Shown here piece by piece: positions 1 to 34,102 of a DNA stretch of 34,102 nucleotides (position 1 is the stretch's first letter; each line of letters opens with the position of its first letter). The DNA comes from an uncultured Bacillota bacterium. GTDB taxonomy: Bacteria > Bacillota_I > Bacilli_A > RF39 > UBA660. The DNA is taken from assembly GCA_900313725.1 (NCBI GenBank), contig OMSK01000030.1, positions 1-34,102 on the forward strand. The letters are read 5' to 3'. The notes beneath the pieces were generated by a model. The model did not search any database. It was not told the DNA's origin and saw nothing but the letters and a program-made list of their open reading frames with translations. The position numbers and the translations under genes were made by a program.

Positions 1-83
1 CTAAGGCCGGACTTGAACCGGCACGGGATTTGACTCCCGCAGGATTTTAAGTCCTGTGCGTCTACCAATTTCGCCACTCAGGC
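1..83 (-). tRNA. tRNA-Leu (anticodon TAA), 3' end truncated by window edge
   Basis: Reverse complement GCCTGAGTGGCGAAATTGGTAGACGCACAGGACTTAAAATCCTGCGGGAGTCAAATCCCGTGCCGGTTCAAGTCCGGCCTTAG: D-loop, anticodon loop CT-TAA-AA, long variable arm, GGTTCAAGTCC T-arm. Confidence 0.95.
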
Positions 84-120
84 ACAATTTCATGTCAACA
101 AATAAGTGCTGACATGAGTA

Positions 121-149
121 ATTATATAATATTTTATGCAAAGTTGCAA
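121..149 (-). promoter_or_regulatory. sigmaA-type promoter for tRNA-Leu
   Basis: Minus strand TTGCAA (144-149), 17 bp spacer, TATAAT (121-126). Confidence 0.7.
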
Positions 150-167
150 TAGTTTTTGCAAATTTTT

Positions 168-1529
168 TTATTTTTTTAAGATATTTCTTGCAGCAATTAC
201 ACCACTTATTGATGATTGCATTAATCCTCTTGTAATTCCTGCACCATCTCCAATAGCGTATACTCCATCATATTTTGTTTGTAAATTATTGTCTACTTCT
301 ATTTTTGCTGAATAAAATTTTACTTCTACTCCATAAAGAATTGTATCTCTTCCAGATATTCCTGGACATACATGTTCTAATTCATCAAATGTTTCAAGTA
401 GTGCAGTTACAATTCTTGAAGGTAAAACATAAGATAAATCACCTGGAACTGCATCTTTTAATGTTGGTGTATACGATAATTTTTTAATTCTATCATATGT
501 TGATCTTTTACCATCTTTTAAATCTTTTAATCTTTGAACCATTATTTTGCCACCTGTTAACATATTAGATAGTCTAGCTATATATTTTCCATATGTGATT
601 GGTTCATCAAATGGTTCAGTAAATCTTGATGATACAAGTAATGCAAAGTTAGTATTATTACTTTTTATATCATGATAGCAATGACCATTAACTACTGCTA
701 GATTATCATCATAGTTTTCTTGTGAAACAAATCCACCTGGATTCATACAAAATGTTCTAACCATATTTTCTGTTGTTTTTGAACTATTGTAAACCTTAAA
801 TTCATACAAATTATTTGTCAAATGATCTGTTATTGATCTTGGTAATTCTACTCTTACTCCTATATCGACTTGATTATTAGTTGTTTTTACTTCATTCTTT
901 TTACATTCATTTATTAACCATCCTGAACCACTTCTACCGACAGATAGTACAATATTTTTTCCTTTATAAGTGTTTTTATCTGACTTTACAGTTTTATTTT
1001 TCATATCCACTTCTTTTATTTCTTCTTTTGATATTACTTCAACACCTTGACCAACTATATAGTCATACATTCTTTCCATTATTTCCGCACTTTTTTCTGT
1101 TCCTAAATGTCTTATAGGACACTTAATAAACTTTAATCCATACTTACTGCATTCATAATCAAATTCATTTGCAAATTCTTCATTATATGATATTTCTTTA
1201 TCTCCACCATATTCTAAATAAATACTATCTACATAGTGAATTAATTCATTTAATTTATCCGCATCAATATAATCTTCTAACCATCCACCTACATCTTTTG
1301 ATAATGATAATTTACCATCTGAAAAGGCTCCTGCCCCTCCAAAACCGCTTGATATATTACATGGTTTACATGACATACAGTTTAAAGTTTTTGCTTTTGG
1401 GCATTTTCTTACTTTAATACTATTTCCTTTATCAAACATTATTATTTTTAATTTTTTATTTTCTTTTAACAATTCTAGTGCTGTAAATATTCCTGCTGGT
1501 CCACTTCCAACTATTATTACATCATACAT
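168..1529 (-). CDS. NAD(P)/FAD-dependent oxidoreductase (uncharacterised FAD-dependent dehydrogenase family)
   Basis: N-terminal GSGPAG Rossmann motif, GFGGAGAFSDGKL, RTFCMNPGG, C-terminal YAIGDGAGITRG; start moved to ATG 1529 behind GGAGGT RBS. Confidence 0.85.
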   Translation of the reverse strand: MYDVIIVGSGPAGIFTALELLKENKKLKIIMFDKGNSIKVRKCPKAKTLNCMSCKPCNISSGFGGAGAFSDGKLSLSKDVGGWLEDYIDADKLNELIHYVDSIYLEYGGDKEISYNEEFANEFDYECSKYGLKFIKCPIRHLGTEKSAEIMERMYDYIVGQGVEVISKEEIKEVDMKNKTVKSDKNTYKGKNIVLSVGRSGSGWLINECKKNEVKTTNNQVDIGVRVELPRSITDHLTNNLYEFKVYNSSKTTENMVRTFCMNPGGFVSQENYDDNLAVVNGHCYHDIKSNNTNFALLVSSRFTEPFDEPITYGKYIARLSNMLTGGKIMVQRLKDLKDGKRSTYDRIKKLSYTPTLKDAVPGDLSYVLPSRIVTALLETFDELEHVCPGISGRDTILYGVEVKFYSAKIEVDNNLQTKYDGVYAIGDGAGITRGLMQSSISGVIAARNILKK

Positions 1530-1572
1530 ATTTAAACCTCCCTTAAACAAAAATAATTAAGCACAAGCTTAA

Positions 1573-2115
1573 TTATTTTTCAAATCCATTTTTTTCTAAG
1601 AATTGTGCAAAATTTTCATAATCATCATATCCAACCCAAGTATCTTGTAGTTTTCCATTTTTTACTAAAAGTACCATTGGAGTTGCAGTAAAGTTTTCTT
1701 CAAGAAATTTATTTTCATTATCCTTTTCTAATATTTTTTTACTATCTTCTGAAGTTAATTTGTCCATATCATAATAATATGTTTGATATCCATATTCAGT
1801 TTGTGCTTGTTGAAGTGCTGGTAGGAATTGTACACAATAACCACAAGTTGCTCTACCTATATAAATAAGTTTTGTTTCCTTTGAATCAAATAGATCTATT
1901 GCTTCATCCATTGTTACTTCTTTAAACATACTTACATCATAATTTGAATTAATTTGTTCTTCTGTTCCTTTTTGATTTTGATCTTTTGATTTATCTTTGT
2001 CTGTTGTTATTTTTACATTTGAAGCAAATAATATTATTGTATTAATTGCAAGTAAGGCAATTATAATATAAACACATTTTAATATTTTTTGTAATATTTT
2101 TGAATCTTCACTCAT
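1573..2115 (-). CDS. membrane-anchored thioredoxin-fold protein (CxxC)
   Basis: N-terminal hydrophobic helix; YIGRATCGYC active site; cis-Pro loop ATPMVLLVKNGK. Confidence 0.8.
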   Translation of the reverse strand: MSEDSKILQKILKCVYIIIALLAINTIILFASNVKITTDKDKSKDQNQKGTEEQINSNYDVSMFKEVTMDEAIDLFDSKETKLIYIGRATCGYCVQFLPALQQAQTEYGYQTYYYDMDKLTSEDSKKILEKDNENKFLEENFTATPMVLLVKNGKLQDTWVGYDDYENFAQFLEKNGFEK

Positions 2116-2164
2116 ATTGTTCCTCCTAATATAATTTTATCATATTATATATTTCATGACAACA

Positions 2165-2410
2165 TTATCTTGATTTAATAATTAGAATAATTATTATTAT
2201 TTCTATAATAAAACTAATTGTCCAAAATAGTTTTTTTCTTCGTTCTTTATTTTTTTCTCTTTTATCTACTTCTTCTAAATCTGTTAAAATATTATGTATT
2301 TTTTCTTTCATCACATCTTCATTACTTTTTATATCTTTTTCTACTTGTTTTTCTGTTTCATAGTTATTTTTTTTGATTATTTCTTCTTCAACTATATCCT
2401 CATTATTCAT
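2165..2410 (-). CDS. small hypothetical protein, charged helical region plus C-terminal TM helix
   Basis: AGGTGG RBS; C-terminal LFWTISFIIEIIIIILII. Confidence 0.7.
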   Translation of the reverse strand: MNNEDIVEEEIIKKNNYETEKQVEKDIKSNEDVMKEKIHNILTDLEEVDKREKNKERRKKLFWTISFIIEIIIIILIIKSR

Positions 2411-2466
2411 GTTACCACCTATTTTAATTTTATCATTTATATTATAATAAGTAAATAAAAAAAGGC

Positions 2467-3066
2467 TTATGCAGCCTTTATTTTATTCATATACCAACGT
2501 ACTTTACTTGCCCATGTTGTACTTTGAGCATATACTGGATTCATTTTTTCAGGTGTTGTTAACCCTTTTGAATAATATCTTTTATATAATATATTTAAAT
2601 ATCCTTTAATACCATCATCTAAAGTTGGGAATGCCATATATTTACCATTTCCACCTTTTAATCCACCTAAGTTGTTATGTGATCTAACTAAACCACTACA
2701 ACTATATGAACATCCAGTTTCATGTAAAGTAATTGCTAGTGCTAGATATGGATCTAGTCCTAACTCTATCGAATATGTTGCAAATAGTCTTCCTTTTCCT
2801 TTTAATGATGAATTCATTGATCTTTCAAGTTTTTCTGATAATTCGTCAATTGTTAAATCATCCCATACTACGCTTGCTTTTCTTATTTCTTCTTTTACGT
2901 CATTTTCAGCTTCTTCTAAAAATACTTTAGAATCATTATAGAAGACTTTACTATTAATTGTAGCATTATATTGTTTTTTTTCTGTTGGAATATTCATTAC
3001 TAATAATCCTGACAATATAAGTACAAATCCTGTTATAATTGCAACCTTTTTCTGGTTTATTTTCAC
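2467..3066 (-). CDS. membrane-anchored glucosaminidase-domain (GH73-like) peptidoglycan hydrolase
   Basis: N-terminal TM helix; AITLHETG, HNNLGGLK and YA motifs; probable GTG start at 3066 behind GAGGTG (ORF track start 3081). Confidence 0.7.
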   Translation of the reverse strand: MKINQKKVAIITGFVLILSGLLVMNIPTEKKQYNATINSKVFYNDSKVFLEEAENDVKEEIRKASVVWDDLTIDELSEKLERSMNSSLKGKGRLFATYSIELGLDPYLALAITLHETGCSYSCSGLVRSHNNLGGLKGGNGKYMAFPTLDDGIKGYLNILYKRYYSKGLTTPEKMNPVYAQSTTWASKVRWYMNKIKAA

Positions 3067-3119
3067 AATTTCACCTCTCACTTTTTTTAAAAAAGCAAAT
3101 TTATCTTATCATGAATAAA

Positions 3120-4988
3120 CTATCTTGTCAAATTTTCATAACGTGATGAAAATTTCTCAATTGAAGGTCTTTTAGCATTTATACGTTTAACATGTTTTGA
3201 TAAAAAGTTATTATATTTTATAATATCTTCTTCAGTATATTCATCAAAATAAAATTTATCAAGGCATATTATATTTAAATCATCATCTTCTCTTCTGGCA
3301 GGAGCTGTTACATGTCCATATGGATTTATATCTAATCCAAAATGTCCTTTAGATACTATATCATATTCTGCATTTGGATAAATATTTTTTAAAATTTCGA
3401 TAAATTTTATACATTCTTCATTATATGCCTCATTTAAAATATATTGTTCTATTCTATTTAATTCTTCTTGTTGTTCACTACCTATTACATGATTTCTATA
3501 ACTAAATGGTAAACCATTATTATAAAAATAAGTAGCTACTCGATGATTGGTAAATATCATTGTTGCTTCTACTACACGTTCTCCTTTTGATCTACCAATT
3601 ATATTGGTATTTGTTATATTATTTGTAGTTCTGTTTACTTTTTCATATAAAGGATCTTTTTTATAGTAGCTTTGTAATATATTTGAAGCTGTATTTAGTT
3701 TTTTTACTGTTTCTGATAATTTGTCATTACCATCCTTCTCTAAAATATGGTTAAAATCTTTATATGTCATATTTCTATCTACTTTTATTACTGATTTAAT
3801 AAATTCATCTTTAATAAATTTACCATTTTCATCAAATTCAAAGTAATATGATATAGCAGGTCTATAATTACCTTCATTTAAACTAATTAATTTTTCCATT
3901 AATTCCTCTGGAAATAATGGATATGTTTTATCAGATAAATATATTGATGTTGTTCTTTTGGCAGCTTCATCAAATATTATACTATCTTTATCAATTACAG
4001 CCATAGGATCAGCGATATGGACTCCAAGTTGCACATGATTATTATCAAGTATTTTAACTGATAAAGCATCATCTATTTCTTTAGCGTCTTCTCCATCAAA
4101 TGATAATATATAATCATCTATGATAGATCTATCTTTATCTATTGTATAATTATTTATTATTTTTTTTACTTCTGTTTTTATTGCTATATTAAAAGATGAA
4201 GGAATATCATATTTATATTCATAATATTCTATACTTTTTTCTTCTTCCTCGTCTATTACTTTTTCAAGTAAAATATTTAAAAAGAATGTTTTCATTTTTT
4301 TATCTTTTTTTATTTCTTTTAAACTTTGTTTTATTTTTTTTAATATTGTTTGTTTATCTATAATATCAAATATAAATTTAGGTGATGTTAATATATAGTT
4401 TATTATTTCATCATAATATAATATTTCATCTCTTCCTGTTTCTTTATTATAATTAATTACTTCTTCTATATATTTATCAATAACACTTACAATTATTTTT
4501 TTATTATTTCTATCAAAATAGTTTACTAAATATGGAAATCTTTGTAATGCGTCTTTAAATATAGATGTTTTTTTTAAATCAAATATTATATAGTCTATTA
4601 TTTGATAATGTGGGCCATCATATTTATCAACATAATCATACAACATAGATATTTGAATTAATTCTATATTATTTATTAGGTTTTTAAGGAATTTATAATT
4701 ATGATTTGTTTTATCTATATTACCTGGTTTTTGTACTAAAAAAGTTTTTACTTGTTGATGTATTTTTTTAAATTTTTCATTTAATTCTTTTTGATTCTTT
4801 TTTCCATAAATAGGTAATATTTTTATTAATGTATCTAAATAATCTATATCTTTATCATAACTAAAATTATTTATTTCTTCTTCTAGTATTTCGATACATG
4901 AATTACATATTGTATTACTATTATATTTATTTAATCCTTCTAAATTACCAGATTTTATTATATTTTTTATTTTTTCTGTTTTAACCAT
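3120..4988 (-). CDS. RNB-domain (RNase II/R family) protein with atypical N-terminal region
   Basis: SFDGEDAKEIDDAL, LGVHIAD, RTTSIYL, GHFGL and HVTAPARR motifs; no recognisable cold-shock or S1 domains. Confidence 0.8.
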   Translation of the reverse strand: MVKTEKIKNIIKSGNLEGLNKYNSNTICNSCIEILEEEINNFSYDKDIDYLDTLIKILPIYGKKNQKELNEKFKKIHQQVKTFLVQKPGNIDKTNHNYKFLKNLINNIELIQISMLYDYVDKYDGPHYQIIDYIIFDLKKTSIFKDALQRFPYLVNYFDRNNKKIIVSVIDKYIEEVINYNKETGRDEILYYDEIINYILTSPKFIFDIIDKQTILKKIKQSLKEIKKDKKMKTFFLNILLEKVIDEEEEKSIEYYEYKYDIPSSFNIAIKTEVKKIINNYTIDKDRSIIDDYILSFDGEDAKEIDDALSVKILDNNHVQLGVHIADPMAVIDKDSIIFDEAAKRTTSIYLSDKTYPLFPEELMEKLISLNEGNYRPAISYYFEFDENGKFIKDEFIKSVIKVDRNMTYKDFNHILEKDGNDKLSETVKKLNTASNILQSYYKKDPLYEKVNRTTNNITNTNIIGRSKGERVVEATMIFTNHRVATYFYNNGLPFSYRNHVIGSEQQEELNRIEQYILNEAYNEECIKFIEILKNIYPNAEYDIVSKGHFGLDINPYGHVTAPARREDDDLNIICLDKFYFDEYTEEDIIKYNNFLSKHVKRINAKRPSIEKFSSRYENLTR

Positions 4989-4995
4989 AACCCAC

Positions 4996-5247
4996 CTACT
5001 TATTTGTATTATTATAATAATTAAATTCCGCTAATTCTCCTGATACTTTATCTAATTCTTCATTATATTCTTCGTTTAATATTTCCTCTATTTCATATAT
5101 TAAACTTGATATATTATTATATTTTAAATAATCTATGTCATATTTATTTAATATTTCAATTTGTTCATCAGATAAAAGTAATCCATTATCTCTTTTCTTG
5201 TGCATTTTTTTATCAAAATTTATATCTATTATCTTTTCAAAATCCAT
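4996..5247 (-). CDS. small acidic hypothetical protein
   Basis: 83 aa ORF with RBS-like GGAGG/AGAGG; 7 bp upstream of the RNB gene; extended -10 TGTTATAAT at 5271-5279. Confidence 0.75.
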   Translation of the reverse strand: MDFEKIIDINFDKKMHKKRDNGLLLSDEQIEILNKYDIDYLKYNNISSLIYEIEEILNEEYNEELDKVSGELAEFNYYNNTNK

Positions 5248-5292
5248 ATAACCTACTACCTCCTATGATAATTATAACATTTATAATTAAAG

Positions 5293-5321
5293 AAAAAAAG
5301 TTATTTCATAGTGAAATAACT
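5293..5321 (-). terminator. intrinsic terminator after the NrtR-family gene
   Basis: AGTTATTTCA-tag-TGAAATAACT stem followed by a T-run on the minus strand. Confidence 0.7.
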
Positions 5322-6141
5322 AATTATTTTTATATTTAAATAATACGGAAGGTCTATGTCCTCCACCCGTTCTCATTTTGTTTGTTTTTATTACTTTATC
5401 TTTTATAATTCTTCTAAATGCTGGATCAAGTAATTTTTTACCTAGTATTACTTCATATACTTGTTGTAATTCTTTTAATGTAAAATATTCTGGCATCATG
5501 TTAAATACTATATCTGTGTACTCTATTTTATTTTTTAATCTTTCTATTCCATTAACTATTACAAGTGGATGATCAAAGGCTAATTTATTATTTTCTAATA
5601 CTTCATATCTATATTTATTAGTTGTTTTTTCTTTTAATATTTTTTTAATTTTAAATTTAATTTTTTCAATACCATTATCTAGTGTTAAATCAATAATATT
5701 TTTATCTTCTAATATCATTACATTAAACCATGAGGCATTATTAGAAATCATATTTGGTAATTTATTTTTATCTATCAAAGCTATATAAGAAGTAGAAATT
5801 ACTCTCATACGTGGATCCCTTTTTGGATTACCATAAGTATATAATTGTTCTAAGTATATGTTGTCAAGATTTGTTTCGGTTTTCAATATTCTATTAGCAG
5901 CATCTTCTATATCTTCATCTATGCCTATAAATCCACCTGGTAGGCACCATTTATCTTTAAATGGATAGGTATTTCTTTTTACAAGTAAAATACTAAAATA
6001 TTTTTTATTTAATTTACGATAATTTTCTTGAACACCATTTGCAACACTAAATAATAGTATATCAGTAGTTAATGATAATTTATCATATTTATTTGAATCA
6101 TAATCATTTAAAAATTCTATTTCACTTTTATATTCTTTCAT
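5320..6141 (-). CDS. nrtR: NrtR-family regulator (NUDIX domain plus C-terminal winged HTH)
   Basis: WCLPGGF, degenerate Nudix box (RILKTETNL), YLEQLYTYG..RDPR, LAFDH, FTLKELQQVYEVILG..FRR and GGHRPS motifs. Confidence 0.85.
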   Translation of the reverse strand: MKEYKSEIEFLNDYDSNKYDKLSLTTDILLFSVANGVQENYRKLNKKYFSILLVKRNTYPFKDKWCLPGGFIGIDEDIEDAANRILKTETNLDNIYLEQLYTYGNPKRDPRMRVISTSYIALIDKNKLPNMISNNASWFNVMILEDKNIIDLTLDNGIEKIKFKIKKILKEKTTNKYRYEVLENNKLAFDHPLVIVNGIERLKNKIEYTDIVFNMMPEYFTLKELQQVYEVILGKKLLDPAFRRIIKDKVIKTNKMRTGGGHRPSVLFKYKNN

Positions 6142-6172
6142 TGTACACCTCTATATCAATTATATCATATAA

Positions 6173-6865
6173 TTATTCCCAATCATCATATACATTTCCA
6201 TCTTCTCTAAATATTTTATATCTATTATATGTATCCATACAATTTTCATCTAATCTTATTGATATATTTCCTTTATATAGCATAATATCCTCTTTTAGTT
6301 TATCTAGTTTTTCTTTTAATATTTGATGTTTTTCTATGTAATTATCAACTTTTTTATTTACTCCATTACTTTTTTGTAATACTTTAAAAGTTAACTGAGT
6401 TACATTTTTTGGAAGTATATTTATTATATCCTCTAATGTATAATTATTAAATGTATCTGTAAGTAATATAACATATCTATTTATTTTTCCACATGGTTTT
6501 ATATTTTTTATCAAATTATAATATGGGATTGAATAAGCAACTACATCTAATTCTTGATATATTTTATTTTCTTTATAAAAATGTGTTTGTATTTCAATTT
6601 GGATATTTGGATTAGTATTTCTTACAATATTTATTATATCTTTAACACATTCTTTTGATTGCATTGGTTCATTTGTACCTGTTATTACTATATATCCTAA
6701 ATCACTATTATTTTTTATTGTATTTATTAGATTATTTTTCCAATAATTATAATTATTTGTATAATTATCTATAAATTTATTATTATGTTCATGAGTTTTT
6801 GATATACAAAATGGACAATTATAAATACACTCCATATGTGGTGTTAGTACTTGTAAACTTTTCAT
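6173..6865 (-). CDS. short radical SAM-like Fe-S protein
   Basis: CIYNCPFC (CxxxCxxC) near the N-terminus; ITGTNEP resembling the GGE motif; 230 aa. Confidence 0.75.
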   Translation of the reverse strand: MKSLQVLTPHMECIYNCPFCISKTHEHNNKFIDNYTNNYNYWKNNLINTIKNNSDLGYIVITGTNEPMQSKECVKDIINIVRNTNPNIQIEIQTHFYKENKIYQELDVVAYSIPYYNLIKNIKPCGKINRYVILLTDTFNNYTLEDIINILPKNVTQLTFKVLQKSNGVNKKVDNYIEKHQILKEKLDKLKEDIMLYKGNISIRLDENCMDTYNRYKIFREDGNVYDDWE

Positions 6866-6869
6866 ATTA

Positions 6870-7271
6870 TCACCTTTTTTCTTTTAATTTATTTTTTATT
6901 TCATTTACTTTTAAATTTACTCCATTAAAGTAAAAGTATTCTACTTCATTATTATTATGTAAATCATAATTATCATATCTTATTCCACAATCAAAATTTA
7001 TTTCTAATACTTCCATGTTTTCCTCAAGTAAAACAATACCTAATATTTTTTTTAAGTCTTCTAAATTCAAATATTTTTTTAATTCTACTTCTTCATCTAA
7101 TAATTTTTTTGTAATAATTTGAATAATTTCAACTGTACATGTTTTATCGTCATAATAACCAGTATATTCTATTTTCGGATTTGTTATAATTTTACAATTA
7201 ATATTTTCATATTTTTCATAATAATATTTAATTAATTTTTCAAATTGTTCAACATTTAATTCTAATTTCAT
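6870..7271 (-). CDS. hypothetical protein
   Basis: 133 aa ORF with AAGAGGA RBS; first gene downstream of a consensus promoter. Confidence 0.7.
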   Translation of the reverse strand: MKLELNVEQFEKLIKYYYEKYENINCKIITNPKIEYTGYYDDKTCTVEIIQIITKKLLDEEVELKKYLNLEDLKKILGIVLLEENMEVLEINFDCGIRYDNYDLHNNNEVEYFYFNGVNLKVNEIKNKLKEKR

Positions 7272-7348
7272 ATATATTCCTCTTTCTTATTAACAATTTG
7301 TTAAAAACAAATTGTATAAAATTAACAGTTTTTATTTCTGTTATTAAC

Positions 7349-7377
7349 ATTATATTAATAACAATTGATTTTGTCAA
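7349..7377 (-). promoter_or_regulatory. consensus sigmaA promoter of the hypothetical/radical SAM/nrtR operon
   Basis: TTGACA (7372-7377), 17 bp spacer, TATAAT (7349-7354) on the minus strand. Confidence 0.85.
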
Positions 7378-7388
7378 GTATTTTTAAC

Positions 7389-7414
7389 AAAAAAGGAAGA
7401 TTTTTTAATCTTCC
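7389..7414 (-). terminator. intrinsic terminator of the phosphoketolase gene
   Basis: GGAAGATT-N4-AATCTTCC stem overlapping the stop codon, followed by TTTTTT on the minus strand. Confidence 0.7.
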
Positions 7415-9744
7415 CATTTCCAATTTGTTATTTCTGGCATATCTATACCATATTCATGTATATATTCTTTATGCTCTACTAATTTTTCTTTACACCATTC
7501 TACAAGTGCAGATCCTTTATTACCTAATTTAGGTAAATATTTAATAGCATCGATTACTAAATGATATCTATCTATTTCATTTTGTACTCGCATATCAAAT
7601 GGAGTTGTAATAGTTCCTTCTTCATTATATCCATGTACATGCATATCTTTGTTATCTCTTTTATATGTTAGTTGATGTATTAAGTTTGGATATCCATGAA
7701 AATTAAATATTATTGGTTTATTTTTAGTAAATATCATATTATATTCACCATCAGTTAATCCATGTGGATGTTTTAAATTTGATTCAAGTCTCATTAAATC
7801 TATAACATTTACTACTCTTATTTTTAATAAAGGAAAAGCTTTTCTTAATATTTTTGTAGCAGCTAGTGTTTCAAGTGTAGGTGTATCTCCTGCACATGCC
7901 ATTACAATATCTGGTTCGCTACCTTCATCATTTGAAGCAAATTTCCAAATACCTATTCCATCAAAACAATGTCTAAATGCTTCATCCATATTTAACCATT
8001 GAGGTCTTGGATGTTTAGATGCCACTATAACATTAATATAATTTCTTGATTTAATACAATGATCAAAACAAGCTATTAGGCAATTTGCATCTGGAGGTAA
8101 ATATAATCTTACTATATCTTGTTTTTTAGTTACTATATGATTTAAAAAACCTGGATCTTGATGCGTAAATCCATTATGATCTTGTTGCCAACAATGTGAT
8201 GACAATACATAGTTTAGTGAAGCTATTGGTGCTCTCCAAGGCAATTGTTTTGTTACTTTTAACCATTTAGCGTGTTGTGAAGTCATCGAATCTACTATTC
8301 TAATAAATGCTTCATATGAACTGAAGAATCCATGTCTTCCAGTAAGTAAATATCCTTCTAGTGCTCCTTCACAAAAATGTTCTGAAAGATAAGAATCAAT
8401 AATTCTACCATCTGGTGATAAGTAATCATCACCAATAATTATTTTATCATTCCATTTTCTATTGGTTACTTCAAATACCGAATTTAATCTATTTGACGCA
8501 GTTTCATCAGGTGCGAATACTCTAAAGTTTTGTGATTTTTGATTTAAAACACAAACATCTCTAACATATTTTCCTAATTCTCTCATATCTTCTGCTTCAA
8601 TGGTTCCTCTACCTGTAAATTTAACCCCATATTTACGATAATCAGGTGTTCTTAATGTTTCAAGTAAAAGTCCTCCATTAGCATGTGGGTTGGCTCCCAT
8701 TCTTAATCTTCCTTTAGGAGCTAAATCTCTTAATTCTTTTATTAATCTACCGTCTTTATCAAATAATTCTTCAGGATGATAACTTCTTAACCATTTTTCA
8801 AGTAATCCTAATTTTTCTTCATTGTCTATTGTAACTGGTACTTGATGAGCTCTAAATGAATTTTCAATTTGTAGTCCATCTACTTTTTTAGGACCAGTCC
8901 ATCCTTTAGGAGTTCTAAGAATTATCATAGGCCAAGTTTTTCTTGATTGTTTATTTGCTAGTCTTGCATTTCTTTGAATTGATTTAATTTCAGCAATTAC
9001 TCTATCCATAACATCACACATTTTTTTGTGCATTGTCATTGGATCATTACCTTCTACTATATATGGATGCCATCCAAATCCACTGAATAAATCTAGTAAT
9101 TCTTTATTACTCATTCTACCTAGTACTGTTGGATTGGCTATTTTATATCCATTTAAATGAAGTATTGGAAGTACTGCTCCATCTGTTTTTGGATTTATAA
9201 ATTTATTTAAATGCCAACTATTTGCTAGTGGACCAGTTTCTGCTTCTCCGTCTCCTACAACACAAGCAGCTATTAATTCCTTATTATCTAGAACTGCTCC
9301 ATATGCGTGAGATAAGCTATATCCTAATTCTCCACCTTCATGTATTGATCCAGGTGTTTCTGGTGCTACATGGGATGATATTCCTCCAGGAAATGAAAAT
9401 TGCTTAAATAATTTTTTTAATCCTTCTTCATCTTCTGTTATATCAGGATATACTTCACTATATGTCCCCTCTAAATATACATTGGAAACAATAGCATTTC
9501 CTCCATGTCCTGGTCCTGATATATATATCATGTTTAATCTATTTTTTTTAATTACTCTATTTAAATGAACATATATAAAGTTTTGACCTGGAACTGTTCC
9601 CCAGTGTCCTACTATTTTTTTCTTTATATCACTCATCTGTAATTCTCTTTTTAATAATGGATTATCTAATAAATATAATTGACATGCTGATAAGTAATTT
9701 GCTGCTCTAAAATACATGTCTATCTTTTTTAATTCGTCGTTCAT
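7405..9744 (-). CDS. xfp: phosphoketolase (xylulose-5-P/fructose-6-P)
   Basis: [21 protein letters not shown] motif [19 protein letters not shown]. Confidence 0.97.
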
Positions 9745-9814
9745 AGGCCCCTCCTATTCTTATATAATTATATAATAAATATTATTTATTTTCAATAAAA
9801 AAAGTAGTATTTAA

Positions 9815-10270
9815 CTACTTATGATATATTTCATTATTAAGAATTTTATAACTTCTATATATTTGTTCTAATAACATTACTCTAAACAATTGATGCGGAA
9901 ATGTTAATTTAGAAAAAGATAACTTATAATTGCTCATATTTTTTATATCATTATGGATTCCATATGAACCACCTATTATAAAAGTAATATTGGAATTTTT
10001 AATTTGTAACTCATTTATTTTATTTGATAATTCGACACTATCTAGTTCTTTTCCTTCTATTTCTAATGTAATTATATACTCTTTTTCTTTTATTTTAGAA
10101 AGTATTTCATCTCTTTCTTTTTCTAATATTATATTGATATTATCATTATTAATATCATTTAATTCTATTAATTCTATTTTGGTATATTTTGATAATCTTT
10201 TTAAATATTCTTGAATGGCATCTCTATAGAACTGTTCTTTTATTTTTCCTATACATATTATTTTTATCAT
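9815..10270 (-). CDS. rlmH: 23S rRNA m3Psi1915 methyltransferase
   Basis: FIIGGSYG and LTFPHQLFRVMLLEQIYR SPOUT motifs. Confidence 0.96.
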   Translation of the reverse strand: MIKIICIGKIKEQFYRDAIQEYLKRLSKYTKIELIELNDINNDNINIILEKERDEILSKIKEKEYIITLEIEGKELDSVELSNKINELQIKNSNITFIIGGSYGIHNDIKNMSNYKLSFSKLTFPHQLFRVMLLEQIYRSYKILNNEIYHK

Positions 10271-11031
10271 ATTTCTATTAACTCCGTTTTTTCTTCTTGA
10301 CTAGATATTATTATATTATCAAATTTAATATCATTTTCTTTTAATTTATTTTTTAATGTATTTAATGCTACTTCAGGATCATTATTTTCATGACTTAAGT
10401 GAATTAGTACTATATTTTTAGTATCTTTTCCTATATAGTCAACCAAATATTTAGCTGACATTTCATTTGATAAATGGCCTTTATCTGATAGAATTCTTTG
10501 TTTTAAATGATATGGATATTTTCCATTTTGCAACATTTTAACATCATGGTTACTTTCCATAATATAGATATTTTTATTTGTTAATTTTTCTTTATATTTT
10601 CTATTTAAATAACCGGTATCTGTTATATATACAATTGATTTATTTAATTCTTTAAAAATATAGCCATTTGAATCAGATGCATCATGTGATGTTTTAAATA
10701 CTTCAACATCTAAATCATTAATACTAAAATCTTTATCAATTATTTCATAGTTTTGTAAATCAAATATTTCTTTTATATCTTTTAACATTTTTTCTGTTAA
10801 ATATACTTTTGTACTATATTTTTTTGTAAAAACTCTTAATCCATTAATATGATCTACATGTGTATGTGTTAGTATAATAGCATCTATATCCTTAGGATCT
10901 ACATTTAAACTTTTTAATTTAGTTTCTACATATAAACAAGTCATACCTAAATCAACTAATACTTTCGTATTAGTTGTTTCTATATATGAATTATTTCCTT
11001 TTGAACCGCTTGCGAGTACAGATATTTTCAT
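10267..11031 (-). CDS. walJ: MBL-fold metallohydrolase (WalJ/YycJ)
   Basis: LASGSKGN, THTHVDH, TDTG, ESNHD, GHLSN; conserved adjacency to rlmH. Confidence 0.85.
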   Translation of the reverse strand: MKISVLASGSKGNNSYIETTNTKVLVDLGMTCLYVETKLKSLNVDPKDIDAIILTHTHVDHINGLRVFTKKYSTKVYLTEKMLKDIKEIFDLQNYEIIDKDFSINDLDVEVFKTSHDASDSNGYIFKELNKSIVYITDTGYLNRKYKEKLTNKNIYIMESNHDVKMLQNGKYPYHLKQRILSDKGHLSNEMSAKYLVDYIGKDTKNIVLIHLSHENNDPEVALNTLKNKLKENDIKFDNIIISSQEEKTELIEI

Positions 11032-12368
11032 TATTGTTCCTCTTTATTTGTAAAATTAACAAATGTAGAAGTATTTCTTTTAAATATTAAATCCACTGTT
11101 GCGGTAGGACCATTACGATGTTTTCTAATAATAAATTCACTTTGAGATGTATTTTCATCTATGGATGCTTCTTTATTATAATAATCATCTCTGTATAAGA
11201 ATGCGACTAAATCGGCATCTTGTTCAATAGATCCAGACTCTCTTAAATCACTAAGCATTGGTCTTTTATCATCTCTTGCTTCTACAGAACGAGATAATTG
11301 AGCTAATGCGACTATTGGAATTGCTAATTCCATAGCAAGAGTTTTAAGTGATCTTGATATTTCAGAAATTTCTTGTTGTCTATTACCAGTGTACGTTCCT
11401 AAATTAATTAATTGTAGGTAGTCAATTACTATAAGACCTAAATCTCCTTCAGAAGCTAATCTTCTACATACAGCTCTTATTTCATTTAGTGTTATACTTA
11501 GATTATCATTTATATAAATATTTGTTTCTGCTAATCTAGATATTGCTTCATTAACTCTTTTCCAATCATTATGTTCTAATCTTCCTTTTGTTAATTTAAC
11601 ACCATCTATTTGTCCTTCAGATGATAACATACGCATTGCTAATTGTTCTGCGTTCATTTCTAGGTTAAATATTGCTACTTTTTTTCCAGAGGCTTTTGCT
11701 GCATTTGTAGCTAAGTTAAGTGCAAATGCAGTTTTACCCATGGCAGGTCTTGCTGCTATAATTATCAATTGGTTTGGTTGTAATCCACTAGTTATTTTAT
11801 CTAATGCATAAAAACCTGTTGATAATCCTGTTATTTCGCCTTTTAATTGAGAAAGTTTTTCTAGATCTTCTTGTGCTTTAAATAACACCTCTTGTATAGA
11901 TCTAAATTCTGAACCTGTTCTTGTTTTAGAAATAGTCATCATATTTTTTTCTGATTTATCTAGTAATTCATCTAATGATGAATCCCAATTATAACTATCT
12001 GTTTCTATTTCTTGTGCAGTTTCTATTAATCTTCTTCTAATTGCTTTTTCTCTTACTATTTTTATATATTCTTCTACATTTGCAGCACTTGGTACAATTG
12101 TAGTTAATTCACTTAAATATTCAACTCCACCTACTGACGCTAATTGTTTTTTATTATTTAATTCTGATGTTACTATAGTAATATCTATTGGAGTCCCTTT
12201 TTCTGATAATTCTTTAATACAATCAAATATACGAGCATGTCTTTCATCATAAAATAAATCTTTATTTAATGATTCCACACATTTTTGTAATGCTTTTTTA
12301 CTAAAAAACATTGAACCTATAACTGATTGTTCAGCTGCTAAATCATTAGGCATTACTTTATTATTCAT
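11031..12368 (-). CDS. dnaB: replicative DNA helicase
   Basis: AARPAMGKT Walker A, IDYLQL, DLRESGSIEQDAD, KHRNGP. Confidence 0.97.
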   Translation of the reverse strand: MNNKVMPNDLAAEQSVIGSMFFSKKALQKCVESLNKDLFYDERHARIFDCIKELSEKGTPIDITIVTSELNNKKQLASVGGVEYLSELTTIVPSAANVEEYIKIVREKAIRRRLIETAQEIETDSYNWDSSLDELLDKSEKNMMTISKTRTGSEFRSIQEVLFKAQEDLEKLSQLKGEITGLSTGFYALDKITSGLQPNQLIIIAARPAMGKTAFALNLATNAAKASGKKVAIFNLEMNAEQLAMRMLSSEGQIDGVKLTKGRLEHNDWKRVNEAISRLAETNIYINDNLSITLNEIRAVCRRLASEGDLGLIVIDYLQLINLGTYTGNRQQEISEISRSLKTLAMELAIPIVALAQLSRSVEARDDKRPMLSDLRESGSIEQDADLVAFLYRDDYYNKEASIDENTSQSEFIIRKHRNGPTATVDLIFKRNTSTFVNFTNKEEQ

Positions 12369-12372
12369 AATA

Positions 12373-12816
12373 TCACTCCTTTACTACATTAACTTTTATT
12401 GTAGCTTTTACTTGTTTGTGTAATTCTATTTCAATATTATGTGTTCCTAAAGATGTTATAGGATGATCTAATAAAATTTGTGTTTTTTCTATTTTATATC
12501 CTAATTTTGATAGTTCTTCTTTTATTTGTTTTGTAGATATTTGTCCAAACATCATTTCTTGTTTACCAGTTTTTACTTTAAATACTAATTTTTCCTTTTC
12601 AAGTTTTGTTTTTATTTGATTACATTCACCAATTAGTAAATTTTCTTCTAATCGTCTATTTTCTAAATCACTATTTAATTTTTTCATAGTATTTGTATTA
12701 GCTGGTACTGCATATCCTAGTTTAATTAAGTAATTTTTTGCATATCCATCTTTTACTTCTTTTACTTCATCTTTTTTGCCTTGACCTTTAACATCTTTTG
12801 TGAATATTACTTTCAT
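12373..12816 (-). CDS. rplI: 50S ribosomal protein L9
   Basis: MKVIF..DVKGQG..VKDGYAKNYLI. Confidence 0.97.
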   Translation of the reverse strand: MKVIFTKDVKGQGKKDEVKEVKDGYAKNYLIKLGYAVPANTNTMKKLNSDLENRRLEENLLIGECNQIKTKLEKEKLVFKVKTGKQEMMFGQISTKQIKEELSKLGYKIEKTQILLDHPITSLGTHNIEIELHKQVKATIKVNVVKE

Positions 12817-12870
12817 TCAATCACATCCTTTAGTTGTATTTTTTATTATACTAAAATTATTTATAAAATA

Positions 12871-13782
12871 CTAGTTTTTTTCTTTTATTTTTTTTGCTAA
12901 TTCTGTAATTTTTTTCATTCTATGATATATACCAGATTTAGTAATTGAATTACCTGTTTCAATTGTTATTATTTCTGATAATTCTGTTAATGATACTTCT
13001 GGATATTTTTTTCGATATTTTAATACTTGTTTTACTTTATCATCTAATAAATCAACCGCATCATTTTGTTCTAATATTTCTATATCTTTTATTTGATTAG
13101 TAGCGGTTTCTATTATTCTATCTACATTTGCCTGTTCACAATTATTTAATCTATTTGTCATATTTTTATGATCTCTATAAATTCTTATATCTTCAAAATA
13201 GAATACAGCATTTGTAGCGTTTATTATTCTTAAAAAATCTCCTATTTTTTCTGCTTCCTTTATATATATCATATATTTATTTTCTCTTTTTAAAATTTTA
13301 CTATTTAGTCTAAAATTATTTAATAGCTTATTTATAAATTCTGCATATTCTTTTGTATCTACTAAAAATTCTAAATGATATCTAGATTTTTTAGGATCAT
13401 TAATTGATCCACTACCTAGAAAAACTCCCATTAAATATGCACGTTGAAGTTCAATATCATCTACTATATATTCTTCTGGAATATTATTATTTAGACTTAG
13501 TTTTTTTAATATTTTATCTACATCATGATTTATTTCTATTATATAAATATAATTTTTATTAAAATTATATCCACGTCGTACAGTTATTTTTGAAACATAA
13601 TTAAATAATTCCTTAACTAATGTAAAGATTCTTCTAGCAACACTGGCATTTTCTGTTGTAATTTTGATACTTTTATCTATAACAGCTGTATTCTTTATAA
13701 TTGCTGATAATTCTGTTATAGAATCAATCTCATTTATTTCTAATTTACTTACCTCATTTTTTACTGTACTTGTAAATGACAT
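12871..13782 (-). CDS. whiA: DNA-binding protein WhiA
   Basis: MSFTSTVKNE, GSINDP..YHLE, NRLNNCEQAN, TKSGIYHR. Confidence 0.95.
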   Translation of the reverse strand: MSFTSTVKNEVSKLEINEIDSITELSAIIKNTAVIDKSIKITTENASVARRIFTLVKELFNYVSKITVRRGYNFNKNYIYIIEINHDVDKILKKLSLNNNIPEEYIVDDIELQRAYLMGVFLGSGSINDPKKSRYHLEFLVDTKEYAEFINKLLNNFRLNSKILKRENKYMIYIKEAEKIGDFLRIINATNAVFYFEDIRIYRDHKNMTNRLNNCEQANVDRIIETATNQIKDIEILEQNDAVDLLDDKVKQVLKYRKKYPEVSLTELSEIITIETGNSITKSGIYHRMKKITELAKKIKEKN

Positions 13783-13786
13783 TTTA

Positions 13787-14731
13787 TCACCTTACCATAT
13801 ATGAATATATATCTAAAGCTAATTTATCAACATTATGTCTAATCATATTATTATTAATATTAACATAATTGTTTTCTATTAGTTCAACTTTCATATTTTC
13901 TATTTCTTTTTTATCTAATAATACTGGATCTTTTTGTTCCTCTATAACATATTTGTCTGCAATTTCTTTTGTAATTATTCCATTATTAGAAATTACTACA
14001 TCTACTTTATGTTTACCTAAATAATTATTAAGTATTTTAATATGATCACTTACTTTAAAATTATCTGTTTCACCTGGTTGAGTAACCATATTACATACAT
14101 ACATTATTTTTTTATTTGATTTATCTAATTCATTTATTATATCTCTACATATTAAATTAGGTATTATACTTGTATATAAACTTCCCATACTAAGTATTAC
14201 TAAATCTGCTTCTTCTATTGATTTTAATACTTCTTTTGAAATTGTTGGTTCTTCTTCATAATAAACTCTTTTAACTTGTTTATGTGCTTCAGTAATATTG
14301 TGTTCACCTACTATTGTAGTATTATCACTCATTTCAGCAATTAATGTTATATCATCTTCTGTTAAAGGTAATACTCTTCCTTTTAAATTTAATATTTTTG
14401 ATAATGCTTCTATTCCATCACTCATATTACCTGTAATATTAGCCATTGCGGTTAATAATAAATTACCTACAGCATGGCCATTTAAATCACTTGTTGTTTT
14501 AAATCTATAGTTTAATAATTCTTCTACTAGTGGTTCAGTTTCTGATAAAGAAACCATTACCTTTCTTATATCTCCCATGGCTGGTTGATGAAATTCTTTT
14601 CTTAATCTTCCTGTACTCATTCCATCATCACATACTGATACAATAGATGTAATTTCAATTGGAAAATTTTTTAATCCCTTAAGTAGAGTTGACATTCCAG
14701 TACCTCCACCTAATATAACGACTTTTTTCAT
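13787..14731 (-). CDS. yvcK: YvcK/GlmR UDP-GlcNAc-binding protein
   Basis: GGGTG, DDGMSTGRLR, GSLYTSIIPNL, TQPGET. Confidence 0.93.
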   Translation of the reverse strand: MKKVVILGGGTGMSTLLKGLKNFPIEITSIVSVCDDGMSTGRLRKEFHQPAMGDIRKVMVSLSETEPLVEELLNYRFKTTSDLNGHAVGNLLLTAMANITGNMSDGIEALSKILNLKGRVLPLTEDDITLIAEMSDNTTIVGEHNITEAHKQVKRVYYEEEPTISKEVLKSIEEADLVILSMGSLYTSIIPNLICRDIINELDKSNKKIMYVCNMVTQPGETDNFKVSDHIKILNNYLGKHKVDVVISNNGIITKEIADKYVIEEQKDPVLLDKKEIENMKVELIENNYVNINNNMIRHNVDKLALDIYSYMVR

Positions 14732-14770
14732 TGTATCACCTCTTTAATTATATAACAAAAAAGAGTTTTT

Positions 14771-15553
14771 TTAAACTCTTATCTCTTCTTTTTTTTGTTT
14801 TAAAGAATATATTAATACTCCTATTCCAATTAATATAAATATTATTGATATTAATTGAGCTATTCTAATATTTAAAAACATTAAACTATCTGTTCGAAGT
14901 GTTTCAATTAAATATCTTCCTATTCCATACCATATAAAATATATGGATGTTAGAAGTCCTAATCTATTTATTTTAGTTTTTCTAATTATTAACATTGATA
15001 TTAATCCTATTAAGTTCCATATTGATTCGTATAAAAAAGTTGGTTGATGATAACTTCCATCTATATACATTCCATCTATTATAAAGTTAGGTAAATGTAG
15101 TGATTTTAAAAAACTTAATGATGTAGTTGGTCCATAGGCTTCTCCATTCATAAAATTTCCCCATCTACCTATTATTTGACCCAATATTAAACTAACAACC
15201 AAAATATCTAGCATTTTTATAATATTGATTTTATTTTTTTTAGTAAAATATAATAAACATAAAAATCCTGCTATTATACCACCATGTATAGCAAGACCAC
15301 CTTCCCATACTTTAAATATATCCATTGGATATGTTTTATAATACTCTAATTCAAATAAAACATAATAGATACGTGCTCCTATTAAACAAATAGGAATTGT
15401 GTAAAACATAAAATCTTCTAATTTATCTTTTGGAATACCTTGTTTTTTTGCTTCTTTTAATATTAGTAAACAACCAATTGTAAATGATAATAATAATATT
15501 ATTGAATACCAATATATTATTATATTACCAAATTGTAAAAAGATTGGATTCAT
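14771..15553 (-). CDS. lgt: prolipoprotein diacylglyceryl transferase
   Basis: GARIYYV, GGLAIHGG, GRWGNFMNGE, PTFLYES, ETLRTD. Confidence 0.96.
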   Translation of the reverse strand: MNPIFLQFGNIIIYWYSIILLLSFTIGCLLILKEAKKQGIPKDKLEDFMFYTIPICLIGARIYYVLFELEYYKTYPMDIFKVWEGGLAIHGGIIAGFLCLLYFTKKNKINIIKMLDILVVSLILGQIIGRWGNFMNGEAYGPTTSLSFLKSLHLPNFIIDGMYIDGSYHQPTFLYESIWNLIGLISMLIIRKTKINRLGLLTSIYFIWYGIGRYLIETLRTDSLMFLNIRIAQLISIIFILIGIGVLIYSLKQKKEEIRV

Positions 15554-15554
15554 T

Positions 15555-15965
15555 TTATTTTCCTTTCTTTAATACTGGTTTTATTACTATCTCATCCATT
15601 AAAAAATTCATAATTGATATTATAATTGCGATAAATAATGGTAATAAAATACCTTTTATAGTTAGGTGATTACCAAATATAAAATCAACAAATTTTAATA
15701 TAAATAAATTTATAAAAGGATAGAATATACCTAGTGTTAATGCTGTTATAGGTAGTGTTAATTTAAATATTATTGGTTTAACTTTTTTATTTAAGAAATA
15801 TATTACAGTTGATATTAGTATTCCCCATAAACCTAAATAACTGTTATCTATAGCAATAGTTTTTCTAAATATCATAGACATTAGTAATAAAATTAATGCA
15901 TAACCCATTATATATATTAAATTTTCAAGTAATCTAATTTTTTTAATTTTTGTTAACATAAGCAT
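15555..15965 (-). CDS. YvlD-like 4-TM (phage holin superfamily IV) membrane protein
   Basis: LNKKVKPIIFKLTLPITALTLGIF..IN signature; synteny with uvrB and lgt. Confidence 0.75.
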   Translation of the reverse strand: MLMLTKIKKIRLLENLIYIMGYALILLLMSMIFRKTIAIDNSYLGLWGILISTVIYFLNKKVKPIIFKLTLPITALTLGIFYPFINLFILKFVDFIFGNHLTIKGILLPLFIAIIISIMNFLMDEIVIKPVLKKGK

Positions 15966-15985
15966 CCCTCTTTATAATTATATCA

Positions 15986-17941
15986 TTATTCACTTTTTAA
16001 CTCAAATAAAATATCTCTTAATTCCATAGCTCTTTCAAAGTCTAAATTATCAGCAGCTATTTTCATTTCTGATTCAATATTGTTTATTAAATCTATTTTT
16101 TCTTCTTTGGTTAATGTTTTATTTACTTCTTTTTCGACTTCTTCGTTATTAGATATAACTTCTGGTATATCTTTAATAATTGTTTGTGGAATAATATTAT
16201 GTTCTTTATTATATTGTTCTTGTATTTTTCTTCTTCTTTCAGTTTCAGTTATAGCTATTTTCATAGAATCACTTATAGTATCTGCATACATAATAACATG
16301 TCCATTACTATTACGAGCAGCTCTACCTATAGTTTGAATTAAAGATCTATCACTTCTTAAGAATCCTTGTTTATCTGCATCCATTATAGCTACTAAAGAT
16401 ACTTCTGGTATATCTAATCCTTCTCTAAGTAGATTAATTCCTACTAATACATCATATTTACCAATACGTAAATCTCTTATTATTTGTAGTCTTTCTAATG
16501 ACTTTATTTCACTATGTAAATAAGCTACTTTAATATCTAATTGTTTTAAATAAGATGTTAATTCTTCAGCCATACGTATTGTTAGTGTTGTAACAAGTAC
16601 TCTTTCATTATTATTTTTTCTTATATTTATTTGTTCTATTAAATCATCTATTTGATTATTTGTTGGTTTTACTTCTATTTCTGGATCTAATAATCCAGTT
16701 GGTCTAATAATTTGTTCAGCATACTGATTATTTACCTTTTCTAATTCATAATCACCTGGAGTAGCTGAAATACATATTACTTGATCTATTTTATTTTCAA
16801 ATTCTTCAAATTTTAATGGTCTATTATCTTTAGCACTTGGTAATCTAAATCCATAATCAACTAAAGATTGTTTTCTCATTTGATCACCATTATACATACC
16901 TCTAACTTGTGGTAAAGTAACATGTGATTCATCCACCACTAATAAAAAATCATTTTCAAAAAAATCCATTAAAGTAGTTGGAGTTGCTCCTGGTTGTTTT
17001 AAGGCTAAATGTCTAGAATAATTTTCAACACCTCTACAACTACCTGTTTCTGATAACATTTCTAAATCATAGTTTGTTCTTTCTTGAAGTCGTTGTTTTT
17101 CTAATAATTTACCTTCTTTTTCAAAGTATTCTAATTGTTCTTTTAATTCTTCTCTTATATTTTCTATAGCAATTTTTAATTTATCTTCACTAGTTACAAA
17201 GTGGCTTGCTGGAAAAAATGTAATACTTTTTTTGTTGGTAGTTATAGCACCTGTAACTGTATCATATTCCATTATTCTATCTACTTCATCACCAAAAAAG
17301 TCTATTCTTATAGCTTTTCCATGTTGATTAATAGGCATAATTTCTAGAATATCTCCTCTTACTCTAAATGTACCTCTTTTTAATTCTAAATTATTTCTTT
17401 CATATTGCATATCTACTAATTGTAGTAAGATTTGTTCTCTATCAACATTATCACCGACATTTAATGTAAGCATTTTATTTTTATATTCTTCAATTTCACC
17501 TATACCATATATACAAGAAACTGAAGCAACTACAATAACATCTTTTCTATTAAGTAATGCAGATGTTGCAGCATGTCTTAGTTCATCTATCTCATCATTT
17601 ATTGAGGCATCTTTTTCTATATATGTATCTGTTTTAGCAACATATGCTTCCGGTTGATAATAATCATAATAAGATATAAATAAATTTACGGAGTTTTCAG
17701 GAAATAAAGCTTTTAATTCTGCGTATAATTGTCCCGCTAATGTCTTATTATGAGCCAATACCAGTGTGGGTTTATTTACTTCTTTTATAACATTGGCAAT
17801 TGTAAATGTTTTTCCTGTTCCTGTTGCTCCTAAAAGTACTTGCCATTTCTTATTATCATTTATTCCATCAACTAATTTTTTTATTGCTTCTGGTTGATCT
17901 CCACTTGGTTTATATTTTGATTCTAATTTAAAAACATCCAC
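15986..17941 (-). CDS. uvrB: excinuclease ABC subunit B
   Basis: [23 protein letters not shown]-terminal UVR domain; likely GTG start at 17941 behind AGGGTGA (ORF track start 17959). Confidence 0.97.
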
Positions 17942-17990
17942 ATTATCACCCTTTTTCACTAACTTATTTTATCATTTATTTAAAAAGAAA

Positions 17991-18009
17991 ACAAGGAATA
18001 ATTCCTTGT
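17991..18009 (-). terminator. hairpin terminator after the 74-aa gene
   Basis: ACAAGGAA-taa-TTCCTTGT followed by a T-rich tract on the minus strand. Confidence 0.55.
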
Positions 18010-18012
18010 ATT

Positions 18013-18237
18013 TTATCTATGTGATTTTGCTAGTTCTTGTTGTTCTGGATTTTTTTGAATTCCTTCAAGAAGTCCTCTTAAATAATCTCCCTCAGCAGCT
18101 AATCCTTCTTTCATTTTTTCAGATTCTACTTCAGGTGAAAATGATAATCCATCTTGTAATCCTAATTGATATTTTTCTTCTGAACTTAAATTTGTTAAAT
18201 CAACACCATTTATACTTTTAGATATATTTTCTTTCAT
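18013..18237 (-). CDS. small hypothetical protein
   Basis: GGGGAGG RBS, own extended -10 (TGTTATACT, about 18258-18267) and a terminator. Confidence 0.7.
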   Translation of the reverse strand: MKENISKSINGVDLTNLSSEEKYQLGLQDGLSFSPEVESEKMKEGLAAEGDYLRGLLEGIQKNPEQQELAKSHR

Positions 18238-18322
18238 ATTTATACCTCCCCAACTTTAGTATAACATATATATAAATAAAAAAATATCATTTTTTGATAC
18301 TTTTTTTATTTGTTTACACTTT

Positions 18323-19195
18323 TTAGTGTAAATCATTATTATCTAATTGTTTATTATTATCTTCATTAATTTGTTCATAATTTTGTTTTAAATTTTCTTT
18401 TGATTCCATAATTTTAGAAATTATTTTTTTTATAATTATTAAGACAATACCTATAGTTATTTCTAATATTCCTATTATTAATATTTGATCTAATTTTATT
18501 GTTATATTAAATTCAAAATTTTGTCTATTCATTATTTGTTTTACTATATAATTTAATATAAAATATAATCCACATATTAAAATTCCAACTGATATTAAAG
18601 AACTTCCAAATGTTGTCATCCATTTATATAGTGAACCATTTATTATCATTAGCAATATTACACATATTATTATTAATATTATCAATACAATTTGAATATT
18701 ATTTGATGTTAATTTTGCATATATTTTAATTGCTTCTGTAGGTGTATTACCTATTTCCGATTTCATATTTTTAAAACCATCATTAATGGTATTATAAATA
18801 CTATCATGTGTTTCTTGTGATTTCATTTCTGATTCTGTTAGTGGTGCACTTAATAAATTATTAACTGTTTCTTTATTATTTACACAATAATTTACTATAT
18901 TTTGTACCGTTTTTTCACTTACTTTATGATTATTATCAGATAAATAAGTCATATAATCATTTACAACATTATCTATTATTGTTTTAGCTTCTTGATTATT
19001 TATTATTTTATCTATTTCTTTTTCATTATCAATATTATTTTCTATATATTCAGATATAATTTTTTCTTTAGCTACTCCACCAATGATTTGCTTTTTAACT
19101 ACATTTTTAAATATTATATTTAAAGAAAAAAATAATAGTAAAACAAATAATCCTGTACTAATTATAAATGATAAAAAAACTCTTATGTATTTCAT
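18323..19195 (-). CDS. hypothetical membrane protein (N-terminal TM, soluble domain, 3 C-terminal TMs)
   Basis: Hydropathy pattern; AGGTGA RBS suits ATG 19195 (ORF track start 19204). Confidence 0.75.
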   Translation of the reverse strand: MKYIRVFLSFIISTGLFVLLLFFSLNIIFKNVVKKQIIGGVAKEKIISEYIENNIDNEKEIDKIINNQEAKTIIDNVVNDYMTYLSDNNHKVSEKTVQNIVNYCVNNKETVNNLLSAPLTESEMKSQETHDSIYNTINDGFKNMKSEIGNTPTEAIKIYAKLTSNNIQIVLIILIIICVILLMIINGSLYKWMTTFGSSLISVGILICGLYFILNYIVKQIMNRQNFEFNITIKLDQILIIGILEITIGIVLIIIKKIISKIMESKENLKQNYEQINEDNNKQLDNNDLH

Positions 19196-19227
19196 ATTTA
19201 TCACCTATTTAAGTATATCATAGTATT

Positions 19228-19257
19228 AAAAAAAAGTATATTTATTATACTTTTTTT
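19228..19257. terminator. symmetric intrinsic terminator after the noc-like gene
   Basis: AAAAAAAAGTATA-tttat-TATACTTTTTTT. Confidence 0.6.
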
Positions 19258-20869
19258 AATTTTTATCTATTTTAATTGTAAATTCATATGTTCCAGGTAA
19301 ATCTAATTCATCTGAATCAACTTTATAACCCATTCCCTCAATTTGTTTAATGCAATCTCTCATTGTATTAATTACAGTATTTAAATCTACTCTTTGTTGT
19401 TTATTATCAACTTCTGGCATTAAAGGAGTTAATTCTTGAGTTTCAGGTAATGGATAATTTGGTGTTGAAACAAATGGAGCTGGATTTACTTCTGGAATTG
19501 ATTGACTTGTTTCAAATGGATTAAATCCTCCTTGTGGTTGCTCTGGTGCTCCTCCAAATGGATTGAATGCTGGTGCCTCTTGTTGTACTGGTTCTGGTTG
19601 TGGTGCAGCTGGCGCTTCATTCATACTAAATGGATTAAATCCTCCTTGTGGTTGCTCTGGTGCACTAAATGGATTGAATGCTGGTGCCTCTTGTTGTACT
19701 GGTTCTGGTTGTGGTGCTGCAGGTGCTTCATTCATACTAAATGGATTAAATCCTCCTTGTGGTTGTTCTGGTGCTCCAAATGGATTGAATGCTGGTGCTT
19801 CTGGTTGTGCTGGTTCTGGTTGTGGTGCTGCTGGCACTTCATTCATACTAAATGGATTAAATCCTTGTGGTTGTTTTGGTGCTCCTCCAAATGGATTGAA
19901 TGCTGGTGCTTCTGGTTGTACTGGTTCTGGTTGTGGTGCTGCTGGTGCTTCATTCATACTAAATGGATTAAATCCTCCTTGTGGTTGTTCTGGTGCTCCA
20001 AATGGATTAAATGCTGGTTTTTCTGGTTGTACTGGTTCTTGAACACCAAATGGATTAAATGGTTCTTTTTCACCTACTCCATTATTTTGTACAGGTTGTA
20101 TATCTTGTGCATTATTTGCTATATTATCAATATTCATAAATCCAGGGTTTTGATTGTTATTTGAATTATCTATTATTGGTTCACTTGGTATATTAAAATT
20201 ATTATTTACTTCATTAAAATTATTATTCATATTATCACCTTTTTCTTCTTTTATTTCATTTTCGTTTGGATTCAATATACTATTAATTAATTGATCAGTT
20301 TTTCTAACTGTTAATCTTTCTTTAATTATTCTATTTAATATGTTTGGTTGTTCTTCTTTAGGCAATCTAAGTAATGATCTAGCATGTCTTTCAGATATTT
20401 GTTCTTCTAATAATGCTTCTTGAACTTCATCAGAAAGATTTAATAATCTTAACTTATTAGCTATAGTTGATTGAGTTTTTCCTAATTTAATTGCTAATTC
20501 TGATTGATTTAAATATCCCATATCAAGAATTTTTTTATAAGATAGTGCTTCTTCTATAGGTGTCATATCTTGTCTTTGAACATTTTCAGTTAATGCAACC
20601 TCAGCACTCTCTTTATCATCTATATCAGTTATAATTGCTGGTATAGTTTTTCTTCCAGCAATAACGCTTGCTTTATATCTTCTTTCTCCAGCTATTATTT
20701 CATATTTATCTGCAATTTTTCTAACAATTATTGGTTGAATAACACCATGTTTTTTTATTGATTCAGATAATTCTAAAATAGCTTTTTCATCGAATTTTAT
20801 TCTAGGTTGAAATCTATTTGGCAAGATATCATCGATATTAAGAATAAATACTTCTTTACGCATTCTCAT
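19256..20869 (-). CDS. noc: Noc-like ParB-family CTPase with large low-complexity insertion
   Basis: FQPR, IIAGERRYKA, ENVQRQD; HTH GKTQSTIANKLRLL..SERHARSL and C-terminal NTMRDCIKQIEGMG..EFTIKI are Noc-type; located after rsmG; start probably 20869 behind GAGGGG (ORF track start 20896). Confidence 0.8.
   Translation of the reverse strand: MRMRKEVFILNIDDILPNRFQPRIKFDEKAILELSESIKKHGVIQPIIVRKIADKYEIIAGERRYKASVIAGRKTIPAIITDIDDKESAEVALTENVQRQDMTPIEEALSYKKILDMGYLNQSELAIKLGKTQSTIANKLRLLNLSDEVQEALLEEQISERHARSLLRLPKEEQPNILNRIIKERLTVRKTDQLINSILNPNENEIKEEKGDNMNNNFNEVNNNFNIPSEPIIDNSNNNQNPGFMNIDNIANNAQDIQPVQNNGVGEKEPFNPFGVQEPVQPEKPAFNPFGAPEQPQGGFNPFSMNEAPAAPQPEPVQPEAPAFNPFGGAPKQPQGFNPFSMNEVPAAPQPEPAQPEAPAFNPFGAPEQPQGGFNPFSMNEAPAAPQPEPVQQEAPAFNPFSAPEQPQGGFNPFSMNEAPAAPQPEPVQQEAPAFNPFGGAPEQPQGGFNPFETSQSIPEVNPAPFVSTPNYPLPETQELTPLMPEVDNKQQRVDLNTVINTMRDCIKQIEGMGYKVDSDELDLPGTYEFTIKIDKN
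19514..20063. repeat. intragenic tandem repeat, 111-bp (37 aa) unit, about 4.5-5 copies
   Basis: AAATGGATTAAATCC recurs at 19514, 19628, 19739, 19850 and 19961; encodes QPEPVQPEAPAFNPFGAPEQPQGGFNPFSMNEAPAAP. Confidence 0.95.
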
Positions 20870-20900
20870 AACTATCTTTCCCCTCTTTATTATCATATTA

Positions 20901-20929
20901 ATGATACTATAATTTTAGTAAAATAGCAA
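20901..20929 (-). promoter_or_regulatory. putative sigmaA promoter of the noc-like gene
   Basis: TTGCTA (20924-20929), 17 bp spacer, TATCAT (20901-20906); lies downstream of the rsmG terminator. Confidence 0.55.
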
Positions 20930-20945
20930 TATTTCCCGGGAAATA
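20930..20945. promoter_or_regulatory. Noc-binding site (NBS) perfect palindrome
   Basis: TATTTCCCGGGAAATA, identical to the Bacillus subtilis NBS consensus. Confidence 0.85.
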
Positions 20946-20958
20946 ATTTTAAAAATTT

Positions 20959-20984
20959 AAAAAAAAGACTATTTAAAGTCTTTT
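20959..20984 (-). terminator. intrinsic terminator after rsmG
   Basis: AAAAGACT-atttaa-AGTCTTTT with a T-run on the minus strand. Confidence 0.55.
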
Positions 20985-21677
20985 ATTTTTTATTTCACTA
21001 TTTTTTCTTGGATATTTTTTATTAGTTTTTTTAATTTTTTCTACCTTAATAATTGTTCTATTACTTTCTTCAATAGGTAGTTGAAATCTATCAATTTTTA
21101 TTATTTTAGAATCTAATTTTTCTAATGCATTCCTACTTTCTTCAATTTCAGTATCAATATTTGCTTTCATAGCTATAAAATATTTATTTATTTTAACCAT
21201 TGGAATACTATATTCTAATAAAACAGATAAATGAGCTACAGCTCGAGCTGTTACTATATCATATTTTTCAATATTACTTTTAGCAAATTCTTCTGCTCTA
21301 TCATGATATACTTCTATATTATCTAATTTTAATTCTTTTATAACCTCTTTTAAAAATTCTATTCTTTTATTTAATGAATCTACTAAAATAACTCTTAAAT
21401 TTGGAAAAACTATTTTAAGCACTAATCCAGGAAAACCTGCTCCTGTACCTATATCACATAATGATTTTTCTTGTTTTAAATCTACTACTTTTGATAATAT
21501 AAGAGAGTCATAAAAATGTTTTAAAAATACTTGTTCTTTATCAGTTATATTTGTTAAATTAAATTTTTCATTCCATTCTACTAATAATTCATAATATTTA
21601 TTTAATTGTTCTAATTGATTATCATTTAATTCTATATTAATCTTTTTTAATTCTTCAATAAATCTATTTTGATTCAT
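20973..21677 (-). CDS. rsmG: 16S rRNA m7G527 methyltransferase
   Basis: KHFYDS, DIGTGAGFPG, VTARAV. Confidence 0.96.
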   Translation of the reverse strand: MNQNRFIEELKKINIELNDNQLEQLNKYYELLVEWNEKFNLTNITDKEQVFLKHFYDSLILSKVVDLKQEKSLCDIGTGAGFPGLVLKIVFPNLRVILVDSLNKRIEFLKEVIKELKLDNIEVYHDRAEEFAKSNIEKYDIVTARAVAHLSVLLEYSIPMVKINKYFIAMKANIDTEIEESRNALEKLDSKIIKIDRFQLPIEESNRTIIKVEKIKKTNKKYPRKNSEIKNKRL

Positions 21678-23556
21678 TTGGATACTCCCTTTTTAAATAT
21701 ACAGCAAGTATTGATATATCACTTGGATTTACACCACTAATACGTAATGCTTGTCCTAATGATTCAGGTCTTACTTCTTCTAATTTTTGTTTTGCTTCAC
21801 TAGCTATATTTTTAACTTTTTGATAATCAATATCTTTAGGTATTTTTTTATTTTCCAATTTAATCATTTTTTCAGCATCTTTAATTGCTTTTTTTATATA
21901 ACCTTCATATTTTATTTCTATTTCTACTTGTTCTAATATACTTTCTTCATAATCTAAATCAATAAAATGTTTTATATTTTCCATATTTAATTCAGTTCTT
22001 TTAAGTAAATTATATAAACTAATACCATCTTTTATTGATGTTGAATTATTATCAATTAAATAATCATTAATTTCTTTTTTTGGAGTAATTCTAGTATTTT
22101 TTAATAAAGCAATTACTTCTTTTATTTTTTCTTTTTTATTTAGAAAATTATTATATCTTTCTTTATCAATTAAACCAACATTATATCCATATTCTCTTAA
22201 TCTTAAATCCGCATTATCACTTCTAAGTATTAGTCGGTATTCTGCTCTTGATGTTAATAATCTATATGGATCTCTTATTCCTTTTGTTACTAAATCGTCT
22301 ATTAATACACCAATATATGCTTCATTTCTTTTTAAAATTAATGGTTCTTTACCTTCTATTTTTAAAGATGCATTAATACCTGCTATTAATCCTTGTCCTG
22401 CTGCTTCTTCATATCCACTTGTTCCATTTATTTGTCCTGCTGTAAATAGATTTTCTAGTATTTTGTTTTCTAATGATAACTTCATTTGAGTTGGATAAAC
22501 TGCATCATATTCTATTGCATATGCATATTTTAATATTTTAGCATTTTCCAATCCCTTAATTGAATGAACCATTTTTTCTTGAACGTCATATGGCATTGAA
22601 GTTGAAAATCCCTGAATATATATAGTATCTTTATAATCTTCATTTTCATCTAATATACTTTCTGGTTCTAAAAACAATTGATGTCTTTCTTTATCTGCAA
22701 ATCTTACTACTTTATCTTCTATTGATGGACAATATCTAGGACCTACTCCAGTTATATCATCTAATCCACCATACATACTTGATTTATTTAAATTATCTCT
22801 AATTATTTTATGAGTTTCTTCAGTAGTATAAACTAAATGACATGGTATTTGTTCCTCTATTTTGTATGTTGGTTTTCTATCAAATGAAAATGATAATAAT
22901 TTATTATCTCCTTTTTCTTCTTTTGTTTGTGAATAATCAATTGTATTTTTATCAATTCTTTGAGGTGTTCCTGTTTTTAATCTAATTATTTTTAATCCAT
23001 ATTTTTTTAGATTATCACTTAAATAATTTGATGGTTTTTCTCCATGTGGACCTTCTCTTCTTCTTGTATCTCCTACCATAATATCTGCTTTTAAATATGT
23101 TCCAGTTGTAAGAATTACGGCTTGAGATTTTATTTTTTCTCCATTTTCTAAAATAATTCCTTTAACTTTATTTTCTTCTACAATTAAGTCTTCTACAATT
23201 GCTTCTTTTATCTCTAAATTATTAGTATTTTGTAAGGTGTTTAACATTTCTTTTGGATATGTTACTTTATCAGCTTGAGCTCTTAATGCCTGTACAGCGG
23301 GTCCTTTAGCACTATTTAACATTTTTATTTGAATTAAACTTTTATCTGCATTAACACCCATTTCTCCACCAAGGGCATCTATTTCTCTTACTACTATTCC
23401 TTTAGCACTTCCTCCAATAGAAGGATTACAAGGCATATCAGCTATATTATTAATATTTCCAGTAACCAATAAAGTTTTATGATTCATACGAGCTGATGAA
23501 AGAGCTGCTTCACAACCAGCATGTCCTCCACCTACAACAATTATTTCATAATCCAT
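21664..23556 (-). CDS. mnmG: tRNA uridine 5-carboxymethylaminomethyl modification enzyme MnmG (GidA)
   Basis: GGGHAGCEAA, CNPSIGG, GPRYCPSIEDK, GQINGTSGYEEAA. Confidence 0.97.
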   Translation of the reverse strand: MDYEIIVVGGGHAGCEAALSSARMNHKTLLVTGNINNIADMPCNPSIGGSAKGIVVREIDALGGEMGVNADKSLIQIKMLNSAKGPAVQALRAQADKVTYPKEMLNTLQNTNNLEIKEAIVEDLIVEENKVKGIILENGEKIKSQAVILTTGTYLKADIMVGDTRRREGPHGEKPSNYLSDNLKKYGLKIIRLKTGTPQRIDKNTIDYSQTKEEKGDNKLLSFSFDRKPTYKIEEQIPCHLVYTTEETHKIIRDNLNKSSMYGGLDDITGVGPRYCPSIEDKVVRFADKERHQLFLEPESILDENEDYKDTIYIQGFSTSMPYDVQEKMVHSIKGLENAKILKYAYAIEYDAVYPTQMKLSLENKILENLFTAGQINGTSGYEEAAGQGLIAGINASLKIEGKEPLILKRNEAYIGVLIDDLVTKGIRDPYRLLTSRAEYRLILRSDNADLRLREYGYNVGLIDKERYNNFLNKKEKIKEVIALLKNTRITPKKEINDYLIDNNSTSIKDGISLYNLLKRTELNMENIKHFIDLDYEESILEQVEIEIKYEGYIKKAIKDAEKMIKLENKKIPKDIDYQKVKNIASEAKQKLEEVRPESLGQALRISGVNPSDISILAVYLKREYPNESK

Positions 23557-23621
23557 AATCTCACCTCACTACGTTTAGTATTATACTATTTATTTTTTAT
23601 TTTAACAATAAAAAGATAGTA

Positions 23622-24104
23622 CTAAACATATTTTTTTATTTTAATACTATCTATTACCTTATTTATAAAATAATTTTCTTTTACATCATTATTAAAATTA
23701 TATGTTATATTTAAATCATAATTTTTTGATAATATTTTTAGAAAACATAAAATAGTTCTAGTATTTTCATCTAAAAATAATTGATATTCCCATAATTCAA
23801 ATATCTTATTTGGTAAATTATTTGTATCATTAAATATTAACATTTCTTTTATTTCTTGCAATAATTTATTTGCCTCTGTTATTAATGAATCAATATTTCT
23901 AATTTTGCAATATTCTAAATCATAAATATCATTAAATAAAAAGATATGTAATTTTTCTAAATAATCAGTACTAAAGATACTTTCACAATTAAATGTATAT
24001 GCTTCATTAATTAAATGATATTTATTATTAAATAAAATATATTCTATATTTGATAATTCCTTATCATTGTATATACCTAATTTGTTATTTTTTAATGAAT
24101 TCAT
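23622..24104 (-). CDS. degenerate Fic-domain-like protein
   Basis: YLEKLHIFLFNDIY..KIR and YQLFLDENTRT aligning with the Fic HPFxxGNGRxxR motif but lacking His and Gly. Confidence 0.55.
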   Translation of the reverse strand: MNSLKNNKLGIYNDKELSNIEYILFNNKYHLINEAYTFNCESIFSTDYLEKLHIFLFNDIYDLEYCKIRNIDSLITEANKLLQEIKEMLIFNDTNNLPNKIFELWEYQLFLDENTRTILCFLKILSKNYDLNITYNFNNDVKENYFINKVIDSIKIKKYV

Positions 24105-24105
24105 T

Positions 24106-25461
24106 TTATTTTCCTAAACAAAAATTTGCAAACATTTCATTTAATAAATTATCATTGTAACTTTCACCTAATATTTCATTTAATTTTTCACATGCATTTT
24201 TAATATCAATTTCTACCATATCAATTGGTATATTATTATTTATATTACTAATTGCTGATTCTATATTTTTTAATGATTCCTTTAATAATGCTATATCTTT
24301 CGCATTATTTAAATAAGTTAAATCTGATGTTTGAATTTTTTCTAAATTATATATTTCTTTTATTTTTAATTTTAATTTTGATAATCCTTCATTATTTAAT
24401 ACACTCATTTTAATGATATTATCTAATTTTAAATTATCTATATCTAATTTATTTTCAAGATCACATTTATTTATTACTATAATATAATTTTTATTTTTAA
24501 TCTTATTTAGTAAATCTATTTCTTCTTTTGTTATTTTTTCATTATTATTTAAAACAAATATTAATAAATCAGATTTATCAATTAATTCTATACTTTTTTC
24601 TACACCTATTTTTTCTACAGTATTATTAGTTTCTCTAATACCTGCGGTATCTAATATATTTAATATTATCCCATCAATTATTACTTGTCCTTCCACAATA
24701 TCTCTTGTTGTTCCCTCAATATCTGTAACAATTGCTTTTTCTTCTTCTAATAACATATTAAGTAAACTACTTTTACCTACATTTGGTTTACCAATAATTG
24801 AAGTTGTTATTCCATCTTTAATCAATTTTCCATCATAACTTTTTTTTATAATATCTTTCATTTCTTCTTTTAATGATTCTAAATCTGGTAATATTTTTTC
24901 ATTTGTTAAAACTTCTATATCATCATATTCTGGATAATCAATATTTACTTCTATGTTTGATAATATTTTTAATTCTTTATTTTTTAAATTTTTAATTATT
25001 TTTGATACTTCACCATTTAATCCATTTATTGCCATTTTTCTTGATTGTTCTGTTTTTGAATTAATTAAATCCATTACAGATTCAGCTTCAATTCTATCAA
25101 TTCTTCCATTTAAAAATGCTCTTTTTGTAAATTCTCCTGGTTCTGCTAATCTACAACCATTCATCAATAATATTTCGAGTATTTTATTTGTAATTGCTAT
25201 TCCACCATGACAATTAATTTCAACTACATCTTCCATAGTAAATGTCTTAGGTGCTTTCATAATACTTACTAATACTTCATCAATTATTTTATTATTTTCT
25301 ACTATTTTTCCATAATTAATAGTGTGTGATTCTACCTTTTCTAAATCTTTACCCTTAAATATTTTATTAACTATTTTAATTGATTCATTACCACTTACTC
25401 TTATTATGGAAATAGCTCCTACTCCACTTGCTGTTGAAATAGCACAAATTGTATCTTCCAT
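24106..25461 (-). CDS. mnmE: tRNA modification GTPase MnmE (TrmE)
   Basis: DTICAIST, GKPNVGKSS, GTTRD, DTAG, NKCD, C-terminal FCLGK; start moved to ATG 25461 behind AAGGAG. Confidence 0.97.
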   Translation of the reverse strand: MEDTICAISTASGVGAISIIRVSGNESIKIVNKIFKGKDLEKVESHTINYGKIVENNKIIDEVLVSIMKAPKTFTMEDVVEINCHGGIAITNKILEILLMNGCRLAEPGEFTKRAFLNGRIDRIEAESVMDLINSKTEQSRKMAINGLNGEVSKIIKNLKNKELKILSNIEVNIDYPEYDDIEVLTNEKILPDLESLKEEMKDIIKKSYDGKLIKDGITTSIIGKPNVGKSSLLNMLLEEEKAIVTDIEGTTRDIVEGQVIIDGIILNILDTAGIRETNNTVEKIGVEKSIELIDKSDLLIFVLNNNEKITKEEIDLLNKIKNKNYIIVINKCDLENKLDIDNLKLDNIIKMSVLNNEGLSKLKLKIKEIYNLEKIQTSDLTYLNNAKDIALLKESLKNIESAISNINNNIPIDMVEIDIKNACEKLNEILGESYNDNLLNEMFANFCLGK

Positions 25462-25495
25462 ATTACTCCTTTCTAAAAATAAACACATTAAGTGT

Positions 25496-26110
25496 TTATT
25501 TTTCTACATATCTTATAACAATATGTCTATCTTTTCCTTCTCCTTCACTTTCTGTACTTATATTTTCATAATCATTTAGTACATTGTGAATATATCTTCT
25601 TTCATATGAATTCATAGGATCTAATGACACATCTACCTTTGTTTTTTGAACTTCTCTTGCTATTTTCTTTATTTCTCTTTCTAATATTTTAAGTTTCTTT
25701 TCTTTATAATTACTTATATCAATATTTACTTTAATAACCATATCAGTTTTTACTTTAAGACTTTGTCTTAATAAATTTTGTATAGCTGTTAAATTTTTTC
25801 CTTCTTTACCTATTAATAAAGAGTTATTACTTGTTAATAATGTAACATTAAAACTATCATTTTTATATAAAATTTCAGTTTCAATATCAATATTCATAGA
25901 ATTACCTAATTCTTTAAAATAATCATTTATATATTCTTTAATATCTGATTTTTGTACAACATTTATAATTGTTTTTCCACTTTTAAATAATTTTCCTTCT
26001 ACTTTTTCACTATTATAAAATAAATTATTTTGTTCACAATTAAGTTCAACCATTGCTTTATTTAAAGCATCTTCTTCAGTTTTTCCCTCAAACTTATTTA
26101 TTTTTAGCAT
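25496..26110 (-). CDS. jag: RNA-binding protein Jag/EloR (Jag-N, KH, R3H)
   Basis: GKTEEDA, LIGKEGKNL, PMNSYERRYIH, SEGEG. Confidence 0.93.
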   Translation of the reverse strand: MLKINKFEGKTEEDALNKAMVELNCEQNNLFYNSEKVEGKLFKSGKTIINVVQKSDIKEYINDYFKELGNSMNIDIETEILYKNDSFNVTLLTSNNSLLIGKEGKNLTAIQNLLRQSLKVKTDMVIKVNIDISNYKEKKLKILEREIKKIAREVQKTKVDVSLDPMNSYERRYIHNVLNDYENISTESEGEGKDRHIVIRYVEK

Positions 26111-27044
26111 TTTCTTTACCTCTCTTAACTAATAAATTTTGTACTATTGTAAATAAACTTGTTGTTGTCCAATAGAAAGCAATACCAGTTGAAATAGAGA
26201 ATGCCATAATTGTCATCATTACCACCATTACTTTTGACATTGTTTTCATTTGTTTTTCTTGATCAGCACTCATTGAAGCACCTGAATTTAATTTAAATGA
26301 GAAATATGTTGATACAGATATTATTACAATAAATACTAAATATTTATAATCTCCTTTAGATACAGCATTCATTGGACTTAATCCTAAATCAAATCCTAAA
26401 AATTTTTCTTCAAATATTACTGGAATACGTAATATTGCTTCATAGAAAGCAAAGAATAATGGAATTTGAAATATTGAAAATAAACAAGTACTCATAGGAT
26501 TAATATCATATTTTTTATAAATCATCATCATTTCTTGTGATTTTTGCATTGTAGATTGTTGATCTTTTTTACCTTCATATTTTTTTTCTAATTTTTTAAG
26601 TTCAGGACCTGCTTTTTTCATATTTTCTGATTGCATTGCTGCTTTTTTAGTTAATGGATAAGCTATTAATCTAATAAATATAGTCGCAAGTATTAAACCT
26701 AAACCATAGTTTTTAACTACTCTACCAATTTGAATAATTATTATTGCGATTACTTTAACAAATATATTATCCCATAATCCATGATATTTACCTGACATAT
26801 TCATTTTTTCACATGTTGGTAATTTTTTAAGATTTACTTTTTTATTAGATTTTTTATTATATTGTTCATATAATTTTAACATATCTTTATCAGTTGGTTT
26901 ACATAATATATTAGTTACTAAACTTTGACCTGTTTTTTCATTTTTAACCATTTTTTTATCTACTTTACCATATTTAACGCATCCTGTTAGTGATGTAATA
27001 CATGTTAATACTACAAATAATTTTAATAATCTTTTCTTTTTCAT
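26094..27044 (-). CDS. yidC: membrane protein insertase YidC
   Basis: Lipobox LTGC; GLILATIFIRL, INPMSTCL..FQIP, FYWT; synteny rnpA-yidC-jag. Confidence 0.93.
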   Translation of the reverse strand: MKKKRLLKLFVVLTCITSLTGCVKYGKVDKKMVKNEKTGQSLVTNILCKPTDKDMLKLYEQYNKKSNKKVNLKKLPTCEKMNMSGKYHGLWDNIFVKVIAIIIIQIGRVVKNYGLGLILATIFIRLIAYPLTKKAAMQSENMKKAGPELKKLEKKYEGKKDQQSTMQKSQEMMMIYKKYDINPMSTCLFSIFQIPLFFAFYEAILRIPVIFEEKFLGFDLGLSPMNAVSKGDYKYLVFIVIISVSTYFSFKLNSGASMSADQEKQMKTMSKVMVVMMTIMAFSISTGIAFYWTTTSLFTIVQNLLVKRGKENAKNK

Positions 27045-27374
27045 TTAATTCTCCTTTATTTTAAGTGTTGATAAAATATAATTTAAATCTTCACTGTTTT
27101 GATTAAAGTCATTTTCTAAAAAACTTTTCCTTATTATTATAATACAATTAAACTTTTTTTCATAGATATTTTTAGAAATAATTTCTCTAACTTGTCTTTT
27201 AATTTTATTTCTAACAACTGCATTACCTAATTTTTTACTAACACTTATACCGAATTTATATACATTATCAGATTTTTCCACATATACCATAAAACCTTTG
27301 AATTTAAATGGTTTTTCTGCTTTAATGATTCTAATAAAATCTCTATTATCTTTTAATATATTTATTTTTTTCAT
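27045..27374 (-). CDS. rnpA: ribonuclease P protein component
   Basis: FGISVSKKLGNAVVRNKIKRQVRE; ATG 27374 preferred over ORF track start 27392. Confidence 0.93.
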   Translation of the reverse strand: MKKINILKDNRDFIRIIKAEKPFKFKGFMVYVEKSDNVYKFGISVSKKLGNAVVRNKIKRQVREIISKNIYEKKFNCIIIIRKSFLENDFNQNSEDLNYILSTLKIKEN

Positions 27375-27381
27375 ATATATC

Positions 27382-27410
27382 AAAAAAATCACTGTTAATA
27401 CAGTGATTTT
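27382..27410 (-). terminator. terminator-like hairpin between rpmH and rnpA
   Basis: AAAATCACTGT-taat-ACAGTGATTTT with T7 tail on the minus strand. Confidence 0.7.
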
Positions 27411-27411
27411 A

Positions 27412-27534
27412 TTAACGTGATAATACTTTACGTCCTTTTTTTCTTCTGTTATTTATAATATTAGTTTTCATTCTAGCAAAAAATCCTTGTTTTTTACTTC
27501 TTCTTCTATTATTTGGTTGATAAGTTCTTTTCAT
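27412..27534 (-). CDS. rpmH: 50S ribosomal protein L34 (not in ORF track)
   Basis: Translates to [40 protein letters not shown] (40 aa); AGGAGGTG RBS. Confidence 0.95.
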
Positions 27535-27577
27535 AGTACACCTCCTATAATATATAATTTATCGGCTTGCTCTTAAG

Positions 27578-27606
27578 ATTATATATGTTTTTTTATTATT
27601 TGTCAA
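27578..27606 (-). promoter_or_regulatory. rpmH sigmaA promoter
   Basis: TTGACA (27601-27606), 17 bp spacer, TATAAT (27578-27583). Confidence 0.85.
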
Positions 27607-27680
27607 TGAATTTTATTATTAAAATCAAAATAATTCATAGTAACATTATTTTATCAAATTTTTTTTAGAAAAAAAATAGT

Positions 27681-27924
27681 TGTTGATAATTTTATTTTAT
27701 TTAACATATTTTTTTACACATTAATTAATTTTCCACCATATAAATTTTATTTTAACCATTATTTTTTAATATTTTTTTATTTTCCACAATAAATGTAGAA
27801 AACTTTATTAACAATAAAAATATATGTTATTAATTTATCCACATATTTTGTGGATTACTACTTTTTATTTTATATTTTAATATTTTTTTATGGTGGAAAA
27901 CTTTTTATTTTATAATTTTCCACA
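27681..27924. other. oriC upstream DnaA-box cluster
   Basis: TTATCCACA 27835-27843; variants TGTTGATAA 27681, TTTTCCACC 27729, TTTTCCACA 27780 and 27916, TGTAGAAAA 27794, TGTGGATTA 27849, GGTGGAAAA 27892; gene strand switches here. Confidence 0.85.
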
Positions 27925-27982
27925 TTTTTTTGTTTATTTTTTAATAAATATAAGGTAAAATAAGTTTACAAGGTGATTAAGT

Positions 27983-29338
27983 ATGAATGTAGAACAACTA
28001 TGGAATTCATTTTTAGAAAAAATAAAAGGTAGAATTTCAAAAATTTCATATGATACTTGGTTTGCTGATTCAAAGTTAATTGAAATAAAAGATAATGTAG
28101 CAATTGTTTTAGTTTCAATGCATATTCAAAAGAAAAATCTAAAAGAAAATTACAACGATTTAATTGAAGAAGTATTTACAGAAGTATCCGGATCTAATTT
28201 TAAATTTAAATATGTTTTAGAAGAAGAATTAGAAAATAATATTGAAATTAATACTGATGTAATAGGGGTACCAAATAATAATTTTGAAACAAATCTTAAT
28301 TCTAAATATACATTTGATAATTTTATAGTAGGGGAAAGTAATAAATTTGCACATGCTACTGCTGTTGCCGTAGCAGAAAGCCCTGGTCAAATGTATAATC
28401 CATTATTTATATATGGAAGTAGTGGATTGGGAAAAACTCATTTAATGCACGCAATAGGTAATTATATTGTGGAAAATAAAAATAAAAGAGTTTTATATGT
28501 TACATGCGAAAAATTTGTTGAAGATTTTATAGGTACTACCAGAAAGAAAAATAAAAACAATAGTGAGAATTTTGATGTAGTAGAAATATTTAAAAAGAAA
28601 TATAGAGATATTGATGTATTAATAATAGATGATATTCAATATTTGGGAAATGCAAATCAAACTCAGCAAGAATTTTTTAATACATTTAACGATTTATATG
28701 GAAATAATAAACAAATAATAATTTCTTCTGATAGATCACCTGAAGATTTAAAATTATTGGAAGAAAGATTAATAACAAGATTTAACTGGGGAATAACTAC
28801 TATTATTTCTCCACCAGATTTTGAATTAAGAATGAATATAATAGACAACAAAATAGATAATAACATGCTAAATAATAGTTTTCCACAAGATGTTAAAGAA
28901 TATATTGCAAGTAATTGTACAAGTGATGTTAGAAAACTTGAAGGAGCTATAACAAGAGTAGTTGCTTATGCAACAATGATGAGTGGTTCAGATATTACAT
29001 TAGATTTAGCAATTGATGCTTTACAAGATTATTTTACAAAACCAATTATGAATAAAAATAAAATAGATCAAGTAATGCAAATAGTTTCTAACTACTATAA
29101 TATCAAAGTAGAAGATTTAAAAAGTAAAAAAAGAAAAAATGAAATTGCTTTTCCAAGACAAGTAGCAATGTATATTTGTAGAAATATTTTAGATGAGTCA
29201 TTAACTAAAATAGGAATAGAATTTGGTGGAAAAGATCATACTACAGTTATGCACTCAGTTAATAAAATAAGTAAACTAATTAAAGATGATAATAAGTTTG
29301 AAATGGAAATAAATAAATTAATTAATCAAATAAAATAG
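27983..29338 (+). CDS. dnaA: chromosomal replication initiator DnaA
   Basis: YTFDNFIVG, YNPLFIYGSSGLGKTHL, IDDIQ, FGGKDHTTVMH. Confidence 0.98.
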   Translation: MNVEQLWNSFLEKIKGRISKISYDTWFADSKLIEIKDNVAIVLVSMHIQKKNLKENYNDLIEEVFTEVSGSNFKFKYVLEEELENNIEINTDVIGVPNNNFETNLNSKYTFDNFIVGESNKFAHATAVAVAESPGQMYNPLFIYGSSGLGKTHLMHAIGNYIVENKNKRVLYVTCEKFVEDFIGTTRKKNKNNSENFDVVEIFKKKYRDIDVLIIDDIQYLGNANQTQQEFFNTFNDLYGNNKQIIISSDRSPEDLKLLEERLITRFNWGITTIISPPDFELRMNIIDNKIDNNMLNNSFPQDVKEYIASNCTSDVRKLEGAITRVVAYATMMSGSDITLDLAIDALQDYFTKPIMNKNKIDQVMQIVSNYYNIKVEDLKSKKRKNEIAFPRQVAMYICRNILDESLTKIGIEFGGKDHTTVMHSVNKISKLIKDDNKFEMEINKLINQIK

Positions 29339-29460
29339 TGGAAAAAAAATAATTATTAACTTTATTTAAATTATTAAAATTTGTTAAAATACAATATCTA
29401 AAAAAGTTTTCCACTTTTTCCACCTTAATAATAAAAATAATTAAAAAAATATAATATATA
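29337..29460. other. oriC downstream part (dnaA-dnaN): DnaA boxes, trio-like repeats and AT-rich unwinding element
   Basis: AGTGGAAAA 29337; tandem TTTTCCACT/TTTTCCACC 29407-29424 followed by TAA TAA TAA AAA TAA and an AT-only tract. Confidence 0.7.
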
Positions 29461-29488
29461 AATTTTAAATTTTGAGGGAGGTTATAAT

Positions 29489-30610
29489 ATGAAATTTGAA
29501 ATTAAACAAAATATATTAATTGAACATTTAAATTATGTAATAAAAGGAATATCTAGTAAAAATATAATTCCTGTACTTAATTGTATTAAATTTGAATTAA
29601 CTAACGATGGATTATATCTTATAAGTACTGATAATGATATCGCAATTAAAACTTTTATTAAGAAAGAAGATATTGAAAATATCGATAAATGTGGAGATAT
29701 ATTAGTATCAGGTAGATTTATATTTGATATAGTTAGAAAATTACCTAATACTATAATTAGTATTGAAGAAGTAATTGATAATAAAATAGTAATTAATACA
29801 GATAATTCATCATTTACATTAAATTGTAATAATCCTAGTGATTTTCCAATTATTGATTTAGAAGATAGTAAAACTCCTATTTCTATTAGTAAAAAAATAT
29901 TATCTAATATTATCAAACAGGTAAGTTTTGCTACTTCATCCCAAGAATCAAGACCAGTTCTTACAGGTATTAATTTTAAAATTAATGAAAATTTATTAGA
30001 ATGTACAGCTACTGATTCATATAGATTAGCAAAAAAGGTTATTGAATTAGAAGATAATGTTGGTGAAGAAGTAAACATAATAATTCCAACTAAAAATTTA
30101 ATAGAATTATCTAAATTATATCAATTAGATGATGAAAATATAGAAATGCATATATTTAATAATAAAGTTATTTTCAAATTTAATAATATAATATTTATGA
30201 GTAAATTAATAAATGGTAATTTTCCAGATACTTCTAAGTTAATACCAGAAGAATTTGAAACAATTGTAGAAGCAACTATTAATGATTATTATAATGCAAT
30301 AGATAGAGCATCATTACTTACTAGTGAGGAAGAAAAAAATATTATTAATTTAAAATTAGATAAAGAAAAAATGACAATTTCTTCAAATATTCCTGAAATA
30401 GGTAATGTAGAAGAAAATTTAATTGTTAAAAATAAAAAAGGAGAAAAAATTAATATTTCATTTTCATCAAAGTTTATGATGGATGCTATTAAATCATTTG
30501 AAAGTGAAGATATTGAAATATTATTTAATGGTGATATAAAACCAATTATAATTAAAAATCCTAATAGTGATGATTTAATTCAATTAATAGTACCTATTAG
30601 AACTTATTAA
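29489..30610 (+). CDS. dnaN: DNA polymerase III beta clamp
   Basis: SRPVLTGI, ATDSYRLA, GNFPD, LIVPIRTY. Confidence 0.97.
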   Translation: MKFEIKQNILIEHLNYVIKGISSKNIIPVLNCIKFELTNDGLYLISTDNDIAIKTFIKKEDIENIDKCGDILVSGRFIFDIVRKLPNTIISIEEVIDNKIVINTDNSSFTLNCNNPSDFPIIDLEDSKTPISISKKILSNIIKQVSFATSSQESRPVLTGINFKINENLLECTATDSYRLAKKVIELEDNVGEEVNIIIPTKNLIELSKLYQLDDENIEMHIFNNKVIFKFNNIIFMSKLINGNFPDTSKLIPEEFETIVEATINDYYNAIDRASLLTSEEEKNIINLKLDKEKMTISSNIPEIGNVEENLIVKNKKGEKINISFSSKFMMDAIKSFESEDIEILFNGDIKPIIIKNPNSDDLIQLIVPIRTY

Positions 30611-30635
30611 CAGTATAAAAAATACTGTTTTTTTT
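30609..30635 (+). terminator. intrinsic terminator after dnaN
   Basis: AACAGTAT-aaaaa-ATACTGTT followed by a T-run. Confidence 0.7.
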
Positions 30636-30728
30636 ATTTTTTTTATAAATCGACATAATTTGATAAAATTCGACAATATAAAAGAGTATAAGAATTATAA
30701 ATTTATTTGGGGGGGAGGTGGATTATTT

Positions 30729-31178
30729 ATGCTTGAATCATATGAAATTAATTATGATACATTAGCAATTATTCCAATTAATACAAGAATATCCAAAGTT
30801 ATTGAAAAAGATAAAAATTACATAGTTAATAAAAAATCAACAGAAATAATTGATGATAGTTGTAGATATTTTGGTAGTACTTTAAGTGGAAGACATGAAG
30901 CAACTAAAAATTTAATAGGTGTAAGTTATAAAAGTCCTATTATTATAGAAGAAACCAGAAATATTATATTTTTTCCAACAAGTTCTCCAAGATTTAATAA
31001 TTGTTATTGGATTGCTTTAAATAATATTAAAAGTAGTGAAAAATTAGATAATTTTTGTCAAATAATTTTTAATAATAATATTGAATTAGAATTAAATATT
31101 TCTTATGAATCATTACAAAATCAAATTCTAAGAGCAACTTTATTAGAATCTACATTAAAAAAAAGAATAAATTTATAA
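30729..31178 (+). CDS. comK: ComK-family competence transcription factor
   Basis: YEIN..TLAIIP, IIDDSCRYFGSTLSGR, YKSPIII, FFPTSSP..CYWI resemble ComK; ATG 30729 behind GGGAGGTG (ORF track start 30660). Confidence 0.8.
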   Translation: MLESYEINYDTLAIIPINTRISKVIEKDKNYIVNKKSTEIIDDSCRYFGSTLSGRHEATKNLIGVSYKSPIIIEETRNIIFFPTSSPRFNNCYWIALNNIKSSEKLDNFCQIIFNNNIELELNISYESLQNQILRATLLESTLKKRINL

Positions 31179-31330
31179 AAAAAAATGTCTTTTTTAGACT
31201 TTTTTTTATAATATTTCTATTTTTTTAGGTTTTTTTATGATATAATTATATAGGTGTATAGGAGTACTTAAAAATAAAAAAATTAAAATAAACACTATTA
31301 AAATAAAAATTATAAAAAAAGAGGAATTTT

Positions 31331-32425
31331 ATGTACATATCTAATTTGAAATTATCTAATTTTAGAAATTATAAAACTTTAAATATAAATTTAGATAAAA
31401 ATATAAATATTATAATTGGAAATAATGGTGAAGGTAAAACTAATTTACTTGAAAGTATTTATGTTTTAGGTTTAACAAAATCACATAGATCATTTATTGA
31501 TAATAATTTAATAAGAAATAATTGTGATAGTTGTAAAATAAAAGCTAAATTAAATAAAGATAATTATAAATCTGAATTAGAAATAATATTAGAAAATAAA
31601 AATAAAATTCTTAAAATTGATAAACAAATAATAAACAAAAATAGTGATTATATTTCAAATATGAATATTATAATTTTTTATCCAGAAGATTTGGAATTAA
31701 TTAAAGGATCTCCTGCGGCAAGAAGAAGATTTTTAAATTTAGAATTATCTCAATTAAATAGAAATTATCTAATTATATTAAATGATTATAATAAGTTATT
31801 AAAAATGAGAAATGATTATTTAAAAAATAATTATATTGATGAAAATTATTTAAATATATTAACTGATTATTTAATTGATAAGGCAATATCTATATATAAA
31901 ACTAGAAAAAAATTTATAGATAAATTAAATGATATAATTAATAATGTATATTTTGATATTGCTAAATTAAGTAATTTTAATATTAAATATAAAACTTCAA
32001 TAGAATTAGATAATTTAAATTATGAAGAATTAAAATCAAAATTAAAAAATAAATTTAAAGACGTTTATAATCAGGAAATAAAATTTAAAAACACTTTAAT
32101 AGGACCACATAGAGATGATTTAGAATTTTTTTTAGGTGATTTAAATTTAAAATTATATGGTTCGCAAGGACAACAAAGAGTAGCAGTTCTTTCATTAAAA
32201 ATAGGTGAAATAAATATTTTTAAAAAATATAAAGAACAAACACCAATATTATTATTAGATGATGTATTTAGTGAATTAGATCAAAAGAAAAAAAATAATT
32301 TATTAAAATATATAAATGATAATATACAAGTTATTATTACAACAACAGATGTTAAAAATATAAGTAAAAAAATATTAAAAGATGCAAATGTTATTAAAAT
32401 AAAAGAAGGAAAAATAGAGGAGTGA
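31331..32425 (+). CDS. recF: DNA replication/repair protein RecF
   Basis: [38 protein letters not shown]. Confidence 0.97.
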
Positions 32426-32429
32426 AAAT

Positions 32430-34102
32430 ATGGCAGAAAAGATAGAACATTATGATTCATCTGATATTCAAGTTTTAGAAGGATTAGAAGCAGTTAGAAA
32501 AAGACCTGGTATGTATATAGGTACTACAGATGTAAAAGGATTACATCATTTAGTATGGGAAATAGTTGATAATGCGATTGATGAAGCTTTAGCAGGTTTT
32601 TGTGATAATATTGAAATAGTAATTAATAAAGATAATTCAATTACTGTAAAAGACAATGGTCGTGGTATACCAGTTGGAATTCATCCAAAAACAGGTATCT
32701 CAACAGTAGAAACAGTTTATACTGTATTACATGCTGGTGGAAAATTTGGTGGAGGAGGATATAAAGTATCCGGAGGTCTTCATGGAGTAGGTGCATCAGT
32801 TGTTAATGCATTATCAAGCTGGGTTACTGTAACAGTATATAAAGATGGTAAAGTATATGAAGCAAAATTTAAAAATGGTGGAAAAACTGAACAAAAATTA
32901 ACTGAAATAGATACATGTGAAGAAAATAGAACTGGAACAACTGTATCTTTTAAACCAGATCCTGAAATATTTGATACTGATATATATGATTATGAAACAT
33001 TAAAAGTAAGAACAAGAGAATTAGCTTTCTTAAATAAAGGTTTAAAATTAACTTTAAGAGATGATAGAGATAGTGAAGATACTACTGGTGATAGTTTCTG
33101 CTATGAAGGTGGTATTAGTGAATATGTTAAGTATATTAATAAAAATAAAACTCCTATTCATGAACAAATCATTCATTTAGAAGGAGAAGAAGATGGAATT
33201 ATGTTTGAAGTTGCTATGCAATATAATTCTGGTTATACTGATAACATATATTCATTTGTTAATAATATTAATACTCATGATGGTGGAACACATGAAGAAG
33301 GTGTAAGAAGAGCTCTTACTCGTATAATTAATACGTATGCTAAAAAAACTGGAATTTTAAAAGATAAAGATGATTCTTTACTTGGTGATGATGTTAAAGA
33401 AGGACTTACAATGATTGTTTCTTGTAAACATCCAAATCCTCAATTTGAAGGTCAAACTAAAGGAAGATTAGGTAATTCAGAAGTAAGAAAATTAGCTGAT
33501 AGTGTATTTTCTAAAGGATTTGAAAGATTTTTAATGGAAAATCCAGAAGAAGCAAAAATTATAGTAAATAAAGCAATGCTTGCTAGTAGAGCACGTAATG
33601 CAGCAAAAAAAGCTAGAGAAATAACTAGAAAAAGTGAAATGTCAACAACAAACTTTTTTGGTAAGTTATCAGATTGTAAGAGTAAAGATCCAAAAGTATC
33701 TGAAATATTTATAGTCGAAGGAGATTCAGCGGGTGGATCAGCTAAAAAGGGTAGAGATTCAATGACTCAAGCAATACTACCTTTAAGAGGAAAAATATTA
33801 AATGTAGAAAAGGCAAGACTAGATAGAGCATTAGGTAATGAAGAAATTAGAACAATTATTACTGCTTTTGGTACAGGAATAGGACAAGAATTTGATTTAT
33901 CAAAATTAAGATATGACAAAATTATAATAATGACCGATGCCGATGTTGATGGATCACATATTAGAATATTATTATTAACATTATTCTATAGATTCTTTAA
34001 ACCAATTGTTGAAGAAGGACATATATATGCTGCTCAACCACCTTTATTTAGAATAACACATGGTAAAACAAGAAAATATGTGTTAGATGAAGCAGAAAAA
34101 GA
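32430..34102 (+). CDS. gyrB: DNA gyrase subunit B (partial, runs off window; not in ORF track)
   Basis: [58 protein letters not shown]; follows recF. Confidence 0.96.

Follow-up and report, generated by a model that had tools for sequence, protein, structure and literature searches.

The question raised by this locus is how a Noc-type clamp might engage other parts of the cell when the membrane helix of its relatives has gone and a long acidic linker has come. The window, a stretch of 34,102 nt, derives from an uncultured gut Bacilli lineage with a small genome (~1.2 Mb, 24% GC; the assembly is 69% complete), and the gene concerned, at 19256..20869 on the minus strand, encodes 537 aa plus a stop. 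As read from its sequence, the product is a protein of known kind, the nucleoid occlusion protein Noc, which guards division, in altered form: the N-terminal helix is gone, and a long acidic linker with 11 FNPF motifs is present. PMC4331003 and PMC8429893 treat an amphipathic N-terminal helix as a requirement for Noc to work. No published description of this particular protein was found, and the supplements to PMC12704722 (a ParB-fold survey) and PMC4331003 (alignments of Noc N-termini) may list such proteins.

That the protein is a Noc orthologue, and not Spo0J, is the verdict of several kinds of comparison that agree with each other and with the first-pass annotation. The top PDB matches are all Noc (7nfu, 7ng0 and 7ol9; E 2e-55 to 4e-48), and the top NCBIfam model is the Noc model TIGR04285, with 282.3 bits in two stretches, a score under the curated cut-off of 315 bits, lowered by the absent N-terminus and the inserted linker. 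The C-terminal domain (residues 491-537; 19259..19399, minus strand), modelled as one helix and two strands with pLDDT above 90, had been likened to that of Noc, and taken alone (residues 488-536) it does match positions 207-255 of the 255 in TIGR04285 (E 3.9e-4); the genome's own Spo0J matches that model only as far as position 229. In a tree of 51 rows, 22 of them Spo0J-type and 23 long-linker, the Spo0J-type rows separate with an SH-aLRT of 100 and the studied protein lies on the Noc side, all 23 long-linker rows forming a single group with support of 92. The phylogeny and profile search that had been proposed as a check therefore place the protein with Noc and away from Spo0J.

Gene context is also pertinent. 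Immediately upstream lies rsmG (GidB; 20973..21677, minus strand), an order shared with canonical noc loci and noted earlier for B. subtilis; of 29 related loci, 25 have rsmG beside the homologue. The other neighbour is a membrane protein; this downstream product of 293 aa was considered as a partner and rejected, having a counterpart in none of the 28 other related loci. The host's own Spo0J (289 aa) adjoins Soj, the pair being on a different contig (C32), and carries R/I/R/G at the specificity positions, whereas the studied protein has no ParA neighbour. It likewise has Q173 and R201 in place of the R173 and G201 of Spo0J-type proteins, and the ParA-binding LG(R/K)GL motif is absent from its 537 aa. 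With chromosomal ParB/Spo0J in general it shares the fold and the order of CTPase domain, helix-turn-helix, linker and C-terminal domain, and Spo0J loading sites are origin-proximal as well. The resemblance to Noc (B. subtilis YyaA and G. thermoleovorans Noc; 7nfu, 7ng0, 7ol9 and 6y93) extends to the GERRx(R/K) and ENxQR CTPase domain, a helix-turn-helix with Q173, K179 and R201, the C-terminal domain, the position after rsmG, the lack of LG(R/K)GL and the presence of Noc-binding sites (NBS) in the genome.

The two conserved domains retain their motifs. The ParB N-terminal CTPase domain (residues 7-98; 20576..20851, minus strand; Pfam ParB_N, E 6e-32) contains GERRYKA from residue 61 (20669-20689, minus strand) and ENVQRQD from residue 95 (20567-20587, minus strand), so that the CTP-binding motifs reported in the first reading are indeed present. 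E62, R63, R64, E95, N96, Q98 and R99 are invariant across 66 homologues; the last R of GERRxR in canonical Noc is K in this clade, and that residue, K66, is itself invariant. In the helix-turn-helix domain (residues 100-198; 20276..20572, minus strand; Pfam HTH_ParB, E 3e-31), GKTQSTIANKLRLLNL starts at residue 130 and SERHARSL at residue 159, numbered from the ATG at 20869. Alignment to solved Noc structures gives Q133, K139, N144 and R161 as the recognition residues, which upholds the earlier call of Q/K/N/R; measured against Q173/K179/K184/R201 in Caulobacter ParB numbering, the difference from canonical Noc is the N in place of K at 184, and canonical short Nocs from the same class likewise carry N there. 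According to PMC7383237, K179 is enough for Q173 and R201 to be licensed, and one lysine, whether at 179 or at 184, will do. Retention of K179 is consistent with Noc-type specificity on that account.

What is missing is at the N-terminus. Residue 3 of the protein aligns with residue 24 of 7nfu_A and residue 4 with residue 27 of 7ol9_A, so that the ~22 residues which in canonical Noc form helices alpha1 and alpha2 and hold the membrane-targeting helix have no counterpart, and the amphipathic helix is, on this alignment, absent, as had been supposed. A reservation attached to that supposition was that the open frame reaches 20896 (19256..20896, minus strand), from where an upstream start might supply the helix. 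Such use is unlikely: no Shine-Dalgarno sequence precedes the alternative ATG (20896-20894), and a possible upstream start codon is absent in three of five genus relatives. The ATG at 20869 is preceded, 10 nt upstream, by a Shine-Dalgarno-like GAGGGG read from the sequence (20880..20885, minus strand), which falls within the putative extension. Gene calls in public homologues also agree on the start: of the 118 found to carry PNRFQPR, 117 begin 14-17 residues before it, and 16 residues precede it in the studied protein. Further upstream, TTGCTA and TATCAT with a 17-nt spacer (20901..20929, minus strand) match a promoter consensus at 9 of 12 positions, the number of promoter-like sites in the region being no higher than in shuffles. 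A separate observation is that metatranscriptome run X20 contains a 243-nt contig identical over 20626-20868, which by itself is no proof of transcription.

What has been added is a linker. Where a linker of usually ~15-20 residues (12-21 aa in canonical relatives) joins the DNA-binding and dimerisation domains, the studied protein has ~290 aa (residues 201-490; 19400..20269, minus strand), predicted to be disordered, with 60 P, 40 N, 31 E, 29 A, 28 Q, 26 F, 6 K and no R. Its net charge of -30 speaks against direct attachment to DNA or to anionic membranes. The structure prediction suggested in the first-pass annotation gave, with AlphaFold2, pLDDT below 50 for most of the linker. Two motifs precede the repeats: FNIPSEPII (residues 225-233; 20171..20197, minus strand), common to most aligned homologues, and the widely conserved NPGFMNIDNIANNAQDI (residues 241-257; 20099..20149, minus strand), in which residues 247-253 are predicted to form a short helix; the equivalent helix in a relative has a block pLDDT of 76. 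The array follows (residues 271-452; 19514..20059, minus strand) and holds exactly the 11 FNPF counted earlier, that is 22 Phe, neighbouring motifs being 13-24 residues from one another. At the core of the array a 111-nt (37-aa) unit carrying two FNPF recurs in tandem, in 4.7 copies, Tandem Repeats Finder giving 90% matches over 19514-20039. In linker shuffles that preserve composition, and that ignore tandem duplication, 0.75 NPF are expected and 11 were reached in 0 of 2000. GC content is 42-47% in the array and 37-47% in the linker, as against 24% for the genome, and copies compared in register differ mostly synonymously (3:1, 5:2 and 4:1). Most FNPF positions have pLDDT below 50, the best block averaging 51 (residues 381-390), and in a relative the [KR]FFxMF motif (see below) is also of low confidence, so that the models give no sign of folding or docking at either. 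A search of the ESM Atlas with the repeat region gave no usable match. Two plus-strand open reading frames opposite the repeat, 19502..20164 and 19563..20042, were considered and dismissed as genes, being W/C/L-rich or G/C/A-rich mirror frames of it.

Tandem arrays of this sort, here 526 bp, are poorly handled by short-read assemblies, and in run X6 the array is broken into short contig pieces of higher depth; among contigs of four public runs no piece spans it, stretches of the gene that they leave uncovered being uninformative, and the copy number of 11 is that of the short-read assembly. Nonetheless, other sources contain a 96%-identical protein of 537 aa with 11 NPF, and the cluster to which the window protein belongs has seven member sequences on four contigs. 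In an independent sample, contigs of 5.2 kb and 7.3 kb match into the array on both flanks, and a long form recurs in the family, as described next. That the feature is an assembly artefact, or that the protein is really a Spo0J-type ParB, for which the TIGR04285 score below cut-off could be cited against a separate Soj-Spo0J pair and the tree, is thus highly improbable.

The survey of related genomes that had been recommended finds the long linker conserved as a feature: within the family, 23 of 24 genomes have the long form (open frames of 340-622 aa), and outside it none of 16 exceeds 310 aa. The linker ranges over ~60-370 aa across the family and its sequence also varies widely. Complete short-linker forms were sought in near relatives, and none of the best 120 shorter matches has both ends, all being fragments. 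In a sister family there is an rsmG-adjacent Noc-like protein with a short linker that likewise has no helix, so that helix loss and linker gain are not strictly coupled. The FNPF character of the linker, by contrast, holds for one genus and not family-wide; common to the whole family are the missing helix, the long acidic linker and short motifs of other kinds, and most of its members carry 0-2 NPF. Within the genus, close relatives have proteins of 390-565 aa with 3-11 NPF, and in five members the arrays have periods of 37, 24, 17, 38 and 21 aa with different spacers and an invariant NPF core. Sister genera have in the linker a single [KR]FFxMF motif that is mostly replaced by the NPF array in this genus. 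Among 120 database homologues, 27 have at least three NPF and no [KR]FFxMF, 72 have [KR]FFxMF with fewer than three NPF, only five have both features and 16 have neither, a table that does not amount to independent evidence since the exchange is probably one evolutionary event.

Where the clamp might load can be approached through its sites. The NBS consensus given in PMC7383237 is TATTTCCC-GGGAAATA, and an exact 14-bp core, ATTTCCCGGGAAAT, is present as a consensus match at 20931..20944, 1 nt upstream of the -35-like hexamer of the candidate promoter. The genome has two exact NBS and one with a single mismatch, and three control palindromes have none at the same stringency (B. subtilis consensus, at most one mismatch). 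These 2-3 strong sites may differ from the many scattered NBS of Noc; canonical-Noc genomes from the same class also have just 0-5 at this stringency, so that the low number may reflect a strict criterion. Three genus relatives (G001, G002 and G003) have exactly two NBS each, ~8 kb and ~14 kb either side of dnaA. The idea of origin organisation raised in the first-pass annotation thus finds some support, from the exact site in the gene's own promoter region and from the sole strong sites flanking dnaA in three relatives. A parS-like array of eight sites (at most two mismatches) is on contig C91, and no parS or hybrid site was found in the promoter of a relative with R/K/N/G (L010).

The reading that we tentatively favour, at a little short of an even chance, is that this Noc is a CTP clamp at a few origin-flanking NBS and that the NPF array is a selected docking module for a protein partner. 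Contact of the CTP-gated clamp with the rest of the cell would have been shifted into the linker via short linear motifs, of which the [KR]FFxMF of sister genera is reminiscent of R7-F8-F9 at the core of the Noc helix in B. subtilis; this genus would have lost [KR]FFxMF, and a hydrophobic-NPF motif would have been amplified to 11 copies. The array could then dock in a multivalent, low-affinity manner onto a protein partner at the envelope or divisome, its avidity supplying what the helix gives canonical Noc. Docking is suggested by the invariant NPF core, the mostly synonymous differences and the raised GC content in an AT-rich genome, features that point to selection on NPF. They also count against the linker being an entropic acidic spacer in which only length and charge matter and the repeats, with no specific binding role, arose incidentally through replication slippage: across five arrays of different build NPF alone is kept, a Pro/Ala/Gly-rich composition runs against mutational bias, and several further linker motifs are conserved across genera. 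The spacer explanation would account for the wide variation of family linkers, the unequal NPF numbers in close relatives, the 90% DNA identity of the units (which are hence fairly recent), the 16 homologues with neither motif and the want of linker structure in AlphaFold2, and, while unlikely, it deserves serious weight. Mimicry of the FtsZ C-terminal peptide was considered and rejected, as FtsZ here and in two genus relatives ends DIPAFLRKR, which is unlike FNPF (near variants occur in two sister genera). The Noc open reading frame carries 11 of the 66 NPF found in all those of at least 80 aa, and no second one with at least two NPF is present in the genome as assembled (69% complete), hence no sign of a shared NPF-recognising hub.

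Two further explanations keep the phenylalanines central and dispense with a dedicated partner. FNPF stickers with Pro/Gln/Glu spacers could associate homotypically and bridge Noc clamps into a condensate round the origin-flanking sites, an arrangement which the sticker-and-spacer layout, with its 22 Phe, and the few loading sites clustered near the origin would fit, as would the phase separation of B. subtilis Noc reported in PMC9606368; a charge of -30 with so few K and no R would favour self-repulsion, and most family members have too little NPF for the purpose, 0-2, making this a doubtful candidate. Alternatively, Phe pairs could insert into the membrane interface, eleven weak contacts replacing the lost amphipathic helix. 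Membrane binding of B. subtilis Noc comes mainly from three phenylalanines, each F-to-A change abolishing it, according to PMC4331003, and the motif that the array replaces is similar to R7-F8-F9 of that helix. Against such insertion, a helix is excluded by the motif's Pro, the acidic flanks are without the basic residues that stabilise anionic-lipid binding, and FNPF windows have a low hydrophobic moment (0.13-0.15). That measure does not discriminate, values for FNPF windows overlapping with those for canonical N-termini and for [KR]FF motifs (0.10-0.60 in all). We regard membrane insertion as quite improbable.

A likeness exists to disordered regions of eukaryotes with NPF, DPF or FG repeats (EH-domain ligands and nucleoporin FG repeats): in both, short aromatic motifs recur along a Pro/Gln-rich disordered chain, a layout suggestive of multivalent weak binding. 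The likeness is one of analogy only, without homology, and the studied chain is strongly acidic; we know of no EH-like receptor in this lineage. An extension of the docking and condensate readings, for which we would claim only a minor chance, is that in a Min-less, walled, FtsZ-dividing lineage (no MinD above cut-off was found in five genomes searched) a helix-free Noc clamp couples the origin to the envelope or divisome, or condenses it, via the NPF array in its 290-residue acidic tether, which would then be the first described bacterial system of NPF-type motifs.

If the linker motifs are a new interface, they would be a natural experiment on the rewiring of a CTP-gated DNA clamp to a different partner, and a rare bacterial case of motif amplification within a disordered region. 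The origin-flanking NBS pair beside a parS array is also relevant to the sharing of the origin region by two paralogous clamps. An NPF-array clamp, if true, would achieve nucleoid occlusion or origin anchoring in a mode that needs no helix. In the broader context, a whole family of uncultured gut Bacilli retains a Noc of NBS-recognising type, intact in other respects, without the helix that has been regarded as necessary.

The open reading frame at 19256..20896 (minus strand, upstream extension included) is real, and translation from the ATG at 20869 gives a 537-aa protein with Pfam ParB_N (residues 7-98) and HTH_ParB (residues 100-198) domains. AlphaFold2, from a 66-row alignment, gives residues 1-200 a confident fold and makes the C-terminal 47 residues a helix and two strands with pLDDT >90. 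(Two plus-strand ORFs overlapping the intervening repeat are mirror frames of it, not genes.) Its assignment in the first-pass annotation to Noc rather than Spo0J is well borne out. The top three PDB matches are Noc chains, and among NCBIfam models TIGR04285 scores best, its 282.3 bits falling short of the cut-off of 315. Taken alone, the last 68 residues match that model at positions 207-255 (E 3.9e-4), in keeping with the claimed closeness to the C-terminal domain of Noc, and the match of the genome's own Spo0J ends at position 229. In a maximum-likelihood tree of the CTPase and helix-turn-helix core (51 rows), 22 Spo0J-type rows split off at SH-aLRT 100, 23 long-linker rows form one group (support 92) and six short canonical Nocs from other families fall outside it; L031, a long-linker relative with a GGRR variant that the motif filter did not recognise, is not in the tree. 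The source genome (1.15 Mb in 105 contigs, 69% complete) has its second ParB, of 289 aa with R/I/R/G at the recognition positions, directly after a ParA/Soj gene on contig C32, and the LG(R/K)GL ParA-binding motif is absent from the protein studied.

Gene order at the locus, dnaA, rnpA-side genes, yidC, jag, mnmE, mnmG, rsmG and then noc, is that of a classical origin region, and in 25 of 29 related loci rsmG is the homologue's neighbour. A 160-aa ORF lacking a Pfam match (23622-24104, minus strand) sits between mnmE and mnmG in the otherwise classical string. Downstream of noc are a 293-aa multi-pass membrane protein (18323-19204, minus strand; Pfam matches all sub-threshold) and a 74-aa ORF (18013-18237, minus strand), neither with a counterpart in related loci, where uvrB can directly follow noc. 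The recognition residues are Q/K/N/R, as first read; according to PMC7383237, Lys at 179 or 184 suffices for Q173 and R201 to read NBS. Canonical short Nocs from this class have Asn at 184 as well. Throughout the long-linker clade (66 homologues) the last Arg of GERRxR is an invariant Lys (K66; window 20669-20689), Arg being kept both in the Spo0J of this genome and in the class's canonical short Nocs. The 527-aa L031 protein (G009:C27), in which GGRRY stands for GERRY and the recognition positions read E/K/S/G, still has an RFF-type motif in its linker and is a divergent, possibly CTP-blind copy.

The proposed absence of the N-terminal amphipathic helix is upheld by structural alignment. Residue 3 aligns to residue 24 of 7nfu_A and residue 4 to residue 27 of 7ol9_A, so the region of helices alpha1 and alpha2, according to PMC8429893 and PMC4331003 the membrane-targeting part of Noc and necessary for function, is absent. 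PNRFQPR, found in 118 of the best 120 database homologues, is preceded by 14-17 residues in 117 of the 118. An upstream start at 20896 had been raised as a possible source of a helix, and it is unlikely. ATG 20869 is preceded at 10 nt by a Shine-Dalgarno-like GAGGGG, itself inside the putative extension, and the ATG at 20896 has no such sequence; in three of five genus relatives (L006, L008, L010) there is no ATG, GTG or TTG between the preceding stop and the shared start MRMRKEV. A leaderless start at 20896 keeps some small probability, as a promoter-like TTGCTA-17-TATCAT (consensus match only) ends at 20901 and would place the start of transcription approximately at that ATG. In a sister family of the same order, an rsmG-adjacent Noc-like protein of 247 aa (L081:486-1229; G025:C29) combines a short linker with a Noc-like C-terminal domain, and its CTP-box III and helix-turn-helix motifs are degenerate; since this protein too is without the helix, helix loss may have preceded linker growth.

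The long linker is a property of the family, and the NPF array of one genus within it. Among 40 related genomes searched, 23 of the 24 from the same family encode a homologue whose open frame spans 340-622 aa, the remaining one (G005, 81% complete) yielding a Spo0J type and no long-linker homologue, and in the 16 from outside the family no open frame is >310 aa. All long forms begin approximately 16 residues ahead of PNRFQPR; at least 120 more, of 380-603 aa, are in the public protein collection, and the 120 best 'shorter' matches include no complete short-linker form. Across genera the linker runs in the order FNIPxxPII, NPGFMDIDKIxxxAxDI (a short predicted helix, block pLDDT 76 in a relative), often ADIDxLL, a single G[KR]FFxMF, scattered hydrophobic-NPF, [FY]xLxDDxxF and LxPxMP, and then the C-terminal domain. 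The expectation of FNPF linkers in relatives thus holds for the linker family-wide; NPF amplification with loss of [KR]FFxMF is confined to this genus, a sixth member of which has both features. The other five carry arrays of 6-11 NPF (one ending at a contig end) with periods of 37, 24, 17, 38 and 21 aa and differing spacers, the NPF core being invariant and usually preceded by F or M. Among 120 database homologues, [KR]FFxMF is present in 5 and absent from 27 of those with at least three NPF, and present in 72 and absent from 16 of those with fewer, an exchange that probably goes back to a single event in evolution rather than to 120 separate ones.

The 14-bp NBS core searched for was taken from the consensus in PMC7383237. 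The window has a single exact copy, at 20931-20944, separated by 1 nt from the -35-like hexamer downstream of it, and the 69% complete genome has two exact sites and one with a single mismatch; three composition-matched control palindromes gave none at ≤1 mismatch and 1-2 at 2 mismatches. The second exact core (C75:7916-7929, locus L060) is within a coding region, by eye what looks like an rsmI-type methyltransferase gene in the vicinity of pth-like and mfd-like genes; three genus relatives have an exact core ~22 kb from noc. The one-mismatch site is 3 bp from the first of eight parS-like sites clustered within 840 bp (C91:2329-3169, locus L061) and flanked by gyrA, a deaminase gene and dnaX. 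In G001 the corresponding array (C6:50907-51879) is a regular tandem of 10 sites at 37-38 bp, and one exact site lies ~620 bp from it. Related genomes G001, G002 and G003 have exactly two NBS-like sites each, one in the noc promoter ~8 kb from dnaA and the other ~14 kb on the far side of dnaA, with a parS array between that second site and dnaA. An NBS-like site (≤2 mismatches) is upstream of the gene in five of six genus loci, the window's own included. The sixth, L010 (G004:C12), has R/K/N/G (GKTRST..., ISEGHAR) in place of Q/K/N/R and no NBS-like, parS-like or hybrid site found upstream, so that the DNA specificity of its protein may be changed or lost. Five canonical-Noc genomes of the class gave 5, 4, 0, 3 and 0 sites at the same stringency, none exact, so the low count may be an effect of the strict criterion; the notable feature is that the sites lie beside the origin.

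Alongside the domain architecture, motifs and sites shown here, several accounts of the linker have to be weighed. That it is an artefact, or the protein a misassigned Spo0J, is very unlikely. A homologue 96% identical, from other sources, is also of 537 aa with 11 NPF; in an independent sheep-gut run contigs match both flanks of the array, itself present as short pieces at 1.5-5x flank depth, the pattern expected of a collapsed repeat, and the array is therefore real, with copy number 11 as assembled. (The runs that contain the stretch come from ~10 studies, and most bear the label of a bovine or sheep gut metagenome; relatives with a name are MAGs, given no closer label than uncultured Bacilli, Lactobacillales or Firmicutes.) The FNPF count of the first-pass annotation is exact: 11, within residues 271-452, where shuffles of linker composition give 0.75 NPF expected and none of 2000 reaches 11. 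At 19514-20039 the DNA core consists of 4.7 copies, with 90% matches, of a 111-nt unit (37 aa containing two FNPF); the array has 42-47% GC versus 24% for the genome, and in-register copies differ at synonymous and non-synonymous codons 3:1, 5:2 and 4:1.

A purely entropic acidic spacer is a possible though rather doubtful account. Residues 201-490, rich in Pro, Asn, Glu, Ala, Gln and Phe, have six Lys, no Arg and a net charge of -30, and between two confidently modelled domains are mostly at pLDDT <50 except for a short helix at 247-253. Homotypic sticker-spacer association through the FNPF motifs is less likely again, and direct membrane insertion more improbable still, though the [KR]FF core of the sister-genus motif resembles the B. 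subtilis Noc helix, whose key residues according to PMC4331003 are K2, F5, R7, F8 and F9. Favoured, if at somewhat less than an even chance, is a multivalent docking array for a putative protein partner. Counting against it, no other NPF-rich protein is in the genome (69% complete) and AlphaFold2 models of the protein and of a relative give no signal at the motifs.

Among the papers listed by full-text searches, none deals with a Noc that lacks the helix or has a long linker, or with NPF motifs of ParB proteins; in the main text of a 2025 ParB-fold survey (PMC12704722) Noc keeps the canonical architecture and the word 'disordered' does not appear. Five family genomes were searched (G000, G001, G003, G007, G008; four ≥90% complete). 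Each encodes an FtsZ with a DIPAFLRKR-type peptide at its end, penicillin-binding proteins, and DivIVA with a small DivIVA-domain protein, and none has MinD above the NCBIfam cut-off, the best matches being Soj genes. In the proposed mechanism Noc would undergo CTP-gated loading at the NBS sites flanking the origin, and the linker motifs would take on the interface role that belongs to the helix in canonical Noc.

Follow-up and report, generated by a model that had tools for sequence, protein, structure and literature searches.

What does a perfect Noc-binding site (NBS) do when it lies directly against the promoter of a noc-like gene, close to the replication origin? Noc is the textbook nucleoid-occlusion factor of Bacillota, which inhibits division over the nucleoid by anchoring NBS-bearing DNA at the membrane, and the model of its action rests on many scattered sites and on an N-terminal membrane helix. 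The site in question is located in a 34,102-nt stretch of DNA from an uncultured Bacillota bacterium (contig C15 of its assembly). This whole stretch is referred to below as the window. A preliminary description of the window had offered two readings: autoregulation of noc, or use of the Noc/NBS pair as an origin-proximal centromere in a lineage without adjacent ParA/ParB. Here, the site is considered together with the rest of the assembly (105 contigs, 1.15 Mb, 69% complete) and with 36 genomes of the same family (0.8–1.3 Mb, one per species). The latter are uncultured Bacilli, ‘Tenericutes’ or ‘Mollicutes’ MAGs from guts and rumens, including Candidatus Fimihabitans. Contigs of the studied assembly are labeled C and the compared genomes G.

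An NBS in contact with the noc promoter

The sequence TATTTCCCGGGAAATA reads at 20930–20945 of the plus strand and is a perfect 16-bp palindrome. In the co-crystal with B. subtilis Noc, the 22-bp NBS duplex has the very same sequence at its core (PMC7383237), which bears out the initial designation of the site as the B. subtilis NBS consensus. The site and its surroundings comprise the following features:

20930–20945, no strand: NBS TATTTCCCGGGAAATA, proposed Noc nucleation site and operator; all 16 positions match; NBS or half-site at the equivalent position in relatives
20924–20929, minus strand: -35 element TTGCTA of the noc promoter, from the promoter scan (9/12 matches, 17-nt spacer); abuts the NBS with a gap of 0
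20901–20906, minus strand: -10 element TATCAT, from the promoter scan; inside the family-conserved TATAGTATNAT
20880–20886, minus strand: ribosome-binding site (RBS) AGAGGGG, read from the sequence; 10 nt 5' of the ATG at 20869–20867
19256–20869, minus strand: noc-like gene, 537 aa, from profile, structure and family comparisons; ATG with RBS
20973–21677, minus strand: rsmG (gidB), TIGR00138, E = 2.4e-51
20959–20983, minus strand: hairpin AAAGACT / AGTCTTT with a T-run, likely rsmG terminator, read from the sequence; overlaps the rsmG stop codon, 13 nt upstream of the NBS
27393–27982, no strand: rnpA-dnaA intergenic region, likely oriC; DnaA boxes at 27681–27924 and a GC-skew sign change near 28 kb

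In Bacillota, rsmG (gidB) is the gene that precedes noc. Here, the two genes are separated by 103 nt, within which the minus-strand order is hairpin and T-run, 13-nt spacer, NBS, -35, 17-nt spacer, -10, RBS and ATG. Sequence and promoter scan agree on the placement of the palindrome against the putative -35, and this architecture is conserved in relatives. The reported location downstream of the rsmG terminator is likewise borne out by the visible, if weak, hairpin and T-run; the terminator scan had no entry at rsmG, because the stem contains fewer than three G-C pairs. Since the DnaA boxes cluster at 27681–27924 and the GC skew flips near 28 kb, the NBS lies ~6.5–7 kb from oriC, in line with the ~7 kb estimated at first.

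Within the window, noc is followed by genes for a membrane protein, a small ORF and uvrB. The first of these (18323–19204, minus strand, directly 3' of noc) codes for a predicted 293-aa membrane protein with no Pfam family above the cut-off. It was considered as a conserved anchor and rejected, as the downstream gene varies widely among 80 related loci and is often uvrB.

The noc-like gene codes for a Noc-type protein

The noc-like protein is composed of ParB_N and HTH_ParB domains (residues 7–198), a disordered linker (~205–490) and a Noc-type C-terminal domain (~491–537). The two N-terminal domains are readily detected (PF02195, E = 6e-32; PF17762, E = 3e-31). The best family is TIGR04285 (Noc), matched with 282.3 bits over profile positions 2–209, while the last 50 residues match positions 207–255 of this profile (18.5 bits, E = 1e-3). 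The protein falls below the curated TIGR04285 cut-off (282 + 18.5 versus 315 bits), with the profile split by the linker. As the C-terminal 50 residues correspond to the end of the Noc profile, we consider the protein a Noc split by a ~285-residue insertion. Among solved structures, it matches Geobacillus and Bacillus Noc best (7nfu, E = 1.8e-55; 7ol9). In an AlphaFold model made with 29 family sequences, the N- and C-terminal parts are confident (pLDDT 80–96 at residues 10–200) and residues ~207–490 are disordered. Across 29 family proteins, the CTP-motif residues GERR and ENxQR do not vary.

The specificity for NBS versus parS is set at Q158, K164, K169 and R186 in B. subtilis Noc, the counterparts in Caulobacter ParB being R, T, A and G (PMC7383237). 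According to an ungapped alignment to 7ol9, the noc-like protein has Q133, K139, N144 and R161 at these positions. Both specificity-switching residues are thus kept, and one of the two permissive lysines is changed to N (the third position is N, not K). Where parS-specific proteins have residues of the R173 ... G201 class, the noc-like protein has Q and R, and the paralogue encoded on C32 has R and G. The Q-K-N-R combination is the family norm, present in 70 of the 87 sequences that were readable by the motif pattern among 110 examined. We take the protein to be a Noc-type ParB paralogue that would read NBS rather than parS; this is one element of an overall explanation in which we place moderate confidence.

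A lost helix and a gained linker

The N-terminal amphipathic membrane-targeting helix, which makes up the first ~10–15 residues of Noc, was not found in the noc-like protein, either in the alignment or across 30 family loci. When aligned with G. thermoleovorans Noc, residue 3 falls opposite residue 24, so that the start comes ~22 residues later, and in all 30 loci only a few codons separate the aligned start from the upstream in-frame stop. With this late start and the closed frame, the helix is absent. The N-terminus MRMRKEV is common to the genus relatives. By Adams et al. (PMC4331003), the helix is described as present in all homologues examined and as necessary for function. In its absence, any contact of this Noc with the membrane would need another element.

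The linker contains one prominent feature:

19514–20039, minus strand: 111-bp tandem repeat, 4.7 copies, inside the linker; encodes 37-residue Pro/Gln-rich units

Length and sequence of the linker (19400–20270 in the window) vary widely among relatives. The noc frames range from 340 to 637 codons in the sampled family genomes, two of the 36 having given only a ParB match. The pattern NPGFMDIDxIxxxAxDI recurs in the linkers of 73 of 95 complete family proteins. A motif of the [KR]FFN[MFIL][FL] type is present in the linker of 41 of these 95 proteins, versus 0.1 expected from shuffled linkers, and is similar to the beginning of outgroup Noc proteins, four out of five of which have a short hydrophobic peptide at the N-terminus. 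The protein of the studied genome lacks the motif and has FNPF motifs (n = 11) instead; in the studied genus, the KFFNxF-type linker motif is replaced by 11 FNPF repeats. Long Cys/Trp/Gly-rich open frames on the plus strand opposite the linker (19502–20164 and 19563–20042) are by-products of the repeat, not genes.

NBS elements in noc promoters across the family

Within the genus, an NBS-like site abuts the -35 element in five of six loci, at positions -74 to -76 relative to the start codon. The site is perfect in the studied genome, has one mismatch (TATTTCCCGGAAAATA) in the three closest species and two mismatches in one more; in the remaining member, G004, no NBS was detected at the noc promoter at ≤2 mismatches. 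The -35 position in relatives is occupied by TTGAAA, TTGATA or TTGTCA. In 35 of 80 additional related loci, the 400 nt upstream of noc contain an NBS (≤2 mismatches); elsewhere in these loci (~6.6 kb each) there was a single NBS, and the reversed control gave no match. The other 45 loci have no full NBS within the same 400 nt, so a full NBS at the noc promoter is not obligatory. Where full sites occur in relatives, they are positioned either at the promoter or, in other genera, 140–300 nt upstream, often inside rsmG, where they encode I-S-R-E-I.

Half-sites are more widespread. In 82 of 101 non-identical loci, ATTTCCC/GGGAAAT occurs within 150 nt upstream of noc. The density of half-sites in this region is 11.3 per kb versus 0.23 per kb in the rest of the loci, a ~50-fold difference. 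A half-site is present between -35 and -10 in 62 of the 101 loci. The consensus of 80 promoters anchored on the -10 element is TATTTCCCAAAA..A-TTGtAa-TATTTcCCAAAaTATAG-TATnAT, with two half-sites bracketing the -35. In the studied genome, the upstream half-site is completed to a full palindrome and the copy in the spacer has decayed. Five outgroup Noc genes, which encode Q-K-N-R and linkers of normal short length, lack the NBS 7-mer half-site over the 220 nt upstream; one of them has a bare GGAAAT 6-mer there.

The occurrence of NBS elements built into the noc promoter across a family appears to be a new observation. A limited literature search returned no published description of Noc autoregulation or of origin-restricted NBS, and the accessible text of Adams 2015 (PMC4331003) has no occurrence of ‘autoregulat’ or ‘noc promoter’.

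A direct precedent for such an arrangement among ParB-family proteins is KorB, the CTPase clamp and repressor of plasmid RK2. According to PMC11790492, KorB operators are found 4–10 bp upstream of promoters, a 16-bp operator 4 bp upstream of the -35 gives 4–5-fold repression, and the proximal operator represses even when clamp closure is disabled. The two systems share a ParB-family protein and a 16-bp palindromic operator 0–10 bp upstream of the -35; on the minus strand of the window, the NBS ends at 20930 and the -35 starts at 20929. KorB differs in being plasmid-borne, in its operator, in having the clamp-locking partner KorA and in acting on many operons, whereas here only the noc promoter is implicated. 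By analogy with KorB, we favor, with some reservation, the explanation that the palindrome is a Noc loading site which doubles as an autorepression operator. Since the NBS touches the -35, its occupancy should hinder RNA polymerase. Autoregulation, one of the two original proposals, thus gains comparative support from the family-conserved position against the -35 and from the half-sites upstream (82 of 101 loci) and in the spacer (62 of 101). In principle, a site centred near -43.5 could also activate noc rather than repress it.

It might be argued that the palindrome serves for loading only, that touching the -35 leaves noc transcription unaffected, and that it was placed there because the short gap between rsmG and noc offers one of the few non-coding spots left of oriC. 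The full NBS located 140–300 nt upstream in other genera, often in rsmG coding sequence, would suit loading as well as an operator; selection therefore seems to favor an NBS near noc over an exact promoter position. Moreover, the other two NBS of the genome are not at noc promoters. However, loading alone does not account for half-sites that flank the -35 and occupy the spacer across many genera (62 of 101 loci, ~50-fold enriched), nor for the lack of the 7-mer half-site in the 220 nt upstream of all five short-linker outgroup genes. On balance, we regard a pure loading function as rather unlikely, and we retain the dual role of loading site and operator as the preferred explanation.

NBS are few and apparently located near the origin

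The window contains one NBS match at ≤2 mismatches versus a mean of 0.01 in 100 dinucleotide shuffles. In the whole 1.15-Mb assembly, three sites match the 14-mer with ≤1 mismatch, compared with a mean of 0.05 for 40 composition-matched palindromes, none of which reached three. The hexamer CCCGGG occurs only five times in this assembly of 24% G+C, and two of the five occurrences are NBS. A chance origin of the NBS is excluded. Two further possibilities were considered and rejected. There is no hidden population of degenerate NBS, with five matches at ≤2 mismatches (mean 1.4 for composition-matched palindromes) and 23 at ≤3 mismatches (mean 27.7), and no genome-wide enrichment of half-sites, as ATTTCCC/GGGAAAT occurs 79 times compared to a mean of 117 for permuted 7-mers.

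Only three NBS in the assembly, those of the window, C91 and C75, rise above background, and further NBS may exist, since the assembly is 69% complete. Contig C91 carries recR, ybaB, dnaX, tadA and the 3' part of gyrA. Eight parS, four of them perfect, are located in the gaps around tadA, between dnaX and gyrA (C91:2328–3183), and a one-mismatch NBS with a CCCAGG core ends one base before the first parS. The second perfect NBS (C75:7915–7930) codes for I-S-R-E-I within an rsmI-like frame that precedes pth and mfd, and G001 has it at the equivalent place. Its use of the codons TCC-CGG in a genome of 24% G+C suggests selection at the DNA level. Like the NBS of the window, that of C75 has ATTT/AAAT flanks, and so does the one on C91, whose core is changed at one central position.

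The relative positions of these contigs were derived from synteny with G001. C91 very probably continues the window, because the window ends inside gyrB and G001 has dnaA, dnaN, recF, gyrB, gyrA, the parS array, tadA and dnaX in this order on one contig. With C15, C91 and C75 ordered accordingly, the parS array would very probably lie ~9–10 kb to the right of oriC. The same synteny places the NBS of C75 at a predicted ~16 kb to the right. In G001, which belongs to the same genus, ten one-mismatch parS at a regular spacing of ~37 bp (G001:C6:51530–51879) are accompanied by one perfect parS beyond tadA; this row is a plasmid-like tandem centromere array on a chromosome.

The 36 family genomes contain 96 NBS (≤1 mismatch), 0–7 per genome, counts that overstate independence because the relatives are kin. 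Sixty of the 96 are on the noc contig within 25 kb of noc, mostly 15–18 kb away on the far side of oriC, and a further nine are 13–26 kb from parB on other contigs. In near-complete assemblies, the NBS located near oriC or within 25 kb of noc amount to 7/7 in G016, 4/4 in G027, 2/2 in both G001 and G033 and 1/1 in G026. An NBS is found ≤2 kb from the parS array in seven of eight origin regions inspected. In G016, G017, G027 and G033, NBS alternate with the parS array between gyrA and dnaX; in G021 and G023, NBS and a single parS share the intergenic gaps between gyrA and dnaX; those of G036 are inside dnaX, 1.7 kb from the array. The NBS in the rsmI-like frame of G001 is 5.8 kb from the array. 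The outgroup G050 (complete, 2.4 Mb), with a Noc of 285–288 residues, has five one-mismatch NBS dispersed over 0.54–2.35 Mb.

The site, the rsmG-noc synteny and the Noc-type C-terminal domain are those of an ordinary Noc, which would have many scattered sites. The distribution of NBS in this family is different: three sites above background in the studied genome with no degenerate population behind them, and one to seven in near-complete relatives, all near oriC and clustered near noc. The protein also lacks the N-terminal amphipathic helix that Adams et al. (PMC4331003) describe as necessary for function. We therefore consider an ordinary Noc very unlikely. The preliminary description had associated this explanation with a canonical spo0J/parS system elsewhere in the genome and a chromosome-wide distribution of NBS. 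The former was found (parA-parB on C32, parS on C91), but the latter was not, the sites of relatives being confined to the origin region.

A canonical partition system in the same genome

The preliminary description had noted the lack of soj, spo0J and parS. This is correct for the window, whose contig has no parS even at ≤3 mismatches, but not for the genome. A canonical parA-parB (soj-spo0J) pair is located on C32 (8981–10625), beside tilS and ftsH and not after noc, and its ParB has the parS-type specificity residues R, I, R and G. Thus, in the rsmG-noc(-soj-spo0J) gene order expected near oriC, rsmG-noc is present, with soj-spo0J on another contig. In some family members, e.g. G027 and G016, soj-spo0J adjoin noc, an order kept in other genera of the family, while in the same genus they are found ~40 kb from noc on one contig. 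An SMC gene is located on C68. For cell division, there are two genes with a DivIVA domain and an FtsZ gene divided between two contig ends (contigs C20, C100, C4 and C90). For MinD, the model matched only ParA, below the cut-off, in this 69%-complete assembly.

These findings bear on the second original proposal, in which a lineage without ParAB uses Noc/NBS instead of ParB/parS as its origin-proximal centromere and for loading SMC. The proposal agrees with the absence of soj, spo0J and parS from the 34-kb window and with the restriction of NBS to the origin. It is contradicted by the parA and parB on C32, the latter with parS-type R-I-R-G residues, by the eight parS on C91 and SMC on C68, and by the parB ~40 kb from noc on one contig in the same genus. 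We find such a takeover hardly credible. As soj/spo0J, SMC and eight parS are all present, Noc/NBS has not replaced ParABS. Nevertheless, an origin-specific role of Noc beside ParB still appears likely, because the sites are origin-confined and interleaved with parS in relatives.

The hexamer CCCGGG is a common restriction target. The alternatives that a different factor binds the palindrome, or that a restriction-type sequence resembles an NBS by accident, can practically be dismissed, given that all 16 positions match the NBS, that the ATTT/AAAT flanks are seen again at C75 and, around a core with one central change, at C91, and that the site adjoins a gene whose product has the NBS-reading residues.

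DISCUSSION

From the sequence features, their rarity and their conservation we infer the following course of events for the operator and loading site proposed here. In this lineage of uncultured low-GC gut Bacilli, Noc would have lost its N-terminal helix, gained a long disordered linker and have only a handful of NBS, all flanking oriC. In the studied genome, these would be the NBS in its own promoter, ~7 kb left of oriC, the one beside the parS array, ~10 kb right, and the one in the rsmI-like gene, ~16 kb right. Noc dimers would nucleate at the NBS, where they would probably form closed CTP clamps and spread across the origin region alongside ParB. Occupancy of the promoter NBS would hinder RNA polymerase at the -35, resulting in negative autoregulation of noc. 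S. aureus Noc spreads 8–10 kb from each site and restrains replication initiation (PMC5540599). If spreading were similar here, oriC would be covered from the three NBS at about -7, +10 and +16 kb.

The system shares with the Noc-NBS systems of B. subtilis and S. aureus an identical 16-bp site, ParB_N and HTH domains with the CTP-motif residues, the Q and R specificity residues, the Noc-type C-terminal domain and a gene that follows rsmG near oriC (PMC4331003, PMC5540599, PMC7383237 and PMC8429893). In contrast to these systems as described there, the studied Noc has no N-terminal membrane helix and has ~285 extra disordered residues between its domains. The number of NBS also differs, with ~3 here versus ~41 loci in S. 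aureus and a distribution over two-thirds of the chromosome in B. subtilis. Furthermore, the sites do not extend beyond ~25 kb around oriC, and in relatives they alternate with parS; sites are found in the promoter of noc itself, and soj-spo0J are not adjacent. In some respects the arrangement resembles chromosomal ParB (Spo0J)-parS, where the palindromic loading sites are likewise few, lie in clusters near the origin and sometimes form tandem arrays, and where the protein is a paralogous CTP clamp. However, chromosomal ParB has R...G residues where the protein studied here has Q...R, and a separate canonical ParB is present, together with ParA, in the same genome.

Noc in this organism probably controls its own level and works beside an ordinary chromosome-partition system. 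Tentatively, and at somewhat less than even confidence, a broader role can be proposed for the family: Noc may no longer act as a division inhibitor across the whole nucleoid and may be a second, origin-specific clamp that loads at parS-interleaved NBS and at its own promoter, represses itself, and through its linker couples the origin/centromere to the membrane, the divisome or the initiation machinery. Both pillars of the Noc model, scattered sites and the membrane helix, are missing in a whole gut-bacterial family, even though the DNA-reading residues persist and the site is unchanged. The family thereby offers a natural test of what a Noc clamp is capable of without a membrane anchor, as well as a simple system in which autoregulation by a chromosomal ParB-family clamp can be tested. 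There may also be a link to the role in replication initiation reported for S. aureus Noc (PMC5540599). If the proposed role is true, the origin-specific Noc clamp would represent a distinct functional class within the ParB/Noc family.
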